Part shown: in pieces, positions 1-64,000 of the stretch | How positions within the stretch are numbered: position 1 is the first letter of the stretch | Layout of the letters: each line of letters begins with the position of its first letter | NCBI GenBank assembly: GCA_963756895.1 | Contig: CAVWPI010000006.1 | Coordinates: forward strand, 178,572 to 242,571 | Direction: 5' to 3' | Length of the DNA: 64,000 nt | Source of the DNA: an uncultured Actinomycetes bacterium | Lineage (GTDB): Bacteria > Actinomycetota > Acidimicrobiia > IMCC26256 > DASPTH01 | Translations under genes and position numbers: made by a program | The notes under the pieces: model-generated | Databases searched by the model: none | What the model saw: only the letters and a program-made list of their open reading frames with translations | What the model was told of the DNA's origin: nothing

Positions 1-1
1 C

Positions 2-70
2 CTCGTCGGCTGGATGCCCACCGGTGAACCCGACGTGACCGACCCCGACCTCGTGAACAGGATCTGCTGA
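2..70 (+). CDS. C-terminal end of a gene truncated by the window edge; product unknown
   Basis: Frame is open from the edge: ...LVGWMPTGEPDVTDPDLVNRIC then TGA. The stop shares a base with the ATG at 70 (TGATG), suggesting coupling to the next gene. Confidence 0.3.
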   Translation, partial: LVGWMPTGEPDVTDPDLVNRIC

Positions 71-1160
71 TGACCGACGGACGCAACGCCGACGACATCG
101 CGATCATCGGCTGGTACGGTCTCGCCGATGGTGCGCAACACCGACAAGACCGAGGTGCAGATGCTCCTCGAGGTGATCACCGGCGCGGTCGCCGACGCCG
201 GGATCACCCGCAAGGAGGTCGACTTCACCTGCGCGGGCAGCTGCGACTACGTCGCCGGCCAGGCGTTCTCGTTCGTGCAGAACATCGACGCCATCGGCGC
301 GTGGCCGCCGAAGCGCGACTCGCACGTCGAGATGGACGGCGCGTGGGCGCTCTACGAAGCCTGGCTCCGGCTCCAGATCGGCGACATCGACGTCGCGCTG
401 GCGATGGGCTCCGGTCGTTCGTCGACCGCCGACCCCGCGCTCATCTACCCGATGGAGATGGATCCGTTCTACCTCGCGCCGCTCGGCGCCGACGCGACGA
501 GCTTCGCCGCCCTGCAGGCCCGCGCGCTGATCGACGCGGGCAAGGTCACCGAGCGCCAGATGGCCGAGATCGCGGCCCGGTGCCGTCGCGACGCGAAGGG
601 CAACCCGCACGCGCAGGTCGCCGGCGACTTCGACGTCGACACGCTGCTCGCCGACGACTACGTGCGGGCGCCGCTGCGCCGGCACGACCTGCCGCCCGAT
701 CACCGACGGCGCGTGCGCGGTCGTGATCGCCCGGGCCGACAAGGCGCGTGAGCTGTGCGAGCAACCCGGTGTGGATCACCGGCTTCGCGCACTACAGCGA
801 GCTGCACTACCCGGGCATGCGCGACCTCACGTCGTCGCCGTCGACCACGCTCGCGGCGAAGGCCGCGGGCGTCGAGGAGGCGCCGGTCGAGGTGGCCGAG
901 ATCCAGGCGGCGTACACGCACGAGGAGCCGCTGCTCGTCGAGGCGCTCGGCCTCGGCGCCGACACCGCCGTCAACCCGTCGGGCGGGCCGCTCGCGGCGA
1001 ACCCGATCATGGCGACCGGCCTCGTGCGCATCGCCGAAGCCGCCGCGGCCAGATCCGCGACGGCGGCAAGCACCGCACGCTCGCGCACTCGACATCGGGC
1101 CCGTGCCTCCAGCAGAACCTGGTCTGCGTCCTCGAAGGACAACTCAGGGATGCCAAGTGA
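70..1160 (+). pseudogene. Thiolase-like protein, SCP-x/lipid-transfer (Ltp) type; frame broken about 4 times as assembled
   Basis: Fragments in three frames join into one protein: MTDGRNADDIAIIG / MVRNTDKTEVQMLLEVITGAVADAG...RRHDLPP / ITDGACAVVIARADKARELCEQP / VWITGFAHYSE...NPSGGPLAANPIMATGLVRIAEAA / QIRDGGKHRTLAHSTSGPCLQQNLVCVLEGQ stop. Breaks lie near 125, 695, 765 and 1045. The two I resolved at base level sit in short C/G runs (ccgcccgatc, caacccggtg). Confidence 0.75.
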
Positions 1161-2337
1161 GCCACCAGCCGTGCGCGATCGTCGGCATCGGCCAGACCGA
1201 GCACAAGACGCGCGCGTCGGGACGTGTCGCTCGGCGGTCTCGTCCGCGAGGCCGCGCTGCGCGCGCTCGACGACGCCCAGATGACCTGGAGCGACATCGA
1301 CGCGGTGGTCATCGGCAAGGCCCCCGACCTGTTCGAAGGGCGTGATGAAGCCCGAGCTCTACCTCACCGACGCGCTCGGCGCGGCCGGCAAGCCGATGTT
1401 CCGCGTGCACACCGCCGGCTCGGTCGGCGGCACCACCGGCATCGTCGCGTCGCACCTCGTCGAGACCGGACGGCACCAGCGGGTGCTCGCGGTCGGCTAC
1501 CAGAAGCAGTCGGAAGGCAACGCGCAGTTCGCGCTCGGTTCGGGCGCGGGCGCGTCGATCGGTGCCGGCGGTGCGTTCGCGCCGTTCATGCGCGTCGTAC
1601 ATCCACCGCACGGGCGCACCGCTCGACATCGGGCCGATGGTCGCGGTGAAGGACCGCCTGAACGCGCTGAAGAACCCGTACGCGCACCTGCAGATCACCG
1701 ACATCTCGATCGAGAAGGTGAAGGCGTCGCCGATGATGTGGGACCCGGTGCGCTTCCTCGAGTCGTGCCCGTCGTCCGACGGCGCGTGCGCGGTCGTGTT
1801 CACCGATCGCGACGGGCGGCGACGCCGCGGCGGCCGAAGGCCGGTCGCCGCCGGCGTGGATCCTCGGCTCGGCGGTGCGCTCGGAGCCGTACGTCGTTCC
1901 CCGGCCGCGATCCGGTGCGCCCGCAGGGCGCGGTCGACTGCGCGTGCGGACGTCTACGCGGCAGGCCGGCATCACCGACCCGCTGCGAGCAGATCGACTG
2001 CGCCGAGCTCTACGTGCCGTTCAGCTGGTACGAGCCGATGTGGCTCGAGGCGCACGACATCGCCGAGCCCACCGAGGGCTGGAAGATGGTCGAGCGCGGC
2101 GACACCGCGCTCGACGGGTCGTTCCCGGTGAACATGTCGGGCGGCGTGCTCTCGTCGAACCCGATCGGCGCGTCGGGACTGCTGCGCTTCGCGGAGGCCG
2201 CGCTCCAGGTGCGCGGCATGGCCGGCGAGCACCAGGTCGACGGGCGCGAAGGTCGCGCTGGCGCAGGCCTACGGCGCGTCGGCGCAGTACTTCTCGATGT
2301 GGGTCGTCGCCAGCTCGCTCGACCCGTTCTCGAACTG
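1157..2337 (+). pseudogene. Second thiolase-like (SCP-x/Ltp type) protein; at least 6 frame breaks as assembled
   Basis: GTG 1157 overlaps the previous stop (GTGA). Fragments: VSHQPCAIVGIGQTEHKTRA / SLGGLVREAALRALDDAQMTWSDIDAVVIGKAPDLFEG / MKPELYLTDALGAAGKPMFRVHTAGSVGGTTG / GAPLDIGPMVAVKDRLNALKNPYAHL...ESCPSSDGACAVVFTDRD / CAELYVPFSWYEPMWLEAHD...NMSGGVLSSNPIGASGLLRFAEAALQVRG / AQAYGASAQYFSMWVVASSLDPFSN stop. Confidence 0.7.
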
Positions 2338-2471
2338 ATCGCACCGCCAGCATCGCATCCGGCCAAATTGCGGTTGCGGTTCGCCCAATTCCACGGCTCC
2401 CCTCTGGCTTCGATGCCGCCTGACCAGCAAGCTGCCTGCGAGCGGACGGGCAGCCGAGCGGGGAGATCGAG

Positions 2472-2640
2472 ATGGACGACGAAACGAGCTGCGTGCTCCC
2501 GGAGGAAATCCGTGAGGGTGACGTGCTGGTCTACATGGGTGGGCGACTGCTGATCGTCGACCACCTGGTGCCCGAGGCGTTCGTCATCGACCTGGTCGAG
2601 TTGCAGGACGACGCTGCCGCGTCGCGGCCCGACCCCGTAG
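2472..2640 (+). CDS. Possible small protein of unknown function; 3-prime end unresolved
   Basis: ATG 2472 is preceded by GGGAGA 5 nt upstream. The first ~55 codons (MDDETSCVLPEEIREGDVLVYMGGRLLIVDHLVPEAFVIDLVELQDD...) show strong G/C at third positions and lie outside the convergent methyltransferase. As assembled the frame runs on antisense through that gene to 3263, which is implausible. A TAG lies one frame over at 2638. Confidence 0.25.
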
Positions 2641-2659
2641 CGGCGGTCTCCGCCGCTCC

Positions 2660-3411
2660 TCAGCGGCGCGACGACGAGGCCGCGGAGGTCGCCGTCGTCG
2701 TCATGCCACGACTCGGGAGACTGAAGCCGTGGTGCGTCGAGGTCGGGCGCGAGCGCGTCGTCCTGCGCGCCACCGAGCTCGAGGAGGAGGCGACCGCCGG
2801 CACCGGAGCACGGTCGCCGCGTGCGCGACGACCCGACGCACGACGCGAGCCCGTCGTCCCCGCCGTCGAGGGCGAGCACGGGCTCGTGCTGCTGCACGTC
2901 GGCGGGGAGCAGGCGCCGGTCCGCGGTGGGCACGTACGGCGCGACCGCGGTGACCACGTTGACCGCCCCGGGTGCGTGGAGCGGCGCGGCCAGGTCGCCG
3001 ACCACCACCCGCACGCCGTTGCGCGCCGCGCACGTCGCCGCCGGCAGCGTCGACGTCGACGCCGACCACGCGGGCGTCCGGCACCGCGTGCTGGATCCAC
3101 GCCGCCACCGCGCCACCACCCGTGCACAGGTCGAAGACCGTGCCCCGCGCGCGGCAGCACGCGCCGCGGCGCGGCGCGCCAACTCTTCGGTCTGGGGCGC
3201 GGACGACGTACACACCCGGCGCAGCGTGCAGCTCGAGACCACCGAAGCGGACGCGTCCGGTGATCCACGCCAGCGGCTCCCCCGCCTCGCGTCGACGCAA
3301 CCGCGCCTCGAGCTCGACGTCACCGGGTGCGTCGTGCAGCAGCTCGCGCGCCTCGTCGTCGGGCGCGACGCACCCCGCGGCGGCGAGGCGCGCGACGACC
3401 GAGGAGCTCAA
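2660..3411 (-). pseudogene. PrmC/HemK-related class I SAM-dependent methyltransferase (short actinobacterial PrmC-like type); about 4 frame breaks
   Basis: Joined fragments: (TTG)SSSVVARLAAAGCVAPDDEARELLHDAPGDVELEARLRRREAGEPLAWITGRVRFGGLELHAAPGVYV / PRPQTEELARRAAAR / ARGTVFDLCTGGGAVAAWIQHAVPDARVVGVDVD / ARNGVRVVVGDLAAPLHAPGAVNVVTAVAPYVPT...HEPVLALDGGDDGL...LLLELG. The candidate TTG start overlaps the upstream stop (TTGA). A C-terminus ...DLRGLVVAR stop at 2660 needs one more indel. Confidence 0.65.
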
Positions 3412-4584
3412 GCAGGCAGCGGGATGCGGTAGAGCCGGGCCGCGTTGAGGCCCATGATCCCGGCGATGGTGTCGCCGTCGATGCCTTCGAGCGCGGCGTC
3501 GGCGTAGTCGAGCCCGTCGGGGTACACGCACGTGGGGTGCGGGAAGTCGGTCTCGAACATCAGGTGGTCGGCGCCCACGCTCTCGATCGCCTCGGCGATG
3601 CCGCTGCGCTCGAACCAGAAGCAGGAGTGGATCTGGCGGCGGAAGTAGTCGGATGGCGCCATCGACAGGTTGTCCATCGAACCCGGCGTCATCTCCCCCA
3701 CCTGGTAGTCGAGCGCCTTGAGGAAGAACGGGATCCAGCCGACGCCGCTCTCCACCGACACGAACTGCAGCGTCGGGAAACGCTCGAGCACACCCGAGTA
3801 GATGATGTTGCCGATCACGCCCGCGTTGTTGAGGTACATCATCGCCGAGCCGAGCCCGAGCTTCTGGTCCCCGTTGAGCGACGGCCACGGCACCGATCCG
3901 AACCACGACAGCGACGAGTCGCTGGCGCCGATGTGGAAGTTGATCGGCAGGTCGTTCGCCGCCGCGGCCTCCCACATCGGGTTCCAGTGCTCGTCACCGA
4001 GGTCGGGCAGGCCGTGGTCGTGCGGCGCGGTGGTGGTGTTGAGCCCGCGCAGGCCGAGCGCGGCGATGCGCTCGATCTCGGCCACCGCGAGGTCGACGTC
4101 CCACCACGGCACGATGCCCATCGGGAAGAGGCGCTGGCCCGATCGCTCCTGGATCTCGGCCATGCCGTCGTTGTAGAGCTCGACCGACAACCGCCGGAGC
4201 GTCTCGTCGTCGATGGTGAAGAACTTCTGGCCACCGAATCCGACGGTGTTCGGGTAGACGATCTGCGCCCAGATCCCCTGCGCGTCCATCAGCGCGAGGC
4301 GCGCGTCGACGTCGTACGCAGCGGCGTGCACGTCTTCGATGTTCCACTGGAAGAACGTGGTGCCGGGCACCTTCACGCCGTCGGCGCCTACCACCCCCGA
4401 CGCACCGGCGCGCGCCAGCGTGGTGCCGTCCATCGTCCACATGGGGACGCCGTCGATCTCGTGGACCTGCGGTACGCGGTCCTCGTAGCCCTTGGGGGCC
4501 CGGGCCGTCCAGAGGTCGTGGGGTTCCGTGAGGTGGGTGTCGGCGTCGATGATGCAGAGGCCGTCGAACCGGGTGGTGCGTCAT
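3408..4584 (-). pseudogene. Amidohydrolase-2 family (PF04909-like TIM-barrel hydrolase/decarboxylase); one frame break 5 codons after the ATG
   Basis: The intact 344-aa ORF 3408-4442 ends ...HLMFETDFPHPTCVYPDGLDYADAALEGIDGDTIAGIMGLNAARLY. Upstream, the frame FDGLCIIDADTHLTEPHDLWTARAPKGYEDRVPQVHEIDGVPMWTMDG is contiguous with it. That frame has a TGA before it and no start; ATG 4584 (MTHHP) is one frame off, with the break in a cccgg run near 4570. Confidence 0.8.
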
Positions 4585-4621
4585 GTCGGCTCATTCTGGC
4601 ACCGGGGCTAGGGTCCGGCCC

Positions 4622-5753
4622 ATGCCGCTCGGACCGTTCGACGAGTACCTCGCCCACCAGACCAGCGACACGTTCGACCACGTCGCCACGTCGGATCGCA
4701 ACTTCTACGACCGGTACTACTTCAACATGCACTCGAGCAGCGACGAGCTGTTCGTGATCACCGGTCTCGGCCAGTACCCCAACCTCGGCGTCACCGACGC
4801 GTTCATCACCGTGTCGATCGGCACCGAGCAGCACACGGTGCGCGCGTCACGCGAGCTGGGCGTCGACCGCATGGACACCTCGGTCGGGCCGCTCTCGGTC
4901 GAGGTGCTCGAAGGACTCCGCAAGCTGCGCATCCGCTGCGACGAGAACGAGTGGGGCATCAGCGCCGACCTCACGTTCACCGGCACCGTCGACGCGCTCG
5001 AGGAGCCGCGCACCTTCATCCGTCGCTACGGGCGCGTCATCCAGGACGTCACCCGCTACGCGCAGGTCGGCGTGTGGGAAGGCACCATCACCGCCGCCGG
5101 GCGCACCTTCGACGTCACCCCCGACGTGTGGAAGGGCGCGCGCGACCGGTCGTGGGGCGTGCGACCCGTCGGCGAGCCCGAGCACCCCGGCATCAAGGTG
5201 CGCGGCGCGCAGGACGGCTACGGCTTCCGGCACGACTGGCTGCCGATGCAGTTCGACGACCACATGCTCAAGGTGCAGATCGACCAGGACGCCGACGGCA
5301 ACCGCCTGGTCGAGGAGTCGATGCGGGTGTGGAACTCCGACCAGGGGCGCGACGAACCCGGTCGAGCACCTCGGTCGCCCCGAGGTCGTGATCGACTACC
5401 TCCCGGGCACGCGCGAGATGCGCAGCGCGACCGTCACCGTGCCCGACGGCGACGGCTCGACGATCACCGTGCGCAACACGCCGCTGCGCACGCTCTACCT
5501 CGCCGCCGGGTCGGGGTACGTGAACCTCGACGGCTGGGGCCACGGCGTGTACCAGGGCCCGCTCGAAGGTCGAGGGCCTCGTGCACGACCTGTCCGACCC
5601 CGAGGACGCGGCGGAAGTACGCCATCCTCAACGAGACGCTCTGCCGGTTCGAGACCGACACCGGCGAGGTCGGGATACGGCATGCACGAGAACATGCTCG
5701 TCGGCATCCACCACCCCACCGGGTTCCACACGCCCGAGACGCAGGCGCCGTAG
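4622..5753 (+). pseudogene. Conserved hypothetical protein (family marked by YYF...RDRSWG motifs); about 4 frame breaks
   Basis: MPLGPFDEYLAHQTSDTFDHVATSDRNFYDRYYFNMHSS...VWKGARDRSWGVRPVG...MRVWNSDQGRDE / PVEHLGRPEVVIDYLPGTREMRSATVTVPDG...YQGPLE / VEGLVHDLSDPEDAA / KYAILNETLCRFETDTGEVG / YGMHENMLVGIHHPTGFHTPETQAP stop. Paralogue of 32505-33446. Confidence 0.55.
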
Positions 5754-5757
5754 CCCC

Positions 5758-6443
5758 CTACGACGACGGGCCCGGGCGAGGCCGGTCCCTCGCGGGTGAT
5801 GCCGGCGCGCTTGGCGAGGTTCTTGTACGGCACGAGCACCGCAGTGCCGGCCACCGCGATCTCGCCGCGGGCGCGCACCTCGAACTTGGCCTTGAACTGC
5901 TCGCCGTCGGGTGTCGCACCCGCCCCACAGCTCGACCTCTTCGTCGAGCGGGAGCGCGCGCAGGTACCGGACGGTGAGCGACTTGGTGACGGTGCGCATG
6001 CCGATCGCCATGGGCGACGCCGCCACCAGCTGGTCGGCGAGCATCGCGCTGATGCCACCGTGCGCGTGGCCCGGCGGGGCCGACGAAGCGGCGCGTGAAC
6101 GTGGCGCGTGCCGACGACCTCGCCGTCGGCGACGCGCACCTCGACGTCGGGACGGGTCGGGCTGCAGTTCCCGATGATCGGGTTGAGCGGCATGTAGGTC
6201 TCCGGCCGCACCGGGATCGACCGGCAGCACGAGCAGTCCGGAGTAGCCGTCGTCGTCGGTCTCGCACCGACAGCCGATGCGTCAGCAGCTCGAGCGCGCC
6301 GCGTCACCTCGTCGAGCGTGGCGCGGTCGACCGCGGTCACCGCGATTGCGTCGGCGAAGCGCGCGCGTCGCGGCTGCGAGACGCTCGACGCCGTCGCGGC
6401 GCACCTCGGCGTCGTGACCTTCTCGGGCGTTCAGGGTGACCAT
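5758..6443 (-). pseudogene. PaaI/4HBT-type hotdog-fold thioesterase with N-terminal helical extension; about 4 frame breaks
   Basis: MVTLNAREGHDAEVRRDGVERLAAATRA / ...TAVDRATLDEVTRRARAA...YMPLNPIIGNCSPTRPDVEVRVADGEVVG / RATFTRRFVGP / PGHAHGGISAMLADQLVAASPMAIGMRTVTKSLTVRYLRALPLDEEVELWGGCDT / PDGEQFKAKFEVRARGEIAVAGTAVLVPYKNL. Same architecture as the C-terminal domain of 20104-22263. The 3-prime end is uncertain. Confidence 0.6.
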
Positions 6444-6472
6444 GAGCGGCACGCTACCGAGTGCGGCACTCG

Positions 6473-7688
6473 TCAGTCCCAGACGAGGATCAGGTCCTTC
6501 ACGTGCCGCAGCCCCGGCGGGTACTCGAGCTCCTCGTGGCCCGGCTTGATGCGGTAGTCGGGGATGCGCTGGTGCCACTCGCGCAGGGTGATGCGCAGCT
6601 CGCGTCGCGCCAGGTGCGAACCGAGACAACGGTGCACGCCACCGCCGAACGCGATGTGGCGGTTCTGCTCGCGGTCGAAGCGCACCTCGAACGCGTCGGG
6701 GAACTCGGTGGGGTCGACGTTGGCGGCGCCGTAGCTCACCATCATCGCGGTGCCCTCGGTCACCTTGACGCCGTTGGGGAGCTCGACGTCCTGGGTGGCG
6801 ATCCGCGGCACACCGTGCGGCACCGGCGACTCCCAGCGCAGCAGCTCCTCGACCGCCGCCGGGATGAGGTCGGGGTCGTCGACGAGCTGGCGGCGGTGCT
6901 CGGGGTGTTGCGCGAGGTAGGCGTACGAGCACGTGAGCGTGTCGCTCACCGTGTCGAGGCCGGCGATGAGGAACAGGAAGCACGTGTCGAGGATGTCCTC
7001 GCGCGTGAGCCGCTCGCCGTCGATCTCGGCCCGGAGGAAGTGGGTGAGGATGTCGTCGGTCGGCGCGGCCTCACGGGCGTCGAGCTGCTCGTTGAAGTAG
7101 TCGTAGATGTCGATGCCGTTGGCGTCCATCACCGCCTGGCGGGCGTCGACGTCGAACATCGCGTTCGGGTCGATCTTCTCCGGGTGCAGGCAGCCGTCGC
7201 GCAGGTCGAGCATGGTGCGCAGGTCGCTCTCGGGCAGCCCCATCAGCCCGAGGAACACCGACGACGGGAACAGCTCGGCGAACTCCTCGGTGAAGTTGCA
7301 CTCGCCGTCGGTCGACGAACGCGTCGATGAACTCGTTGACCCGCCGCGTGATGTCGGCCTCCTGCTCGTCCATGCGCTTGGGCGAGAACAGCGGGTCCAT
7401 CAGCTTGCGGTACTTCGAGTGCTTCGGTGGGTCGATGTTCAGCGGGATCAGTGGACGCACGTTGCCGAGCGGCATGTCGATGTGCGACGAGAACAGCTCG
7501 TGGTTGCGCAGCACGAAGTCGTTGAGCTCGCGGTTGAAGACCATGACCATGCCGTCGCCCGGCGACGCCATGCCGCCCTGCTCGATCATGTCGCGGTACA
7601 TCGGTTGCGGCGACGCCAGGTTCAGCAGCGTGTCCACCTGCATCTGCGCGTACCCGTCGACGGCGGCGACGTCCTGCTGGTCGGTCAT
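6473..7688 (-). pseudogene. Cytochrome P450; one frame break near 7310
   Basis: N-terminal ORF 7071-7688 (MTDQQDVAAVDGYAQ...LNIDPPKHSKYRKLMDPLFSPKRM...FIDAFVD) joins C-terminal ORF 6473-7258 (...FLIAGLDTVS...FGGGVHRCLGSHLARREL heme loop). Confidence 0.85.
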
Positions 7689-7696
7689 GGCGGATC

Positions 7697-7719
7697 CCCT
7701 CGGTCGTGTGACTCGAGGG
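7697..7719 (-). promoter_or_regulatory. Possible 5-prime-UTR hairpin overlapping the P450 ribosome-binding site
   Basis: On the mRNA strand: CCCTCG-aGTCACACGAC-CGAGGG, followed by gGATCCGCC-ATG. The 3-prime arm is the only purine-rich SD-like element (GAGGGG) before ATG 7688. Confidence 0.25.
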
Positions 7720-7765
7720 CGACGATACGGACCCGACGCCCAGACCGCAACGTGTCGGGCGCGGG

Positions 7766-8149
7766 TCAGCTGGGCACTACGGGATCGGGTTCGTTCACGA
7801 GCCGCGAGACGAGCTGGCGCGAGATGCCGAACGTGCGCCCGATGTCGGCGAGGGTCTGGCCCTCCGAGTGCAGCAGCTGGAACAGCAGGCGCTGCGCGTC
7901 GTGCCGGCTGCGTTCCAACTCGGCGAGCGCGTCGCCCAGGCTCGCCCGCAACGGTTGCGGCTCCGTGATCCGTTCCAGATCGGCGAGCGGGCGCCCGCTC
8001 TCCACCAACTTGCGCGTGATGTCGCGCGCGTCGCGCGTCTCCTCCAGGACGGTGATCGTGCGCTCGCTCGCGGACTGCACCTGGTCGAGCGCGTTCAGGT
8101 AGCGCAGACGAAGCTGCTCGTCCTCGGTACTGGTGACGTCAGTGCTCAT
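7766..8149 (-). CDS. Small DNA-binding protein with C-terminal helix-turn-helix (sigma-70 region 4-like)
   Basis: Intact 127-aa ORF with a predicted helical N-terminal part, then ...GQTLADIGRTFGISRQLVSRLVNE, a typical HTH. Confidence 0.55.
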   Translation of the reverse strand: MSTDVTSTEDEQLRLRYLNALDQVQSASERTITVLEETRDARDITRKLVESGRPLADLERITEPQPLRASLGDALAELERSRHDAQRLLFQLLHSEGQTLADIGRTFGISRQLVSRLVNEPDPVVPS

Positions 8150-8227
8150 GCGCCCATTCTCGCGAACGACAGCGCCGCGGCACCGGCCCCTTACGGCCCA
8201 CGGCGCGCAACCGCGGTGGCGCGGTCG

Positions 8228-8834
8228 TCAGCGCGCGCGAATGCCGTCGAGCACGAACCCGAACAGACGCTCTGCGGTGTCGGGATCGTCGCTCTCTTCA
8301 GCCGCCAACGTGACTGCCTGCACCATCCGGACGAGGTCGTCGATGTCGACGCCGTCGCGCATCTGACCCGCGGCCTGAGCCCGAGCGAGCAGCGCGGCAC
8401 CGGCCCGGCGCATCGACTCGCACGCCGACGGCTCGTCGCGATCGGCGAGCATCGTGAGCATCGCCTCCGCGGCGAGACCTCGACAGGTGGCGGCCTGTTC
8501 GAGCTGCGCGTGCAGCCAGACTGCGAGGGCCTCGCCGGGCACGTCGGAAGCGAGCAGCTCTTCGGCCAGCGCCTGCAGTTCGTCGATGCGGTCGTGGAAC
8601 ACCGCCTCCACCAGGTCGTCGCGCGTCGGGAAGTGCCGGTAGAGCGTGCCGATGCCGACACCGGCGCCGCGGGCGATCTCCTCCAAGCGAGGCGTCGGCG
8701 CCGCGCGCCGCGAACACCTGGCTCGCGGTCTCCACGATGCGGGCCCGGTTGCGCACCGCGTCGGCGCGGGGCCGGCGGACGGCAGGGATCGGGAGGGCGG
8801 CGGGGGTCGGAATGGTGGAGCTGCGAGCGGTCAT
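8228..8834 (-). pseudogene. TetR/AcrR family transcriptional regulator; one frame break near 8690
   Basis: MTARSSTIPTPAALPIPAVRRPRADAVRNRARIVETASQVFAARGADASL / EEIARGAGVGIGTLYRHFPTRDDLVEAVF... The break lies at cttggagg. Divergent from the MFS gene. Confidence 0.8.
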
Positions 8835-8879
8835 GGCGCTCCTCCGCGGACTCGGACGAAAACCCTTGCAACCGGAGTG

Positions 8880-8904
8880 TGCCTCCGCTTACTATGCGGA
8901 GGCA
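8880..8904. promoter_or_regulatory. Candidate TetR operator: perfect inverted repeat TGCCTCCGC-N7-GCGGAGGCA
   Basis: 9-bp perfect arms read directly from the sequence. Centred in the 140-bp divergent tetR/MFS intergenic region. Confidence 0.5.
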
Positions 8905-8974
8905 GCATCCGTCTTTGACGAGTGTATCCGTCCCCCGGCCGCATCCCCCGCGGTCGATCCCCGAGGAGCAGCCC

Positions 8975-10549
8975 GTGACCGAGCAGTCGTTCGCGCCCGC
9001 GCCCGCAGTCACCTCAACCGAGTACGCACATCGGGGCTGGATCCTGGCCGTGATGTGCACGGCCCTGGTGATGGTCGTCGCCGGCGTGTCGATGCTCGCC
9101 AACGCGATGCCGAGCATCGCCGGCCAGCCTCGACGCCAGCCAGTCGTCGCAGCAGTGGATCGTCGATGCGTACGCACTGGTGCTCGCCGCGCTGCTGCTC
9201 CCCGCCGGCGCGATGGGCGACCGGTTCGGGCGCCGCGGTGCGCTGATCGCCGGCACCGCCATCTTCGGCATCGGGTCGCTGCTGTCGGCGTTCGTGAGCT
9301 CGGCCGGACCCCTCATCGGGCTGCGCGCGCTCACCGGCCTGGGCGCTGCGCTCCTCATGCCGGGCACCCTGTCCACCATCACCAGCGTGTTCCCGCCGGA
9401 AGAACGCGCCAAGGCGGTCGGCATCTGGGCCGGCTTCGCCGGTGCCGGCGGCACGCTCGGCATCCTCGTCTCGGGCGCGCTGCTCGAGCAGTTCTGGTGG
9501 GGCTCGATCTTCCTCGTCACCGCCGGGACTCGCGGCCCTGTCGTGCATCGGCGTGATCGCAGTCGTGCCGAGCACGCGATCCGAGGAGCACGTCGGCCTC
9601 GACCCGCGCGGCGCCGTGGTGTCGGCCATCGGGATCGGCCTGCTCGTCCTCGGGATCATCGAGGGCCCCGAACGCGGCTGGACGGATCCGTTCACGCTCG
9701 TCGGCCTGATCGGTGGCGTCGTCTTCCTCGTCGGGTTCATCTGGATCGAGCTCCGCACCGACGAACCGCTGCTCGATCCGCGCCTGTTCTCCCACCGCGG
9801 CTTCGCAACCGGATCGGCGTCGTTGTTCCTGCAGTTCTTCGCCATGTTCGGCTTCTTCTTCGTGTCGCTCCAGTTCCTGCAGCTCGTGCTCGGATACAGC
9901 ACGTTCGAGGCTGCGCTCGCGCTGCTGCCGATGAGCATCGTGATCCTGCCCATCTCGCGCGGTGGCCGGGACGATGTCGGAGAAGTACGGGCACCGTCTC
10001 GTCGGTGGCATCGGCCTCGCGGTGTCGGCGATCGGGTTCGGGCTGTTCGCGACCCTCGGCACCGGGAGCGGGTTCCTGGCGTTCATGTTCGTGACCATCG
10101 TGATCGGCGTGGGCGCCGCGCTGGCGATGACGCCGGCCACCAACGCGATCGTCGCGTCGCTCCCCCGCGCCAAGCAGGGCGTGGCGTCGGCGGTGAACGA
10201 CACGTCGCGCGAGCTCGGCGCCGCGTTCGGCGTGGCTGTCCTCGGCAGCGCGTTCAACACCGGGTACCGCAACTCGATCGACGGCCACCTCACGGGTCTC
10301 CCGGGCGAGGTGGCACAACAGGCGCGCGAGGCCCCGGCCATCGCGGTGCAGCTCGCGGGACGCGTGCCCGGCGGCGCCGCCCTCGCCGACGCGGCTCGCG
10401 AGGCCTTCACCACCGGGATGCGCTACGCGGTGCTCGTGGGCATGGGCCTGCTCGTGATCGGCGCACTGTTCGTGTGGTTCCGCGGCGCTTCCCGTACCGA
10501 GGAGGTGCTCGAAGACGACCTGGACGAGTTGGAGCCCGCTGCCGCTTAG
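8975..10549 (+). pseudogene. MFS transporter, drug:H+ antiporter (EmrB/QacA-like, many TMS); 3 frame breaks
   Basis: GTG 8975 with GAGGAG 6 nt upstream. VTEQSF...GWILAVMCTALVMVVAGVSMLANAMPSIAG / QWIVDAYALVLAALLLPAGAMGDRFGRRGALIAG...LEQFWWGSIFLV / GLAALSCIGVIAVVP...FLQLVLGYSTFEAALALLPMSIVILPIS / AGTMSEKYGHRLVGGIGLAVSAIGFG...stop. Confidence 0.8.
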
Positions 10550-11796
10550 AACCGGACGGGGACCGAGGTCGGTCCCCGTTCGTACATGCCGGTGATGCGC
10601 GGCGGCGGGCGCGTCGGCGTCGAGCCGCAGGTCCGGGAAGCGGTCGAGCAGCGCACCGATCGCGGTGACGAGCTCGGCGCGGGCCACGTGCGAACCGAGA
10701 CAGATGTGGGCGCCGGTGCCGAAGCCCATGTGGGGCTGCACCGGGCGCCCGGGATCGAACTGGTCTGGGCGCTCCCATCGCGCCGGGTCGCGGTTCGCCG
10801 CCGCCAGGCACATGTGCACGACCGCGCCCTCGGGGACACCGATTCCCGCGAGCTCGGTGTCGCGCGCGACGAAGCGGCTGAACATCGGATCGGTCGGCAT
10901 CCACCGCAGCGACTCCTCCACGACCGGTCGCAGCTGCGCGCGGTCGTCGCGGACTGCTGCCAACCAGTCGGGATGCGTGGAAGAGCGCGAGCATCGTGAT
11001 GCCCATCTGCTTCCACGTGGTGCCCGAGCCGGCGGCGAGGAGGATGAACGCGAAGATCAGCACCTCTTCGTCGGTGAGGCGGTGGGTGCTGCCGTCCTCC
11101 TCGGTGATCTCGGCGGCGACGAGCACGCTGATCAGGTCGTCGCGCGGCTCCGCGCGTCGGGCCTGCACGATCGGCGGCACGATGCGTGTGAACGCCTCGA
11201 TGCCGAGTCCGTCGGAGGTGACGGCCTCGCGGATGTCGAGGGCCTCACCGACCGACACGCCGAAGCTCCCGGTGATCGTGAGCAGCGGGATCGCGGAGAA
11301 GAACTCGACGTTGAGGTCGGCGGCACCGTTGGGCGCCATGCGGTCGAGCAGCGCGTCGATCGCGCCGACCACCCAGCGCTCGGTCCACCACGACGCGCGC
11401 TTGGGGAGGAACGAGGGTTGCACCAACGCGCGGTACCGGTGGTGCTCGGCGCCGTCCATGTAGAGGATGCTGGCGTTGGTGAGGCCCGGTGTGTCCTCGG
11501 GCGGAGGCTTCGACACGAACGACTCGCCGTCGCGGAACACGGCGTCGCACGTGGCCCAGTCGAACGCCGACCAGTGCGGCCGGTTCGGGTACGGAAGACC
11601 CTGGAAGAAGCCGTCGCCCGTGAACCCGACGAGCGGCCCGACGATCCCCGCGTGCACCGGTCCCGTCGCACGCAGCTGGTGGAACGCGGGATACGGATCG
11701 GTCGCGAACCCGCCGCCCGCGCGACGCGTACACCGCGCTGGTGAGATCGAAGAGCGCTCGCAAACGGTCGCCGTCGAGGGCGTCGTAGTCGCCCAC
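10546..11796 (-). pseudogene. Cytochrome P450; about 3 frame breaks
   Basis: MGDYDALDGDRLRALFDLTSAVYASRG / ...VHAGIVGPLVGFTGDGFF...YMDGAEHHRYRALVQPSFL...LLAAGSGTTWKQMGITMLALFHA / AAVRDDRAQLRPVVEESLRWMP...FGTGAHICLGSHVARAEL...DLRLDADAP / PPRITGMYERGPTSVPVRF stop. Its 3-prime end overlaps the convergent MFS stop by 4 nt. Confidence 0.8.
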
Positions 11797-11799
11797 GGA

Positions 11800-12228
11800 T
11801 CAGCGTCGTTCGAGCACCACGACGGGGATCTCGCGGTCGGTGCGCTCCTGGTAGCCCGCGTAGTCGGGCCACGGCACGAGCATGAGGTCCCAGAGCTGCT
11901 GGCGCTCGTCGCCTTCGGCGGTGCGCGCCCGCACCGGGATCACGTCGCCCTTCACCTGCACCTCCACGTCGGGGTGGGCGAGGAGGTTGAGATACCAACC
12001 CGGATGCTCGGGGGCGCCGCCCTTCGACGCGACCAGCACGAGATCGTCGCCGCGCTCACCGAAGATCAGCGGGAATTTCCGCAGCTCGCCCGTCGTGCGG
12101 CCCGTGGTGTGGAGCACGAGACACGGGGCCCCGTTCCAGAGGTACCCGACTTCGCCGTCGGTCTCCTCGTAGCGAGCGATGTGCTCGTCGCCGAACAGCG
12201 AGTAGTCGCGGGGTGCATCGTCGGTCAT
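11800..12228 (-). CDS. Nitroreductase-family deazaflavin (F420)-dependent oxidoreductase, DDN-like
   Basis: Intact 142 aa with ...LVLVASKGGAPEHPGWYLNLLAHPDVEVQVKGDVIPVRARTAEGDERQQLW..., the characteristic HPxWYxNL core. Confidence 0.8.
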   Translation of the reverse strand: MTDDAPRDYSLFGDEHIARYEETDGEVGYLWNGAPCLVLHTTGRTTGELRKFPLIFGERGDDLVLVASKGGAPEHPGWYLNLLAHPDVEVQVKGDVIPVRARTAEGDERQQLWDLMLVPWPDYAGYQERTDREIPVVVLERR

Positions 12229-12281
12229 GGGTCGCGCATCCTCCGGAAGTTGCTCATCGCGGCAGGGATAGGGTCACTCGC

Positions 12282-13212
12282 ATGGTACCGACGTCGGACC
12301 GGCTGTCGTTCGGCGTGATGTCGGGCGGCGCGGGAAGCGACGTCGAGTACCTCGAGTCGTTGCCGATCGAGTCGCTCTGGGTCGGCGGCCACGTGGCATC
12401 GCCCAACCCCTCACCCGAGGCGATGGTGGCGCTGGCGTGGTTGGCCGCCCACGCGCGAACGCGTGCGCGTCGGCACCGCCATCCTGCTCCTCCCGCTGTA
12501 TCCACCCGCGATCGTCGCCAAGCAGATCGCCGACCTCGACCGCGCCACCGACGGTCGGGTGACCCTCGGCGTGGGTGTCGGCGGCGAGTACCCGGCCGAG
12601 TTCGCGGCGTGCGGCGTACCGATCGGCGAGCGCGGGCCACGCACCGACGAGGCGATCCCGCTGTTGCGCCAACTCTGGACCGGCGAACCGTCGTCGCACC
12701 ACGGCCGTTTCCTCGACTTCGACGGGGTGCGCATCCACCCACCCCCGGTGCAGGGCGCCGACCTGCCGATCGTGGTGGCGGGCCGGCAGCCGGCGGCCAT
12801 GCGACGGGCCGCCCGCCTCGGTGACGGCTGGATGCCGTACCTCTACTCGCCCCGTCGCTACGCCGAGTCGGTGGCAACCATCCGCGAAACCGCGGCCGCC
12901 GACGGGCGCGACCTCAGCACCTTCGAGTGGTTCGCCTTCGTGTTCGTGAACGTCGACGACGACGGCGACCGCGCGCGCCACGACGCGGCGCACTTCCTCG
13001 GCGGCACGTACACCAAGGGCGACTTCGCAGCGATGATCGACCGCGTGGCGGCCGCGGGCACCGTGGACCAGGTCACCAGCACGCTCCAGGCGTTCGTCGA
13101 CGCGGGCGCGCGCCACCTCGTGTTCACCCCGATGGTGCGAGGCGATGCGCGTGCGCTCCTCGACCGGCTGGCGGGCGACGTGTTGCCGCGCCTGCACGTC
13201 GCAGCCCAGTGA
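12282..13212 (+). pseudogene. Luciferase-like monooxygenase (LLM) family oxidoreductase, probably F420-dependent; one frame break near 12452
   Basis: MVPTSDRLSFGVMSGGAGSDVEYLESLPIESLWVGGHVASPNPSPEAMVALAWLAAH / ERVRVGTAILLLPLYPPAIVAKQIADLDRATDGRVTLGVGVGGEYPAEF...LGDGWMPY... Confidence 0.75.
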
Positions 13213-14957
13213 CCGCGCCGGCGGCACCTCGCGCGGCCGCGGCACCGCTCGACGAGTCAGTCGGCACGCCGGGCTCCCCGACGGGGCGCACGAGCGTCGG
13301 TCCCTGGCTCTGGGTGCACCTCGGCAGCCTCGTCCTCGCGCTCCCCATCCTGGCCTGGATCAACCGCGACCAGTGGTTCGCCGGTGACGAGTGGAAGATC
13401 GTGACCACCAACGGTCTCGGATCGAACCCGACGCGTGCCAGCGTGTTCGCCCCGCACTTCGAGCACTGGGCGACTCTCGGCGTCCTCGCGTACAAGGCGC
13501 TGTACGGCGTGTTCGCGCTCCGCACCTACGTGCCCTACCTCGCCGTGTTGTTCGCGGTCCTCCTGGTCATCGCCCATCTCACGTGGCGCCTGCTGCTGCG
13601 CATCGGTGTGGTCCCGTCGTACGCGACCGCGGTTGCGGCCCTCACGATCGTGCTCGCGGCCGGATGGGAGAACCGTTCGACCGCGTGGCAGATGGTGGTG
13701 GTCGCTCCGGTGGCGTTGGGGTTCGGCGCCCTGCTCGTGATGCCGGCTCGGGGTCCGCTGGTTCGGCGCGACGCCGCCGTCGCCGCCCTGCTCCTCGTGG
13801 CGCTCACGTGCTCGGGCACCGGCGTCACCATGACCGCGGTGGTCGCGCTCGCTGCACTGTTGCGACGCGGCTGGCGCGTCGCCCTCGGCATCATCGCGGC
13901 CCCGGCCGCGGTGTACGCGCTCTGGTTCGCGCTCGAGGGCGCGTCGGGGCAACGCGACGACACCGAGCTCTCCACCGCGCTGGGCGACCTCCCCGGATTC
14001 GTGTGGCGTGGGCTCACCGGCGCGTTCAGCGACCTGACCCGCGTGCCCGACTCGGGAGCGATCGTGCTCGGACTGGTGGTCGTGTGGTTGGTGTGGCGGG
14101 CGCGGCCGCGCGTGGAGCCGTGGCCGCTGGTCATCGCCACGGCCGTGGGCGCGGTCTTCTCGATCGCGCTCACCGGCGTCCGCCGAGCCGGGGCGGGCCC
14201 CGAGTCGCGCTACGTCGACATCGTCGTGCTGCTCACGCTCCCTGCGCTCGCGCTCATGACCCAGGAAGCCGGACGGTACGTCGTGCGCCGGTTCGGGCGC
14301 CCGGCCCTCGCCGTGTGCAGCGTCATCGTGATCGCGTTCCTGGTGATCCAGGTGATCGCGTTGAACGACGAGGTGGGCAGCGAGGTGTTCGTCGGGGAGA
14401 TGCGCCCGCGCGTCCTGGCCACCGCGAAGCTCATGCGCGACGGCGAACCGCTCGCGAGCACGAACATCTTCGGCATCCCGTATCTCACCGAGCCGTCGAC
14501 GAGGACGATCGCGCGCCTCGACCGCAACGGCGAGCTCCCTGCACTCGACGTGTCCACCAGCGACGTGCTCACCGCACGTCAGTACGTGGAGACGGTGATC
14601 GGTGACACGTCGCAGTACCCCGAGGGCATGGCGACGGCGGTGCTCGTGTCCGGGGGCACTCCCACCGCGGGCGCTCCCGGGTGCTCCGTCATCTCGCCGT
14701 CCGATCCCAGGACGCGGCCTTCCGTGCTGATCGAGCTGCCCGCAGCGGGCTCGTTCCGGGTGGCGACCGACCAGCCCGCCACCGCATCGCTCCGATTCGT
14801 GGACGGCGCGACGCGCGGCAGACCGCGCCCGTTCACGACCGCACCCGGCGACGGCGTCGGCGTGGGCGCGTCGCAGGCGACCGACGTCGAGCTCACCTTG
14901 CCGCGCACCACCAGCACGCTGTGCGGCTTGGGCACCGCCGACGTTCGGAAACGCTGA
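13209..14957 (+). CDS. Polytopic integral membrane protein with a C-terminal soluble domain; function unknown (GT-C glycosyltransferase-like layout)
   Basis: GTG 13209 overlaps the LLM stop (GTGA). At least 9 hydrophobic segments by eye (e.g. WLWVHLGSLVLALPILAW, YLAVLFAVLLVIAHLTW, AVAALLLVALTCSGTGVTMTAVVALAAL, IVLGLVVVWLVW). An acidic motif FAGDEW follows TM1. The last ~190 aa are non-hydrophobic. No frame breaks. Confidence 0.6.
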   Translation: MTAPAAPRAAAAPLDESVGTPGSPTGRTSVGPWLWVHLGSLVLALPILAWINRDQWFAGDEWKIVTTNGLGSNPTRASVFAPHFEHWATLGVLAYKALYGVFALRTYVPYLAVLFAVLLVIAHLTWRLLLRIGVVPSYATAVAALTIVLAAGWENRSTAWQMVVVAPVALGFGALLVMPARGPLVRRDAAVAALLLVALTCSGTGVTMTAVVALAALLRRGWRVALGIIAAPAAVYALWFALEGASGQRDDTELSTALGDLPGFVWRGLTGAFSDLTRVPDSGAIVLGLVVVWLVWRARPRVEPWPLVIATAVGAVFSIALTGVRRAGAGPESRYVDIVVLLTLPALALMTQEAGRYVVRRFGRPALAVCSVIVIAFLVIQVIALNDEVGSEVFVGEMRPRVLATAKLMRDGEPLASTNIFGIPYLTEPSTRTIARLDRNGELPALDVSTSDVLTARQYVETVIGDTSQYPEGMATAVLVSGGTPTAGAPGCSVISPSDPRTRPSVLIELPAAGSFRVATDQPATASLRFVDGATRGRPRPFTTAPGDGVGVGASQATDVELTLPRTTSTLCGLGTADVRKR

Positions 14958-14982
14958 GCAGGACGGTGGCAGACTGCGCTCC

Positions 14983-16152
14983 GTGAACGAGCGCGACGAG
15001 CTCCTCGACGATGACCAGGCGCTGATCGCCGACGCGATCGCCGACCTGTGCACCGGGTTCGACGACGACTACTGGGCGCGATGCGACCGCGAGCACGAGT
15101 TTCCGTGGGACTTCTACGGGCGGCTGGCGGAGGGCGGCTGGCTCGGACTGGCCATCCCCGAGGAGTACGGGGGAGGCGGACGTGGCATCACCGACGCCGC
15201 GGTGATGCTCCACGAGATCGCGCGCAGCGGCGCGGCCATGAACGGCTGCTCGGCCGTGCACCTCACCGTGTTCGGTCTCAACCCGGTGGTGAAGTTCGGG
15301 AACGACCGGCTGAAGGACACCTTTCTCCCCCGCGCGGCCGCGGGTGAGCTGCACGTCGCGTTCGGCGTCACCGAACCCGACGCCGGCACCGACACCGGCC
15401 GCATCACCACCCGCGCCGAGCCCGACGGCAACGGCGGCTGGCGCATCCACGGCCGCAAGATCTGGACCAGCAAGGCACTCGAGTCCGAGGTCGTCCTCCT
15501 CATCGCGCGCACGGGCGAGAAGGACAGCGGCCTGAAGGGTCTGTCGCTGTTCCTCGCCGATCTCGACCGCGACTACGTCGACATCCGGGCGATCCCGAAG
15601 GTCGGCCGCAACGCGGTGGCGTCGTGCGAGGTCGCGTACGACGGCCTCCCGGTCGAGAGCTGGCGCCTCCTGGGCGAGGAGGGCAACGGCTTCCGGCTCC
15701 TGCTGCACGGGCTCAACCCCGAGCGCGTCCTGCTGGCGTCGGAGGCGTGCGGCATCGGCGAGGTCGCGCTCGACCGCGCCATCGCGTACGCCAAGGACCG
15801 CATCGTCTTCGATCGCCCGATCGGCGCCAACCAGGCGATCAGCCACCCCATCGCGCACGCCCATGCGCAACTGCGCGCGGCGTGGATGATGGCTTTGCAC
15901 GCGGGACGACGCTACGACGCCGGCCTCGAGTGTGGCGAGGCCGCCAACACCGCCAAGTACCTCGCGGCAGAGGCGTCGTTCTACGCCGCCGACCGCGCGG
16001 TGCAGACGCTCGGCGGCATGGGCTACGCGTCCGAGTATCACGTGGAGCGCTACTGGCGCGAGGCGCGCCTGCAACGCATCGCGCCTGTCACCCAGGAGAT
16101 GACGCTCAACTACCTCGCGCAGAACATCCTGGGCCTGCCCCGCAGCTACTGA
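14983..16152 (+). CDS. Acyl-CoA dehydrogenase
   Basis: Intact 389 aa: ...VAFGVTEPDAGTDTGRITTRAEPDGNGGWRIHGRKIWTSKA...DRPIGANQAISHPIA...QTLGGMGYASEYHVERYWREARL... Confidence 0.85.
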   Translation: MNERDELLDDDQALIADAIADLCTGFDDDYWARCDREHEFPWDFYGRLAEGGWLGLAIPEEYGGGGRGITDAAVMLHEIARSGAAMNGCSAVHLTVFGLNPVVKFGNDRLKDTFLPRAAAGELHVAFGVTEPDAGTDTGRITTRAEPDGNGGWRIHGRKIWTSKALESEVVLLIARTGEKDSGLKGLSLFLADLDRDYVDIRAIPKVGRNAVASCEVAYDGLPVESWRLLGEEGNGFRLLLHGLNPERVLLASEACGIGEVALDRAIAYAKDRIVFDRPIGANQAISHPIAHAHAQLRAAWMMALHAGRRYDAGLECGEAANTAKYLAAEASFYAADRAVQTLGGMGYASEYHVERYWREARLQRIAPVTQEMTLNYLAQNILGLPRSY

Positions 16153-16178
16153 CCCTCACCCCGCCCCATCCGCACCAT

Positions 16179-16215
16179 GCGTCAACGTTGCGGACATATC
16201 CAGCAACCTTGACGC
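16179..16215. terminator. Stem-loop between convergent genes; candidate bidirectional intrinsic terminator
   Basis: GCGTCAACGTTGC-ggacatatcca-GCAACCTTGACGC: 13-nt arms with 12/13 complementary, read directly. Lies between the ACAD stop (16152) and the NIPSNAP stop (16224). No U-tract. Confidence 0.5.
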
Positions 16216-16223
16216 AGGTTCGT

Positions 16224-16973
16224 TCAGGTGACGCTGTCGTCCAGGGGCGCGATCGCCGGGGCGCAGAGGGAACCCACATGGGGCGTCATGAGCTCCTCGC
16301 GCCAGTGGACGGCCCAGGTGCGGGCGCGCTCGTGCCACGCCTCGAAGCGGGGATCGCCGGGGGTGTCGCCCTCGGACGCCAGTCCACGCGCGACGTCGCG
16401 CGCCTTGCCCGCCCGCACGTGCGCATCGGCGTCGGTGGCCCAGATGGTGCACACCTCGTAGTCGTTCATGAGCACCTCGTACAGCCCGACCAGTCGGTGG
16501 CCGTACTCGGCGAGCAGCGGCACACGCTCCTCGCGCACCGCGGCCAGGTAGTCGAGCGCCGTCCCCGGGCGCACCTCGGTGAGCTCGTGCACGAACAGCG
16601 AACCGCGGACCTCGTCACGCGTGAGCGACTCGATATTCGGGCACCCCGGGACCGCGCCGAGCAGTCGGTCGAAGCCGCCCGAGCGGTACTCGAACGCCTG
16701 CTTCCACCACGCGTTGAGCGTCACGTTGCTCGACCGCTTCAAGCCGAGGCGATCGACCTTGCCGAACCAACCGTCCCATCCACCGGGGATCTCCCACACG
16801 TTGACGACCTGCGGCCACCGGGCGGTGATGCCCATCGTGTACCAGGTGCCGAGGAGCTCGAACTCCACCTTCTCGTCACCCGACTGCTGGAGCGTGTGCT
16901 CCATGTAGTCCCACTGGTGCATGCCGTTGATGTCGATGAACTCGTGGAGGTACAGGTCACGGTCCGCTGCCAT
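16224..16973 (-). CDS. NIPSNAP-like protein (two dimeric alpha/beta-barrel repeats)
   Basis: ATG 16973 lies 6 nt after the upstream stop. MAADRDLYLHEFIDINGMHQWDYMEH... and the second repeat SLFVHELTEVRPGTALDYLAAVREERVPLLAEYGHRLVGLYEVLMNDYEVCTIWATD fit the NIPSNAP pattern. Confidence 0.5.
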   Translation of the reverse strand: MAADRDLYLHEFIDINGMHQWDYMEHTLQQSGDEKVEFELLGTWYTMGITARWPQVVNVWEIPGGWDGWFGKVDRLGLKRSSNVTLNAWWKQAFEYRSGGFDRLLGAVPGCPNIESLTRDEVRGSLFVHELTEVRPGTALDYLAAVREERVPLLAEYGHRLVGLYEVLMNDYEVCTIWATDADAHVRAGKARDVARGLASEGDTPGDPRFEAWHERARTWAVHWREELMTPHVGSLCAPAIAPLDDSVT

Positions 16974-16978
16974 TCCGC

Positions 16979-18555
16979 TCACGCGTCGTCTCCCCGGTCG
17001 AAGAGGTGCTGCAGGCCGGCCTTGTCGACCTTGCCCGTGGTGGTCATCGGTACGTCGTCCCCCCGATCGTGCACCACCGGGTCGGCACCTTGAAGGAGCT
17101 GAGCCGTTCCTTCGCACCGGAGGCAAGTTCGTCGACGGTCGCGCTCACGGCGTCGTCGGCGAGCACGACCACCGCGGCGACCTCGGTGCCGCCACCGGGA
17201 CCGACGACGTCGACCACGTAGGCGCGGCGCACCACGGGGAGCGCGTGCAACGCCCGCTCAACCTCGCTCGGATAGACCGTCGCACCGCGCACCTTGAACA
17301 TGTCGTCGCGGCGGCCCGTGAGGAACAGGAACCCGTCAGCGTCGAGGTGCCCGACGTCGCCGGTCGCGTAGAACTCGTCCTCGGTGAAGACCTCCGCACG
17401 CGTCCGACCACAGATGCCCCGCATGAGGTTGGGGCCGCGCAGCTGCAGCTCGCCGGTCTCACCCGCCGCGACCGGCGCGCCGGTGCCGAGGTCGACCACG
17501 CGCACCTCGACGCCGTCGAACACCTGCCCGCAACCGCCCTCCTTGCCGAGCGGGAGCGTCTGGTCGAGTCGGTAGCCGGCGTAGGGCCCGAACGACTCGG
17601 TCATGCCGAGCAGACCCGCACGCTGACCCGGGGCCGCCTGCTGAGCCGCGGGCATGACTGCGTCGAGGCTCCCCGGGCGGAGCGACGAGAGATCGGCCGA
17701 CGCGAAGCCCGGGTCGCGCGCCAGCGCCGCCGCCTGGTCGGGCCACCCGCGGAACAGCGTCACCCGTTCGCGCTCGAGGAAGGGCAACGTGCGCGCGGGT
17801 TCGGGCCGCGCTTCGGTGAGCAGGGTCGCTCCCGCGAGGAGGGTCGAGAGGAGGCCGGTGCCGAGACCGCCCACCCAGAAGAAGGGCATCGGGATGTAGA
17901 GCCGGTCGTCGCGCGTGAGGCGGCGGACCTCGAGGCCGGCGGCGGTCGCGGCCAACGCGCCGCCGTGGGTGTGGATCACGCCCTTGGGCGTGCCGCGGCT
18001 GCCGGAGGTGAACACGATGGCGAGGTCGTCGGCGGGTCGCACCGACGCGTCGAGCGCGGCGACGAGCTCCGGGGCGTGCGCCGTATCCGGAGCGGGACTG
18101 GCGTCATCCCACACCGTGACCGTGCGCAGGCGAGGCAGCACGTCGATCATCAGTCGCGGCCCCGCCACCAGCTCGGGCGAGATCGCCATGAGGTCCGCGA
18201 CGTAGTCACGACCGAGGAACTCGCCCGGGAGCACGAGATGCTCGACGCCCGCGGTCCGCAACTGCGCCGCCAGCTCGGGCGGGCGGAGGAAGGTGGAGAG
18301 CGGCACGAGGGTGGCGCCCGCGCGCAGCGCCCCGAATGCCACCACGGGCCACGCGGTGCCATTCGGCATCAGCACACCGACGCGCGTGCCCTTGCCGACG
18401 CCGAGGTCGACGAAGAGACCGGCACGTGCAGCGCTGCGGCGCTCGAGCTCGCCGTAGGTGAGGGTGTCGTCGGCAGTGACGACGAACGCTCGGTCGGGCT
18501 GCTCGTCGGCCCAGCGGCGGACCAACGCGGGCACGGTGAGGCGCTCAGTGCTCAT
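16979..18555 (-). pseudogene. Acyl-CoA synthetase (ANL adenylate-forming enzyme); one frame break in a C6 run at 17059-17064
   Basis: MSTERLTVPALVRRWADEQPDRAFV...IVFTSGSRGTPKGVIHTHGG...LLGMTESFG...YATGDVGHLDADGFLFLTGRRDDMFKVRGATVYPSEVE...FKVPTRW, then after the break DDVPMTTTGKVDKAGLQHLFDRGDDA stop. As assembled the ORF ends at 17044. Confidence 0.85.
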
Positions 18556-20107
18556 CGAACAGCTCCGCGATCGCGCCGAGGTCGGGCTTGCCGCTCGACA
18601 GCATCGGCAGGTCACCCGGTGCCAGCACCAGGAGACGACGGGGCACCTTGTACGCCGACAGGCGCGCCCGCAGATCCGTGCGCACGACGTCGAGGTCGGG
18701 CGCGGTGTCGGGCTCGGCCAGGATGACCGCCGCCACCACCTGGTCGCGCTCGGGGTCCGCGACGCCGATCACCATGCTCGCGAGCCCGCCGGTGATGTCG
18801 CTCAGCACCGCTTCGACCTCGAGCGGCGACACGTTCGCACCCGCGGTCTTGATCATCGAGCCCCGCCGGCCGTGGAAGTAGAAGAAGCCGTCGTCGTCGA
18901 CGTGGAACATGTCGCCGGTGCGGTACCAGCCGTCGGCGGTGAAGATCTCGAAGCGCTCCCGCCCGTAGTAGCCCTCCATCAGCGACGGACCGCGGAACCA
19001 GAGCTCACCCGTGGTGCCGACGGGCACGTCCGCCAGCGAGTCGGGATCCACGACCCGCGGGGTGAGGCCGGGGACCGGCAACCCGAACGAACCGCGTCGG
19101 CACTCGGGCTGGTCGGTCTCGTCGCCGCTCATGAGGCAGACGCTGCCGGTCTCGGTGGTGCCGAGCATGTTGTGGCGCAGCTCGAGGTCGGCCGGGCGGA
19201 TGGCCTCCGGCAGGAGGGGGTGCAGGTTGCCCGAGCGGATCGACGAGAAGTCGCGGGTCGCGAAGCTCGGGTGCGCGACCAGCGCCGCGATCGACGCCGC
19301 ATACCCGTTGGTGAGCTCAGGCCGCTCGCGCTCGATGAAGTCGAGGGTCTCGACGGGATCGGTGGCCGCCGAGCACAGCAGGGTGGCCCCGGCCACGAGC
19401 ACACCGATGATGTTGTAGGCGAGACCGCCGATCCAGAACATGGGCGAGTTCGAGAAGAGGCGGGTCCCGGCGTCGAGATTGCGGATGCCGTTCAGCGTGT
19501 GGAGGTGGCCGAGCAGCGCTCCGTGCTGGTGGATCACGCCCTTGGGCGCACTGGTGGAGCCCGATGTGTGGACGATGATCATGCGGTCGTCCGGGGTGAT
19601 GTCGTCCTCGACCGCGTCGAGCACCGCGTCGGGGACGTCGTCGGCGAGCGCTTCGAGGGCCGCGAACCCGTCGAGCCACACCTGCCGGAGGTGCGGCGCC
19701 GCGTTCGAGCGCGCGCCGTCGCCGACGGGCCCGACGGCGTCGTCGAGCGCGGCCGCGTAGTCGTTGCCGCGGTAGCTGCCCACACCGACCACGACATCGA
19801 CATCGGCGCGCGCGAGCAGATCGCGGAGCTCGCGCGCCGTGGAGAACGTGCTGATGGGGACGGCGATGGCACCGACGCGCACCGCGGCCAGCCACGCGAG
19901 CACGAAGTCGACCCCGGTCGGGAAGAGCAGACCGACCCGGCTGCCCCGACCGGCGCCGGTTGCGAGGAGACCGCGTGCGAGGACGCGGCTGCGCCGTTCG
20001 GCGTCGCCATAGGTCAGACGGTCGTCGTCGCAGACGACGTAGTCGGCGTCGGGCCGTGCGCCGACGTGCGCACGCAGCACGCGGCTGACCGTGGTCGCTC
20101 CGTTCAT
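18545..20107 (-). CDS. Acyl-CoA synthetase (ANL adenylate-forming enzyme)
   Basis: Intact 520 aa: IIVHTSGSTSAPKGVIHQHG, MLGTTETG, WYRTGDMFHVDDDGFFYFHGRRGSMIKTAGANVSPLEVE, LSSGKPD. The ATG overlaps the upstream stop (ATGA). Confidence 0.85.
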   Translation of the reverse strand: MNGATTVSRVLRAHVGARPDADYVVCDDDRLTYGDAERRSRVLARGLLATGAGRGSRVGLLFPTGVDFVLAWLAAVRVGAIAVPISTFSTARELRDLLARADVDVVVGVGSYRGNDYAAALDDAVGPVGDGARSNAAPHLRQVWLDGFAALEALADDVPDAVLDAVEDDITPDDRMIIVHTSGSTSAPKGVIHQHGALLGHLHTLNGIRNLDAGTRLFSNSPMFWIGGLAYNIIGVLVAGATLLCSAATDPVETLDFIERERPELTNGYAASIAALVAHPSFATRDFSSIRSGNLHPLLPEAIRPADLELRHNMLGTTETGSVCLMSGDETDQPECRRGSFGLPVPGLTPRVVDPDSLADVPVGTTGELWFRGPSLMEGYYGRERFEIFTADGWYRTGDMFHVDDDGFFYFHGRRGSMIKTAGANVSPLEVEAVLSDITGGLASMVIGVADPERDQVVAAVILAEPDTAPDLDVVRTDLRARLSAYKVPRRLLVLAPGDLPMLSSGKPDLGAIAELFDEH

Positions 20108-22263
20108 GCCCGTCGCGCCGACACCGCGGGCAGCGCGCCGTGGTCGCCCTTCGCCGCGGTGAGATGCGCCTCGCAGAGGAGGTCGTCGCCGAGGAGCAGC
20201 TCGGCGTAGGCGGTGATGCGGCGGTCGTCGACGACGCGCTCGGCCCGGAAGACGAGCGGCGTGAGCAACGGTGTCGGGCGCCGGTACCGGATCGAGAGCT
20301 CCGCGGTCTTGCCCGCCAGCCCCAGCGCGCAGTTGAGCTCCTGGAGCACGCAGTCGAAGAACACCGCGAGGAACCCGCCGTGCACGATGCCGGGTGGCCC
20401 CTCGTAGCTGATCGGGAACTCCACCGTGCCGTGCGCACCTTCGTCGTCACCGCCCTCGTCGAGCTCGAGCGCGTAGCGGGGGACGCACGGGTTGTAGTCG
20501 CCGACGTCGTAGCCGTGGTCGACGTAGACCCGCCGGTCGGCGTCGCCCGCGTGATCGCCGATGCGGGGGCGGAGATCCGCAGGTGCCTGGGCGGCGAGCG
20601 CGCGCTGTGCGTCGCGGACGGTCTGGATCAGCGCTTCGAGCTCCGGGCTCGTCTGCTCCAACGAGAGCGCGGTGTCGGTGAGCTCGCGCAGCGCCGCGGC
20701 CAGCTCCGCCATCGCGGGCAGCGGCGGCTCGCCGAACACCCATCGCTTGTCGACGCTCACGACCGCGTCCCTGTCCGCGTCGGCCACCAGCTCGCGCACG
20801 GCGGCGAGATCGACCTTGCCTGACGCGGTGCGCGGCAGCGCGTCGACCACCGTGACCGACACCGGGACCTCGTACCGCGCCAGGTGCGCGCCCGCGAACT
20901 CGAGGACGGTGGCTTCGTCGAGCTCGGCGTCCGGTCGTCGTTCGACCGCGGCCACCGGCACCGCGCCGAGGCGCTCGTCGTCGACGCCCACCACCGCGGC
21001 CTCGGCCACGCCGGGCACCCGCTCCAGCGCCGTTCGCACCACCTCCGGTTGCACCTTGTAACCCCCGCGGAGGATGGTCTGATCGGCACGGCCGACGATC
21101 CAGAGGAAGCCGTCGGCGTCGACACGCGCCAGGTCGGTGGTGCGCACCCAGTCGTCGGTGCCGAGCTGCTTGGCGCGCACCTCCAGCAGGCCGACGACGT
21201 CGAGCCCGAGGTCGGTGCCGTCATCGGGATCGATCGACGCGCAACGAGCACCCTGCGTGCGCGCGCGACCGACGCTGCCGCGCTTGGCGACGGCGAACTG
21301 CTCGTGGTCTGCGAGGTTCCAGCCGGCAACTCCGCCGCCGAATTCGGTGGCGCCGTACGACGTGAGCACCGGCACGCCGTAGCGCGCGGAGAACACATCG
21401 GCGATGTCGGGGTCGAGCGGCGCGGTGCCCGACACCACCGAGCGGATGCTCTCGAACACGTCGTCATCGACATCGGCGTCGAGCACCATGCGCAGCGCGG
21501 TGGGCACCAGGCTCACAGTCTTGGGCCGGTGCTCGCGCACCGCCGCGGTCCATCCGTCGACGCTGAAGCGCTCGAGCAGCGCGATGCGACGACCGTCGAG
21601 CATCGCCTGCACCACGCGGAACACGCCGCTGACGTGGACGAGCGGTGCGTTGACGATGACGACCCCGGACCGGAGCCGGACGTCGCTCCCCGTGTCGGTC
21701 TCGTAATGCTTGGCCCCCCGCATCACCTGGTGGAGCATCTCGTAGCGCAGGTCGATGCGCTTCGGTGGCCCCGTGGTGCCGCTGGTGAGCATGCGGACCG
21801 CGACGCCAGGCGCATCGACGACGGCCGGCGCAGCGGCCGAGGGAGTGACCGCGATCGGGGCGGCGAGCGCACCGATCTCACCCCGAGCGGTCGTCGGCAG
21901 GTCGTCGGGAGCGATCAGCGCGAGGTCGTCGGCCGCGCCGAGCAGCAGCGGGAGCCCGAGACCGGGGACGTCGGCGCGCAGCCGTTCGGCGCCGAGCAGA
22001 GGGTTGACCGTGACCACGCACGCACCGGCGCGCAAGAGTCCGAGCATGATGCCGAGGGGGGACGGACGGTTGCGGAGCATGAGCCCGACCGGCGACCCCG
22101 CGCCGAGCCCGCGATCGCGGAGCACCGCGTCGACCGAGTCGGCCGCCGCCGACAGCTCGCCCCAGGTGGACCAGGTGCCCTCGAACTCGAGCGCGGGCGC
22201 CGACGGGTCGAGCGCCAGGACCTCGCGGAGGCGTTCCGGAATCGCGCGCATCGGTTCGCTCAT
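20104..22263 (-). CDS. Fusion protein: ANL acyl-CoA synthetase domain plus C-terminal PaaI-like hotdog (thioesterase-type) domain
   Basis: ATG 22263 overlaps the upstream stop (ATGA). Ligase motifs: RMLTSGTTGPPKRI, SYGATEFGG, VRTTDLARVDADGFLWIVGRADQTILRGGYKV, PRTASGKVD. These are followed by a helical linker (PAMAELAAALRELTD...) and a hotdog core YEGPPGIVHGGFLAVFFDCVLQE...LSIRYRRPTPL. 719 aa, no frame breaks. Confidence 0.8.
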   Translation of the reverse strand: MSEPMRAIPERLREVLALDPSAPALEFEGTWSTWGELSAAADSVDAVLRDRGLGAGSPVGLMLRNRPSPLGIMLGLLRAGACVVTVNPLLGAERLRADVPGLGLPLLLGAADDLALIAPDDLPTTARGEIGALAAPIAVTPSAAAPAVVDAPGVAVRMLTSGTTGPPKRIDLRYEMLHQVMRGAKHYETDTGSDVRLRSGVVIVNAPLVHVSGVFRVVQAMLDGRRIALLERFSVDGWTAAVREHRPKTVSLVPTALRMVLDADVDDDVFESIRSVVSGTAPLDPDIADVFSARYGVPVLTSYGATEFGGGVAGWNLADHEQFAVAKRGSVGRARTQGARCASIDPDDGTDLGLDVVGLLEVRAKQLGTDDWVRTTDLARVDADGFLWIVGRADQTILRGGYKVQPEVVRTALERVPGVAEAAVVGVDDERLGAVPVAAVERRPDAELDEATVLEFAGAHLARYEVPVSVTVVDALPRTASGKVDLAAVRELVADADRDAVVSVDKRWVFGEPPLPAMAELAAALRELTDTALSLEQTSPELEALIQTVRDAQRALAAQAPADLRPRIGDHAGDADRRVYVDHGYDVGDYNPCVPRYALELDEGGDDEGAHGTVEFPISYEGPPGIVHGGFLAVFFDCVLQELNCALGLAGKTAELSIRYRRPTPLLTPLVFRAERVVDDRRITAYAELLLGDDLLCEAHLTAAKGDHGALPAVSARRA

Positions 22264-23051
22264 CGCACAGTGGGCGGCGTGCGGTCGACGCCGCGCTGCT
22301 GGATCTCCGCGAGGCCGACCGGGTTGCCGAGACGCGTGTACATGAGCCCCTGGTCCATCGCGGCGCGGTAGGGCTTGTCGAGCGACTCCCAGATCGCTCG
22401 GACCGTGCCCTGCGTCGCGACTGCCGGGTACGACGCGATCACACACGCGAGCTCGTGCGCGTGATCCCAGAGCCGGTCGCGCGGAACGACCTCGGTCACG
22501 AGCCCGAGCCGCAACGCCGTCTCCGCCGACACCCGCTCGCGGTTACCCATCAGGGCCATGCGCAGCGTGTCACCGAGACCGATGCGACGCATGAGCCCAA
22601 TCGGCTCGAGCGCCGACACGTAGCCGTAGGTGACGTGCGAGTCGAAGAAGGTGGCGTCGTCGGAGCACAGGACGACGTCGGCTTCGTTCACGAAGTAGAG
22701 CGCCCCGGCAGTGCACATCCCGTGCACCGCGCACACCACCGGCTTCCAACACTTCTGCCACTTGGGGCTGAGGAGCTCACCGGGATCATCGTGGTTCCAG
22801 ACGAGGTCGGGCTGCCCGAAGCTCTTCGATGTGTCGAGACCGGCCGAGAACGCGCGCTCCCCCGCCGCGCGCAACACCACGGCGTTGACGCGGTCGTCGG
22901 CCTTGACGACGTGCCACACGTCGCGCATCTCCTCGCACATCTGCCGGTCGAACGCGTTGAGCACCTCGGGGCGATCGAGGGTGACGGTGGCGACACGATC
23001 GTCGGGCGCAACTTCGTAGCGGATCGTGGCGTAGCTCACTCGGCTCTCCAC
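22260..23051 (-). CDS. Enoyl-CoA hydratase/isomerase (crotonase) family
   Basis: ATVTLDRPEVLNAFDRQM...VVLRAAGERAFSAGLD...KPVVCAVHGMCTAGALYF. GTG 23051, or GTG 23039 which forms a GTGA overlap with the upstream stop. Confidence 0.85.
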   Translation of the reverse strand: MESRVSYATIRYEVAPDDRVATVTLDRPEVLNAFDRQMCEEMRDVWHVVKADDRVNAVVLRAAGERAFSAGLDTSKSFGQPDLVWNHDDPGELLSPKWQKCWKPVVCAVHGMCTAGALYFVNEADVVLCSDDATFFDSHVTYGYVSALEPIGLMRRIGLGDTLRMALMGNRERVSAETALRLGLVTEVVPRDRLWDHAHELACVIASYPAVATQGTVRAIWESLDKPYRAAMDQGLMYTRLGNPVGLAEIQQRGVDRTPPTVR

Positions 23052-23839
23052 TGGGGCTCGCGCTTCTCCACGAACGCGTGCGGGCCCTCCTTGGCGTCTT
23101 CGGTGTGCAGGACCCGCTCGCGGAACGCCTCGGCGAGCAGCTCGGCCTCGTAAAGGGGCAACCCGAGACCCTTGCGAATTCCGAGACGCGTGCCGCGCAC
23201 CGCGAGCGGCGCGTTGCGGTTCACCATCGCTGCAAGCTCACGAAGCCGGTCGCCCAACAGGTCGTGCTCCACCACCTCTGTGATGAGGCCCAGCTCGTAC
23301 ACGCGAGCGGCGCTCAGGCGCTCCTGGCGACCCATGATCGCCATGCGCATGGCGACGTTGAGCGGCAGGGTGCGCGCCACCCGCACCATCTCGCGGCCGG
23401 ATGCCAGTCCGATGCTCACGTGCGGATCGAAGAACTGTGCTCGGTCCGAAGCGATCGCGATGTCGCAGGTGGTGACGAGATCCATGCCTGCGCCGCAGCA
23501 GATGCCGTTGACGCCCACGATGATGGGCTTGGCCATCGAGCGGAACGGCGGCGTCGCCTCCTGCGGCGCGTCCCACTCGTGGAAGCGCGAGAGGTACTTG
23601 CCGTCGAACGGCACCTTGCCGTCGTCACGCACCGTGTCGACATCGGCTCCGGTGCAGAACCCGCGTCCGGCAGCGGTGATGACGATGGTCCAGACGTCGT
23701 CGTCGGTCTCCACGCTCACGTAGGCGTCGGCCAGCTCCGCCTCCATCTGCCGACTGATCGCGTTCAGCTTGTCGGGCCGGTTGAACGTGATCGTCGCGGT
23801 GCGGTCCTCCACCTCGTAGAGGATCGTCTCGTACGTCAT
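23036..23839 (-). CDS. Enoyl-CoA hydratase/isomerase (crotonase) family
   Basis: MTYETILYEVEDRTATITFNRPDKLNA...VITAAGRGFCTGADV...KPIIVGVNGICCGAGMDL. ATGA overlap with the SDR stop. Confidence 0.85.
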   Translation of the reverse strand: MTYETILYEVEDRTATITFNRPDKLNAISRQMEAELADAYVSVETDDDVWTIVITAAGRGFCTGADVDTVRDDGKVPFDGKYLSRFHEWDAPQEATPPFRSMAKPIIVGVNGICCGAGMDLVTTCDIAIASDRAQFFDPHVSIGLASGREMVRVARTLPLNVAMRMAIMGRQERLSAARVYELGLITEVVEHDLLGDRLRELAAMVNRNAPLAVRGTRLGIRKGLGLPLYEAELLAEAFRERVLHTEDAKEGPHAFVEKREPQWRAE

Positions 23840-24621
23840 CGCACCACATACCCTCCGTCGACGATCACTTCCTGGCCCGTGATGTAGCTCGCTTCGTCGC
23901 TGGCCAGGAACAGGACGGCATCGGCGATGTCGTCCATGGCCCCCATGCGCTTCATCGGGAGGTGCGAAGCGAAGGCCGCCACACGTTCCTCCTGTGCGGC
24001 TTCGTCGAGGCCGTCACGTTCACCGGTGGTCATGGGGGTGCGCATGAAACCGGGCGAGACCGCGTTCATGCGCACTCCCCTCCGGGCGAGCTCGCGCGCG
24101 GTGTGTCGCGTGTAGCTGAGGATCGCACCCTTCGACGCTGCGTACGCCGAGCCGCCGGTGCACACCGACGCCGCGATCGAGGCCACGTTGACGATCGAGC
24201 CGCCGCCGGCCTGGAGCATCACCGGGATCGCCGCCTTGGAGCACACGAACACGCTCCGCAAGTTGACCTGCAGGACGAGGTCCCACTTCTCCTCGGTGGT
24301 GTCCCACGTGTCGCGGTCGTCGCCCTGGACGATCCCGGCGTTGTTCACCAACACGTCGAGCCGCCCGAGGCCGTCGACCGCGGCGGTCACCGCTTCGTTC
24401 GCCACGTCCAGGCTCGAGACATCACCGATCACCAGCCGACCCTCGGAGCCGGCGGCGCGCACCTCGTCGACGACAGCGCTCCCACGCAGTTCGTCGAGGT
24501 CGACGACCACGATCCGTGCGCCCTCGTGCGCGAACCGCAACGCGGTGGCGCGACCGAACCCGGACGCACCCCCCGTGACGATGGCAACCTTGTCGTCGAG
24601 TCGACCCACGTCAGCCTCCAC
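23836..24621 (-). CDS. Short-chain dehydrogenase/reductase (SDR)
   Basis: KVAIVTGGASGFGRATAL...LVNNAGI...SAYAASKGAI...: Rossmann TGxxxGxG and YxxxK motifs. Intact 261 aa. Confidence 0.85.
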   Translation of the reverse strand: MEADVGRLDDKVAIVTGGASGFGRATALRFAHEGARIVVVDLDELRGSAVVDEVRAAGSEGRLVIGDVSSLDVANEAVTAAVDGLGRLDVLVNNAGIVQGDDRDTWDTTEEKWDLVLQVNLRSVFVCSKAAIPVMLQAGGGSIVNVASIAASVCTGGSAYAASKGAILSYTRHTARELARRGVRMNAVSPGFMRTPMTTGERDGLDEAAQEERVAAFASHLPMKRMGAMDDIADAVLFLASDEASYITGQEVIVDGGYVVR

Positions 24622-26521
24622 GTTCGGGGGCCGTGACCACGAAGTCGTCGAGCACAGGTTCCCGGGTCATGCGCCAGTAGTCGATGAGCTTCCACGGCAT
24701 GTTGGTCGTCACCCGGCCGGCGTCGTTGTTGTAGTAGCTGTGCACGCGCGGATGCCTCCACACGAGATGCTCGTGCTCGGCGTCGACGCGTTCGTTGTAG
24801 GCGTCGTGCACGTCGCTCCTGCACTCCATGGTGGACCACCCGTGCTCGAGCATGGCACCGATCGCCTTGACGACGTAGTTGACCTGGCATTCGAGCACGA
24901 ACACCACGCTCCCGACCACCGGGTTGGTGTTCGGTCCGTAGAGGCAGAACAGGTTGGGGAAGCCGGGCATCGTGATCCCCACGTGCGCGCGTGGATCGTC
25001 GCCCCACTCCTCGGAGAGGACCCGGCCCCCTCGGCCGGTGATGGTCATCGGCCAGAGGTACTTGTTGGGATGGAACCCGGTGCCGAGGACGAGCACGTCG
25101 ACGCTCGCGGCGCTCGCCCGACTCGCTGACCACCGCGTGGGGCTCGACCCGGACCACGCGCTCGTTCACCAGGTCGACGTCGTCGCGCAGCAGCGTGCGG
25201 AACCAACCGTTGTCCTGCAACATGCGCTTGCCCAGCGCCGGGTAGTCGGGCAGCACTTCGGCCACCAGCTCGGGACGATCGGCCAGCTCACGTTCGACGT
25301 GGGCGGTCATCACCCGGCGGATCTTGTCGTTCTGCCGGCTGATCGACACGTCGGTGTCGGGCCAGTCGGGGTCGGCCCGGAACGCGGAATACATCCGGTC
25401 GGCGCTGTTCCAGAACTGCAGCACCCGGTACCACGCCAGGTAGTGCGGCACCGTGCGGAACAGCCACTTCTCCTGGTCGGTGACCGGCCGGTGGTAGTCG
25501 GGGTTGGGCAGGACCCAGTGGCGCGACCGCTGGAAGATCGTGACGTCCGCGGCGTCGGGCGCCACCGCGGGCACGAACTGCATCGAGCTGGCACCGGTGC
25601 CGACCACCGCGATCCGCTTGCCGTGCATGTCGACGTCGTGGTCCCAGCGGGAGGAGTGGAAGGACGGGCCCGCGAAGGTGTCGAGGCCCTCGATGTCGGG
25701 CACCGCCGGACGGTTGAGCATCCCGACCGCGCTCACGAGCGCGTTGACCGTGATCTCCGACTCGCCCGTGCCGTCTCGGAGGCTGACGAGCCAGGAACCC
25801 GCGCCTCGTCGAAGGTGGCCGAGCGCACCTCAGTACCGAACCGCACGTGCGGCAGGACGTTGTGCTCCTTGGCGCAGCTCGCGATGTAGTCGAACAGCTC
25901 GTGCTGGCACGCGTAGAAGTGCGACCAGTCGGGGTTGGGCCGGAACGAGTACGAGTAGAAGTGGTTGGGCACGTCGACCCGGAGATCGGGATAGGTGTTC
26001 TCGAACCACGTCCCGCCGACGTCGGGGTTCTTGTCGAACACCGTGTACGGGATCCCGGCCTGCTCGAGGCGGATCGCTGCGCACAGGCCGCCGAGCCCGG
26101 CGCCGATGATGCCCACGTGGAAGCGCGCCAGCGTCTCGTCGTCCGGGCGCTCGATCCACTCGAATCGCCGACGGTCGGCGCCGTCGAAGTCGGCCTCCTC
26201 CTCGACCAGCGCGACGTACGAGGCGTCGACCGTTTCGCCGACCGCGAACTCGATCAGCCGGTGCATCTCGGCGGCGTCGGGTCGACGTTCGGATGCGGCG
26301 TCGGGCAGGCCGGTGAGCGTGTCGAACGCCCACGCCCGGATCGCCTCGGCGTCGTCGGCGGTGAGCGATCCCGGACCCCGCCCGTGGTCGAAGGTGCGCG
26401 GCTCGGGATGCGCGTCGACCACCGACAGGTCGCCGCTCAGGTGGGCCACCGCGGCAACGAGCACGGCGAGGTTGGCCGCGGGCAGCGCGGCCGCGAGCTC
26501 CCCCGCGTCGATCCGGTTCAC
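24611..26521 (-). pseudogene. Type I Baeyer-Villiger (flavin-containing) monooxygenase with ~135-aa N-terminal extension; 2 frame breaks (near 25790 and 25100)
   Basis: MNRIDAGELAAAL...FHVGIIGAGLGGLCAAIRLEQAGIPYTVFDKNPDVGGTWFENTYPDLRVDVPNHFYSYSF... / ...LDTFAGPSFHSSRWDHDVDMHGKRIAVVGTGASSMQ... / MLVLGTGFHPNKYL...NLFCLYGPNTNP... The BVMO fingerprint FxGxxxHxxxW[P/D] and two GxGxxG motifs are present. Confidence 0.8.
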
Positions 26522-27390
26522 GGCAGGCCGTCGACCCCGAAGTGCTCGTCGCGCGCTTTGAACGCCTCGCTCGTCCCGACCTTCGCGCGCGTCTTCACGA
26601 AGTTGAACTCGTCACCCTCGAAACGGAGGTTGGTTGCGAACGCGTGCACGAGGAACCCACTCGCCTCCTCCCCGACGTAGGCGGTGCTCTGCTCCACGAG
26701 GGCGAAGCTCGTCTTGGCGATGGCGAGGCCGTCGGCCGGCATGCGCGCGACCTTGGTGGCCCACAGCTCGGCACGCTCTGCGACCACCTCGGGTTCGCAC
26801 ACCTCGGTGAACACACCGAGGTGCTCCACCTCGCCGCCGGTGATGGTGTCGCCGGTGAGCAGCAGGCGCCGGGTCAGCACCGGTCCGAGCCGATGGAAGA
26901 AGAGGTGCAGGTTGCCGAGGGCCGGACCGAGCAGCCGCGCCCCGGGCATCCCGAGCTTGGCGTCGCGCGCCACGACGGCGATGTCGGCCATCAACGCGAT
27001 CTCGAAGCCACCGCCGAGTGCGTACGTCTCGACCTGCGCAACCGTGACCTTCGGGTAGGTCATGAGCTCGTGGTAGAACGCGAAGCTCTCGCGGTCGACA
27101 CCCAGCCGGCGACGCTGACTCGGCCGCCGCCCGTTGGGGTCGTTGCCGTACCAGGCGTACGAGTTGGCCATGTCGGCGCCGGTGCTGAACACGCCGTCGA
27201 CGCCGCGCAGGATGACGACCTTGATGTCGTCGTCGGTCGCGATCTCGTCGAGGTGCGTGCGCATGGCGCGCCGCATCGGCGGGTCGTACGCGTTGCGACG
27301 GTCGGGGTTGTCGATCGTGAGCCACGCGACGTGGGTCTCGGGATCGCGTTCGCACGTGATCCGCGGGTCGAGTTCGCTCGTGTCGTTCAT
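26518..27390 (-). CDS. Enoyl-CoA hydratase/isomerase (crotonase) family
   Basis: MNDTSELDPRITCERDPETHVAWLTIDNPDRRNAY...VILRGVDGVFSTGADM...VAQVETYALGGGFEIAL. ATGA overlaps at both ends. Confidence 0.8.
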   Translation of the reverse strand: MNDTSELDPRITCERDPETHVAWLTIDNPDRRNAYDPPMRRAMRTHLDEIATDDDIKVVILRGVDGVFSTGADMANSYAWYGNDPNGRRPSQRRRLGVDRESFAFYHELMTYPKVTVAQVETYALGGGFEIALMADIAVVARDAKLGMPGARLLGPALGNLHLFFHRLGPVLTRRLLLTGDTITGGEVEHLGVFTEVCEPEVVAERAELWATKVARMPADGLAIAKTSFALVEQSTAYVGEEASGFLVHAFATNLRFEGDEFNFVKTRAKVGTSEAFKARDEHFGVDGLP

Positions 27391-28214
27391 CGGCTGAACA
27401 GGAAGTCCTGCGCGTTCTGGTACAGGTAGTTGTCGAGGACCTCGGGCGGCAGGTCGAGCTCCGACGCTTCCTTGACGGTCCTCCGGATCGACAGCACCGG
27501 CGAGTCGGAGGCGAACATCACGCGACCCTTGCCGCGAGTGCGCATGAAGTGCAACAGCGACTCGGGCAGGTGCCGCGGGGCCCACGCCGACGTGACCAGC
27601 CGCAGGTTCGCGTACTTGATCATCAGGCGGATGGCGACGTCCCACCACGGATCGGCGCCGTGCATCATCGCCAGACGGAGCTCGGGAAAGCGCACGCAGA
27701 CGCGGTCGAGGTGGATCGGGTTCTGCACCTCGCCCGGGATGGGCGGACCGGGCAGACCCGTGTTCATGAACAGTGGGAGATCGAGCTCGCAGCACTTCGT
27801 GTAGAGCGGGTAGTAGACCGCGTCGCCGGGCGCGTACATCCCGTCGCCCCAGAAGCTGGGACCGATGACCGTGTAGGCGACCGGGTGGTCCTTGACGAAC
27901 GACTCGAGGTTGCGCAGGTTCTCCATCGGGCGCAGGAGGTTGTGACCGCCCAGTCCGAGGTGGAACCGATCGGGCCGCTGCTCGACGAACGACAGCACCC
28001 GCTCCGACGAGCGGGTCATGTTGGTCATGAGCACGGCGCGCTCGACGCCCATCTCGTCCATCTCGTCGAGCAGCTCGTTGATCTCACGGCTCTCGAACAT
28101 CGACTGCCCGGCCTTGAAGTAGTCCTCCTTGACCCGGACCATCCAGTCGGGCTGCTTCATGTCGCCCATGTCGGTGTTGACCAGCAGGTCGTGCGCGCGT
28201 GCGACGACTCCCAT
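27387..28214 (-). CDS. Amidohydrolase-2 family (PF04909-like) protein, short form
   Basis: Intact 275 aa: ...YYPLYTKCCELDLPLFMNTGLPGP...RFPELRLAMMHGADPWWDVAIRL...RVMFASDSPVLS... The usual N-terminal HxH is not visible (LVNTDMG instead). Confidence 0.7.
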   Translation of the reverse strand: MGVVARAHDLLVNTDMGDMKQPDWMVRVKEDYFKAGQSMFESREINELLDEMDEMGVERAVLMTNMTRSSERVLSFVEQRPDRFHLGLGGHNLLRPMENLRNLESFVKDHPVAYTVIGPSFWGDGMYAPGDAVYYPLYTKCCELDLPLFMNTGLPGPPIPGEVQNPIHLDRVCVRFPELRLAMMHGADPWWDVAIRLMIKYANLRLVTSAWAPRHLPESLLHFMRTRGKGRVMFASDSPVLSIRRTVKEASELDLPPEVLDNYLYQNAQDFLFSR

Positions 28215-28258
28215 CGGATCAGCTTCCTCTCGTCGGGCCCCGCGCTCGGCGGAGTCGA

Positions 28259-29443
28259 TCAGGCGGACGGCCCCAGCAGGCCGAGGGCGTTGTCGCGCAT
28301 CACCAGGCGGATCTCGTCGTCAGAGAACGCGTGCAGCTCCTTGACGAAGTCGAGCGGGTTGGCCAGCGCCTCACCGTGCGGCCAGTCGGAGCCGAACAGC
28401 ACCTTGTCGGTACCGATGAGGTCGGCGAGCTTGCGCATGTCCTCTTCGTAGTACGGCGTCACCCACACGTGCTCCCGCATGGTGTCGAGCGGGCTCTCGG
28501 GGAACAGCCACGGCGTCTGGTTGGCCTGCTTGAGCAAACGCTTCACCAGCAGTCCGACCCAATCGGAGCCGTTCTCGATGCTCGCGGCGCGCAGCTTCGG
28601 GTGTCGGTCGAACACGCCGTCGACCACCATGCTGCCGATGCTGTCGTGGATCGGTCGGTCCGACACCACGAGCTTGCTGAGCACGTCGACACCACCGCGG
28701 AAGGGCTCGAACCAGTCGCGCGCGCCCCATGCGCCGGCGAACATCTCGTAGCCGCTGTCGCCGAGGTGGAACGCGACCGGCACGTCGGCCTCCGCAAGCC
28801 GCGCCCACACCGGGTCGTGGTCGGGATGCCCGAACGAGCGACCCTTGCCGTTGGCGGTGGGGACGGGTGCGGGTCGCAGGTGCACCATCCGCGCGCCGCG
28901 GTCGAGCACCCACTCGAGCTCGGCGATCGCGGCGTCGGGATCGGCGAGCGAGAGCATCGGTACGCCGTAGACGCGATCCTGGTGCGCGAAGCCCCAGTCC
29001 TCGTCGAGCCACTGGTTGAACGCGTGGAGCACCGCGGTCGTGGCCTCGATGTCGTCGCGCAGCATCTGCTCGATGCCGACCGCGAGCGTCGGGAACAGGA
29101 CGACGGCGTCGAGGCCCTGCTCGTCCATCACGGCCATGCGCGCGTCACGGTCCTGGTACTCGGCCCGCAGGGGCTCGAGCTTCATGAGCGAGCGGGGGTC
29201 GACGCCCTCGGGGATCTGGCCGCGGAACATGAGGTCCATGCAGCCGGCCACGATGATCGGGTCGAACGTGGGGTTCGGGATGAACTTGAAGAGCTTCCCG
29301 CCGACGAGCAGGAGCGAATGGGTGCCCTGCTGCACCACTTGCACGCCACGCTGCCGGAACTCCTTGGGGAGGTGCCGGGTGCACGCATCGAGGGTTTCGT
29401 AGTAGTGGTTGTCGGCGTCGACGGCGCGGTATTCGAGCTCCAT
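28259..29443 (-). CDS. Amidohydrolase-2 family (PF04909-like) protein; first gene of the long minus-strand operon
   Basis: ATG 29443 preceded by GGAGAGG. MELEYRAVDADNHYYETLDACTRHLP...VPVAFHLGDSGY...KVLFGSDWPHGEALANPLDF... 394 aa. The longer ORF to 30166 is antisense to the regulator gene and was rejected. Confidence 0.8.
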   Translation of the reverse strand: MELEYRAVDADNHYYETLDACTRHLPKEFRQRGVQVVQQGTHSLLLVGGKLFKFIPNPTFDPIIVAGCMDLMFRGQIPEGVDPRSLMKLEPLRAEYQDRDARMAVMDEQGLDAVVLFPTLAVGIEQMLRDDIEATTAVLHAFNQWLDEDWGFAHQDRVYGVPMLSLADPDAAIAELEWVLDRGARMVHLRPAPVPTANGKGRSFGHPDHDPVWARLAEADVPVAFHLGDSGYEMFAGAWGARDWFEPFRGGVDVLSKLVVSDRPIHDSIGSMVVDGVFDRHPKLRAASIENGSDWVGLLVKRLLKQANQTPWLFPESPLDTMREHVWVTPYYEEDMRKLADLIGTDKVLFGSDWPHGEALANPLDFVKELHAFSDDEIRLVMRDNALGLLGPSA

Positions 29444-29484
29444 GGCGTCCTCTCCGTTCCCGCGCAGCCTCTCGCGCGCGCGGC

Positions 29485-29500
29485 AAACGTTATAACATTT
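29485..29500. promoter_or_regulatory. Candidate FadR/GntR operator: near-palindrome AAACGTTATAACATTT with perfect core GTTATAAC
   Basis: The only AT-rich element in the 29444-29588 divergent intergenic region. GT-N4-AC core. TATAAC reads as a -10-like hexamer on both strands. Confidence 0.5.
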
Positions 29501-29588
29501 CGACCATCGCGGCCACCTGTCGGAAGGCGGGTACCGTGGCGTCCCGATCGCCTGGCGGGGCGTGATTCGGCGGGAGACGGAGGCGTCA

Positions 29589-30341
29589 GTGCCCACGACC
29601 AAGACCAGTCGATCGCGCGAGAAGCCGGAGCAGATCGCCGACGAGCTGCGCGCCCTGATCGTCGCCGGCGAGCTCGAGGAGGGTGAGTCGCTGGGGCGCG
29701 AGCCCGACCTGGTCGAGCGCTTCGGCGTATCCCGTCCGTCACTGCGGGAAGCGCTGCGCATCCTCGAGGCCGAGGGCCTGATCACCGTCGTGCGCGGCGT
29801 CCTCGGTGGTGTGGTCGCGCACCAGCCGAACGAGCGCATGACCGCCCGCACGGCTGCGCTCGTGCTCCAGGCCCGCAACGTCACCCTGGGCGACGTGCAC
29901 CAGGCCCGCAGCATGATCGAGCCTGCGGCGGTCCGAGTCCTCGCGATGTCACCGAGCAAGAAGGCGATCGACGAGCTCCAGAAGCTGGTGGAGGCCCAAC
30001 GCGCGGTGATCGACGACCCCGAGGCGTTCGGGCACGCCAACGCCCGCTTCCACGAGCGCCTGGTCGAGCTGTCCGGCAACCAGACCATCGGCATCGTGGC
30101 CGAGATGCTCAACGAGATCATCGCCCGCGCCGTCACCGCGGTGAGCCAGGCGCCGTCGAAGCGCAACTCGCTCCCGACCCGTCAGCGTGGCATCCGCTCG
30201 CAGGAACGCCTCATCGAGCTGATCGCGATCGGCGCCAGCAACGACGCCGAGGTGCACTGGCGGGCGCACATGGACGCCGTCGGCAAGGTGATGATCGGCC
30301 ACATGGCCAAGACCGCGGTCGACCTGCTCAACCACTACTGA
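29589..30341 (+). CDS. GntR family transcriptional regulator, FadR subfamily (FCD C-terminal domain)
   Basis: ...KPEQIADELRALIVAGELEEGESLGREPDLVERFGVSRPSLREALRILEAEGLITVVRG (winged HTH), then a helical ligand domain. GTG 29589 has GGAGG upstream; an in-frame GTG 29562 is also possible. Confidence 0.8.
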   Translation: MPTTKTSRSREKPEQIADELRALIVAGELEEGESLGREPDLVERFGVSRPSLREALRILEAEGLITVVRGVLGGVVAHQPNERMTARTAALVLQARNVTLGDVHQARSMIEPAAVRVLAMSPSKKAIDELQKLVEAQRAVIDDPEAFGHANARFHERLVELSGNQTIGIVAEMLNEIIARAVTAVSQAPSKRNSLPTRQRGIRSQERLIELIAIGASNDAEVHWRAHMDAVGKVMIGHMAKTAVDLLNHY

Positions 30342-30352
30342 CCCGCCTACAC

Positions 30353-31538
30353 ATGACGACACGACCTCTCGACGGGATCAAGGTTCTCGACCTGTCCCAG
30401 GTCGTCTCCGGTCCGATCTGCGGGAGGATGCTCGCCGACCTCGGCGCCGACGTGGTGAAGCTCGAACCCCCCGGCGGCGACATCATCCGCTTCCTCCAGC
30501 CCAAGGTGGGCGACGACCCGGTCAGCGTCTACTTCACGTGGGTCAACGCAGGGAAGCGCTCCGTGTCGCTCGACCTGAAGACCGAGCGCGGTGCCGCGCT
30601 CGCCCGCGAGCTCGCGCTGGCGAGCGACGTCGTGCTCGAGAACTTCCGTCCCGGCGCGCTCGCGCAGTACGGACTCGACCACGAGTCGCTCCTGGCGGCG
30701 AAGCCGAGCTTGATCTACTGCTCGATCAACGGCTGGGGCGGCGACAACTCCTGGTCCCAACGGCACGCGTACGCGGCCATGGTGCAGGCGGAGGTGGGTC
30801 GCGTCGAGCTCGACGCCCGGCTGCGCGAGGCGCCGCCCGAGCAGAGCCCCCACGTCGACGGTGACATCACTCCCGGCCTCCTCGCCGCGACCGCCGTCGT
30901 GAGCGCGCTGTTCCACCGCGCACGCACGGGTGAGGGCCAGCACCTCGACGTGTCGATGGCCGAAGCGCTCGTGTACACCGACGAGTGGACCTCGACCGAT
31001 CTCGCCGGGTACGAGGGGCCGCGAATCCCCGACACGTGGAACTACCCGATCTTCCGCGTCGCCGACGGCACCGACGTCGCGTTCATGGGTGACCCGACCG
31101 GCCGACTGGTCGAGATCGCCGCCGCCATCTCCGACGACGTGGTCGAGCCCACGAAGTCAGCGCGAGGAGGCCTGGCGGGTCCTCGCCGAACTCGTCGCGC
31201 GCGTGCCCGACTTCCCCACGCTCGAAGCGCGCTTCGACCTCTTCGGCTTCCTCGTGTCCGAGGTGCGCACCGTCCGACAGCTCGCGGAAACGCCGTGGGC
31301 GGAGGAGCGGGGCGTGTTCGTGGAGGTGGAACCGGGAGCGCGCGTCGCCGGTGCGCCGTTCCACTCCGACCGGACGACCATCGGGGTGCGCGGCCCGGCC
31401 CCTCGGTTTGCCCACCACACGCGTGCCGTGCTGGCCGAGCGCTGCGGGCTCTCCGACGACGAGCTCACACAGCTCGAGGCCGACGGCGTCATCCATTCCA
31501 CCGGCGACATCGACACCGCCCGTCCCGACTGGAGGTAG
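30353..31538 (+). pseudogene. Family III CoA-transferase (CaiB/BaiF type); one frame break near 31150
   Basis: MTTRPLDGIKVLDLSQVVSGPICGRMLADLGADVVKLEPPGGD...VLENFRPGALAQYGLD...GEGQHLDVSMAEAL... / ...EEAWRVLAELVARVPDFPT...APFHSDRTTIGVRGPAPRFAHHTRAVLAE... Confidence 0.8.
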
Positions 31539-31562
31539 CGGGACACCGCAAGCTCGTTCGCG

Positions 31563-32024
31563 TCAGGGAGTGACGTCCAGGTGCATTCGTGTTCCGGGCG
31601 CGAACTGGGTCGGAACCTCACGGTCGGCGACGAACCCGACGGCGTCGTAGAAATCGAGTGCGTGCGAGTTTGCCGTGACCTCGATCCGGCTGGACCCACC
31701 GGCTCGGACCAGTGACACCGCATCGAGCACGAGCGCGCGAGCGACACCTCTGCGCATCCGATCAGGGTCGACGAACAGATCGTCCAACTCGGCGACGTCG
31801 CCAGCCGGAGTCGTGGTTGCGAACCCCACGACGCGACCATCTTCGACCGCGACCCGGGTGCGGCCCTCGAGGATCGACCCGATCTCGAACACCAGCACCT
31901 CGGGATTGGCCGACAATGCGTCTCGATCGCCCACGTTCGACAGCGAGGACCGTCGATAGACATCGCTGATCACTTCGAAGTCGCTCACGTCGGCACCGCG
32001 GATGAGGAAGTCGTTCATGCGCAC
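31563..32024 (-). CDS. GNAT family N-acetyltransferase
   Basis: Intact 153 aa: ...RVVGFATTTPAGDVAELDDLFVDPDRMRRGVARALVLDAV...ANSHALDFYDAVGF... Confidence 0.75.
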   Translation of the reverse strand: MRMNDFLIRGADVSDFEVISDVYRRSSLSNVGDRDALSANPEVLVFEIGSILEGRTRVAVEDGRVVGFATTTPAGDVAELDDLFVDPDRMRRGVARALVLDAVSLVRAGGSSRIEVTANSHALDFYDAVGFVADREVPTQFAPGTRMHLDVTP

Positions 32025-32052
32025 AGATCGCCTGGTCCGGCGGAGCCCGCCG

Positions 32053-32397
32053 TTAGAGCGCCTGGTACAGGGTGAACAGTCCGACCGGGCTGCCGGCCAT
32101 CTGGGCCCGGAGGTCCTCGCTCAGGTCACCGAGGAGCTCGCCGCTGACCGCCCCCGTCGCCATGATCGACTCCATGAGGGGCGCCATGTTCTCCGAGTGC
32201 AGGATCAGCGCGTCGGCGTCGCGGAACCGCTCGAGGACGATGCACTCGGACTCGTCGGCGTTGAAGTAGGTGTCGTACTGCAGCGTGCCCACGTCCTTCG
32301 CTCGCACGATGTCCAGGCACTCGGCGGAGAGCCGCTTGAACTCCTCGACCTTGTCGGCGTGGAACGTGAATCGAACGATGCCCCGAAGCTCACCCAT
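32053..32397 (-). CDS. ABM-domain (antibiotic-biosynthesis-monooxygenase-like, dimeric alpha/beta barrel) protein
   Basis: ATG 32397 with GAAGGAGA upstream. MGELRGIVRFTFHADKVEEFKRLSAECLDIVRAKDVGTLQYDTYFNADESECIVLERFRDADALILH... Confidence 0.55.
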   Translation of the reverse strand: MGELRGIVRFTFHADKVEEFKRLSAECLDIVRAKDVGTLQYDTYFNADESECIVLERFRDADALILHSENMAPLMESIMATGAVSGELLGDLSEDLRAQMAGSPVGLFTLYQAL

Positions 32398-32504
32398 GCT
32401 GGTCTCCTTCGTCGGAACGGCCCCGCTGGCCGCCTTCACGGAGTGGACGGAACCGAAGTGTGGTTCTCGACACGCATCGCCGATGTTTCGTCCCCGGGCC
32501 GCGC

Positions 32505-33446
32505 TCAGGTCACCCCGTAGCGGTTCGCTTCGACCCAGCCGCGCGCCGTGCCCGTCCATCCCGTCACCCGCGCGTCGGCCAGGATGCGCCAGTAGAGCCA
32601 GTGCTCGGGCTCCTCGCACGTGTGGGCCATGTCGAAGCTGATGCTCGGTGACGCGGGCACGAGCTCCACCTCGAGCTCGTCGCCCTCGGCGGTCGAGAAC
32701 CGCAGGCGCGCCGGCGCCATGGTGCGGGCGCGGTCGTCGTAGTCGATGGCGCCGCCGATGCATCGCACCGGTCGTACGCCGGACGCGTCGCGCAGGTAGC
32801 CACCGCCGCGCTCGGAGAGCTGGGGCGCGCCGACGAAGTAGAGCTGCGCGCCCTCCGACTGGAGGTCGCCGAGGGTGAACGTCACCCGCCAGTTGCGCGG
32901 GCCCCACGAGCGGTCGCGATGGCCGGCGGCGCGCACGCGATGCGTCTCGCCGCCGATGGCGACGGTGCCGCTGACCGCCATGGACTGCTCGAAGCGGCTC
33001 GCCGGATACTGCTCGCTGCCGAGGTCGTTGCCCGTCCCGGTGCCGAACACCTCGGTCGTGGGCGTCGCGGTGAGATCGAGCGCGATCGGCACGAACCCGC
33101 CGGCGCCGGGACCGGTGATCTCACGCACGACGCCGCGATAGGTGAAGGTCGCCGCCGGCTCAGCGGCCTGATCATCGGGACACCAGCCGAAGTGCAGGCC
33201 GTAGCGGTCGTACGCCATGGCGTCGGCGAGGTCGAAGTCGTCGAAGCGGAGTCGGGTCTCCTCGGTGCCGAACCACGTGCCGTCGTGGAACACGTACGAC
33301 CAGATGAGCGCCCGTTCCTGGTTGGGGAGCAATCCGAGGCGGAAGAACCCGGCGGGACCGCCGTCGAGGTCGATCCACGAGAAGTACCACGACTCGTTCC
33401 ACGACCACACCGCGGGGTCGAACGGATGGACGTGTTCGTCGTTCAC
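32505..33446 (-). CDS. Conserved hypothetical protein, same family as 4622-5753 (WYF...RDRSWG motifs)
   Basis: GTG 33446 overlaps the kinase stop (GTGA). VNDEHVHPFDPAVWSWNESWYFSWIDLDGGPAGFFRLG...RVRAAGHRDRSWGPRNW... 313 aa, intact. Confidence 0.55.
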   Translation of the reverse strand: MNDEHVHPFDPAVWSWNESWYFSWIDLDGGPAGFFRLGLLPNQERALIWSYVFHDGTWFGTEETRLRFDDFDLADAMAYDRYGLHFGWCPDDQAAEPAATFTYRGVVREITGPGAGGFVPIALDLTATPTTEVFGTGTGNDLGSEQYPASRFEQSMAVSGTVAIGGETHRVRAAGHRDRSWGPRNWRVTFTLGDLQSEGAQLYFVGAPQLSERGGGYLRDASGVRPVRCIGGAIDYDDRARTMAPARLRFSTAEGDELEVELVPASPSISFDMAHTCEEPEHWLYWRILADARVTGWTGTARGWVEANRYGVT

Positions 33447-34448
33447 CGGGCCTCTTCCACCACTGACTCCCACAGCGGGAGGAGGCCCTGGTGGTCCTCC
33501 GAGAACGAGTCGGGTGGGCCCCACATCACGCTCGCCCGCGTCGCGGTGACGACGATGACGGTGGCGGCGAACGCCATCCAGTAGTCGAGGTCGACGAGCT
33601 CGCGCCCGGTCGCCGCGCTCCAGCGCGCCCACGTCTCGTCCTCCGACGGCAAGCCTGGCAATCGCGTGGTGTGTCCGTGCGAACGCTCGAGGAAGAGGCT
33701 GTACCCGATGTCGCCGGTCGGGTTGCCGACGTAAGCGACCTCGAAGTCGACCAGCGCGGCGACGTCGGAGCCGTCGACGATCGCGTTCACCAACCGGGCG
33801 TCACCCATGCACAACGCCGAGCGGTTCCTCGGCCGACGGCGGCACGTTGGCGACCAACCAGTCGAACACTGCGAGGTGTCTCGGCACCATCGTGTCGTCG
33901 ATGACCGCCAGCAGCGCCGCGCGCCAGTAGCCCAGCACGTCGAGCGCGCCGCACGGCCCGTCGTAGGCGGTCGCCAGTGCGCCGAGTTCGACGCGGTGCA
34001 CCGCGGCGAGCGCGTCGAGGAAGGAATCCCACGTGGCGCGCTGCGCGGCGGCGCCGGCGTCGAGGAACCAACCGTCGTGGTACGCGTTGGGCCAGGCGTC
34101 GGGCACACTGCGACCTTCGACCCATTCCATGACGAAGCACGGGCGACCGACCGCCCGGGTGCCCTGATCGATCGCCACCACGGCCGGCACCGGCGCACCG
34201 GCGCGACCCAACGCATCGACCACGCGCGCTTCCCGGCACGGATCGAGGTCGTGCACGATGCTCGGCACCCGGGGCGCCTTGAGCACCATGTGGCGCGGAC
34301 CATCGGGAGTGTCGGCGACGATCCGCCACGCACCGTTCGCGTGTCCCTGGGGCAGGAGCTCGAGCTCCACCCGCTCGATCGGCTGTCCGATGGCGTCGCT
34401 CAGCCACCCCTGCAGGACGTCCGGATCGATGACCTCGGTCGCGGTCAC
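33443..34448 (-). pseudogene. Phosphotransferase (APH/choline-kinase-fold) family protein; one frame break exactly at the HG|D catalytic motif (near 33805)
   Basis: VTATEVIDPDVLQGWLSDAIGQPIERVELELLPQGHANGAWRIV...RHMVLKAP...PCFVMEWVEGR...EEPLGVVHG / DARLVNAIVDGSDVAALVDFEVAYVGNPTGDIGY... GTGA overlap with the SDR stop. Confidence 0.75.
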
Positions 34449-35236
34449 ACGCTGCCGATCCAGGTGCCGGCGTCGTTGATCAGCACCTGGCCGGTCATCT
34501 TGGAGCTCTCGTCGGCGGCGAGGAACAGCACCACCCCGGTCATGTCCTCGGGCTCCAGCGTCGAGTTCAACACCGACGTCTCCCGCAACGAGTCGACGAT
34601 CGCGCCGGGCACGACCGCCTTGGTCGCCGCCGACATGGTGACGCCCGGACACACTGCGTTGACCCGGATGTTCCGCGAGCCGAGCAGCTGCGCCATCGTC
34701 TTGGTCTGGCGGATGATCATCCACTTCGTCATGCCGTAGCCCTCGGGTGCGAGCGTCGGTGCCGGCGCGTCGTCGGGCATCTGGAACAGCATGGGCAGCG
34801 ACAGCGGGAACGCCGCGTTCGACGAGATGTTCACGATCGACCCGCTGCGCTGCTCCCAGAGGTACGGCAGCACGCCGTTCGACGCGTGGATGATCCCCAT
34901 GAAGTTCACCGCGAGGAAGTCGTCCCACGTCGCGGTCAGCTGGTCGAACATCAGGCCGGCGTTGTTCACCAGGACGTCGACGCGCCCCAACGTGTCGACA
35001 ACCTGCTTCCCCATCGCCGCCATCTGCTCGCCGTCGCTCACGTCGGCCTCGATCACGAGCGCGCGGCGGCCGAGCGCCTCGATGTCGTCCTTGACCGGAC
35101 CGGCCTGGTCGATGCGCTTGAGATCGATGACGGCGACGTCCGCGCCCTCACGCGCCAGTGCCCGTGCGTACGCCGCGCCGATGCCCTGCGCGGCACCGGT
35201 CACGATGCAGACCTTGCCCTCGAGTCGATCCCCCAC
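34445..35236 (-). CDS. Short-chain dehydrogenase/reductase (SDR)
   Basis: GTG 35236 with GAGGGGGA upstream. KVCIVTGAAQGIGAAYARALAREGADVAVID...LVNNAGL...YGMTKWMI... 263 aa. Confidence 0.8.
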   Translation of the reverse strand: MGDRLEGKVCIVTGAAQGIGAAYARALAREGADVAVIDLKRIDQAGPVKDDIEALGRRALVIEADVSDGEQMAAMGKQVVDTLGRVDVLVNNAGLMFDQLTATWDDFLAVNFMGIIHASNGVLPYLWEQRSGSIVNISSNAAFPLSLPMLFQMPDDAPAPTLAPEGYGMTKWMIIRQTKTMAQLLGSRNIRVNAVCPGVTMSAATKAVVPGAIVDSLRETSVLNSTLEPEDMTGVVLFLAADESSKMTGQVLINDAGTWIGSV

Positions 35237-35274
35237 TGGTTCCCCCTCGCGCCGTCGTCTGGAATGGCCACGCC

Positions 35275-35303
35275 TTGACACGGCGACGATACATCTGACA
35301 TTT
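35275..35303 (+). promoter_or_regulatory. Weak candidate promoter (TTGACA-N17-ACATTT) in the divergent SDR/oxidoreductase intergenic region
   Basis: TTGACA at 35275-35280 and ACATTT at 35298-35303, in the only AT-richer patch of the 139-bp spacer, ~70 nt upstream of ATG 35376. Confidence 0.25.
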
Positions 35304-35375
35304 TGCCGACGCCGGGCGAGCCCGCACCCGCTCGACACACCGGCTCGCCGGATGTCCGGACCCTGGAGGCCCCGC

Positions 35376-36447
35376 ATGCCAACCTCACCCGTGCGCGTGG
35401 CCGTGTGGTCCACCGGCGGCATCGGCACCATCGCCATCGGCGCCATCCAGCGTCGACCCGACCTCGAGCTCGTCGGCGTGTGGGTGCACAGCCCCGAGAA
35501 GGAGGGGCGCGACGCGGGCGAGCTCGCCGGCATCGACCCGATCGGCGTTGCCGCGACCAACGACGTCGACGCCATCCTCGGCGCCGGCGTCGACTGCGTC
35601 GTCTACGCGGCGCAGGGTCCGGAGCAGGACGCGGCGTCGGTGCCCGACTACGTCGAAGCTGCTGTCGGCGGGGGTCAACGTGTCGACCACGAGCTCGTGG
35701 GCGTTGCTCCACCCGTCGACCTACGAGCCCACCTGGCGGGCGCAGCTCGAGGCAGCCGCCACCGAGGGCGGCGCATCGCTCTACGCCACCGGCATCGAGC
35801 CGGGCTTCGCCGCCGACCAGCTCCCGCTCCTGCTCACCACCATGTCGAACTCGATCACGTCGATCCGGGCGTCGGAGATCGCCATGTACGACACCTACCC
35901 GGTGGAGTTCATGATGAAGGAGGTCATGGGCTTCGGGAAGCCGATCGACGACGAGAACGCGATGCTCGGCCTCCCCGGGTCGATCCTCTCGGCGTGGGCG
36001 CCCGGCATCAACCTCATCGCCGACGCGCTCGGCGCGCAGCTCGACGGCATCCGCGAGGAGTTCGACCGCGCCGCCACCCCGCGCACGCTCGAGGTCGCGT
36101 GCGGCACCCTCGAGGCGGGCACGGTCGGCGCGATCCGCACGCAGGCCATCGGCGTGGTCGACGGGCGCGATGCGATCGTGATCGAACACGTGAACCGCAT
36201 GGCCGCCGACATCGCCCCCGAATGGCCGACCGCGTCGCGGGACGGCATGTACCGCATCACGATCGAGGGCGATCCCGACATCATCTGCGAGATGGCCGCG
36301 GGCGACCCCGAGCACTCGAGCCCGGGCGCGATGGTCGCGACCGCGATGCGCGCGGTGAACGCGGTCCCCTACCTGGTGGACGCGGCGCCCGGTTTGCGCA
36401 CCGCACTCGACCTGCCCATCACTGCACCGAAGTACGCGTTCTCGTGA
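35376..36447 (+). pseudogene. NAD(P)-binding oxidoreductase with dihydrodipicolinate-reductase-like N-terminal domain; one frame break near 35655
   Basis: MPTSPVRVAVWSTGGIGTIAIGAIQRRPDLELVGVWVHSPEKEGRDAGELAGI...CVVYAAQGPEQDAASVPDYV / KLLSAGVNVSTTSSWALLHPS...ATGIEPGFAADQLPLLL... Paralogue of 54298-55332. Confidence 0.65.
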
Positions 36448-37265
36448 GCGAGCTGTTCTCGATCCATCCCGACGTGAAGGTCACGGCCGACGGCCACGTC
36501 ACCACCGTCACCATCGACCGTCCCGACACCAAGAACGCGTGCACCGGCGACATGTGGGTCGCCGATCGGCGAGACGTTCCGCCGCCTCGCCTACTCGGGC
36601 ACGCGCGTCATCGTCCTCACCGGTGGCGGCACCGACTTCTGCGCCGGCGCCGACCTGAGCGGGAGCGGCGCCAGCTGGTTCCGGCGGTGGCAGCTAGCAG
36701 CGGACCGATGGGCAACCAGCTCGCCGGGATGCGGGTGCTCGGTGACGCGGTCGTGGCGGTGCACGGATGCCCCGTGCCCACCATCGCACGCGTCGACGGC
36801 GTCGCGGTCGGTGCCGGCTTCGGCCTCTCGCTGGCCTGCGACCTCACGGTGTGCTCCGATCGGGCGCGGTTCTCGGCCATCTTCGCCAAGCGCGGCATCA
36901 GCCTCGACTTCGGCACCTCGTGGTTGCTCCGCCAGCGCATCGGTGTGCACCGGGCCAAGGAGCTCGCACTCACCGCGCGCATGGTGCACGGCCCCGAGGC
37001 GTTCGACCTCGGCCTGGTCAACCGCGTGGTGCCCGCCGACGAGCTCGACGCCGCCACCGCGGAGTTCGCCGACGCCATCGCCGGTGGACCGCCGCTCGCG
37101 TTGTCGATGACCAAGCGCGAGCTCGACAACGCCGGGACGTCGTCGTTGGCACAGGCGCTCGAGACCGAAGCGCTGGCGCAGAGCGTCAACGTGGGCACCG
37201 AGGACATCCGGGAAGCGCTCACCGCGTACGTCGAACGACGCCCGCCGGAGTTCAAGGGCCGGTGA
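36444..37265 (+). pseudogene. Enoyl-CoA hydratase/isomerase (crotonase); ORF stays open but ~36 codons (about 36565-36675) are read in the wrong frame
   Basis: GTGA overlap with the upstream stop. VSELFSIHPDVKVTADGHVTTVTIDRPDTKNACTGDMWVA. The expected IGETFRRLAYSGTRVIVLTGGGTDFCAGADLSGSG exists only in the adjacent frame. The reading then returns to ...MGNQLAGMRVLGDAVVAVHGCPVPTIARVDGVAVGAGFGLSLACDL... Confidence 0.75.
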
Positions 37266-39031
37266 GCAACGACAGCGAGTGGTCGCTGACGCGCGTCTTC
37301 GACGTCGTCGGCGCGGCGATCCCCGACCGCGAGATGGTCGTGTGGGGCGACGTGCGCCGCACGTTCGGTGACGCGCTGGCCCGCGCCGACGCCCTCGCTG
37401 CACACCTGCAGGTGCAGGGCTTGGGGCTGCATCGCGAGCGCGCCGACCTGCGCGAACTGGGAGTGCGGCCAGGACCGCGTCGCGGTGCTGATGCACAACC
37501 GGCCCGAGCACATCGAGACCATCCTCGCGTGCTGGCGGGCGCGCGCCGTCCCGTGCAACGTCAATTACCAGTACACCGCAGCCGAGATCGCCGAGCTGTT
37601 CCGCATGCTCGGTACGCGTGGCGTGGTGTACGAGCGCGGACTCGCGCCACTGCTGCGCGACGCGCTCGCCGAGCTCGGAGGCGAGTCGACGCTTCTGGTC
37701 GAGCTGGACGACGGCAGCGACGAAGCGTCGATTCCCGGCGCGGTCGACTTCGAGGCGATCGTCGCGGCCGGGGGCCACGTCGAGGACGACACGTCGCCCG
37801 ACGACATCTACATCGCGTGCACCGGCGGCACGACGGGACGCCCGAAGGCGGTGCTGTGGCGTCAGGGCGACCTGTTCGTCGCCGCCATCGGCGGGAGCGA
37901 CGACGCCGACGAGGCGACGATCCGCTCCCGCGCCGAGGCCGGCGCCGGCGTGTGGTTCCCGACGTCGCCGCTGATGCACGTCGCCGCGCAGTGGACGGTG
38001 TTCCTCGCCGCGAGCATGGGCGCCACCGTCGTGCTGCACGACGACCGCAAGCGCTTCGACGCGCCGCACCATCCTCGCCACCGCGGCACGCGAGCGCGCG
38101 AACATGATGACGATCATCGGCGACGCGTACGCGCGGCCCTTGATCGAGGAGCTCCAACGCACGCCCTACGACCTCTCGGCGCTCGCCGTGCTCGGCACCG
38201 GCGGGACGCCCACGAGCGGGGGCGCAAAGGACGCGCTGCTCGGAGCTCCTGCCGAACGTCACCATCCGCGACGGCTACGGCGCGTCGGAGATCGGGGTGA
38301 TGGGCTCGGGCGACCAGAGCGGCCGCGTCGCCCAGACCCAGCGCTTCCAGGTCATCCCCTCGGCGCGCATCCTCGCCGACGACCGCACCCGCTTCCTCTC
38401 GCCGAACGAGACCGAGGTCGGGTGGATCGTGCGCACCGGGCACGTCCCACTCGGCTATCTCGACGACGAGGCCGCGACCAACGCGACGTTTCCCGTCGTC
38501 GAGGGCCAGCGGGTCGCGGTCGCTGGCGACCGCGCGCAGTACACCGACAACGGCGAGGTCGTGCTGCTCGGCCGCGACTCTCTCGTGGTGAACACCGGTG
38601 GCGAGAAGGTGTTCGTCGAAGAGGTCGAGGACGTGTTGAAGCGCCACGATGCGGTCGTCGACGTGCTGGTCACCGGCCGTCCCGACGACCGATTCGGTCA
38701 GGAGGTCGTCGCCGTCGTCCAGCTCACCAGTCCCGACGCCGCCTCGCCCGGCGACCTGCGTGCCTGGTGCGGCGATCACCTCGCCCGGTACAAGGCGCCC
38801 CGCGCCGTCGTGTTCGTCGACGAGGTCCGCCGGCACCCGAGCGGCAAGGCCGACTACCGCTGGGCGAAGGAGCGTGCGGGCGAAGCGGTCGACGCCACGA
38901 ACACCGGCCGACTCGCCCGCCGGGCAGAATGGGCCGCATGGACGGCAACCTGCTGGTACGGGGCGGCGACCTGGTCGACGGGACCGGTGCGCCAGCACGC
39001 CGGGCCGACGTGCGCGTGCACGACGGCCTGA
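37262..39031 (+). pseudogene. Acyl-CoA synthetase (ANL family); at least 3 frame breaks, 3-prime end unresolved
   Basis: GTGA overlap. VSNDSEWSLTRVFDVVGAAIPDREMVVWGDVRRTFGD / ...DRVAVLMHNRPEHIETILACWRARAVPCNVNYQYT...YIACTGGTTGRPKAVLWRQGD...PLMHVAAQW / ...MMTIIGDAYARPLIEEL... / ...IRDGYGASEIGV...VVNTGGEKVFVEEVE...YKAPRAVVFVDEVRRHPSGKADY... No stop occurs in any frame near 38900-38940. As assembled the frame ends at 39031, overlapping the next gene. Confidence 0.75.
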
Positions 39032-40664
39032 TCACCGAGGTCGGCTCCGACCTCGCGCCCGACGGCGAGCGCGTCGTCGACGCCACGGGCGCGTTCGTGG
39101 CGCCCGGTCTGATCGAGTCGCACACGCACTTCGACGCCGCGGTGTGGTGGGACCCCGACTGCGACCCGATGCCCGCGCACGGTTGCACCACGTTGGTGAT
39201 GGCGAACTGCGGCCTCGGGCTGGCGCCGCTGCGCGCCGCCGATCGCGACACGATCGTCGAGCTGTTCTCGTTCATCGAGGACATCCCGGCCGAGGCGTTC
39301 CGGCTCGCGGTGCCGTGGACGTGGGAGACCTACGGCGAGTACCGCGCCGTCGCCTCCCGGCACGGCACCGCGGTCAACACCGTCGGGTTCCTCCCCCACC
39401 AGCTGCTGCGCACGTGGGTGATGGGCGACGCGGCGTGGGAACGACCGGCGACCGTCGACCGAGCGCGAGCAGCTCTGCGCGGTGCTCGACGATGCGCTCG
39501 CAGCGGGCGCGCTCGGGCTGTCGACCTCGGTGATGGACACCGACCGCGACAACCGACCGGTGCCGAGCCGCCAGGCCGACGACGCCGAGTTCGCGGCGCT
39601 CGTCGGCGTGCTCGCCCGCCGACGGCGCCACGCTGCAGTACGTCCCGCGCATCCGCCAGCCCGAGTTCCTCGCCGACATCGAACGCGTGGTCGCAGATGA
39701 CGCGCGGCGCCGGACGTGCCGCTGCTCGTCGCCGGCTACCAGCTCGAGGAGAGCGTGGCCGACGCCCGCAAGGAGCTCGACGCGTTCCTCGCGCCCTACT
39801 GGGACGCGGGCGTGCCGCTGTGGGTGAACTACAGCGTGCGGCCGTCGCACGTGAACATGCACTTCGAGCGCTCGATCATGTGGAGCGGCGTACCGGCGTG
39901 GCACGAGCTCGCCAACGCGCGCCCCGACGACCAGCGCGCCTGGCTCGCCGACCCGTCGTGGCGCGAACGGGCGAGACGCGACTGGGATGCCTGCACCTAC
40001 ACGCTCGTACCGATCCGCGGGCCCGAGCGACTCCTGCTCATGGGCGGCGCGCACAGCGGCGAGTCGCTCGCCGACGCCATGGCCCGCACCGGCGCGCACC
40101 CGTCGGATGCGCTCGCCGACTGGCTGCTCGCCACCGACCTCACCGGGTACATCCGCACGTCGCACCGCGCCGATCGACGACACCGCCGCGGTCGACGTCC
40201 TGCTCGCACCGTTCACGCTGTCGGGCGCCAGCGATGCCGGCGCGCACGTCCAGATGTTCAGCGGTGCCGGCGACGCCACCTACCTCCTGGCACACCTGGT
40301 GCGCGACGTCGGCACGCGTCTCGGTCGAGGAAGCGGTGCACGCGCTCACGGCCAAGCAGGCGCGCTTCTTCGGCATCCCCGACCGCGGCGTCGTGCGCCC
40401 GGGCGCGGTCGGCGACCTCGTGGTGTTCGCGCTCGACGAGCTCGAGCCCGGCGACGAGGTGCCGCGCACCGACCTGCCCGGGCGACGCGTGGCGCTACGG
40501 CCGCACCCCCGGCGGCTACCGGGCGACGATCGTGGCCGGCGAACCGACCTGGCTCGACGGCGCCGCCACCGGCGCCCGGCCGGGCACGATGCTCGAGCGC
40601 GGCTCAGCCGCGGCGACGGGCGCGATCGGCAGCTCGAGGTACGCCGCGCACGGTGCTGGTGTAG
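38929..40664 (+). pseudogene. D-aminoacylase-like amidohydrolase (N-acyl-D-amino-acid deacylase family); about 6 frame breaks, 3-prime end uncertain
   Basis: MGRMDGNLLVRGGDLVDGTGAPARRADVRVHDGLITEVG...GAFVAPGLIESHTHFDAAVWWD... / LDDALAAGALGLSTSVMDTD... / ADGATLQYVPRIRQPEFLADIERV / PLLVAGYQLEES...WVNYSVRPSHVNMHF... / ...LSGASDAGAHVQMFSGAGDATYLLAHLVRDV / VSVEEAVHALTAKQARFFGIPDRGVVRPGAVGDLVVF / ...GGYRATIVAGEPTWLDG... Confidence 0.7.
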
Positions 40665-41810
40665 AGCGGCACCGCGTGCTCGCGGTCGACCGTCCACTCC
40701 GGCCATCGCTTGAGCGTCTCCTCCACACCGATGCGACCTTCCATGCGCGCCGAGCGCGGCACCCAGGCAGAAGTGGATGCCGTAGCCCAACGTCATGTGC
40801 AGGTCGAAGTCGCGGTGGATGTCGAACGTGTCGGGGTCGGGGTAGGCGCGCTCGTCCCGTCCCGCCGCGCCGGTCACCAGCACCACCTTCGATCCGGACG
40901 GGATGGTGACGTCGTGCAGGGTCACGTCGCGCGTGGTGAAGCGGGCGTTGACGGGAGACGGCGGCTCGTACCGCAGGCTCTCCTCCACCGCGTTCGCCAC
41001 CAGCGCGGGGTCGGCGGCGAGCTCGGCGCGCTGGTCGGGGTGGCGGTCGAGCAGGTCGATCGACCACCCGAGATGCCGGGCGACGGTCTCGGTGCCGGCC
41101 GAGAACAGCACGGTGACGAACTCGGTGAGCTCGGAGTCGGACAGGCGCCGCGAGGTGCCGTCGTCGTCGACGATCTCGGCCTCGAGCAGGTCGGTGAACA
41201 TGTCGTCGCGCGGGTGGCGCTTGCGGTCCTCGAACTGCTCGGCGAGGTAGCGGTTGATCTCGACCAGCGCGTTGACCGACACGTCGTTCACCATCCCGAC
41301 GGCACCCTCCTCGATGTGGAAGATGTCGTCGACGACCTTGCGGAGGTAGTCGCGATCGCCTTCGGGCACGCCGAGCAACATCGAGATCATCGTGGGTGGG
41401 AGGACGGCGGAGAAGTCCTGCACGTAGTCGAACTGCGCTTCCCCCACGTGCGGGTCGAGCAGCTCGGCGCAGACCTCGCGCATGCGGTCCTCGAGCGACG
41501 ACACCCGCCGCGCCGTGAACGCGCGCGACACCAACTTCCGCAGGCGCGTGTGCTTCGGCGGGTCGGTCCAGATGATCATCCCCGTGTCGACATGCGGCTG
41601 GTCGGACATCATCTCGACCGTCGTGCCGTGCGACGAGACGTACGTCTCGTGGTCCTTGTTGGCGGCTTCGACGTCGTGGAACCGGGTGAGGGCCCAGAAG
41701 TCGTAGCGGTCGTTGTGCCAGACGGGCGTCTCGTCGCGCATCCGCTTCCAGAGCGGATACGGGTCGTTCCGCAGCTCGGGCGTGAACGGATCCCAGTACA
41801 CGTCGCTCAT
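40604..41810 (-). pseudogene. Cytochrome P450; at least one frame break near 40745
   Basis: MSDVYWDPFTPELRNDPYPLWKRMRDETPVWHNDRYDFWALTRFHDVEAA...IIWTDPPKHTRLRKLVSRAF...LFSAGTETVARHLG...LGYGIHFCLGAAL / ARMEGRIGVEETLKRWPEWTVDREHAVPLYTSTVRG... Paralogue of 50008-51226. The C-terminal ~12 aa are uncertain. Confidence 0.8.
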
Positions 41811-41919
41811 GGTTGCTCCCCCAGGACGGCTGGCCGCACTCTACCGACGGGAGCGGAGCCAGGCCAGGAGATGTGTAGAGCTTTGTCGGATACAGTCCCG
41901 CGTGACGAGGGGGACCGAA

Positions 41920-42708
41920 GTGTTCGTCGACGGCAAGGTGGTGATGATCGTCGGGGCCGGGCCCGGCCTGGGCGCCACGCTGGCGCGACGGTGCGCGGAG
42001 GACGGCGCCGAGCTGGTGCTCGCGGCGCGCACGCCGTCGACCCTCGAACGGATCGCGGCGCAGACCCGCGACGGCGGCGCACGCGTGGTCGCGGTGCCCA
42101 CCGATGTGTCCGACCGCGACCAGGTGCGCTCCCTCGTCGAGCAGGCCGTCGCCGAGTACGGGCGGATCGACGTGCTCGTGAACGCGGCGTTCCCGCCGGC
42201 ACCGGGCGGTCCGGTGGTCGAGATGGACGACGACGCCATGGACGCGTGGCGGCGCAGCATCGACGCCGGCGCCTACGGCACGCTGCTCACGTGCCGGTTC
42301 GTGGCGCCGCACATGATCGACGCAGCCTCCGGGTCGATCGTGAACGTCACGTCGATGACCAGCCGCATGGCCCACGGCGGTCGCAGTGACTACGCCGCGG
42401 GCAAGGCGGCGATGCACCGGCTCGGATGGGCCTTGGCCGACGAGCTCGGGCCACTCGGCATCCGCGTCAACGCGGTCGCGCCCGGCGCCATCCTCGGCGA
42501 GGGCGTGCGCGGGTGGATCGAGGGCAATGCGGCCAAGCGCGGCGTCACCTTCGAGGAGCAGCTCGCGGCGCAGACCGAGCACATGGCGCTGCGCCGCATC
42601 GCCACCGAGGACGAGGTCGCGAACGCCGTCCTCTTCCTCGCCTCCGATCTCGCGTCGGGCATCACCGGCGCCACCATCGACGTCAACGCCGGCCAGCTGT
42701 TCGGCTGA
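41920..42708 (+). CDS. Short-chain dehydrogenase/reductase (SDR)
   Basis: GTG 41920 with GAGGGGGA upstream. KVVMIVGAGPGLGATLARRCAEDGAELVLAART...LVNAAF...SDYAAGKAAM... Intact. Confidence 0.8.
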   Translation: MFVDGKVVMIVGAGPGLGATLARRCAEDGAELVLAARTPSTLERIAAQTRDGGARVVAVPTDVSDRDQVRSLVEQAVAEYGRIDVLVNAAFPPAPGGPVVEMDDDAMDAWRRSIDAGAYGTLLTCRFVAPHMIDAASGSIVNVTSMTSRMAHGGRSDYAAGKAAMHRLGWALADELGPLGIRVNAVAPGAILGEGVRGWIEGNAAKRGVTFEEQLAAQTEHMALRRIATEDEVANAVLFLASDLASGITGATIDVNAGQLFG

Positions 42709-42727
42709 ACCTGGAGGTCGCAACCAC

Positions 42728-43930
42728 GTGAACGCCGAGCTTCCCAAGATCGTCAGCGTCGACGACCACGTCGTCGAACCCGCGCACCTCTGGCAGAGCT
42801 GGCTTCCCGAGAAGCACCGCGGCCTGGGCCCGCGCATCGAGCGTCGGTACAGCGTCGGTGAGCGTCCGGTCGGCGGGGGCGCGTTCGCGGAGAAGTGGGG
42901 CGACGAGGGCAAGCCGGTGGATTGCTGGATCTACGAGGACCGCCTCGCGATGGTCCACCGGCGGATGTTCGCGGCAGTCGGCTTCCCGCGCGACGAGATG
43001 AAGCCGCTGGCCATGAGCTACGAGGAGATGCGGCCGGGCTGCTACGAGCCGAAGGCGCGCCTCGACGACATGGACGGCAACTGGGTCGAGGCGTCGTTGT
43101 GCTTCCCCACCTTCCCGCGCTTCTGCGGGCAGACGTTCCTCGAGGGCAAGGACCACGACCTCGGCCTCGCGTGCGTGCGCGCGTACAACGACTGGATGGT
43201 CGAGGAGTGGTGCGGTGACTCCGGCGGTCGCCTGGTCCCGCTGATCATCATCCCGCTGTGGGACGCCGAGCTCGCAGCCGACGAGATCCGGCGCAACGCC
43301 GAGCGCGGCGTGCGGGCGGTGACGTTCTGCGAGATCCCGCCCAACCTCGGGCTGCCGTCGATCCACTCGGGCAAGTGGGACCCGTTCTTCCAGACGTGTG
43401 ACGAGACCAGCACCGTGATCAACATGCACGTCGGTTCGTCGTCGAAGATGCCCGCCACCGGCCCCGACGCGCCCGTGGCGGTCGCGCTCACCCTGACGTT
43501 CGGGAACGCCATGGCATCGCTCACCGACTGGCTGTTCAGCGGCAAGCTCCAGCAGTTCCCGAACCTGCGCCTCGCCTACAGCGAGGGCCAGATCGGGTGG
43601 CTGCCGTACGTGCTCGAACGGGCCGACGACGTGTGGGACGAGCACCGCGCCTGGGCCGGCGTCCAGGACACCGTCCTCGAACCGCCGAGCACCTCCTACT
43701 ACCGCCAGGTGTTCGGCTGCTTCTTCCGCGACCGGCACGGGCTCGCGTCGCTCGACGAGGTCGGCGTCGACAACATCACCTTCGAGACCGACTACCCGCA
43801 CACCGACTCGACGTGGCCCGACACCTTCGCCATCGCCACCGAGATGTTCGCCGGGCTCGAAGACGACGCGGTGCGCAAGATCGTCCGCGGCAACGCCATC
43901 CGCATGCTCCAGCTGGATCTCACTCCATAG
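42728..43930 (+). CDS. Amidohydrolase-2 family (PF04909-like) protein
   Basis: GTG 42728 with TGGAGG upstream. VNAELPKIVSVDDHVVEPAHLWQSWLP...VINMHVGSS...DNITFETDYPHTDSTWPD... 400 aa, intact. Confidence 0.8.
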   Translation: MNAELPKIVSVDDHVVEPAHLWQSWLPEKHRGLGPRIERRYSVGERPVGGGAFAEKWGDEGKPVDCWIYEDRLAMVHRRMFAAVGFPRDEMKPLAMSYEEMRPGCYEPKARLDDMDGNWVEASLCFPTFPRFCGQTFLEGKDHDLGLACVRAYNDWMVEEWCGDSGGRLVPLIIIPLWDAELAADEIRRNAERGVRAVTFCEIPPNLGLPSIHSGKWDPFFQTCDETSTVINMHVGSSSKMPATGPDAPVAVALTLTFGNAMASLTDWLFSGKLQQFPNLRLAYSEGQIGWLPYVLERADDVWDEHRAWAGVQDTVLEPPSTSYYRQVFGCFFRDRHGLASLDEVGVDNITFETDYPHTDSTWPDTFAIATEMFAGLEDDAVRKIVRGNAIRMLQLDLTP

Positions 43931-43993
43931 ACCGTTCTGGCGCCCCTCGACGGCGATATACAGCGTTCAGCGGCGCCAAAACAGGGATCGGGA

Positions 43994-45142
43994 TCAGGTC
44001 GAGAGGATGGAGACGCCGGCGGTGCCGGGGGCGCCGTAGAGCTGGGTGTAGCCGACCTTCGGGTTGCCGGGCACCTGGCGGTCGCCGGCCTGGCCGCGCA
44101 ATTGGCGCACGACCTCGTGGATCTGACGCAGCCCCGAGGCACCGATCGGCTCGCCGTTGGCGATGAGCCCGCCGTCGGTGTTCACCGGCAACGGGCCGTC
44201 GATCTCGGTGGCGCCGTCGGCGATCAGCGTTTCCTGGTCGCCGTCGGCGCAGAAGCCGTTCTCGGCCATGTGGATCACCTCTGCACCCGCGTCGGTGTCC
44301 TGCAGCTGGATGACGTCGACGTCTTCCGGACCGATGCCCGCCATCTCGTACGCCTGGCGTGACGCGTCGACGGTCGGGCCGACGGTCTGCTCGATCGGCA
44401 GCCACGGGCTGTGCACCTCGAATGCGCCGAGCCGGCGCGTGCGCACGGTGGTGGCCCGCAGGTACACGGGCGTATCGGTGTAGCGGTGCGCGTGTTCGGC
44501 CTTGCAGAGGACCACCGCGGCCGCACCCTCGTCGGGGCTGCAGAACATGTACTGCGTGAGCGGGTAGTTCAGCATCGTCGACTCGAGGATCTCGTCCTCC
44601 GACAGCGGTTTGCGGCGGAACGCGTTCGGGTTGAGCGATCCGTTGCGGTAGTTCTTCGCCGCCACCTTGGCCAACGTCGACGCCGAGATGCCGTGGTCGG
44701 TCATGTACTTGTTGATCTTCATGCCGAAGAACTTGGTGGTGACGAACTGCCCGAGGTCCCCGTACCACGACGGGCAGGCGTACAGCCGCGGGTCAGCGCC
44801 GAACGCGCCCGGCGGGTGCTTGTCCATGCCCACCGCGATGCCGAGGTCGTGGTCACCGAGCCGAATCGTGTTCGCGGCCAGGGTCAACGCGCTCGCGGCC
44901 GTGGCACAGCCGTTGTACACGTCGGTGAACGGGATGCCGGTCAGCCCCAGGAGCGCGACGACCGCGTCGGGGTTGTCGATCTCGTAGCTCCCGGCGAACG
45001 CGAATTGGATGTCGTCCCACTTCACTCCCGCATCGGCCAGCGCGTTGCGAATGGCGATCGCACCCATCTCGATGCCGGTGGTCTCGCCGAACCGGCCGAA
45101 CGGGTGGAGTCCCACCCCGACGATGGCGACGTCCATGCTCAT
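43994..45142 (-). CDS. Thiolase-like protein, SCP-x/lipid-transfer (Ltp) type
   Basis: Intact 382 aa: MSMDVAIVGVGLHPFGRF...VYNGCATAASAL...NTDGGLIANGEPIGASGLRQIHEVVRQLRGQAG... Confidence 0.85.
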   Translation of the reverse strand: MSMDVAIVGVGLHPFGRFGETTGIEMGAIAIRNALADAGVKWDDIQFAFAGSYEIDNPDAVVALLGLTGIPFTDVYNGCATAASALTLAANTIRLGDHDLGIAVGMDKHPPGAFGADPRLYACPSWYGDLGQFVTTKFFGMKINKYMTDHGISASTLAKVAAKNYRNGSLNPNAFRRKPLSEDEILESTMLNYPLTQYMFCSPDEGAAAVVLCKAEHAHRYTDTPVYLRATTVRTRRLGAFEVHSPWLPIEQTVGPTVDASRQAYEMAGIGPEDVDVIQLQDTDAGAEVIHMAENGFCADGDQETLIADGATEIDGPLPVNTDGGLIANGEPIGASGLRQIHEVVRQLRGQAGDRQVPGNPKVGYTQLYGAPGTAGVSILST

Positions 45143-45154
45143 GATCTCTCTCCC

Positions 45155-45571
45155 TCAGGCGACGGGCCGGAACGCGAACGTCACGACCTCGTTGCCGTCG
45201 TCGTCGGTGCGGAACGGCACGATCACCAGCTCCATCTCCATCCCGTTGGCGAGCGCCGCGGGATCGCACTCGGTGAGACGCGACTCCACCCTCACCTCGC
45301 CCGGCAGCTCCACGTAGCCGACGCCGAACGGCACGAAGTCCTTCCCGTTCGGACCGGCGTACGGCGGTGGCGGCGGGAACGACTGCGTCGTCCACGCCCA
45401 CAACGTGCCTCGTCGCGCCAGCAACGCCTCGTCCATCGCGGTCGAGGCGCAGCGTGGGCACGAGTCCTGCGTCGGGAACGTGACCATCCCGCAGTCGGCG
45501 CACCGGCTGCCGATCAGCTGGGGATCGTCATGCGGCCAGGTGAAGACACCTTCGGCGACGGGCACTTGCAT
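45155..45571 (-). CDS. DUF35 (zinc-ribbon plus OB-fold) protein, usual partner of Ltp-type thiolases
   Basis: MQVPVAEGVFTWPHDDPQLIGSRCADCGMVTFPTQDSCPRCAS...GVGYVELPGEVRVESRL... 138 aa, GGAG upstream, 12 nt before the thiolase gene. Confidence 0.8.
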   Translation of the reverse strand: MQVPVAEGVFTWPHDDPQLIGSRCADCGMVTFPTQDSCPRCASTAMDEALLARRGTLWAWTTQSFPPPPPYAGPNGKDFVPFGVGYVELPGEVRVESRLTECDPAALANGMEMELVIVPFRTDDDGNEVVTFAFRPVA

Positions 45572-45585
45572 GGAGGCTCCGTTCG

Positions 45586-46788
45586 TCAGGGCGAGTAGCG
45601 GATGCGAATGCGGTCGTAGGCCCGGGCGAAGGTGCCGGGAACGATCTGGGGCTCGGCGGGGTCGACCAGGTCCCACTCGGGGATGCGCCGCAGGAGCTCC
45701 TGGAACATCACCCGCAGCTCGAGCCGGGCGAGCCACGCACCGAGGCAGAAGTGCGTCCCGAAGCCGAACGAGACATGGCGGTTGTCGGGCCGGGTGACGT
45801 CGAGGCGGTCGGGGTCGGTGAACGCGCGAGGGTCGCGGTTGGCGGCCGCGTACATCAGCACCACCTGGTCGCCCGCCCGCAACGTCTTCCCGTGGAGCTC
45901 GTGCTCCTCGGTGACCGTGCGCCGCATGTTCAGGATGGGCGTGACCCAGCGGATGAACTCCTCCACCGCGGTGGTCGCCAGCAGCTCGGGCTGCTCGACG
46001 AGCAGCTGCCGTTGGTCGGGCTGGAGCGCGAGCTCGCGGATCATCGATCCGATCACGGTCCGCGTGGTCTCGGCGCCGCCGTCGAGGAGCAGGAGCGTCT
46101 CCTCGAGGACGTGGCCGGTCTCCCAGCCCTGCGCGATCCACACCGAGATGAGGTCGTCCCCGGGGTCGCGGCGACGCGCCTCGACCACCTCGGCGGTGAC
46201 GGTGAAGAAGTCCTGCATCACGGGAATGACGTCGGGGTGCGACACGTACGGCGGGCCGCCGGCCATGTTCAGCCCGCCCAGGGTCATGGTGCGCTCGGAC
46301 CACCAACGCAGCTGCTCCCACATCTCGCGCGGATAGCCGATTAGGTCGCCGATCATGATCGCAGGAAGCCGCGACGCGATCGCCTCGATCACCTCGCACT
46401 CGCCGAGCGGCACGACCGCGTCCAGGATCCCGGTGACGATGTCGCGAACGTGTGCCTCGTGCCCGCGCACGCCGCCGGGGTTGAACCGGCGCGACACGAG
46501 GTTGCGCTGCTGCTGGTGCGCGGGGTCGTCCATGTTGATCATCGAGCGGTCGGCGCGCTGGTCGATCTGCGGACGCGAACCCGCGAGCGACGAGTAGCGC
46601 GCGCCGTGCTTCTCGATCGCCATCACGTCGTCGTAGCGGGAGACGACCCACAGCTCCTGCACCGGATCCCAGAAGACCGGGGCCTCGTCGCGCAACCACC
46701 GGTACGCATCCCACGGATCGACGTAGAAATCGGGGTCGAGCACGTTGACGTACGGAGCCTCGGTCCCGATCGCGTCGGTGGTGGTCAT
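45586..46788 (-). CDS. Cytochrome P450
   Basis: Intact 400 aa: ...MINMDDPAHQQQRNLVSRRF...LLLDGGAETTR...FGFGTHFCLGAWLARLEL... ATGA overlap with the TetR stop. Confidence 0.9.
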   Translation of the reverse strand: MTTTDAIGTEAPYVNVLDPDFYVDPWDAYRWLRDEAPVFWDPVQELWVVSRYDDVMAIEKHGARYSSLAGSRPQIDQRADRSMINMDDPAHQQQRNLVSRRFNPGGVRGHEAHVRDIVTGILDAVVPLGECEVIEAIASRLPAIMIGDLIGYPREMWEQLRWWSERTMTLGGLNMAGGPPYVSHPDVIPVMQDFFTVTAEVVEARRRDPGDDLISVWIAQGWETGHVLEETLLLLDGGAETTRTVIGSMIRELALQPDQRQLLVEQPELLATTAVEEFIRWVTPILNMRRTVTEEHELHGKTLRAGDQVVLMYAAANRDPRAFTDPDRLDVTRPDNRHVSFGFGTHFCLGAWLARLELRVMFQELLRRIPEWDLVDPAEPQIVPGTFARAYDRIRIRYSP

Positions 46789-47468
46789 GGCGTCTCCTCC
46801 CGGCGCGTCACGCCGTAGAGGAACGTGCTCGCGAACACGTCGGCGATCTCTGACGCGCTGAGCCGACCGTCGGCGCGGTACCAGCGCTGGAGCCAGTTGG
46901 CCATGCCGATCACCGTCTTGGTCAGGACGTGGGGCGGTCCTGCCAGCACGAAATCGCCCCGCGCCTCGCCCTCGGCGATCACCGCGGTGATCGCGCGCTC
47001 GTAGCGCCGACTGAAGTCGTTCATCTCCCGCGCCCAGTCATCCTCGGGATCCTCGGTGAGCTGGTTCACGTCCTCCTGGAGGAAGATGAACATGTACGGA
47101 TAGTCGCGATCGGTGTACGACGCGAGCAGTCGCTGCACGATCTCGGTGAGCTTCTCGGCCGGCGATCGGCTGCCCTGCACGATCGCCTCCGCCTCGGCGA
47201 TGTTCCGGGTGACGGCCACACTGGTCGCGGCGCGGAAGAGCTCGTGCTTGCTCTCGAAGTAGTAGTAGAGCGATGCCCGGTCGACCCCCACCGCGTCGGC
47301 GATGTCGCGGAACGACGTGGCCCGGTAGCCCTTGGCGAGAAAGGCCCGTCCCGCGGCGGCGATGATCTCTTCGCGCCGTGCCCGGTACGCGGGCGCCGCC
47401 TCCGCCCGCGCCGTCGACCGCCGCGCGCCGAGCTTGGTGCCGCTCACATCCGCCTCGCGGTCGCTCAT
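46785..47468 (-). CDS. TetR/AcrR family transcriptional regulator embedded in the operon
   Basis: ...RREEIIAAAGRAFLAKGYRATSFRDIADAVGVDRASLYYYFESKHELF... 227 aa. ATGA overlaps at both ends. Confidence 0.85.
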   Translation of the reverse strand: MSDREADVSGTKLGARRSTARAEAAPAYRARREEIIAAAGRAFLAKGYRATSFRDIADAVGVDRASLYYYFESKHELFRAATSVAVTRNIAEAEAIVQGSRSPAEKLTEIVQRLLASYTDRDYPYMFIFLQEDVNQLTEDPEDDWAREMNDFSRRYERAITAVIAEGEARGDFVLAGPPHVLTKTVIGMANWLQRWYRADGRLSASEIADVFASTFLYGVTRREETP

Positions 47469-49084
47469 GGTCGTAGGTGCGCCAGCGCGGCGACGTCGTC
47501 GGCGGTCATCGGTCGGAGCTGGTCGCCGCGGCCGGGGCGCCAACTCACCGCGGGCGCGTCCCAGCCCTCGCGGCGCAGCCGGGTCTTGTCGATCTTCATG
47601 CTCGCGAGCTTGGGCAGCTCGGGGGCGATCCGCACGAAGCTCGGCACCCACTTGGGACCGAGGTCCGGCTGCGCCTGGACGAACTCGTCGAACGTGGTGA
47701 GGTCGAAGTCGGAGCCCTCCTCCACCTCGACCGCAACCATCACCCGATCGCCCACCGGATCGTCGGGCACTGCGTACACCGCCGCCGAACGCACGCCCGG
47801 CGCGCGCAGCACGATCCGTTCCACGGGGGCGGCGGCGAAGTTCTCGCCGTCGACCCGGAGCCACTCGTTGGAGCGACCGGCGAAGAAGAACCAGCCGTCG
47901 GCGTCGCGGTACGCGAGGTCACCCGACCAGTAGATGCCGTCGCGCACCTTGGAGACGTTGGCCTCCTCGTTGCGGTAGTAGCCCTCGAACGTGTCGCCCG
48001 GTTCGGTGTTGACGATCTCCCCCACTGCGGCGTCGCCGTTGGCCAGCCGGCCCGCGGCGTCGAACTCGGCGCGCGGGCACTCGGCCCCGCAGTCGGGATC
48101 GAAGACCCGGATGTTGTCGTCGGCCGAGCCCAACGCACCCACAGGCATCGAGGCGTCGCGCCGGATGACGATGAGCCCCTCGGTGGAGCCGTAGCTGTCG
48201 CGCACGGCGCAGTCGAAGCGCCGCGCGAACTCCCGGATGTCGGCCTCCGACGCCTCGTTGCCGAACGCGAACGTGACCGGCGACGAGGCGTCGTCGGGCG
48301 CACGCGGGACAGCCAGGATGTAGTTCAGGACCTTGCCCGTGTAGGCGAGCATCGTGGCGCCGACGCGGCGGATGTCGGGCATGGCGTTCGACGCCGAGAA
48401 CCGCGCCCGGCTCGCGAACGGCACCCCGGCCTGCAGCGCGCTCGCCAACCCGGTGAACAGCGAGCTCGAGTGGAAGAACGGCAGCGGCGCGTACACCGCC
48501 GAACCCGGACCCAGCTCGGCGACCGTCTTCACGTGCACGCCCGTGCGCGCGAAGCGACCCTGCGTGCAGCGCACCGCCTTCGGGAAGCCGGTCGAGCCGG
48601 ACGTGAAGATCAGGAGGTAGAGGTCGTCGGCTTCCGCCGGGACGTGCGCGACGGAAGGTTCGAGCGCCGCGAGTTGGTCGGCGTAGTCGGCACGCTCGGT
48701 GTGCACCACGCGCTCGGCCGGGACGCGGCTCGGCGCGTCGCTCAGCAGATCAGCGTACCCGTCGGACGTGACCAAGGCCTGGCAGTCGGTGTAGTCGATC
48801 AACTGTGCAAGCTCGGCGCCGCGGTAGGTGGCGTTGATCCCGATGATCACCGATCGCGTGAGGGCGGCGGCTCCGAGCCAGAAGAGGTACTCCGCGGTGT
48901 TGTCGAGCAGCACACCGACGTGTGGCGGCGCATGCGGGTCACGGAGCTCCGACCAGAGCGCGGCGCGACGCCGCGACTCGAGCGCGAGCTCACGCCACGA
49001 GTACGACCGGTCCTCGAAGTGGGCGGCGACGTCGTCACGATCGGCGTAGCGGACGAAGAGCTCGGCGGCCGTCGTGGGTGGCAT
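47465..49084 (-). CDS. Long-chain/steroid-type acyl-CoA synthetase (ANL family; FadD17/FadD19-like by general appearance)
   Basis: Intact 539 aa: LIFTSGSTGFPKAVRCTQG, DSYGSTEG, YWSGDLAYRDADGWFFFAGRSNEWLRVDGENF, LASMKIDK. Confidence 0.8.
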   Translation of the reverse strand: MPPTTAAELFVRYADRDDVAAHFEDRSYSWRELALESRRRAALWSELRDPHAPPHVGVLLDNTAEYLFWLGAAALTRSVIIGINATYRGAELAQLIDYTDCQALVTSDGYADLLSDAPSRVPAERVVHTERADYADQLAALEPSVAHVPAEADDLYLLIFTSGSTGFPKAVRCTQGRFARTGVHVKTVAELGPGSAVYAPLPFFHSSSLFTGLASALQAGVPFASRARFSASNAMPDIRRVGATMLAYTGKVLNYILAVPRAPDDASSPVTFAFGNEASEADIREFARRFDCAVRDSYGSTEGLIVIRRDASMPVGALGSADDNIRVFDPDCGAECPRAEFDAAGRLANGDAAVGEIVNTEPGDTFEGYYRNEEANVSKVRDGIYWSGDLAYRDADGWFFFAGRSNEWLRVDGENFAAAPVERIVLRAPGVRSAAVYAVPDDPVGDRVMVAVEVEEGSDFDLTTFDEFVQAQPDLGPKWVPSFVRIAPELPKLASMKIDKTRLRREGWDAPAVSWRPGRGDQLRPMTADDVAALAHLRP

Positions 49085-49122
49085 GCACCGGCATTCTGTG
49101 GCCCCCGGGCCCTTCCGCGCCA

Positions 49123-49140
49123 GTCAACGCGAGCGTTGAC
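49123..49140. promoter_or_regulatory. Perfect palindrome GTCAACGC-GA-GCGTTGAC; candidate TetR operator (or terminator stem) ahead of the fadD-tetR-cyp-DUF35-thiolase operon
   Basis: 8-bp perfect arms read directly. 39 nt upstream of ATG 49084 and 17 nt downstream of the TauD stop. Confidence 0.4.
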
Positions 49141-49156
49141 GATCGGCGGTCCGCGG

Positions 49157-50011
49157 TCAGCGGGGAGTGTCGCCGGCGAGGGTGATCCGGTGCATGCGGC
49201 GGGTGAAGCCGTGGTAGTCGTTGATCGGGTTGTGCATCGCGCAGCGGTTGTCCCACAACGCCAGTGACCCGACCTCCCATTGGAAGCGGCACGTGAGCTC
49301 GGGACGGACCGAGTGCTGGAAGAGGTACTCGAGCAACGGGCGGCTCTCGTCCTCGGTCATCTCCGCGAACGATGCGGTGTGCGCCCGGTTCACGTAGAGC
49401 GCCTTGCGTCCGGTCTCCGGATGGGTGCGCACGACCGGGTGCGTCGAGAGGAACTGCTGCTCGTCCTCGGCCGGTCCGCGGTCGCGGATGCGGTCCTCCC
49501 GGGTCTTCGACACGTCGGCGAGCGCGGAGCTGTTGACCGCGTCGAGCTCCCCGAGCACTGCGCGCAACCCCGGCGAGAGCGCCTCGTACGCCGCGTACAT
49601 GTTGGCGAACATCGTGTCGCCGCCGAACGGCGGGAGCTCGCGCGCCAGCAGCATCGTGGCCATCGGCGGCTGTTCGAGGTACACGGTGTCGCTGTGCCAG
49701 ATCCCACCGAAGTTCACCGTCTCGTGCGGAAGCTTGGCGACCTCGATGATCTCCGGGTGGGTGTCGAATCCCTTGACGAACGGGTAGCGCACCGGCTCGC
49801 CCAGTCGACGGGCGAAGGCGAGGAACGCGTCGTCGTCGAGCTCTTGATCGCGGAAGAACACGACGAGGTGCTCCAGCCAGATCCGTCGGATCTCGGCGAC
49901 GGTCGCGTCATCGAGATCCGCCAGATCCACGCCTCGGATCACCGCGCCGATCGCGCCGGCGAGCGGCTCGACCTCCAGGGAGGCGAGGTGCGTCGAGGTC
50001 GCTGCGCTCAC
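49157..50011 (-). CDS. TauD/TfdA family Fe(II)/2-oxoglutarate-dependent dioxygenase
   Basis: GTG 50011 overlaps the P450 stop (GTGA). ...FGGIWHSDTVYLEQPPMATMLLAREL...GDTMFANMYAAYEAL...LWDNRCAMHNPINDYHGFTRRMHRITL: HxD...H...R motif set. Confidence 0.8.
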   Translation of the reverse strand: MSAATSTHLASLEVEPLAGAIGAVIRGVDLADLDDATVAEIRRIWLEHLVVFFRDQELDDDAFLAFARRLGEPVRYPFVKGFDTHPEIIEVAKLPHETVNFGGIWHSDTVYLEQPPMATMLLARELPPFGGDTMFANMYAAYEALSPGLRAVLGELDAVNSSALADVSKTREDRIRDRGPAEDEQQFLSTHPVVRTHPETGRKALYVNRAHTASFAEMTEDESRPLLEYLFQHSVRPELTCRFQWEVGSLALWDNRCAMHNPINDYHGFTRRMHRITLAGDTPR

Positions 50012-51226
50012 CGCACCCTCATGGGCACCGACTTGTATCCGCGCACGGTGGCGGTGTGCACGAACTCGAGGCGCGACTCGTCGATCTCCCACCTGGGGTA
50101 GCGCTTCAGCGTCTCGGCCAGCGCCACTCGCGTCTCCATCCGTGCCAGCGCGGCGCCGATGCAGAAGTGCGCGCCGTACCCGAACGCGAGCTGACGGTCG
50201 ATGTCGCGCCGCACGTCGAAGACGTCGGGGTCCGGGAAATGACGCTCGTCACGGTCGGCGGCCCCGTTGAGCAGGGAGATCTTCGAGCCGGCGGGGATCG
50301 TGATCCCGTGGTACTCGGCGTCACGCGCCACCCAACGCGACTGCGTGGGTGACGGCGCCTCGAACCGCATGAGCTCCTCGACCGCGTTGCTCATCAGCGA
50401 CGGGTCGTCGAGCAGCAGCTGCCGTTGGTCGGGGAACCGCTGCAACGTGACCACGCCGAACCCGAGCAACCGGGCCACGGTCTCGGTCCCCGCCGACGAG
50501 ATCAGCTGCACGAACGCGAGGATCTCCTCGAGCGTCAGCTTGCGGGTCTCGCCGTCGTCCTCGATCTCCGCGTGCACCAGGCCGGTGAGCAGGTCGTCCT
50601 GCGGGTCCTTCAGGCGCATCTCCATGAGCTCGGGGATCATGGCGAAGGCGTCGTTGTTGATCTCGCCGTTCTCGTTGACGATCTGGCGGTTCTTCTGACC
50701 GTGCGTGGTGGTCGCGCCTTCGTCGACGTGGAGGCTCTGGTCGGTGAGCTCCTTGAACTCCTTGGCGTGCCCCTCGGGGTAGCCGACCAGGGACAGGATC
50801 ACGGTGGGCGGCAACAGACCGGCGAAGTGCTCGACGTAGTCGAACTCGTCCTCACCCTCGACCGCGTCGAGGAACTCGTTCGCGAGGGCGGCGATCTTCA
50901 CCTCGATGTCGGCGATGCGGCGAGGCGTGAACGCCCGCGCCACGAGCTTGCGCAGCTTCGTGTGGTCCGGGGGGTCCATCATGATCATCATCGGGATGCC
51001 GTAGGGCTCGTCGGTGATGATCTCGAGCATGATCCCGTGACTCGAGACGAACGACTCGTGGTCGAGAAGCCCGCGCGAACACGTCGTCGTAGCGACTCAG
51101 GGCCCAGAAGTCGTGCTTCTCGTTGTAATAGACGGGCGCCTCGTCTCGGAGGCGCTGCCAGACCGGGTACGGATCGGCATCGATCACGTAGTCGTAGGGG
51201 TCGTAGTAGACGTCGGTGGCCGTCAT
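50008..51226 (-). pseudogene. Cytochrome P450; one frame break near 51070
   Basis: ATG 51226 with GAGGAG upstream. MTATDVYYDPYDYVIDADPYPVWQRLRDEAPVYYNEKHDFWALSRYDDVFARA / ...LEIITDEPYGIPMMIMMDPPDHTKLRKLVARAF...ISSAGTETVARLLG...FGYGAHFCIGAALARME... Confidence 0.85.
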
Positions 51227-51251
51227 GTCGTGGGCTCCTCGCCGATCTCGG

Positions 51252-51257
51252 AATATA
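51252..51257 (-). promoter_or_regulatory. Possible -10 hexamer (TATATT on the minus strand) for the P450-TauD unit
   Basis: AT-rich patch ggaatatatcgtatccagaat in the 62-nt gap between the carboxyltransferase stop and the P450 start, ~26 nt upstream of ATG 51226. No convincing -35. Confidence 0.2.
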
Positions 51258-51288
51258 TCGTATCCAGAATGACTGCCTGATCCCGACC

Positions 51289-52809
51289 TCAGACGGGCGG
51301 CACGCCGTGAATCCTGTCGCTGAACGACCGGTCCTTGCCACCCGCGAGCGCGAGGCGGGCCACCAGGTCGGCCCGGAGGTCTTCGGGCGCGACCACCGCG
51401 TCGATCACCAGCTCCGACGCCAGGCGCAGGAGATCGACATCGGCCGCGAACTCCGCCCGGCGCTCGTCGACGAACGCGGCCCGCTCGGTTTCGTCGTCGA
51501 TGGCCGCGATCTTGTTCGCGTACACCGCGTTGATGGCGGCCTCGGGACCCATGACCGCGATGCGTGCGGTGGGGAGCGCGATGCACGCGTCGGGGGCGAA
51601 CGCGGGTCCCGCGAAGGCGTACAGACCCGCGCCGTACGCCTTGCGCACGATCACCGACAGCTTGGGCACCGTCGCCTCGGACACCGCGGTGATCATCTTG
51701 GCCCCGTGGCGGATGATGCCTTGGCGTTCGACCTCGGTGCCCACCATGAAGCCGGGGACGTCGGCGAGGAACACGAGCGGGATCCCGTACGCGTCGCAGC
51801 ACCAGATGAAGCGCGCCGCCTTGTCGGCGGAATCGACGAAGAGCGCGCCGCCCTTGTGCACCGGGTTGCTCGCCACGACGCCGACCGGACGACCCTCGAG
51901 CAGGCCGAACCCCACGATCACCTCGGGCGCGAACAGTGGCTTCACCTCGAAGAAGCTGTCGGCGTCGAGCAGTCCTGCGAGCAGGTCGTGCATGTCGAAC
52001 GCGACGTGCTCGTCGGGCGGCACGACGTCGGCGGTCAGCGGGACGGCAGGCGCTTCGGCGGCGTAGACCGGCACATCCGACCGCCAACTCCCCGGCATGT
52101 AGCCGAAGTATGCCTTGGCCTGCGCGATGGCATCGGCGTCGTCGACCGCGAGGTTGTCACCACTGCCCGACACGGTCGCGTGCATGCGCGCACCACCCAT
52201 CTCCTCGAGCGTCGTCCGCTCCCCCACCACCATCTCGACCATCCGGGGTGAGCCGAGGTACATCGATGCGTTGCCTTCCACCATGATCACCACGTCGCAG
52301 AACGCAGGGATGTACGCGCCACCGGCAGCCGACGGCCCGAACAGGCAGCAGATCTGCGGCACCCGGCCCGACAAGCGGTTCTGGTTGTAGAAGATCCGTC
52401 CGGCGCCCCGACGGCCGGGGAAGAGGTCGACCTGGTCGGTGAGACGCGCGCCGGCGGAGTCGACCAGCCAGAACACAGGGACCTCGTGCTCGAGTGCGTA
52501 CTCGGTGAGGCGCACGATCTTCTCCACCGTGCGCGCACCCCACGATCCCGCCTTGACCGTGGGATCGTTGGCCATCACGCACACCGGACGCCCCCCGACG
52601 GTGCCGACGCCGGTGACCACGCCGTCGGCCGGCAGGTCACCGGCGAGCGCGTTGGCGAGCAGTGAGCTCTCGACGAACGAGCCCTCGTCGAGCAGCAGGG
52701 CCAGCCGGTCGCGCACGAAGAGCTTCCCCTGCCGTTCCAGCTTGGCGGCCTCCTTCTCGAGGTTGCCCTGGAGGGCCCGGTCGGCGGCTGCCCGCAGCTC
52801 GTCGGTCAC
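51289..52809 (-). CDS. Acyl-CoA carboxylase carboxyltransferase (beta) subunit family protein (AccD/PccB/MccB-like)
   Basis: GTG 52809 with GGAGGGAG upstream. ...GKLFVRDRLALLLDEGSFVE...VMANDPTVKAGSWG...CLFGPSAAGGAYIPAFCD...VVASNPVHKGGALFVDSADKAARFIWCCDAYGIPLVFLADVPGFMVG... 506 aa, intact. Confidence 0.85.
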   Translation of the reverse strand: MTDELRAAADRALQGNLEKEAAKLERQGKLFVRDRLALLLDEGSFVESSLLANALAGDLPADGVVTGVGTVGGRPVCVMANDPTVKAGSWGARTVEKIVRLTEYALEHEVPVFWLVDSAGARLTDQVDLFPGRRGAGRIFYNQNRLSGRVPQICCLFGPSAAGGAYIPAFCDVVIMVEGNASMYLGSPRMVEMVVGERTTLEEMGGARMHATVSGSGDNLAVDDADAIAQAKAYFGYMPGSWRSDVPVYAAEAPAVPLTADVVPPDEHVAFDMHDLLAGLLDADSFFEVKPLFAPEVIVGFGLLEGRPVGVVASNPVHKGGALFVDSADKAARFIWCCDAYGIPLVFLADVPGFMVGTEVERQGIIRHGAKMITAVSEATVPKLSVIVRKAYGAGLYAFAGPAFAPDACIALPTARIAVMGPEAAINAVYANKIAAIDDETERAAFVDERRAEFAADVDLLRLASELVIDAVVAPEDLRADLVARLALAGGKDRSFSDRIHGVPPV

Positions 52810-52827
52810 GACGCTCTCCCTCCTCGC

Positions 52828-52872
52828 CCCGATCCGCACGCGCCCGATCCGCATGCGCCCGATCCGCATGAG
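52828..52872. repeat. Three head-to-tail copies of a 15-bp unit CCCGATCCGCAYGMG in a divergent promoter region
   Basis: cccgatccgcacgcg / cccgatccgcatgcg / cccgatccgcatgag, read directly. Starts 19 nt upstream of the carboxyltransferase GTG. In the minus-strand ORF extension it reads RIGRMRIGRVRIG. Confidence 0.8.
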
Positions 52873-52898
52873 TTCGCCATTCTTGATATTTTGTACCG

Positions 52899-52921
52899 AC
52901 CGTTCGATCTCCGCGAACGGT
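52899..52921. promoter_or_regulatory. Inverted repeat ACCGTTCG-N7-CGAACGGT upstream of the solute-binding-protein gene
   Basis: 8-bp perfect arms, preceded by an AT-rich stretch ttcttgatattttgtacc. 24 nt before the candidate TTG start at 52945. Confidence 0.35.
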
Positions 52922-52944
52922 TCGCAGCACACCCGGGGGGAACC

Positions 52945-54259
52945 TTGCGACTCTCACGTCTCCTAGCGGTCGTCCTGACCGTCGTCATGGCTCTGCTCGG
53001 CGTCAGCGCAGTCGGCGCCGGCGCGCAGAGCTCCAAGCCCAAGGCCGACGACGTCGGCATCACCGACACCGAGATCCGCCTGGCGGTGATCGCCGACGTG
53101 GACACCTCGATCCAGCCGGGGCTGTTCCAGAAGTCGGTGGACGCGATGAAGGCGTGGGCCGACGTCACCAACAAGAACGGCGGGATCGCAGGGCGAAAGG
53201 TCGTCATCGACTTCATCGACTCCAAGTTGAGTCCCAACGAGACCCGCAACGCCATCATCAAGGCGTGTGCGGATGACTTCGCCATGGTCGGCGGTGAGGC
53301 GCTGTTCCTGAACAACGTCGACGACATGGTCGCATGCAAGGACAAGGCCGGGAAAGCGATCGGCATCCCCGACATGCCCGGCACTGCGCTCGACACCACC
53401 CAGTCGTGCTCGCCGGTCACCTACGTCGCCACCGGTCTCGGTGCGTACTGCGCCACGAGGGACCAGCACCCGCAGACGTACACCGTCCAACAGGGTGACT
53501 ACCTCTACTACCTGAAGAAGAACAAGGACCTCCACGGCATCTGGACCATCCCGGGAGACCTCAAGGCCACCAAGAACGCGGTCATCCCGACCGCCACCGC
53601 CGGAGTCGACCTCGGCATCAAGAAGGACGGGCAGGGCTTCTACGACATCTTCTCCCGTGACCCGCAGAGCGCGATGACGCCGATCGTGCAGGCGATCAAG
53701 CAGAACAACTCGACGTTCGCGAAGAACGGCGGCAACAAGATGGCTGACCTGCGGAAAGAGGCCACGCTCCAGGGCGTCGACTCGGTGAAGGTCTGGGCGT
53801 GCAACCAGGCGTGCTACGACAACCTGATCGTCGAGCAGGGCGGCGCCGACGTCGACGACACGCAGATCCTGCTGTCGACAGTTCCCTTCTACTCCGAGTA
53901 CAAGAACAACCCCGACGTTGAAGAAGCTCGTCACGGCCGCGGGCGGGATCGAGAACGTCGACTTCAACTCGGTCTCGTCGTGGGTCGCCGCCCTCCTGTT
54001 CGAGGACGTCGCGAAGAAGGCGACCGCCAACGGCGGGACGCTCAGCCGTGCGTCCCTGTTCGATGCGCTCGAGACGGAGACCTCCTTCGATGCCGGCGGC
54101 ATCATCGGTGCCACCGACTTCGCCAACCACATGCCGTCGCCCTGCATCGTCATGACGCAGATCAAGGACGGCAAGTTCGTGCGCACCTACCCGACGAAGG
54201 TGGGGACGTTCGACTGCAACAAGAAGAACATCGTCGAGATGAAGCTCGACCTCAGCTGA
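52945..54259 (+). pseudogene. ABC-transporter substrate-binding protein, type I periplasmic-binding fold (Leu/Ile/Val-binding-like), secreted; one frame break near 53912
   Basis: TTG 52945 after GGGGGGA. LRLSRLLAVVLTVVMALLGVSAVGAGAQSSKP (signal peptide) ...VGITDTEIRLAVIADVDTS...GGIAGRKVVIDFIDSKLSPNETRNAIIKACADDFAMVGG... / TLKKLVTAAGGIENVDFNSVSSWVAALLFEDV...stop. No permease or ATPase gene is adjacent. Confidence 0.75.
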
Positions 54260-54297
54260 CGTCCACCCGGGTCGCGCTTCGCGCGCGGCCCGGGCGG

Positions 54298-55332
54298 TCA
54301 GCCGAAGCGGGGAACGATGACGCCGAGGTCGGCGCTGGTGAGCAGCCCCGGCGGCGCCTCGCACACCGCGACGACCGCGTTCACCGCCGGGTGCGCGGTG
54401 AGGCCGGGCGTCACCGACGCGAGCTGGTCCATCTCGACCGGGAACGCGATGTCGACCTTGAGCGGCGCGTCGCCTTCCACCGTGACCCGCCATCCGGTCT
54501 CGCCGAGGTGCCAGTCGTGGTCGAGCTCGGTGGAGCAGTACCAGGTGGCCTGGAACACGAGGCGCTCCGTGTCGCCGTCCATCGCGGCGACGATCGTGCG
54601 TTGCGCGGCGACGCGTCCTTGTTCGATCTCGCCGGCCGCGATGGTGACCTTCTTCGTGGTTGCGGCGACCACGGCGCGCGCCTCGACCCGATCGATCGGG
54701 ATGCCGACGCGGTCGGCGAGCGCCTCGAGCGGCGGGCCGAAGTTGAAGCGCATGTGGTGCGCACGCCGCTCGTCGACCGGCCCCGGTTCACGCCCGAAGC
54801 CCATCACCTCGAAGAGGAGCTGGGGCGACGGCCGCTGCGACATGTTGGCGAACTCCTCGATCACCACCCGGTCGACCCGGCGTTCGAGGAGGAGCAGCGC
54901 GATGGGGACGACCTCGCTGATGAAGCCGGGGCTGCTGCCGGTGGCGAACAGCGAGACGCCGCCCTCACCACACGCCTTGTCCAGCTGCTGCACCTGGTCG
55001 GCCGGGAGCGCGCGCCGGGCGTGCAGCAGCTCGGAGCACGTGCTCACCACGTTCTTGCCCGACGCGAGGAGCCGGCAGAGCTCGTCGAGGTCGAGTCGGC
55101 TGGGCATGTACAGCACGCAGTCGGCGTCGAGCGCGACCAGCGCGTCGACATCGTCGGTCGCGAGCACCCCTGTCGTCGTGCCCGTCCCGGCGATCTCGCC
55201 GACGTCGACACCCACCTTGTCGGCGCCGTAGACGCGTACGCCGACCACTTCGAGGTCGGGATGCGCGAGCGACGCCGAGAGCGCACGGCCACCGATGTTG
55301 CCGGTCGCCCACTGGACCACGCGGTATGACAA
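54298..55332 (-). CDS. NAD(P)-binding oxidoreductase with dihydrodipicolinate-reductase-like N-terminal domain (paralogue of 35376-36447)
   Basis: (TTG 55332)SYRVVQWATGNIGGRALSASLAHPDLEVVGVRVYGADKVGVDVGEIAG...CVLYMPS...ATGSSPGFISEVVPIALL... Intact. The longer ORF to 55539 lacks support. Confidence 0.65.
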   Translation of the reverse strand: MSYRVVQWATGNIGGRALSASLAHPDLEVVGVRVYGADKVGVDVGEIAGTGTTTGVLATDDVDALVALDADCVLYMPSRLDLDELCRLLASGKNVVSTCSELLHARRALPADQVQQLDKACGEGGVSLFATGSSPGFISEVVPIALLLLERRVDRVVIEEFANMSQRPSPQLLFEVMGFGREPGPVDERRAHHMRFNFGPPLEALADRVGIPIDRVEARAVVAATTKKVTIAAGEIEQGRVAAQRTIVAAMDGDTERLVFQATWYCSTELDHDWHLGETGWRVTVEGDAPLKVDIAFPVEMDQLASVTPGLTAHPAVNAVVAVCEAPPGLLTSADLGVIVPRFG

Positions 55333-55389
55333 CGGACGTCCCTTTCGGAAAGTGGCCCTTCGAAGTCGGCTTGGTACCGTAGCCCGGCC

Positions 55390-56871
55390 ATGTTGACCCT
55401 GTCCGAGGTGCTGCGCGATCGCGCCGAGCGCGACGACGACCGCGTGATGTTCGACTTCGCTGATCGCAGCTACACCTACCGTGACGTGCAGGCGCGCGCC
55501 GGCACGTGGCAACTGATCCTGTCGGACGCAGGCGCGCAACCCGGCGCGCGCATCGTGTTCCTGTCCGCGAACCGCCCCGAGTTCGTCTTCGCGCTGTACG
55601 GCGCGTTGGCGTTGGGCGCGTCAGTCGTGTTGTGCAGCCCGGCCTGGAAGGCCGGCGAGATCGCCCACGCGTGCGACGTGGTGACACCGCAACTCGCGGT
55701 CGCCGACCCCGCAGGGCGGGCGACGCTCTCGGAAGCCGCGCCGGAGCTCCCGACCCTCGCCCTCGAGGACCCACCGCTGCTGTCGGATCGCATCGGGGTC
55801 TGGCAGGTCGACGACGTCGACGCCGACGCAGTGCTCGTGTTCAGCTCGGGCACGACCGGCTTCCCGAAGGCGGTCCGTCACACCCACCGCTCCATGGGTC
55901 ACGGGGTCCAGCACTGGATCACCGCGCTCGGGCTCACCGAGACGGATCGCTTCCAGATCGCGACGCCGCCCGTGCACATCCTCGGCCTGCTCAACATCTT
56001 CACCGGAGTGGCCGCCGGGGCGCGCTTCCGGCTGCACCCGCGGTTCGACCTCGACGCGTCGCTGCGCACGGTCGAGGAGGAACAGCTCACGCTCGACCAG
56101 GCGGTCGCGCCGATCGCGCTCGGGCATGGCGAACCACGCGCGGCTGGAGGAGTTCGACCTCTCGTCACTGCGCTACGTGATGTGGGGCGCGACGCCGGTG
56201 GCCGAAGAGGTTGCGCACACGGTGACCCGCCGCTCCGGGCGTGCGCTGGCTCCCTGCCTACGGCACCAGCGAGGTGCCCGTGATCGCGTGCAACCCGGTG
56301 CAGGAGCCGGATCGCTGGCGTCTCGACACGGTCGGGTTGGCCGTGCCCGGCGTCGAGGTGCGCATCGTCGATCCCGAGCGCGGCAAGGTCGTGCCTGCCG
56401 GTGAGACCGGTGAGATCGAGGTGCTCAGCCCGTCGGCCATGGCCGGCTACCTCCCCGACTCGGAGACCGCCGGCGGCGTTCCGCGGCGGTTGGTACCGCA
56501 CCGGCGACATCGGCTGGCTCGAGCCCGAAGGATGGTTGCACATCACCGACCGGCTGAAGGAGATGGTGAAGGTGCGCGGCTTCCAGGTCGCGCCGGCTGA
56601 GATCGAAGCGGTGTTGCACGGCGACCCGCGCGTGCGTGACTGCGCGGTGTTCGGGGTGCCCGATCCCGAACTGGGCGAGGCGATCGTCGCCGCGGTCGTC
56701 CTGGTCGACGGCGAGCACGCCACCGGCGAGGAGCTGCAGGACGCGGTGGCGTCACGGCTCGCGGGGTACAAGCGGGTGCGTCACGTGGAGTTCGTCGACG
56801 AGATCCCACGGCTCCCCTCGGGCAAGGCCCTCCGCCGCGCCCTCAAGGAGCAGTGGCTGACCGCGCACTGA
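55390..56871 (+). pseudogene. Acyl-CoA synthetase (ANL family); 3 frame breaks (near 56105, 56235, 56480)
   Basis: MLTLSEVLRDRAERDDDRVMFDF...LVFSSGTTGFPKAVRHTHRS... / MANHARLEEFDLSSLRYVMWGATPVAEEVAHTV / ...LPAYGTSEVPVIACNPV...GETGEIEVLSPSAMAGYLPD / ...GWYRTGDIGWLEPEGWLHITDRLKEMVKVRGFQVAPAEIE...IPRLPSGKALRR... Confidence 0.8.
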
Positions 56872-56896
56872 TGCGGTGACTCCGATCGAGGTCGGG

Positions 56897-57145
56897 TCAG
56901 CTCGCCGACACGTCGGCGGGCAGCGCAGCGAAGTCCTTCTTCGCGGCCTTGTACCACTTCATGCCGGAGATCGGGCGCTTCCAACGACCCTTCATGTCGT
57001 CCAGCGCGGGTGCGTGCGCGGTGTCGCCGGCGGCGACCATGTCCTTCAGGTGCTGGTCCTGGGCCTTGATCACGTCGTCGGCCGACTCGCCGTGGTGGGC
57101 GTGGTCGCACGGTCCGCCGAGCTGCTTGCACGTCATGGTCTTCAT
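56897..57145 (-). CDS. DUF1059-family small metal-binding protein
   Basis: MKTMTCKQLGGPCDHAHHGESADDVIKAQDQHLKDMV... 82 aa, AGGAGGA upstream. Confidence 0.65.
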   Translation of the reverse strand: MKTMTCKQLGGPCDHAHHGESADDVIKAQDQHLKDMVAAGDTAHAPALDDMKGRWKRPISGMKWYKAAKKDFAALPADVSAS

Positions 57146-57194
57146 CGGTTCCTCCTGTCGTCGGTTCGTCCACTGGGAGTATATGGGAGCCTAG

Positions 57195-57223
57195 CTCTCA
57201 TTTCAAGAGTGATACTCTCATTT
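57195..57223. promoter_or_regulatory. Operator-like element: 9-bp direct repeat CTCTCATTT (x2) flanking the small palindrome AGAGT-gat-ACTCT
   Basis: ctctcatttcaagagtgatactctcattt, read directly. It ends 1 nt before the TetR GTG at 57225, in the 79-bp divergent DUF1059/tetR spacer. Confidence 0.4.
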
Positions 57224-57224
57224 T

Positions 57225-57830
57225 GTGGCGGAGCAGGCCCGAACCCGTCTGGCGCGGCGAGCGGTGACCGACGCCGCCCGGACCCTGTTCGTCGAACGGG
57301 GGTACGCCACGACGACCGTCGAGGCGATCAGCGCCCTCGCCGACGTGCCGCCCGCAACCCTCTACAGACTCTTCGCCTCCAAGCTCGGGATCCTGAAGGC
57401 GCTGCTCGACGAGTCGATCGCCGGTGACGACGCTCCCGTCGCGGTTGCTGCGCGACCCGAGGTCGCGCCGCTGTTCGACGAACCGGATCCGGCCCTGCTC
57501 CTCTCCGGGTTCGCCGGCGTGACGACCGCGATCAACGAGCGCACCAACATCCTGCATCGGGTGCTCGTCGGTGCGGCCGAGTCGGATCCGGCTGCGGCCG
57601 AGCTCCTGGCGGAGATCCGCGACCAGCGCGGCCGAGGGCAACGGCAGATCGTGCGCACGCTCGCCCGTCGCCAGGCCCTCCAACCAGGACTCACGGCGCG
57701 CGAGGCCGAGGATCGCGTCCACGTGCTCATGTCCCCCGAGGTGTACCGACTCCTCGTCGTCGACCGCGGCTGGTCGCCCGAGCGGTACCGCGCGTGGCTG
57801 GGCGCGACGCTCGCGCAGCAGCTCCTCTGA
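57225..57830 (+). CDS. TetR/AcrR family transcriptional regulator
   Basis: ...RRAVTDAARTLFVERGYATTTVEAISALADVPPATLYRLFASKLGILKALL... 201 aa, intact. Confidence 0.8.
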   Translation: MAEQARTRLARRAVTDAARTLFVERGYATTTVEAISALADVPPATLYRLFASKLGILKALLDESIAGDDAPVAVAARPEVAPLFDEPDPALLLSGFAGVTTAINERTNILHRVLVGAAESDPAAAELLAEIRDQRGRGQRQIVRTLARRQALQPGLTAREAEDRVHVLMSPEVYRLLVVDRGWSPERYRAWLGATLAQQLL

Positions 57831-57906
57831 TCCCCCCACCCTTGACGCCGCCGCGACGACGGGACACGCTCGGGCGACAACCGCCGACGAGCGAGTGGGG
57901 TGCGAG

Positions 57907-58221
57907 ATGTATGCAGCAATGGCGACCGTCTCCATCAGTGACTACGAGCAGGCCCGACGCGTGCTGCACGACGACGTGCTCCCCACCATCACCGACATCG
58001 CGGGCTTCGTCTCGGGCCATTGGTTCGCCCCCGTCGACGGCACCGGACTCGAGATCCTGATCTTCGAGACCGAGGAGGAGGCGCGAGCGATGGCGACGCA
58101 ACTGCCCGCGGGTCGACAGGTCAACGAGTTCGTGACCGTGCAGTCGGTGGAGATCCGCGAGGTCGCGGGGAGTGTCCACCAACTGGACGACGTCCCGCTG
58201 CAGATGACGCCCGAGTCGTAG
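57907..58221 (+). CDS. Small hypothetical protein (possibly ABM-like alpha/beta barrel)
   Basis: MYAAMATVSISDYEQARRVLHDDVLPTITDIAGFVSGHWFAPVDGTGLEILIFETEEEARAMA... The upstream part of ORF 57571-58221 overlaps the TetR gene and was excluded. Confidence 0.35.
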   Translation: MYAAMATVSISDYEQARRVLHDDVLPTITDIAGFVSGHWFAPVDGTGLEILIFETEEEARAMATQLPAGRQVNEFVTVQSVEIREVAGSVHQLDDVPLQMTPES

Positions 58222-58230
58222 CGGGCGCCC

Positions 58231-58461
58231 TCAGGACCGCGCGTCCCGCCGGTATTCGTCGAGCATCATCCGCATGTGGGCGATCGCGTCGTCACGGGTC
58301 GCCCAGGCGCCGTTCGCCGACGTTCCGTGGTGACCGTCCCAGCACCAGTGCACGTGCGGTCCGTCGAGCCGGGCGACGAGCTGCAGGTGGAGCTCATCCA
58401 TGGCCTGATGGATCACGTCGACGTCCGCGTTGTCAGTGCTGGCCATGTGCCGGGGCTCCAC
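58231..58461 (-). CDS. Small hypothetical protein, His/Trp-rich
   Basis: 76-aa ORF ...MASTDNADVDVIHQAMDELHLQLVARLDGPHVHWCWDGHHGTSANGAWATRDDAIAHMRMMLDEY... No recognisable family. Confidence 0.3.
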   Translation of the reverse strand: MEPRHMASTDNADVDVIHQAMDELHLQLVARLDGPHVHWCWDGHHGTSANGAWATRDDAIAHMRMMLDEYRRDARS

Positions 58462-58543
58462 CGCGGTTTCCTACCCGGCGATCCGGTGCCCTCACTCGGA
58501 CCAACATCGCAAGCGCGTGCGTGACGTATGCACCACGTTGGCG

Positions 58544-59070
58544 CTACGCAGCGAGCGCGCCTGAGCGGATCGACGTCATGACCGCGGTCGCCACGTCCTC
58601 GGGCGTTCCGCTCGCGTCGACGACGTGCCGCTCACGCGCACCGAGGGCCTGGAACCGGGCGTGGAGGTCGGCGAACCGCGTCACGCTCGGACTCCCACCG
58701 TCGCCGCGCCGTTCGCGCGAACGACGCAGATGGACAGCGGGGCGCGGAGCACGACGTAGTGGAACGTGACCTCCCGCTCGCGACACGCTGCGGCCAGGCC
58801 CTCGAGCACGTCCGGGAACACGGTCCCCTCCAGCAGGACGGTGTAGCCACCCGCGAGGAACTGCATGGCGGCCCCGACCGCCGCCCGCCCGACGACGTCG
58901 TTCTGATGGCTCGCGTCCGGACGCCACGGATCGACCCAGCCGCCGACGACGGACAACAGCAAGTCGTCCATGCGCAGGTGCGCACTCTGCTCGAGGTTCG
59001 CCGCGACGATCCCGCTGACCGTCGACTTCCCGACGCCCCCCGGACCGGTCACGACGATCAGGTCAGCCAT
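58544..59070 (-). pseudogene. P-loop NTPase/kinase (AAA_33 / small-molecule kinase-like); one frame break near 58720
   Basis: ATG 59070 with TGGAGG upstream. MADLIVVTGPGGVGKSTVSGIVAANL (Walker A)...GGYTVLLEGTVFP...FHYVVLRAPLSICVVRA / RERRGDGGSPSVTRFADLHARFQALGARERHVVDASGTPEDVA... Confidence 0.55.
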
Positions 59071-59158
59071 GCCTCCAGTCTGGCGCGCTCGCCACAGGCT
59101 GCGTCGACCGCGACTTCCCATCCGTCGAACGGTTTGGGTTCGTTCGTGAAGTCTCGGC

Positions 59159-59172
59159 GTGCGTCGACGCAC
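59159..59172. promoter_or_regulatory. Perfect 14-bp palindrome GTGCGTCGACGCAC (function unknown)
   Basis: Read directly, in the 191-bp gap between the ACAD stop (59262) and the kinase start (59070). Confidence 0.3.
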
Positions 59173-59187
59173 TCATGCATCGGTCTG

Positions 59188-59209
59188 CTTGTCAATCTAG
59201 ATCCACAAG
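59188..59209. promoter_or_regulatory. AT-rich imperfect palindrome CTTGTCAATCTAGATCCACAAG (18/22 symmetric; core ATCTAGAT)
   Basis: Read directly, in the same gap and ~120 nt upstream of the kinase ATG. CTTGT...ACAAG outer arms. Confidence 0.3.
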
Positions 59210-59261
59210 CGTCGGCGTGATTCCTGCTACCACTCCACGCGTCGCCAGCGCGGCACGACGG

Positions 59262-60395
59262 TCAGGCGGTCGGGAGGCCGAGGATCCTGGTGGCGATGAT
59301 GTTCTTCTGGATCTGCGCGGTGCCACCCATGACGCTCTGCGCGCGGCTGTAGAGGTACACCTTCAACCAGGTGTCCTCGGCGTCGAGGACCGGAGCGCTG
59401 TTGCCGACTGCCAGCGCGGCGTGCCCGACCGCCTGCTCGGTCGCCGTCATCAGCAACTTGTCGATCGAGCCGTCGAACCCGTGGGTGACCCCGTCGAGAC
59501 GCTCGGAGAGCCGACGCCGCACGTGCAGCCGCAACATCTCCGACTCGACGAACGCGCGCTCGAGCGTCGCCACCTGATCGGCGCCGTACGCAGACGCGTC
59601 GCGCTTCACCAGCGCCTCGAGCTGCTTCACCGACTTGCTGTAGCGCGCCACGTAGCCGAGCTCGGCCGGCTCACGTTCGTGGCTCACGACGGTCATCGCC
59701 AACGCCCAGCCTTCGCCCGGCTCGCCGATCATGTTGGCGGCCGGGACACGCGCGCCGTCGAACAGCACCTGCCCGAACTCGCTCGTGATGCCGTTGATCA
59801 TCTTCAGTGGCCGCTGTTCGATCCCGGGTTGACGCATCGGCACCGCGAACGCGGAGATGCCCTTGTGCTTCGGTGCGTCGGGCTCGGTGCGAGCGAGGAG
59901 CATGCACCAGTCGGCGACGTCGGAGTAGCTGGTCCAGACCTTGTGACCCTCGATGACGTACTCGTCGCCGTCGCGCACCGCGCGCGTGCGCAGCGACGCG
60001 AGGTCGGACCCGGCGTCCGGTTCGCTGAAGCCCTGGCACCAGCGGTCGCGGCCGCTGATCAGTGCCGGTAGGAACCGCTCGCAGATGTCGACACTGCCAT
60101 GACGGGTGATGCCCTGGATCAGGTAGCCGAGCCCGGGCTTGGGTGGCGCCCCCGCCGCCGCCAGCTCCTCGTCGACGATGACCTCGTAGACGGGCGGCAG
60201 CTCCTGGCCCCCGTAGCGCTTGGGCCACGTGAGCGCGAAGAACCCGCCGTCGAACAGCGCGCAGTGCCACTCGGCCTGCTTGGCCCAGTACTCGTCGTCG
60301 GTCGACGACGCCGGCAGGCCCGGGTTGTTTTCGACCAACCAGACGCGGAAGCGCGCCCGGAACTCGGCTTCCTGGGGCGAGTCATCGAAGTCCAT
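59262..60395 (-). CDS. Acyl-CoA dehydrogenase (second gene of a tandem ACAD pair)
   Basis: ATG 60395 with GAGGAGAG upstream. MDFDDSPQEAEFRARFRVWLVEN...CQGFSEPDAGSDLASLRTRAVRDGDEYVIEGHKVWTSY...YSRAQSVMGGTAQIQKNIIA... 377 aa, intact. Confidence 0.85.
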   Translation of the reverse strand: MDFDDSPQEAEFRARFRVWLVENNPGLPASSTDDEYWAKQAEWHCALFDGGFFALTWPKRYGGQELPPVYEVIVDEELAAAGAPPKPGLGYLIQGITRHGSVDICERFLPALISGRDRWCQGFSEPDAGSDLASLRTRAVRDGDEYVIEGHKVWTSYSDVADWCMLLARTEPDAPKHKGISAFAVPMRQPGIEQRPLKMINGITSEFGQVLFDGARVPAANMIGEPGEGWALAMTVVSHEREPAELGYVARYSKSVKQLEALVKRDASAYGADQVATLERAFVESEMLRLHVRRRLSERLDGVTHGFDGSIDKLLMTATEQAVGHAALAVGNSAPVLDAEDTWLKVYLYSRAQSVMGGTAQIQKNIIATRILGLPTA

Positions 60396-61440
60396 CGCCG
60401 GCTCTCCTCTCGTCCCCCAGGCGCCCATGCCCCAACCGCTGATGCGCGAGTGCGCGCAGGTGGTGTCCCTCGTCGCCGAGGAGCGCGCTCGACAACAGCG
60501 CGCGGCGTAGATACACGTGCACGAAGCACTCCCAGGTGTTGCCGATCCCGCCGTGCACCTGGATCGCGGTCTCGCAGACGGTGCGTGCGGCCTTCGCGCA
60601 ATATGCCTTCGCGACGGAGCCCGCCTCCAAGGCGTCGGCGACGGGCAATGAGTCGACCCCCCACGCCGCGTACTGCGCCACGCTGATCGAACCCTCGACC
60701 AGCACCTGCGCTTCGGCGAGCAGGTGCTGCACCGCCTGGAACGTACCGATGGGCACGCCGTACTGCTGGCGCTCCTTGGCGTACTCGGTGGTGGTGGCGA
60801 GCGCCCCCTCCATCGCGCCCAGGAGGTCGGCGATGGTGATGGTGAGCGCGAGCGCACGCGAGCGCGCGATCGCCTCCTCCCCCACCGCGGCGCCGTCACC
60901 GTCCGGTGCGACGTCGTCGAGCGTCACCGCCGCGACCGCGCGCGTGAGGTCGGTTGCGGGCGCGGGATCGGGCATCGCCACTTCCACCACGTGGACGGCA
61001 CCCGGCGCCCCGTCGGCGACGAGCGCGAGCGCCCGGGTCGATCCCGCGCAGTCGATGGCGACACCGTCGGTGACATCCGGCGCGATGGCGAAGTCGAGCA
61101 GCGAGCGGTCGAACACCGCGCTCGTCGCCGCGTCCTCGACCGCGAGGCCCGCATGTCGCGCGAGGTCGACCGCCACCACCGGTCCCAGGTACGCGGTGTC
61201 GGCGGCGCCCCGACCGAGCTCGCGGGCGATGATGGCGACCTCCACTCCCGACGCGAGCGGACCGTCACCCTCGCCGCGCCCGCGCAGCTCGTACCACCCC
61301 GAACGCCGCGCCGCATCGGCCAGGCGGTCGCGACGGCTCGCGTCGTCGAGATCGTCGACCGTCTTCGGTCCGAGGTCGGCGACCAGCGAGGCGGCGCTGC
61401 GCTGCAGCTCGACCTGCTCGTCGGAGTACCGGGTGTCCAT
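60382..61440 (-). CDS. Acyl-CoA dehydrogenase-like protein (first gene of the pair; divergent, beta-subunit-like)
   Basis: MDTRYSDEQVELQRSAASLVADLG...TTEYAKERQQYGVPIGTFQAVQHLLAE...AIQVHGGIGNTWECFVHVYLRRA... 352 aa. The N-terminal and middle domains look degenerate. Overlaps the next ACAD start by 14 nt. Confidence 0.7.
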   Translation of the reverse strand: MDTRYSDEQVELQRSAASLVADLGPKTVDDLDDASRRDRLADAARRSGWYELRGRGEGDGPLASGVEVAIIARELGRGAADTAYLGPVVAVDLARHAGLAVEDAATSAVFDRSLLDFAIAPDVTDGVAIDCAGSTRALALVADGAPGAVHVVEVAMPDPAPATDLTRAVAAVTLDDVAPDGDGAAVGEEAIARSRALALTITIADLLGAMEGALATTTEYAKERQQYGVPIGTFQAVQHLLAEAQVLVEGSISVAQYAAWGVDSLPVADALEAGSVAKAYCAKAARTVCETAIQVHGGIGNTWECFVHVYLRRALLSSALLGDEGHHLRALAHQRLGHGRLGDERRAGDGLR

Positions 61441-61442
61441 CG

Positions 61443-63059
61443 CTACGCCTTCTCCGTCGCTGCCTGCCGCGCTGCGGCGCGTGCGCGCAACGTCTCCTTC
61501 TCGACCTTGCCCGCCGCGTTCACCGGCAGCTCGTCGACGAGCTCCACCGCGCGGGGCACCTTGTAGTTCGCCATCGCGTCGCGTGACCAGGCGATGAGCT
61601 CGTCGGGCGCGAGGACCGCGCCCGACGCGACCACGACGAACGCCATGCCCACCTCACCCATACGGGGGTCGGGCATGCCGACGACGGCCGCACGTGCGAC
61701 CGCAGGGTGACCGAGCAGCAGGTTCTCGATCTCCGCCGGGTACGCGTTGAATCCACCGACGATGAACATGTCCTTGATGCGCCCGACGATGCGCAGGCAC
61801 CCGCGCTCGTCGACGGTGGCGAGATCGCCGGTGTGCAACCATCGGTCACCGTCGATCGTGGCCGCGGTCGCGTCGGGATCGTCGAGGTAACCGCGCATGA
61901 CGCTGTAGCCCCGCACCAGCAGCTCGCCCGCATCCCCGACCGGGAGCTCGGTCCCGCCTTCGTCCACCACGCGCATCTCGAGTCCCGGCCGTACGCGCCC
62001 GACCGTGGTGGCGATGGTCTCGAAGTCGTCGTGGGGACCGGTCGCGGTCACCGTGCCCGCCTCGGTGAGCCCGTACCCGGTGACGATCAGGCGGAAGGGC
62101 AGCTCCTCGTGCATCCGCCGGATGAGCTCGACCGGGATGTCGGCCGCGCCGGTGACCGCCAGTCGCAGCGACGACAGGTCGTACCGATCGCGGTCGGGAT
62201 GGTCGAGGATCGACTGGTACACGGTGGGCGGCCCCGGGAACACGGTCACCGACTCCTCGGCCACCGTGCGCAGGAGATCGTTGACCTCGAACACCGGCTT
62301 GGGGATGATGGTGGCGCCGCGCATGAGCGACGCGAGGCACCCGGCCTTGTACCCGAACATGTGGAAGAACGGGTTGACGATCATGTACGTGTCGCCCTCG
62401 ACCAGCCCGGCCATGTCGCACCAGTCGGAGAACTGGCGCAGCGTCTGCGCGTGCGTCATGAGCACGCCCTTCGGCGCGCCGGTCGTGCCCGAGGTGAACA
62501 GCACGTCGCTGACCTCGTCACCGCCGACCCCACGAATGCGGGCGTCGACGATCGCGTCGTCGGCCTCGTCGCCGGTCGCCTGGAACTCGCCCAAGGACCG
62601 GTCGGCCCCGGTGCCGTCGTCGAAGCCCACGACCGTCACGAGCTGCGGCAGCTCGGATCGGAGTCCCACCAGCGTCGCCGCATAGTCGACGCCCAGGAAC
62701 TCGCCGACGGTGAACGCGACACGCGCGCCGCTGCGGTCGAGGATGTAGCGCACCTCTTCGCCCTTGAACCGCGTGTTCACCGGGACGACCGCGCCGCCGG
62801 CACCCAGGATGCCGAGGGCGGCCACCAGCCACTCGTACCGGTTGGGTGACCACACCGCGGCCCGCTCGCCGGGCTCGAGCCCGGCGACGATCAGTGCGGC
62901 CGTCACCCGACGGGCGTCGGCGACCAATTCGTCGAACGAGATGCGTCGACCGCGGTCGACGACCGCGTCGGCCTCACCGAAGCGCGCCGCGGCGTCGAGA
63001 GCCATCGCCGGGATCGACGGCCAGAGCAGATCACCTCGTGTGGGACCGGCACCGCTCAC
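61443..63059 (-). CDS. Acyl-CoA synthetase (ANL family)
   Basis: GTG 63059 overlaps the upstream stop (GTGA). Intact 538 aa: VLFTSGTTGAPKGVLMTH, TGYGLTEAG, WLHTGDLATVDERGCLRIVGRIKDMFIVGGFNAYPAEIE, NAAGKVEK. Confidence 0.85.
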   Translation of the reverse strand: MSGAGPTRGDLLWPSIPAMALDAAARFGEADAVVDRGRRISFDELVADARRVTAALIVAGLEPGERAAVWSPNRYEWLVAALGILGAGGAVVPVNTRFKGEEVRYILDRSGARVAFTVGEFLGVDYAATLVGLRSELPQLVTVVGFDDGTGADRSLGEFQATGDEADDAIVDARIRGVGGDEVSDVLFTSGTTGAPKGVLMTHAQTLRQFSDWCDMAGLVEGDTYMIVNPFFHMFGYKAGCLASLMRGATIIPKPVFEVNDLLRTVAEESVTVFPGPPTVYQSILDHPDRDRYDLSSLRLAVTGAADIPVELIRRMHEELPFRLIVTGYGLTEAGTVTATGPHDDFETIATTVGRVRPGLEMRVVDEGGTELPVGDAGELLVRGYSVMRGYLDDPDATAATIDGDRWLHTGDLATVDERGCLRIVGRIKDMFIVGGFNAYPAEIENLLLGHPAVARAAVVGMPDPRMGEVGMAFVVVASGAVLAPDELIAWSRDAMANYKVPRAVELVDELPVNAAGKVEKETLRARAAARQAATEKA

Positions 63060-64000
63060 GTGATCTCCGGCGCCAGTGAGGCCAGGAACTCACGCGTGCG
63101 CCGCGACGAAGAGATGATCTCGTCGCGGTTGCTCCCCAGCGGCAGGATGCGCGCCGAGAAGTCGGTGGTGCCCGCGTCCAGGTACGAGCGCAGTCGCCGT
63201 TCGATGTCGGCTTCGGTGCCGATCGCCGACATGTCACCCACGTCGTCGGACTGGCCCTCGTCGAGCAGCCGCTGGTAGTTCGGCGAGTACTCGGCGTGAC
63301 CGAGCGCGTCGTTGGCACGGTCGATCGCGCCCTCGACCTCGTTCGACGCGCACAGGCACACCGCCACCCCGGCGACGACACGCGGCGCCGGCCGTCCGGC
63401 GCTCTCGGCCGCCTGCGTGATCTTCGGCACCACGTGCTCGGCGATGGCGCGCTCGTCGGCCATCCAGAGCACGCTGCCGGCGGCGCGCTCCCCGGCCAGG
63501 CGCAGCATCACCGGACCGAGCGCGGCCAGGAACACCGGCACCGGCAGGTCGGTGACGTCGAGCGGGTTGTGGATGCGGAATTGGTCGTTCTCGACGTCGA
63601 CCGGGTTCGGTCCCGAGAACATCGCGTCGAACACGTCGAGGTAGCTCGCGACCAGCTTGGCCGGCTGCTCGTAGGGCAGGCCGAGCATCGAGTCGATGAT
63701 CCAGTGGTGCGACGGCCCGACGCCGAGGCGGAACCGCCCCGCGCACGCCGCCTGCACCGAGAGCGCCTGCTGACCGAGCACCACCGGATGGCGCGATTGC
63801 AGCGGTACCACCGCGGTGCCGAGCTCGATGCGGCTGGTCTCGCGCCCCATGAGCGCGACTGCGGTCATGGCATCGAAGTCCTGCGGGAGCTGCGGGATCC
63901 ACGCCGTCGCGAAGCCCGCGTCCTCCGCGGCCTTGGCGTCGCCGACCATCTGGTCGATCTTGGCGTTGTACCGGCGGGTCTCGGGACCCACCATGATGCC
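63056..64000 (-). CDS. Luciferase-like monooxygenase (LLM) family oxidoreductase, probably F420-dependent; N-terminus at or beyond the window edge
   Basis: ...MVGPETRRYNAKIDQMVGDAKAAEDAGFATAWIPQLPQDFDAMTAVAL...RFRLGVGPSHHWIIDSMLG...RLRSYLDAGTTDF... The frame is still open at 64000, and similar proteins usually start a few residues earlier. Confidence 0.7.
   Translation of the reverse strand, partial: GIMVGPETRRYNAKIDQMVGDAKAAEDAGFATAWIPQLPQDFDAMTAVALMGRETSRIELGTAVVPLQSRHPVVLGQQALSVQAACAGRFRLGVGPSHHWIIDSMLGLPYEQPAKLVASYLDVFDAMFSGPNPVDVENDQFRIHNPLDVTDLPVPVFLAALGPVMLRLAGERAAGSVLWMADERAIAEHVVPKITQAAESAGRPAPRVVAGVAVCLCASNEVEGAIDRANDALGHAEYSPNYQRLLDEGQSDDVGDMSAIGTEADIERRLRSYLDAGTTDFSARILPLGSNRDEIISSSRRTREFLASLAPEIT

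Follow-up and report, generated by a model that had tools for sequence, protein, structure and literature searches.

The closest described system comes from Sterolibacterium denitrificans, in which a tertiary alcohol at C25 receives a phosphate from 25-hydroxysteroid kinase (25-HSK) and then loses it through the action of a second enzyme, a C-O lyase (PMC8449060, PMC7411048); the genes for 25-HSK and for 25-phosphosteroid lyase (25-PSL), whose structure was solved recently, are not adjacent in that organism (PMC8449060). In Mycobacterium tuberculosis, Rv3168 and Rv3169 form a co-regulated operon repressed by Rv3167c (PMC5340868). In LvaA/LvaC and in mammalian ACAD10/ACAD11, an APH-group kinase attaches phosphate to a hydroxyl at a position other than beta to the thioester, and elimination of that phosphate follows (PMC10802472, PMC11342911). 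ATP-dependent dehydration through a phosphoester has thus far been documented in a single anaerobic degrader of sterols and, for 4-hydroxy acids, with a lyase of a different fold.

The window analyzed here, a 64,000-nucleotide stretch of DNA from an uncultured actinomycete, carries three co-directional genes on the minus strand, placed as in the initial annotation. The first gene of the operon encodes an SDR (34445-35236; 263 aa, intact), with a Shine-Dalgarno-like GAGGGGGA upstream of its GTG start at 35236. It is followed by an APH-fold kinase gene (33443-34448; 334 aa after removal of one base) and by a DUF7065-family gene (32505-33446; 313 aa, intact) whose product is a predicted phospho-lyase. 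The GTG start codon of the kinase gene overlaps the SDR stop codon in the GTGA manner, and the GTG start of the DUF7065 gene overlaps the kinase stop in the same way, so that the two 4-nt overlaps already described, at 34445-34448 and 33443-33446, were both confirmed. We consider it probable that the kinase and the DUF7065 protein constitute a two-enzyme, ATP-dependent dehydration module for an alcohol; homology, fold, motif conservation, gene coupling and gene fusions are what the analysis shows, and from them we infer which reaction is catalyzed, what the individual residues do, to which class the substrate belongs and how the SDR contributes.

The 313-aa protein scored 44.4 bits on Pfam DUF7065 (PF23213), above the cut-off of 27, and nearly all of its homologues carry the same domain. 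DUF7064 (PF23212) was not reported for it at an E value of <=0.01, and its C-terminal half aligns with DUF7064-bearing relatives; DUF7064 itself occurs in one homologue (P0032) and in remote and fused relatives. Profile and structure searches, which the initial annotation had proposed for this protein, both placed 25-PSL first. The AF2 model (pLDDT 89) is all-beta, its top Foldseek match was 25-PSL (9fzn/9g4c; E 1.7e-10, TM 0.61-0.65), and its two-lobed, AttH-like fold agrees with that of solved 25-PSL. A profile of the broad DUF7065 family found 25-PSL in the PDB over nearly its full length (E 1.5e-19), and hhalign gave an E value of 3.6e-5. A match to a characterized enzyme had been named beforehand as an outcome that would refute the initial reading; such a match exists, but it is remote, with an identity of only 15-16%. 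Judged from profiles and a predicted structure, the 313-aa protein is a remote homologue of 25-PSL.

The conserved motifs of the protein are DEHVH, WNESWYFSW, LPNQ, RFEQ and HRDRSWGPRNW, the last at residues 176-186. Residues R177, D178, S180, W181, G182 and R184 were invariant across 40 close homologues, and the pattern R-D-[RHK]-S-W-G was kept both in the broad DUF7065 family and in fusion proteins. The RDRSWG segment aligned with the corresponding motif of 25-PSL in both hhalign and MAFFT comparisons. The Asp of this motif is Asp in 9fzn and Asn in the 9g4c chain, which is a product/phosphate complex. R36 and E153 are also invariant in the DUF7065 family and have no counterpart in 25-PSL; the chemistry could therefore differ from that of 25-PSL, with substitution, isomerization or cyclization of a phosphoester taking the place of elimination.

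The kinase and lyase genes stay together well beyond this window. The kinase gene was adjacent to the DUF7065 gene in 18 of 23 genomes (directly upstream in 17 and divergent in 1) and lay within 8 kb in 2 more of the 23 loci; the two genes also adjoin in Nocardia. Furthermore, the divergence of the kinase covaried with that of the lyase (r 0.82, p 2e-5). The three-gene module of the initial annotation therefore held for this pair but not for the SDR, an orthologue of which lay directly upstream of the kinase at only 7 of the 23 genome loci and whose association with the pair is confined to the closest clade. Six proteins were fusions of an EcKL/APH kinase with DUF7065 and DUF7064, one of them carrying an SCP2 lipid-transfer domain as well, and three proteins joined PPDK_N (+PEP-utilizers) to DUF7065/7064. 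We take PPDK_N plus PEP-utilizers to be the architecture of rifampicin phosphotransferase. In the wider family we surveyed 80 metagenome loci, 32 of which have flanks too short to judge, leaving 48 informative. A same-strand kinase was adjacent or fused in 33 (29 PEP-synthase/rifampicin-phosphotransferase-like, 4 APH), and a kinase lay elsewhere in the flank in 6 more; a kinase neighbor was missing from 3 of the 23 genome loci and from 9 of the 48 informative metagenome loci. In one case (P0412), the lyase gene adjoins that of a luciferase-like oxygenase. The recruitment of two unrelated kinase folds to the DUF7065 domain argues that the phosphorylated product is its substrate.

Most likely, then, the pair serves a lipid-like breakdown pathway, in which it would use ATP to replace a hard-to-remove hydroxyl by a double bond. 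The APH-fold kinase would phosphorylate the hydroxyl of a hydrophobic catabolic intermediate, and the predicted cytoplasmic, all-beta DUF7065 protein would then eliminate the phosphate, so that a C=C double bond is formed. In the motif R-D-R-S-W-G-x-R, the Arg residues may hold the phosphate and the Asp may be catalytic, a role proposed for the Asp because of its replacement by Asn in the 9g4c chain and thus inferred from a sequence difference. Fitting substrates would be alcohols that ordinary beta-oxidation enzymes can neither oxidize nor dehydrate, such as tertiary ones or ones remote from a thioester, and such alcohols could arise in this organism through the P450/BVMO oxygenases encoded in the window or through hydration of branched chains.

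The SDR would handle a neighboring carbonyl or hydroxyl, either making the alcohol from a ketone (compare LvaD) or oxidizing a second, secondary alcohol. It belongs to Pfam adh_short (E 3e-43, 148 bits), and its translation contains TGAAQGIG, VNNAG, NISS (with the catalytic Ser) and YGMTK, the motifs of a classical SDR, with an insert of ~17 residues in the Ser-to-Tyr interval. The segment VAVIDL suggests NAD(H) as the probable cofactor. The protein was 84% identical over its full length to its orthologue in a related genome locus (L001), and it received no equivalog-level NCBIfam assignment, the best model, PRK07774, giving 189 bits where 303 are required.

Could the DUF7065 protein instead act without ATP, as a hydratase, an isomerase or a lipid binder of the AttH/CrtC/kievitone-hydratase type, with the kinase serving another step or acting on its product, for example, by trapping a product of hydration? 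AttH (NE1406, 2ich), CrtC/kievitone hydratase and the fungal pericyclases CghA/Fsa2/Phm7 share the two-lobed beta fold of the window lyase, and 2ich, kievitone hydratase and the pericyclases were further significant fold matches of the 313-aa model, all with scores well below those of 25-PSL. The DUF7065 family also has detectable homology to AttH in its C-terminal half (profile E 1.4e-7), one homologue is labeled "AttH domain-containing" in UniRef, and some family members have no kinase neighbor. We nevertheless regard this explanation as unlikely. By both fold and sequence, 25-PSL was the best match, 12 orders of magnitude ahead of AttH in the profile search, where kievitone hydratase reached only an E value of 0.35, and of the motif residues AttH (LDREW) retains only D and W. 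None of these proteins is ATP or kinase linked, whereas the adjacent and fused kinases of the DUF7065 family span two unrelated folds. No signal peptide was found in the 313-aa protein, unlike the secreted AttH-type proteins.

The operon lies in a lipid and CoA context. Using tblastn with the L001 proteins and Pfam labels from relatives' contigs, we placed three plus-strand genes next to the trio: a DapB_N/DAP_DH_C-type dehydrogenase with one frameshift (35376-36444), an enoyl-CoA hydratase (36444-37262) and an acyl-CoA synthetase with three frameshifts (37274-38905). These are conserved divergent neighbors that provide context, their membership in the module not being proven, and a DAP_DH-like gene lay within 8 kb of the kinase/lyase pair at 17 of 23 genome loci. 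Downstream of the trio, on the minus strand, are genes for an ABM-domain protein (32053-32400; Pfam ABM, 27 bits) and a GNAT acetyltransferase (31563-32024; Pfam Acetyltransf_1, 48 bits), which are not conserved with the pair elsewhere and are absent from L001 and from the P0004 contig. The lipid and CoA genes in this context comprise an acyl-CoA synthetase, enoyl-CoA hydratases, a CoA-transferase, a thiolase, a BVMO and P450s; the five P450s counted in the initial annotation were all recovered, four by their heme loop and one by Pfam only. The conserved neighbors of the pair are catabolic CoA-pathway genes and a GntR/FCD regulator. One locus (L027) contains Atu/Liu-like genes (ACADs and a carboxyltransferase), and in a Mycobacterium (L029) a gene with a linalool dehydratase/isomerase domain adjoins the lyase gene. 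Neither in the window nor in L001 or the P0004 contig did we find an ACAD gene in the operon or immediately next to it.

This last result bears on a second alternative, a route like that of ACAD10/11 or LvaA, with a 4-hydroxyacyl-CoA as the kinase substrate, elimination of the phosphate by an ACAD-type enzyme encoded elsewhere and an unrelated role for the 313-aa protein. The chemistry is real (PMC10802472, PMC11342911), the neighborhood is rich in CoA-thioester enzymes, and the order SDR then kinase mirrors LvaD-LvaA. The N-terminal fragment of the kinase matches Pfam APH (PF01636; E 4e-11, 43.6 bits against a gathering cut-off of 23.2), and deletion of one G yields a 334-aa protein 90% identical to an intact metagenomic homologue (P0121). 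The repaired protein has a D-x4-N loop (GDARLVN) and the Mg-binding VDFE. Of the catalytic motifs HGDxxxxN and DFE first reported for it, the D, the N and VDFE are thus kept, but the loop reads CMGDARLVN; the His of HxDx4N present in LvaA and ACAD10/11 is Met here and is Trp in Rv3168 and 25-HSK. Sequence searches of the PDB ranked Rv3168 first (1e-19), followed by 3dxp (5e-15), 25-HSK 9fsg (1.5e-12; 19-20% identity) and, only weakly, the kinase domain of ACAD11 (8v3v; 7e-5). Although the PDB sequence file names the strong match 3dxp a "putative acyl-CoA dehydrogenase," the top fold matches of the P0121 kinase model were 25-HSK (9fsg, E 4.6e-18, TM 0.79; 9ft5 was also matched) and Rv3168 (3ats, E 2e-17, TM 0.79), and ACAD11 was absent among the top 50. 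Moreover, the partner to which the kinase is tightly coupled, and with which it coevolves, is a 25-PSL-like protein. We therefore give this route little credence, while noting that a hydroxyacyl-CoA as the substrate of the kinase/lyase pair may merge it into the dehydration model. The logic first proposed for the kinase, in which a hydroxyl becomes a phosphate leaving group and is eliminated, stands, with 25-HSK/25-PSL as a closer precedent than ACAD10/11; the eliminating enzyme is most likely the "uncharacterized" 313-aa protein itself.

As given, the kinase ORF is split by a +1 frameshift, a GG at 33817-33818 (minus strand) where intact homologues imply one G. Comparison of DNA and protein with eight homologous loci showed that the window reads CTCG[G]CG, with one extra G at 33817/33818. 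The break had been placed exactly between HG and D but precedes the catalytic loop by five codons: all eight intact homologues read ...PPSAxxP(P/L/Q)(A/S)LCMGDARLVN, and "VVHG" is an out-of-frame translation. Nor is it the single break. Against intact homologues we counted at least nine in ~15 kb of window coding sequence (three in the acyl-CoA synthetase gene, two in the BVMO gene and others in the DAP_DH-like, CoA-transferase and kinase genes), with ~4 in the gene at 4622-5753. Since it is one of at least nine, the kinase frameshift most likely arose in assembly or sequencing, to judge by these comparisons, and the module is therefore probably intact in the organism. That the frameshift is genuine and the pathway is a decaying, nonfunctional pseudogene cluster is improbable, even with so many window genes broken. 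The breaks, ~1 per 1.5 kb, are all single-base indels, comparison with intact homologues revealed no in-frame stops or deletions in the broken genes, and protein identity on either side stays at 70-90%. The nearest relatives, long-read "MFD" MAGs, are broken in the same genes at different, unshared positions, whereas kinase homologues from short-read metagenomes, at 85-90% identity, are all intact; in the window, the SDR and lyase genes are intact and translational coupling is retained.

Finally, the APH fold, the downstream GNAT gene and the PPDK_N plus PEP-utilizers architecture most often found among the kinase partners of the wider family could fit a xenobiotic- or antibiotic-inactivating pair, the kinase phosphorylating a drug-like alcohol (compare the macrolide, aminoglycoside and rifampicin phosphotransferases) and the second enzyme making inactivation irreversible, but this is very improbable, because the check for a resistance-type APH was negative (APH(3'), 22.5 bits against a cut-off of 205; APH(3')-V NCBIfam model, 19.3 against 450), macrolide and aminoglycoside kinases formed a distant second tier by fold (E ~6e-10; macrolide kinases E >=5.7e-10, TM ~0.5), eight orders behind 25-HSK, and the conserved neighbors are catabolic, the GNAT gene not being among them.

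The window also contains, at 4622-5753 on the plus strand, a gene of ~375 aa with ~4 frameshifts that we reconstructed by three-frame reading. It had been taken for a second copy of the DUF7065 gene, but the two matched in tblastn only at an E value of 0.27, and the gene belongs to another family, that of Rv3169. Its reconstructed protein scored 422 bits on NF053593, was 94% identical to an intact homologue (P0241) and matched 25-PSL (9fzn) with an E value of 2.3e-93 and 48% identity. By sequence, this gene is a distant paralogue of the DUF7065 gene and a true homologue of 25-PSL. No kinase gene lies beside it, and none is adjacent in the corresponding locus of a close relative (L030).

More tentatively, and at somewhat less than even confidence, DUF7065/DUF7064 could be a widespread, unrecognized class of phospho-lyase that works, paired or fused, with at least two unrelated kinase types in general ATP-driven dehydratase modules for intractable alcohols. 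The kinases in that case are of the APH/EcKL and PEP-synthase/rifampicin-phosphotransferase-like types, and the alcohols considered are the tertiary alcohols of terpenoids, sterol side chains and branched acyl chains. If this reading is true, sterol-degrader chemistry would be common in aerobic actinomycetes, other bacteria and archaea, and the actinomycete SDR-kinase-lyase operon would be one specialized version of it. The proposed module gives two Pfam domains of unknown function (DUF7065 and DUF7064), and a kinase routinely annotated "aminoglycoside phosphotransferase," a concrete, testable predicted function. It suggests that phosphoester-mediated, ATP-dependent dehydration may be a modular, widespread way to remove unreactive hydroxyls, and it offers candidate enzymes for alkene production where the starting alcohol is tertiary or remote. 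It also ties the uncharacterized M. tuberculosis operon Rv3168-Rv3169 to 25-HSK/25-PSL, so that a part played by this operon in the metabolism of oxysterols or lipids can be tested directly.

Compared with known systems, the window pair resembles the class III/IV lanthipeptide synthetases, which combine a kinase and a phospho-Ser/Thr lyase in a two-step dehydration (PMC10604976), by analogy only, the lyase fold being unrelated and the substrates being peptides. The parallel with the lva operon lies in gene order. In Pseudomonas putida, as Rand et al. reportedly described in 2017, the SDR LvaD makes the alcohol, and the window likewise has SDR then kinase; elimination in LvaC and ACAD10/ACAD11, however, is by a flavin-dependent ACAD-fold enzyme, for which the window operon has no gene. 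By sequence, the window kinase is closest to Rv3168 (3ats; E 1e-19 to 1e-20), with a common "GDAR..N" catalytic-loop pattern, and Rv3168-Rv3169 has the same order of kinase then lyase. Rv3169 belongs to the family of 25-PSL, whereas the lyase of the trio scored only 40 bits (E 2.3e-10) on the NCBIfam Rv3169_fam model (NF053593), below its cut-off of 150; the Rv3169-family gene that the window does carry has no kinase gene next to it. The S. denitrificans pair differs from the window pair in being unlinked rather than translationally coupled, in its sequence (15-20% identity for either protein, with a DUF7065 rather than an Rv3169_fam lyase in the window) and in its setting, an anaerobic Mo-hydroxylase pathway as opposed to a high-GC actinomycete with P450/BVMO oxygenases. 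Even so, 25-HSK (9fsg, 9ft5) and 25-PSL (9fzn, 9g2i, 9g4c) likewise combine an APH-fold kinase with an all-beta, AttH-like enzyme; they are the best structural matches of the window kinase (tied with Rv3168) and lyase, 25-PSL has the RDRSWG motif in common with the window lyase, and the two pairs would share the ATP-dependent dehydration of an alcohol through a phosphoester.

On the minus strand of the window, a gene for a 263-aa SDR (34445-35236; Pfam adh_short, 3e-43) is followed by one for an APH-fold kinase (33443-34448; Pfam APH, 4e-11, an N-terminal fragment) and one for a 313-aa protein (32505-33446; Pfam DUF7065, 44 bits against a cut-off of 27). The SDR stop codon and the kinase start codon have in common a GTGA at 34445-34448, and the kinase stop codon shares a second one, at 33443-33446, with the start of the third gene; reading of the minus strand from 35236 to 32505 confirmed these coordinates and both overlaps as they stood in the initial annotation. 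A scan of 31400-35500 for promoters and terminators found none, as expected at the G+C content of the window (70%). In the SDR, an unusual insert of ~17 residues separates the catalytic Ser (NISS) from YGMTK and divides the Pfam match in two, and the VAVIDL motif suggests that the cofactor would be NAD(H) rather than NADP(H).

The kinase frame is broken, and the break had been placed between the HG and the D of an HGDxxxxN motif. That position was rejected because the catalytic-loop region of 8/8 intact homologous loci reads ...PPSAxxP(P/L/Q)(A/S)LCMGDARLVN; the supposed motif text "VVHG*" is a product of out-of-frame translation. Five codons upstream of the catalytic loop, the window reads CTCGGCG instead of the in-frame CTCGCG, with a surplus G at 33817/33818. 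Deletion of one G yields a 334-aa kinase with 90% full-length identity to an intact metagenomic protein. Its true catalytic loop is C-M-G-D-A-R-L-V-N followed by V-D-F-E, with the Asp, the Asn and the Mg-binding Asp retained; the His of HxDx4N is Met in the window kinase and Trp in both Rv3168 of Mycobacterium tuberculosis and the 25-hydroxysteroid kinase (25-HSK) of Sterolibacterium denitrificans.

Nor is this break special. Relative to intact homologues, at least nine frame switches occur in ~15 kb of coding sequence in the window (acyl-CoA synthetase, three; DAP_DH-like gene, one; CoA-transferase, one; Baeyer-Villiger-type monooxygenase [BVMO], two; kinase, one; the gene at 4622-5753, ~four), and the protein identity of the broken genes to their relatives is otherwise high. 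The nearest genomes, "MFD" MAGs, have different breaks in the same genes, none of them shared, and the reading frames of short-read homologues are intact. For these reasons, together with the many breaks in the window, the kinase frameshift is very probably an assembly error and not pseudogenisation. Such breaks are what an error-prone long-read assembly would give, and no gene in the window should be called a pseudogene before resequencing. Single-base breaks occur at ~1 per 1.5 kb of coding sequence, for example, at 25100-25800, 31146-31159, 35644-35672, 37450-38238, and 5343-5674.

By sequence, the best solved relatives of the kinase are Rv3168 (PDB 3ats, ~1e-19), 3dxp, 9fsg, and 9o56, and the match to ACAD11 is weak (7e-5). 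The best fold match of a model made on the intact metagenomic kinase is 25-HSK (9fsg; E 4.6e-18, TM 0.79), with 3dxp, Rv3168 (3ats), and the 25-HSK product complex 9ft5 close behind. Macrolide and aminoglycoside kinases are among the fold matches only with E values of at least 6e-10 and TM of ~0.5. The initial annotation had reckoned with the kinase proving to be an APH of the antibiotic-resistance type, an identity that we rejected because the resistance-type NCBIfam models score far under cut-off.

All 167 close homologues of the 313-aa protein are unnamed or "hypothetical"; they come from uncultured actinomycetes, Frankia/Pseudofrankia, Nocardia, Williamsia, Mycobacterium, and Acidimicrobiia. 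Carriers in culture are Frankia/Pseudofrankia, Nocardia sp. 348MFTsu5.1, Williamsia faeni, and Mycobacterium sp. WUMAC-067. The subfamily is small: a profile search of 1.84 billion representatives yielded 42 clusters below E 1e-30 and 802 below 1e-3. An AlphaFold model made from 40 homologues is confident (pLDDT 89) and all-beta, and its top PDB fold matches are the entries for the S. denitrificans 25-phosphosteroid lyase (25-PSL; 9fzn, 9g2i, and 9g4c; E 1.7e-10, TM 0.61-0.65), followed by AttH NE1406, fungal pericyclases, and kievitone hydratase. A narrow profile of the 40 homologues matched no PDB sequence, and hhalign of the family against 25-PSL and the window paralogue gave E 3.6e-5. A broadened profile with the window protein as its first row matched 25-PSL over nearly the whole length (E 1.5e-19), with AttH at 1.4e-7 and kievitone hydratase at 0.35. 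Thus, the profile/HMM and structure searches proposed earlier agree on 25-PSL as the best match. The initial annotation had staked its reading on this protein matching no well-characterized enzyme; a remote match exists by the broadened profile, but on the NCBIfam Rv3169-family model the protein scores under cut-off (E 2e-10). In the literature that could be searched, we found no mention of DUF7065/DUF7064, and the paper behind the 2026 PDB entries may already discuss homologues.

The motifs WNESWYF, G..PN, RFEQ, and HRDRSWGPR of the window protein align with FYDRYYF, G..PN, RFAQ, and SRDRSWGVR of 25-PSL. The Asp of RDRSWG (D178) does not vary among the 40 homologues or across the wider family. 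Compared with 9fzn, the chain in 9g4c, a complex with phosphate and the alkene product, has Asn at the same place, which argues that this Asp is functionally critical. With 25-HSK as the best match of the kinase and 25-PSL as that of the lyase, the two proteins independently point to one characterized two-enzyme system.

A supposed second copy of the lyase gene at 4622-5753 (plus strand) proved not to be a duplicate, the relation being only remote (tblastn E 0.27). With ~four frameshifts corrected, its product has 48% identity to 25-PSL (E 2e-93) and 94% to an intact homologue, and reaches 422 bits against the Rv3169-family model; judged by its sequence, it is a genuine 25-PSL-family protein. 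Pfam has no model matching this protein, and the 25-PSL/Rv3169 family is large, exceeding 4,100 clusters at E <= 1e-10. No kinase gene lies beside it in the window or in one close relative; it is flanked by a P450 gene (6473-7399) and an Amidohydro_2 gene, in a P450-rich window of an aerobic-type actinomycete. The M. tuberculosis kinase gene Rv3168 shares an operon with Rv3169, which is repressed by Rv3167c and de-repressed in an Rv3167c mutant (PMC5340868). This operon pairs a 25-HSK-like kinase (PDB 3ats) with a 25-PSL-family member. A suggested role for Rv3168-Rv3169 in M. tuberculosis is to dehydrate an alcohol, either a lipid or an oxysterol, at the expense of ATP.

Of 23 genome loci retrieved through the lyase family, 17 have the orthologous kinase directly upstream on the same strand, 1 has it divergent-adjacent, 2 have it within 8 kb, and 3 lack it; kinase and lyase are also divergent in Nocardia. 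From locus to locus, kinase and lyase identities rise and fall together (r 0.82, p 2e-5). The expected co-occurrence of all three families therefore holds for kinase and lyase but not for the SDR, an orthologue of which is upstream in only 7/23 loci, all from the clade close to the window. SDRs unrelated to that of the window adjoin the kinase in one Acidimicrobiales and one Mycobacterium locus. A DAP_DH_C-type dehydrogenase (35376-36444, plus strand, DapB_N/DAP_DH_C-type in the window) recurs within 8 kb in 17/23 loci; in NCBIfam it comes closest to 2,4-diaminopentanoate dehydrogenase, scoring 140 bits where the cut-off is 400, and it possibly acts on the substrate of the pair through amine or ketone chemistry. 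Further recurring neighbours are GntR/FCD regulators, Amidohydro_2, enoyl-CoA hydratases, and acyl-CoA synthetases.

The evidence from fusions consists of distant proteins of 670-1178 aa. A profile search beyond the subfamily found six fusions of an EcKL/APH kinase with DUF7065 and DUF7064, one of them also with a C-terminal SCP2 lipid-transfer domain, and three of PPDK_N (plus PEP-utilizers) with DUF7065/7064, one from a Thermoplasmata archaeon. Two close homologues from ENA assemblies, P0182 (420 aa, kinase plus DUF7065) and P0195 (484 aa, SDR plus kinase), were not counted as fusion evidence because the assemblies are error prone and the proteins span the GTGA overlaps, where read-through probably created them artificially. 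The wider RDHSWG-type family was scanned with a 10-sequence subset of the broadened profile; of its 80 metagenome loci, a kinase gene is adjacent or fused on the same strand in 33 (29 PPDK_N plus PEP-utilizers, 4 APH) and elsewhere within the flank in 6 more; 9 informative loci have no kinase in the flank, and the flanks of 32 are too short to judge. Seven partner ORFs were confirmed by Pfam. The commonest partner in the wider family is not an APH kinase but the ~900-aa PPDK_N plus PEP-utilizers protein, which is directly upstream of, downstream of, or fused to DUF7065/7064 (loci L035-L110; for example, L072 640-4241, L090 2338-5912, and L077 2286-5900) and has the domain architecture known from rifampicin phosphotransferase and PEP synthase. 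That two unrelated phosphotransferase folds have been recruited is hard to explain unless the DUF7065/7064 domain acts on the phosphorylated product.

In S. denitrificans, 25-HSK adds a phosphate to the tertiary alcohol at C25 of the cholesterol side chain and a separate C-O lyase removes it again to give the delta-24 alkene, which together amount to an ATP-dependent dehydration (PMC7411048, PMC8449060, PMC11061730). The window kinase and the DUF7065 protein are probably a kinase and phospho-lyase pair. By homology and coupling, the kinase would phosphorylate a hydrophobic alcohol other than that of 25-HSK and the DUF7065 protein would then eliminate the phosphate, as in the two-step chemistry of 25-HSK/25-PSL, with Arg177 and Arg184 holding the phosphate and Asp178 as the putative base. 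The SDR may either supply the alcohol from a ketone or oxidize a second hydroxyl; LvaD reportedly makes an alcohol from a ketone ahead of LvaA.

Nonoxidizable tertiary alcohols arise in branched-chain, terpenoid, and steroid-like catabolism. The five P450 genes counted in the initial annotation were found, as were genes for a BVMO, a CoA ligase and transferase, enoyl-CoA hydratases, and a thiolase; these genes, the Atu/Liu-like genes in the homologous locus L027, and the neighbours in a second such locus, L029 (Mycobacterium sp. WUMAC-067), all point to a CoA-linked catabolism of the branched-chain, terpenoid, or steroid-like kind. In L029, a gene for a 640-aa protein with a linalool dehydratase/isomerase domain (Ldi, PF18566; 6719-8641) is divergent from the DUF7065 gene, near genes for a KshA-like Rieske oxygenase and an aldehyde dehydrogenase, a hint that the substrates may be tertiary alcohols of the terpenoid or steroid type. 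The fifth P450 (40140-41840, minus strand; Pfam, 101 bits) lacks an in-frame heme-binding loop, probably through another frameshift near its 3' end. A TauD/TfdA-family dioxygenase (49157-50248, minus strand, 228 bits), the BVMO (24632-26488, minus strand), and the five P450s make the window unusually dense in oxygenases.

The earlier interpretation thus stands in its chemical logic but not in its precedent, ACAD10/11; the closest one is 25-HSK/25-PSL. In its proposed two-step logic, the window pair works like 25-HSK/25-PSL, although by the family's own cut-off its lyase falls outside the Rv3169/25-PSL family. The likeness to LvaA/LvaC and ACAD10/11 (PMC10802472, PMC11342911) is looser, since the defining ACAD partner of those systems is missing from the pair. 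The window system is best described as one with a separate lyase family (DUF7065/7064), operonic or fused with kinases, that occurs in aerobic-type actinomycetes and many other lineages.
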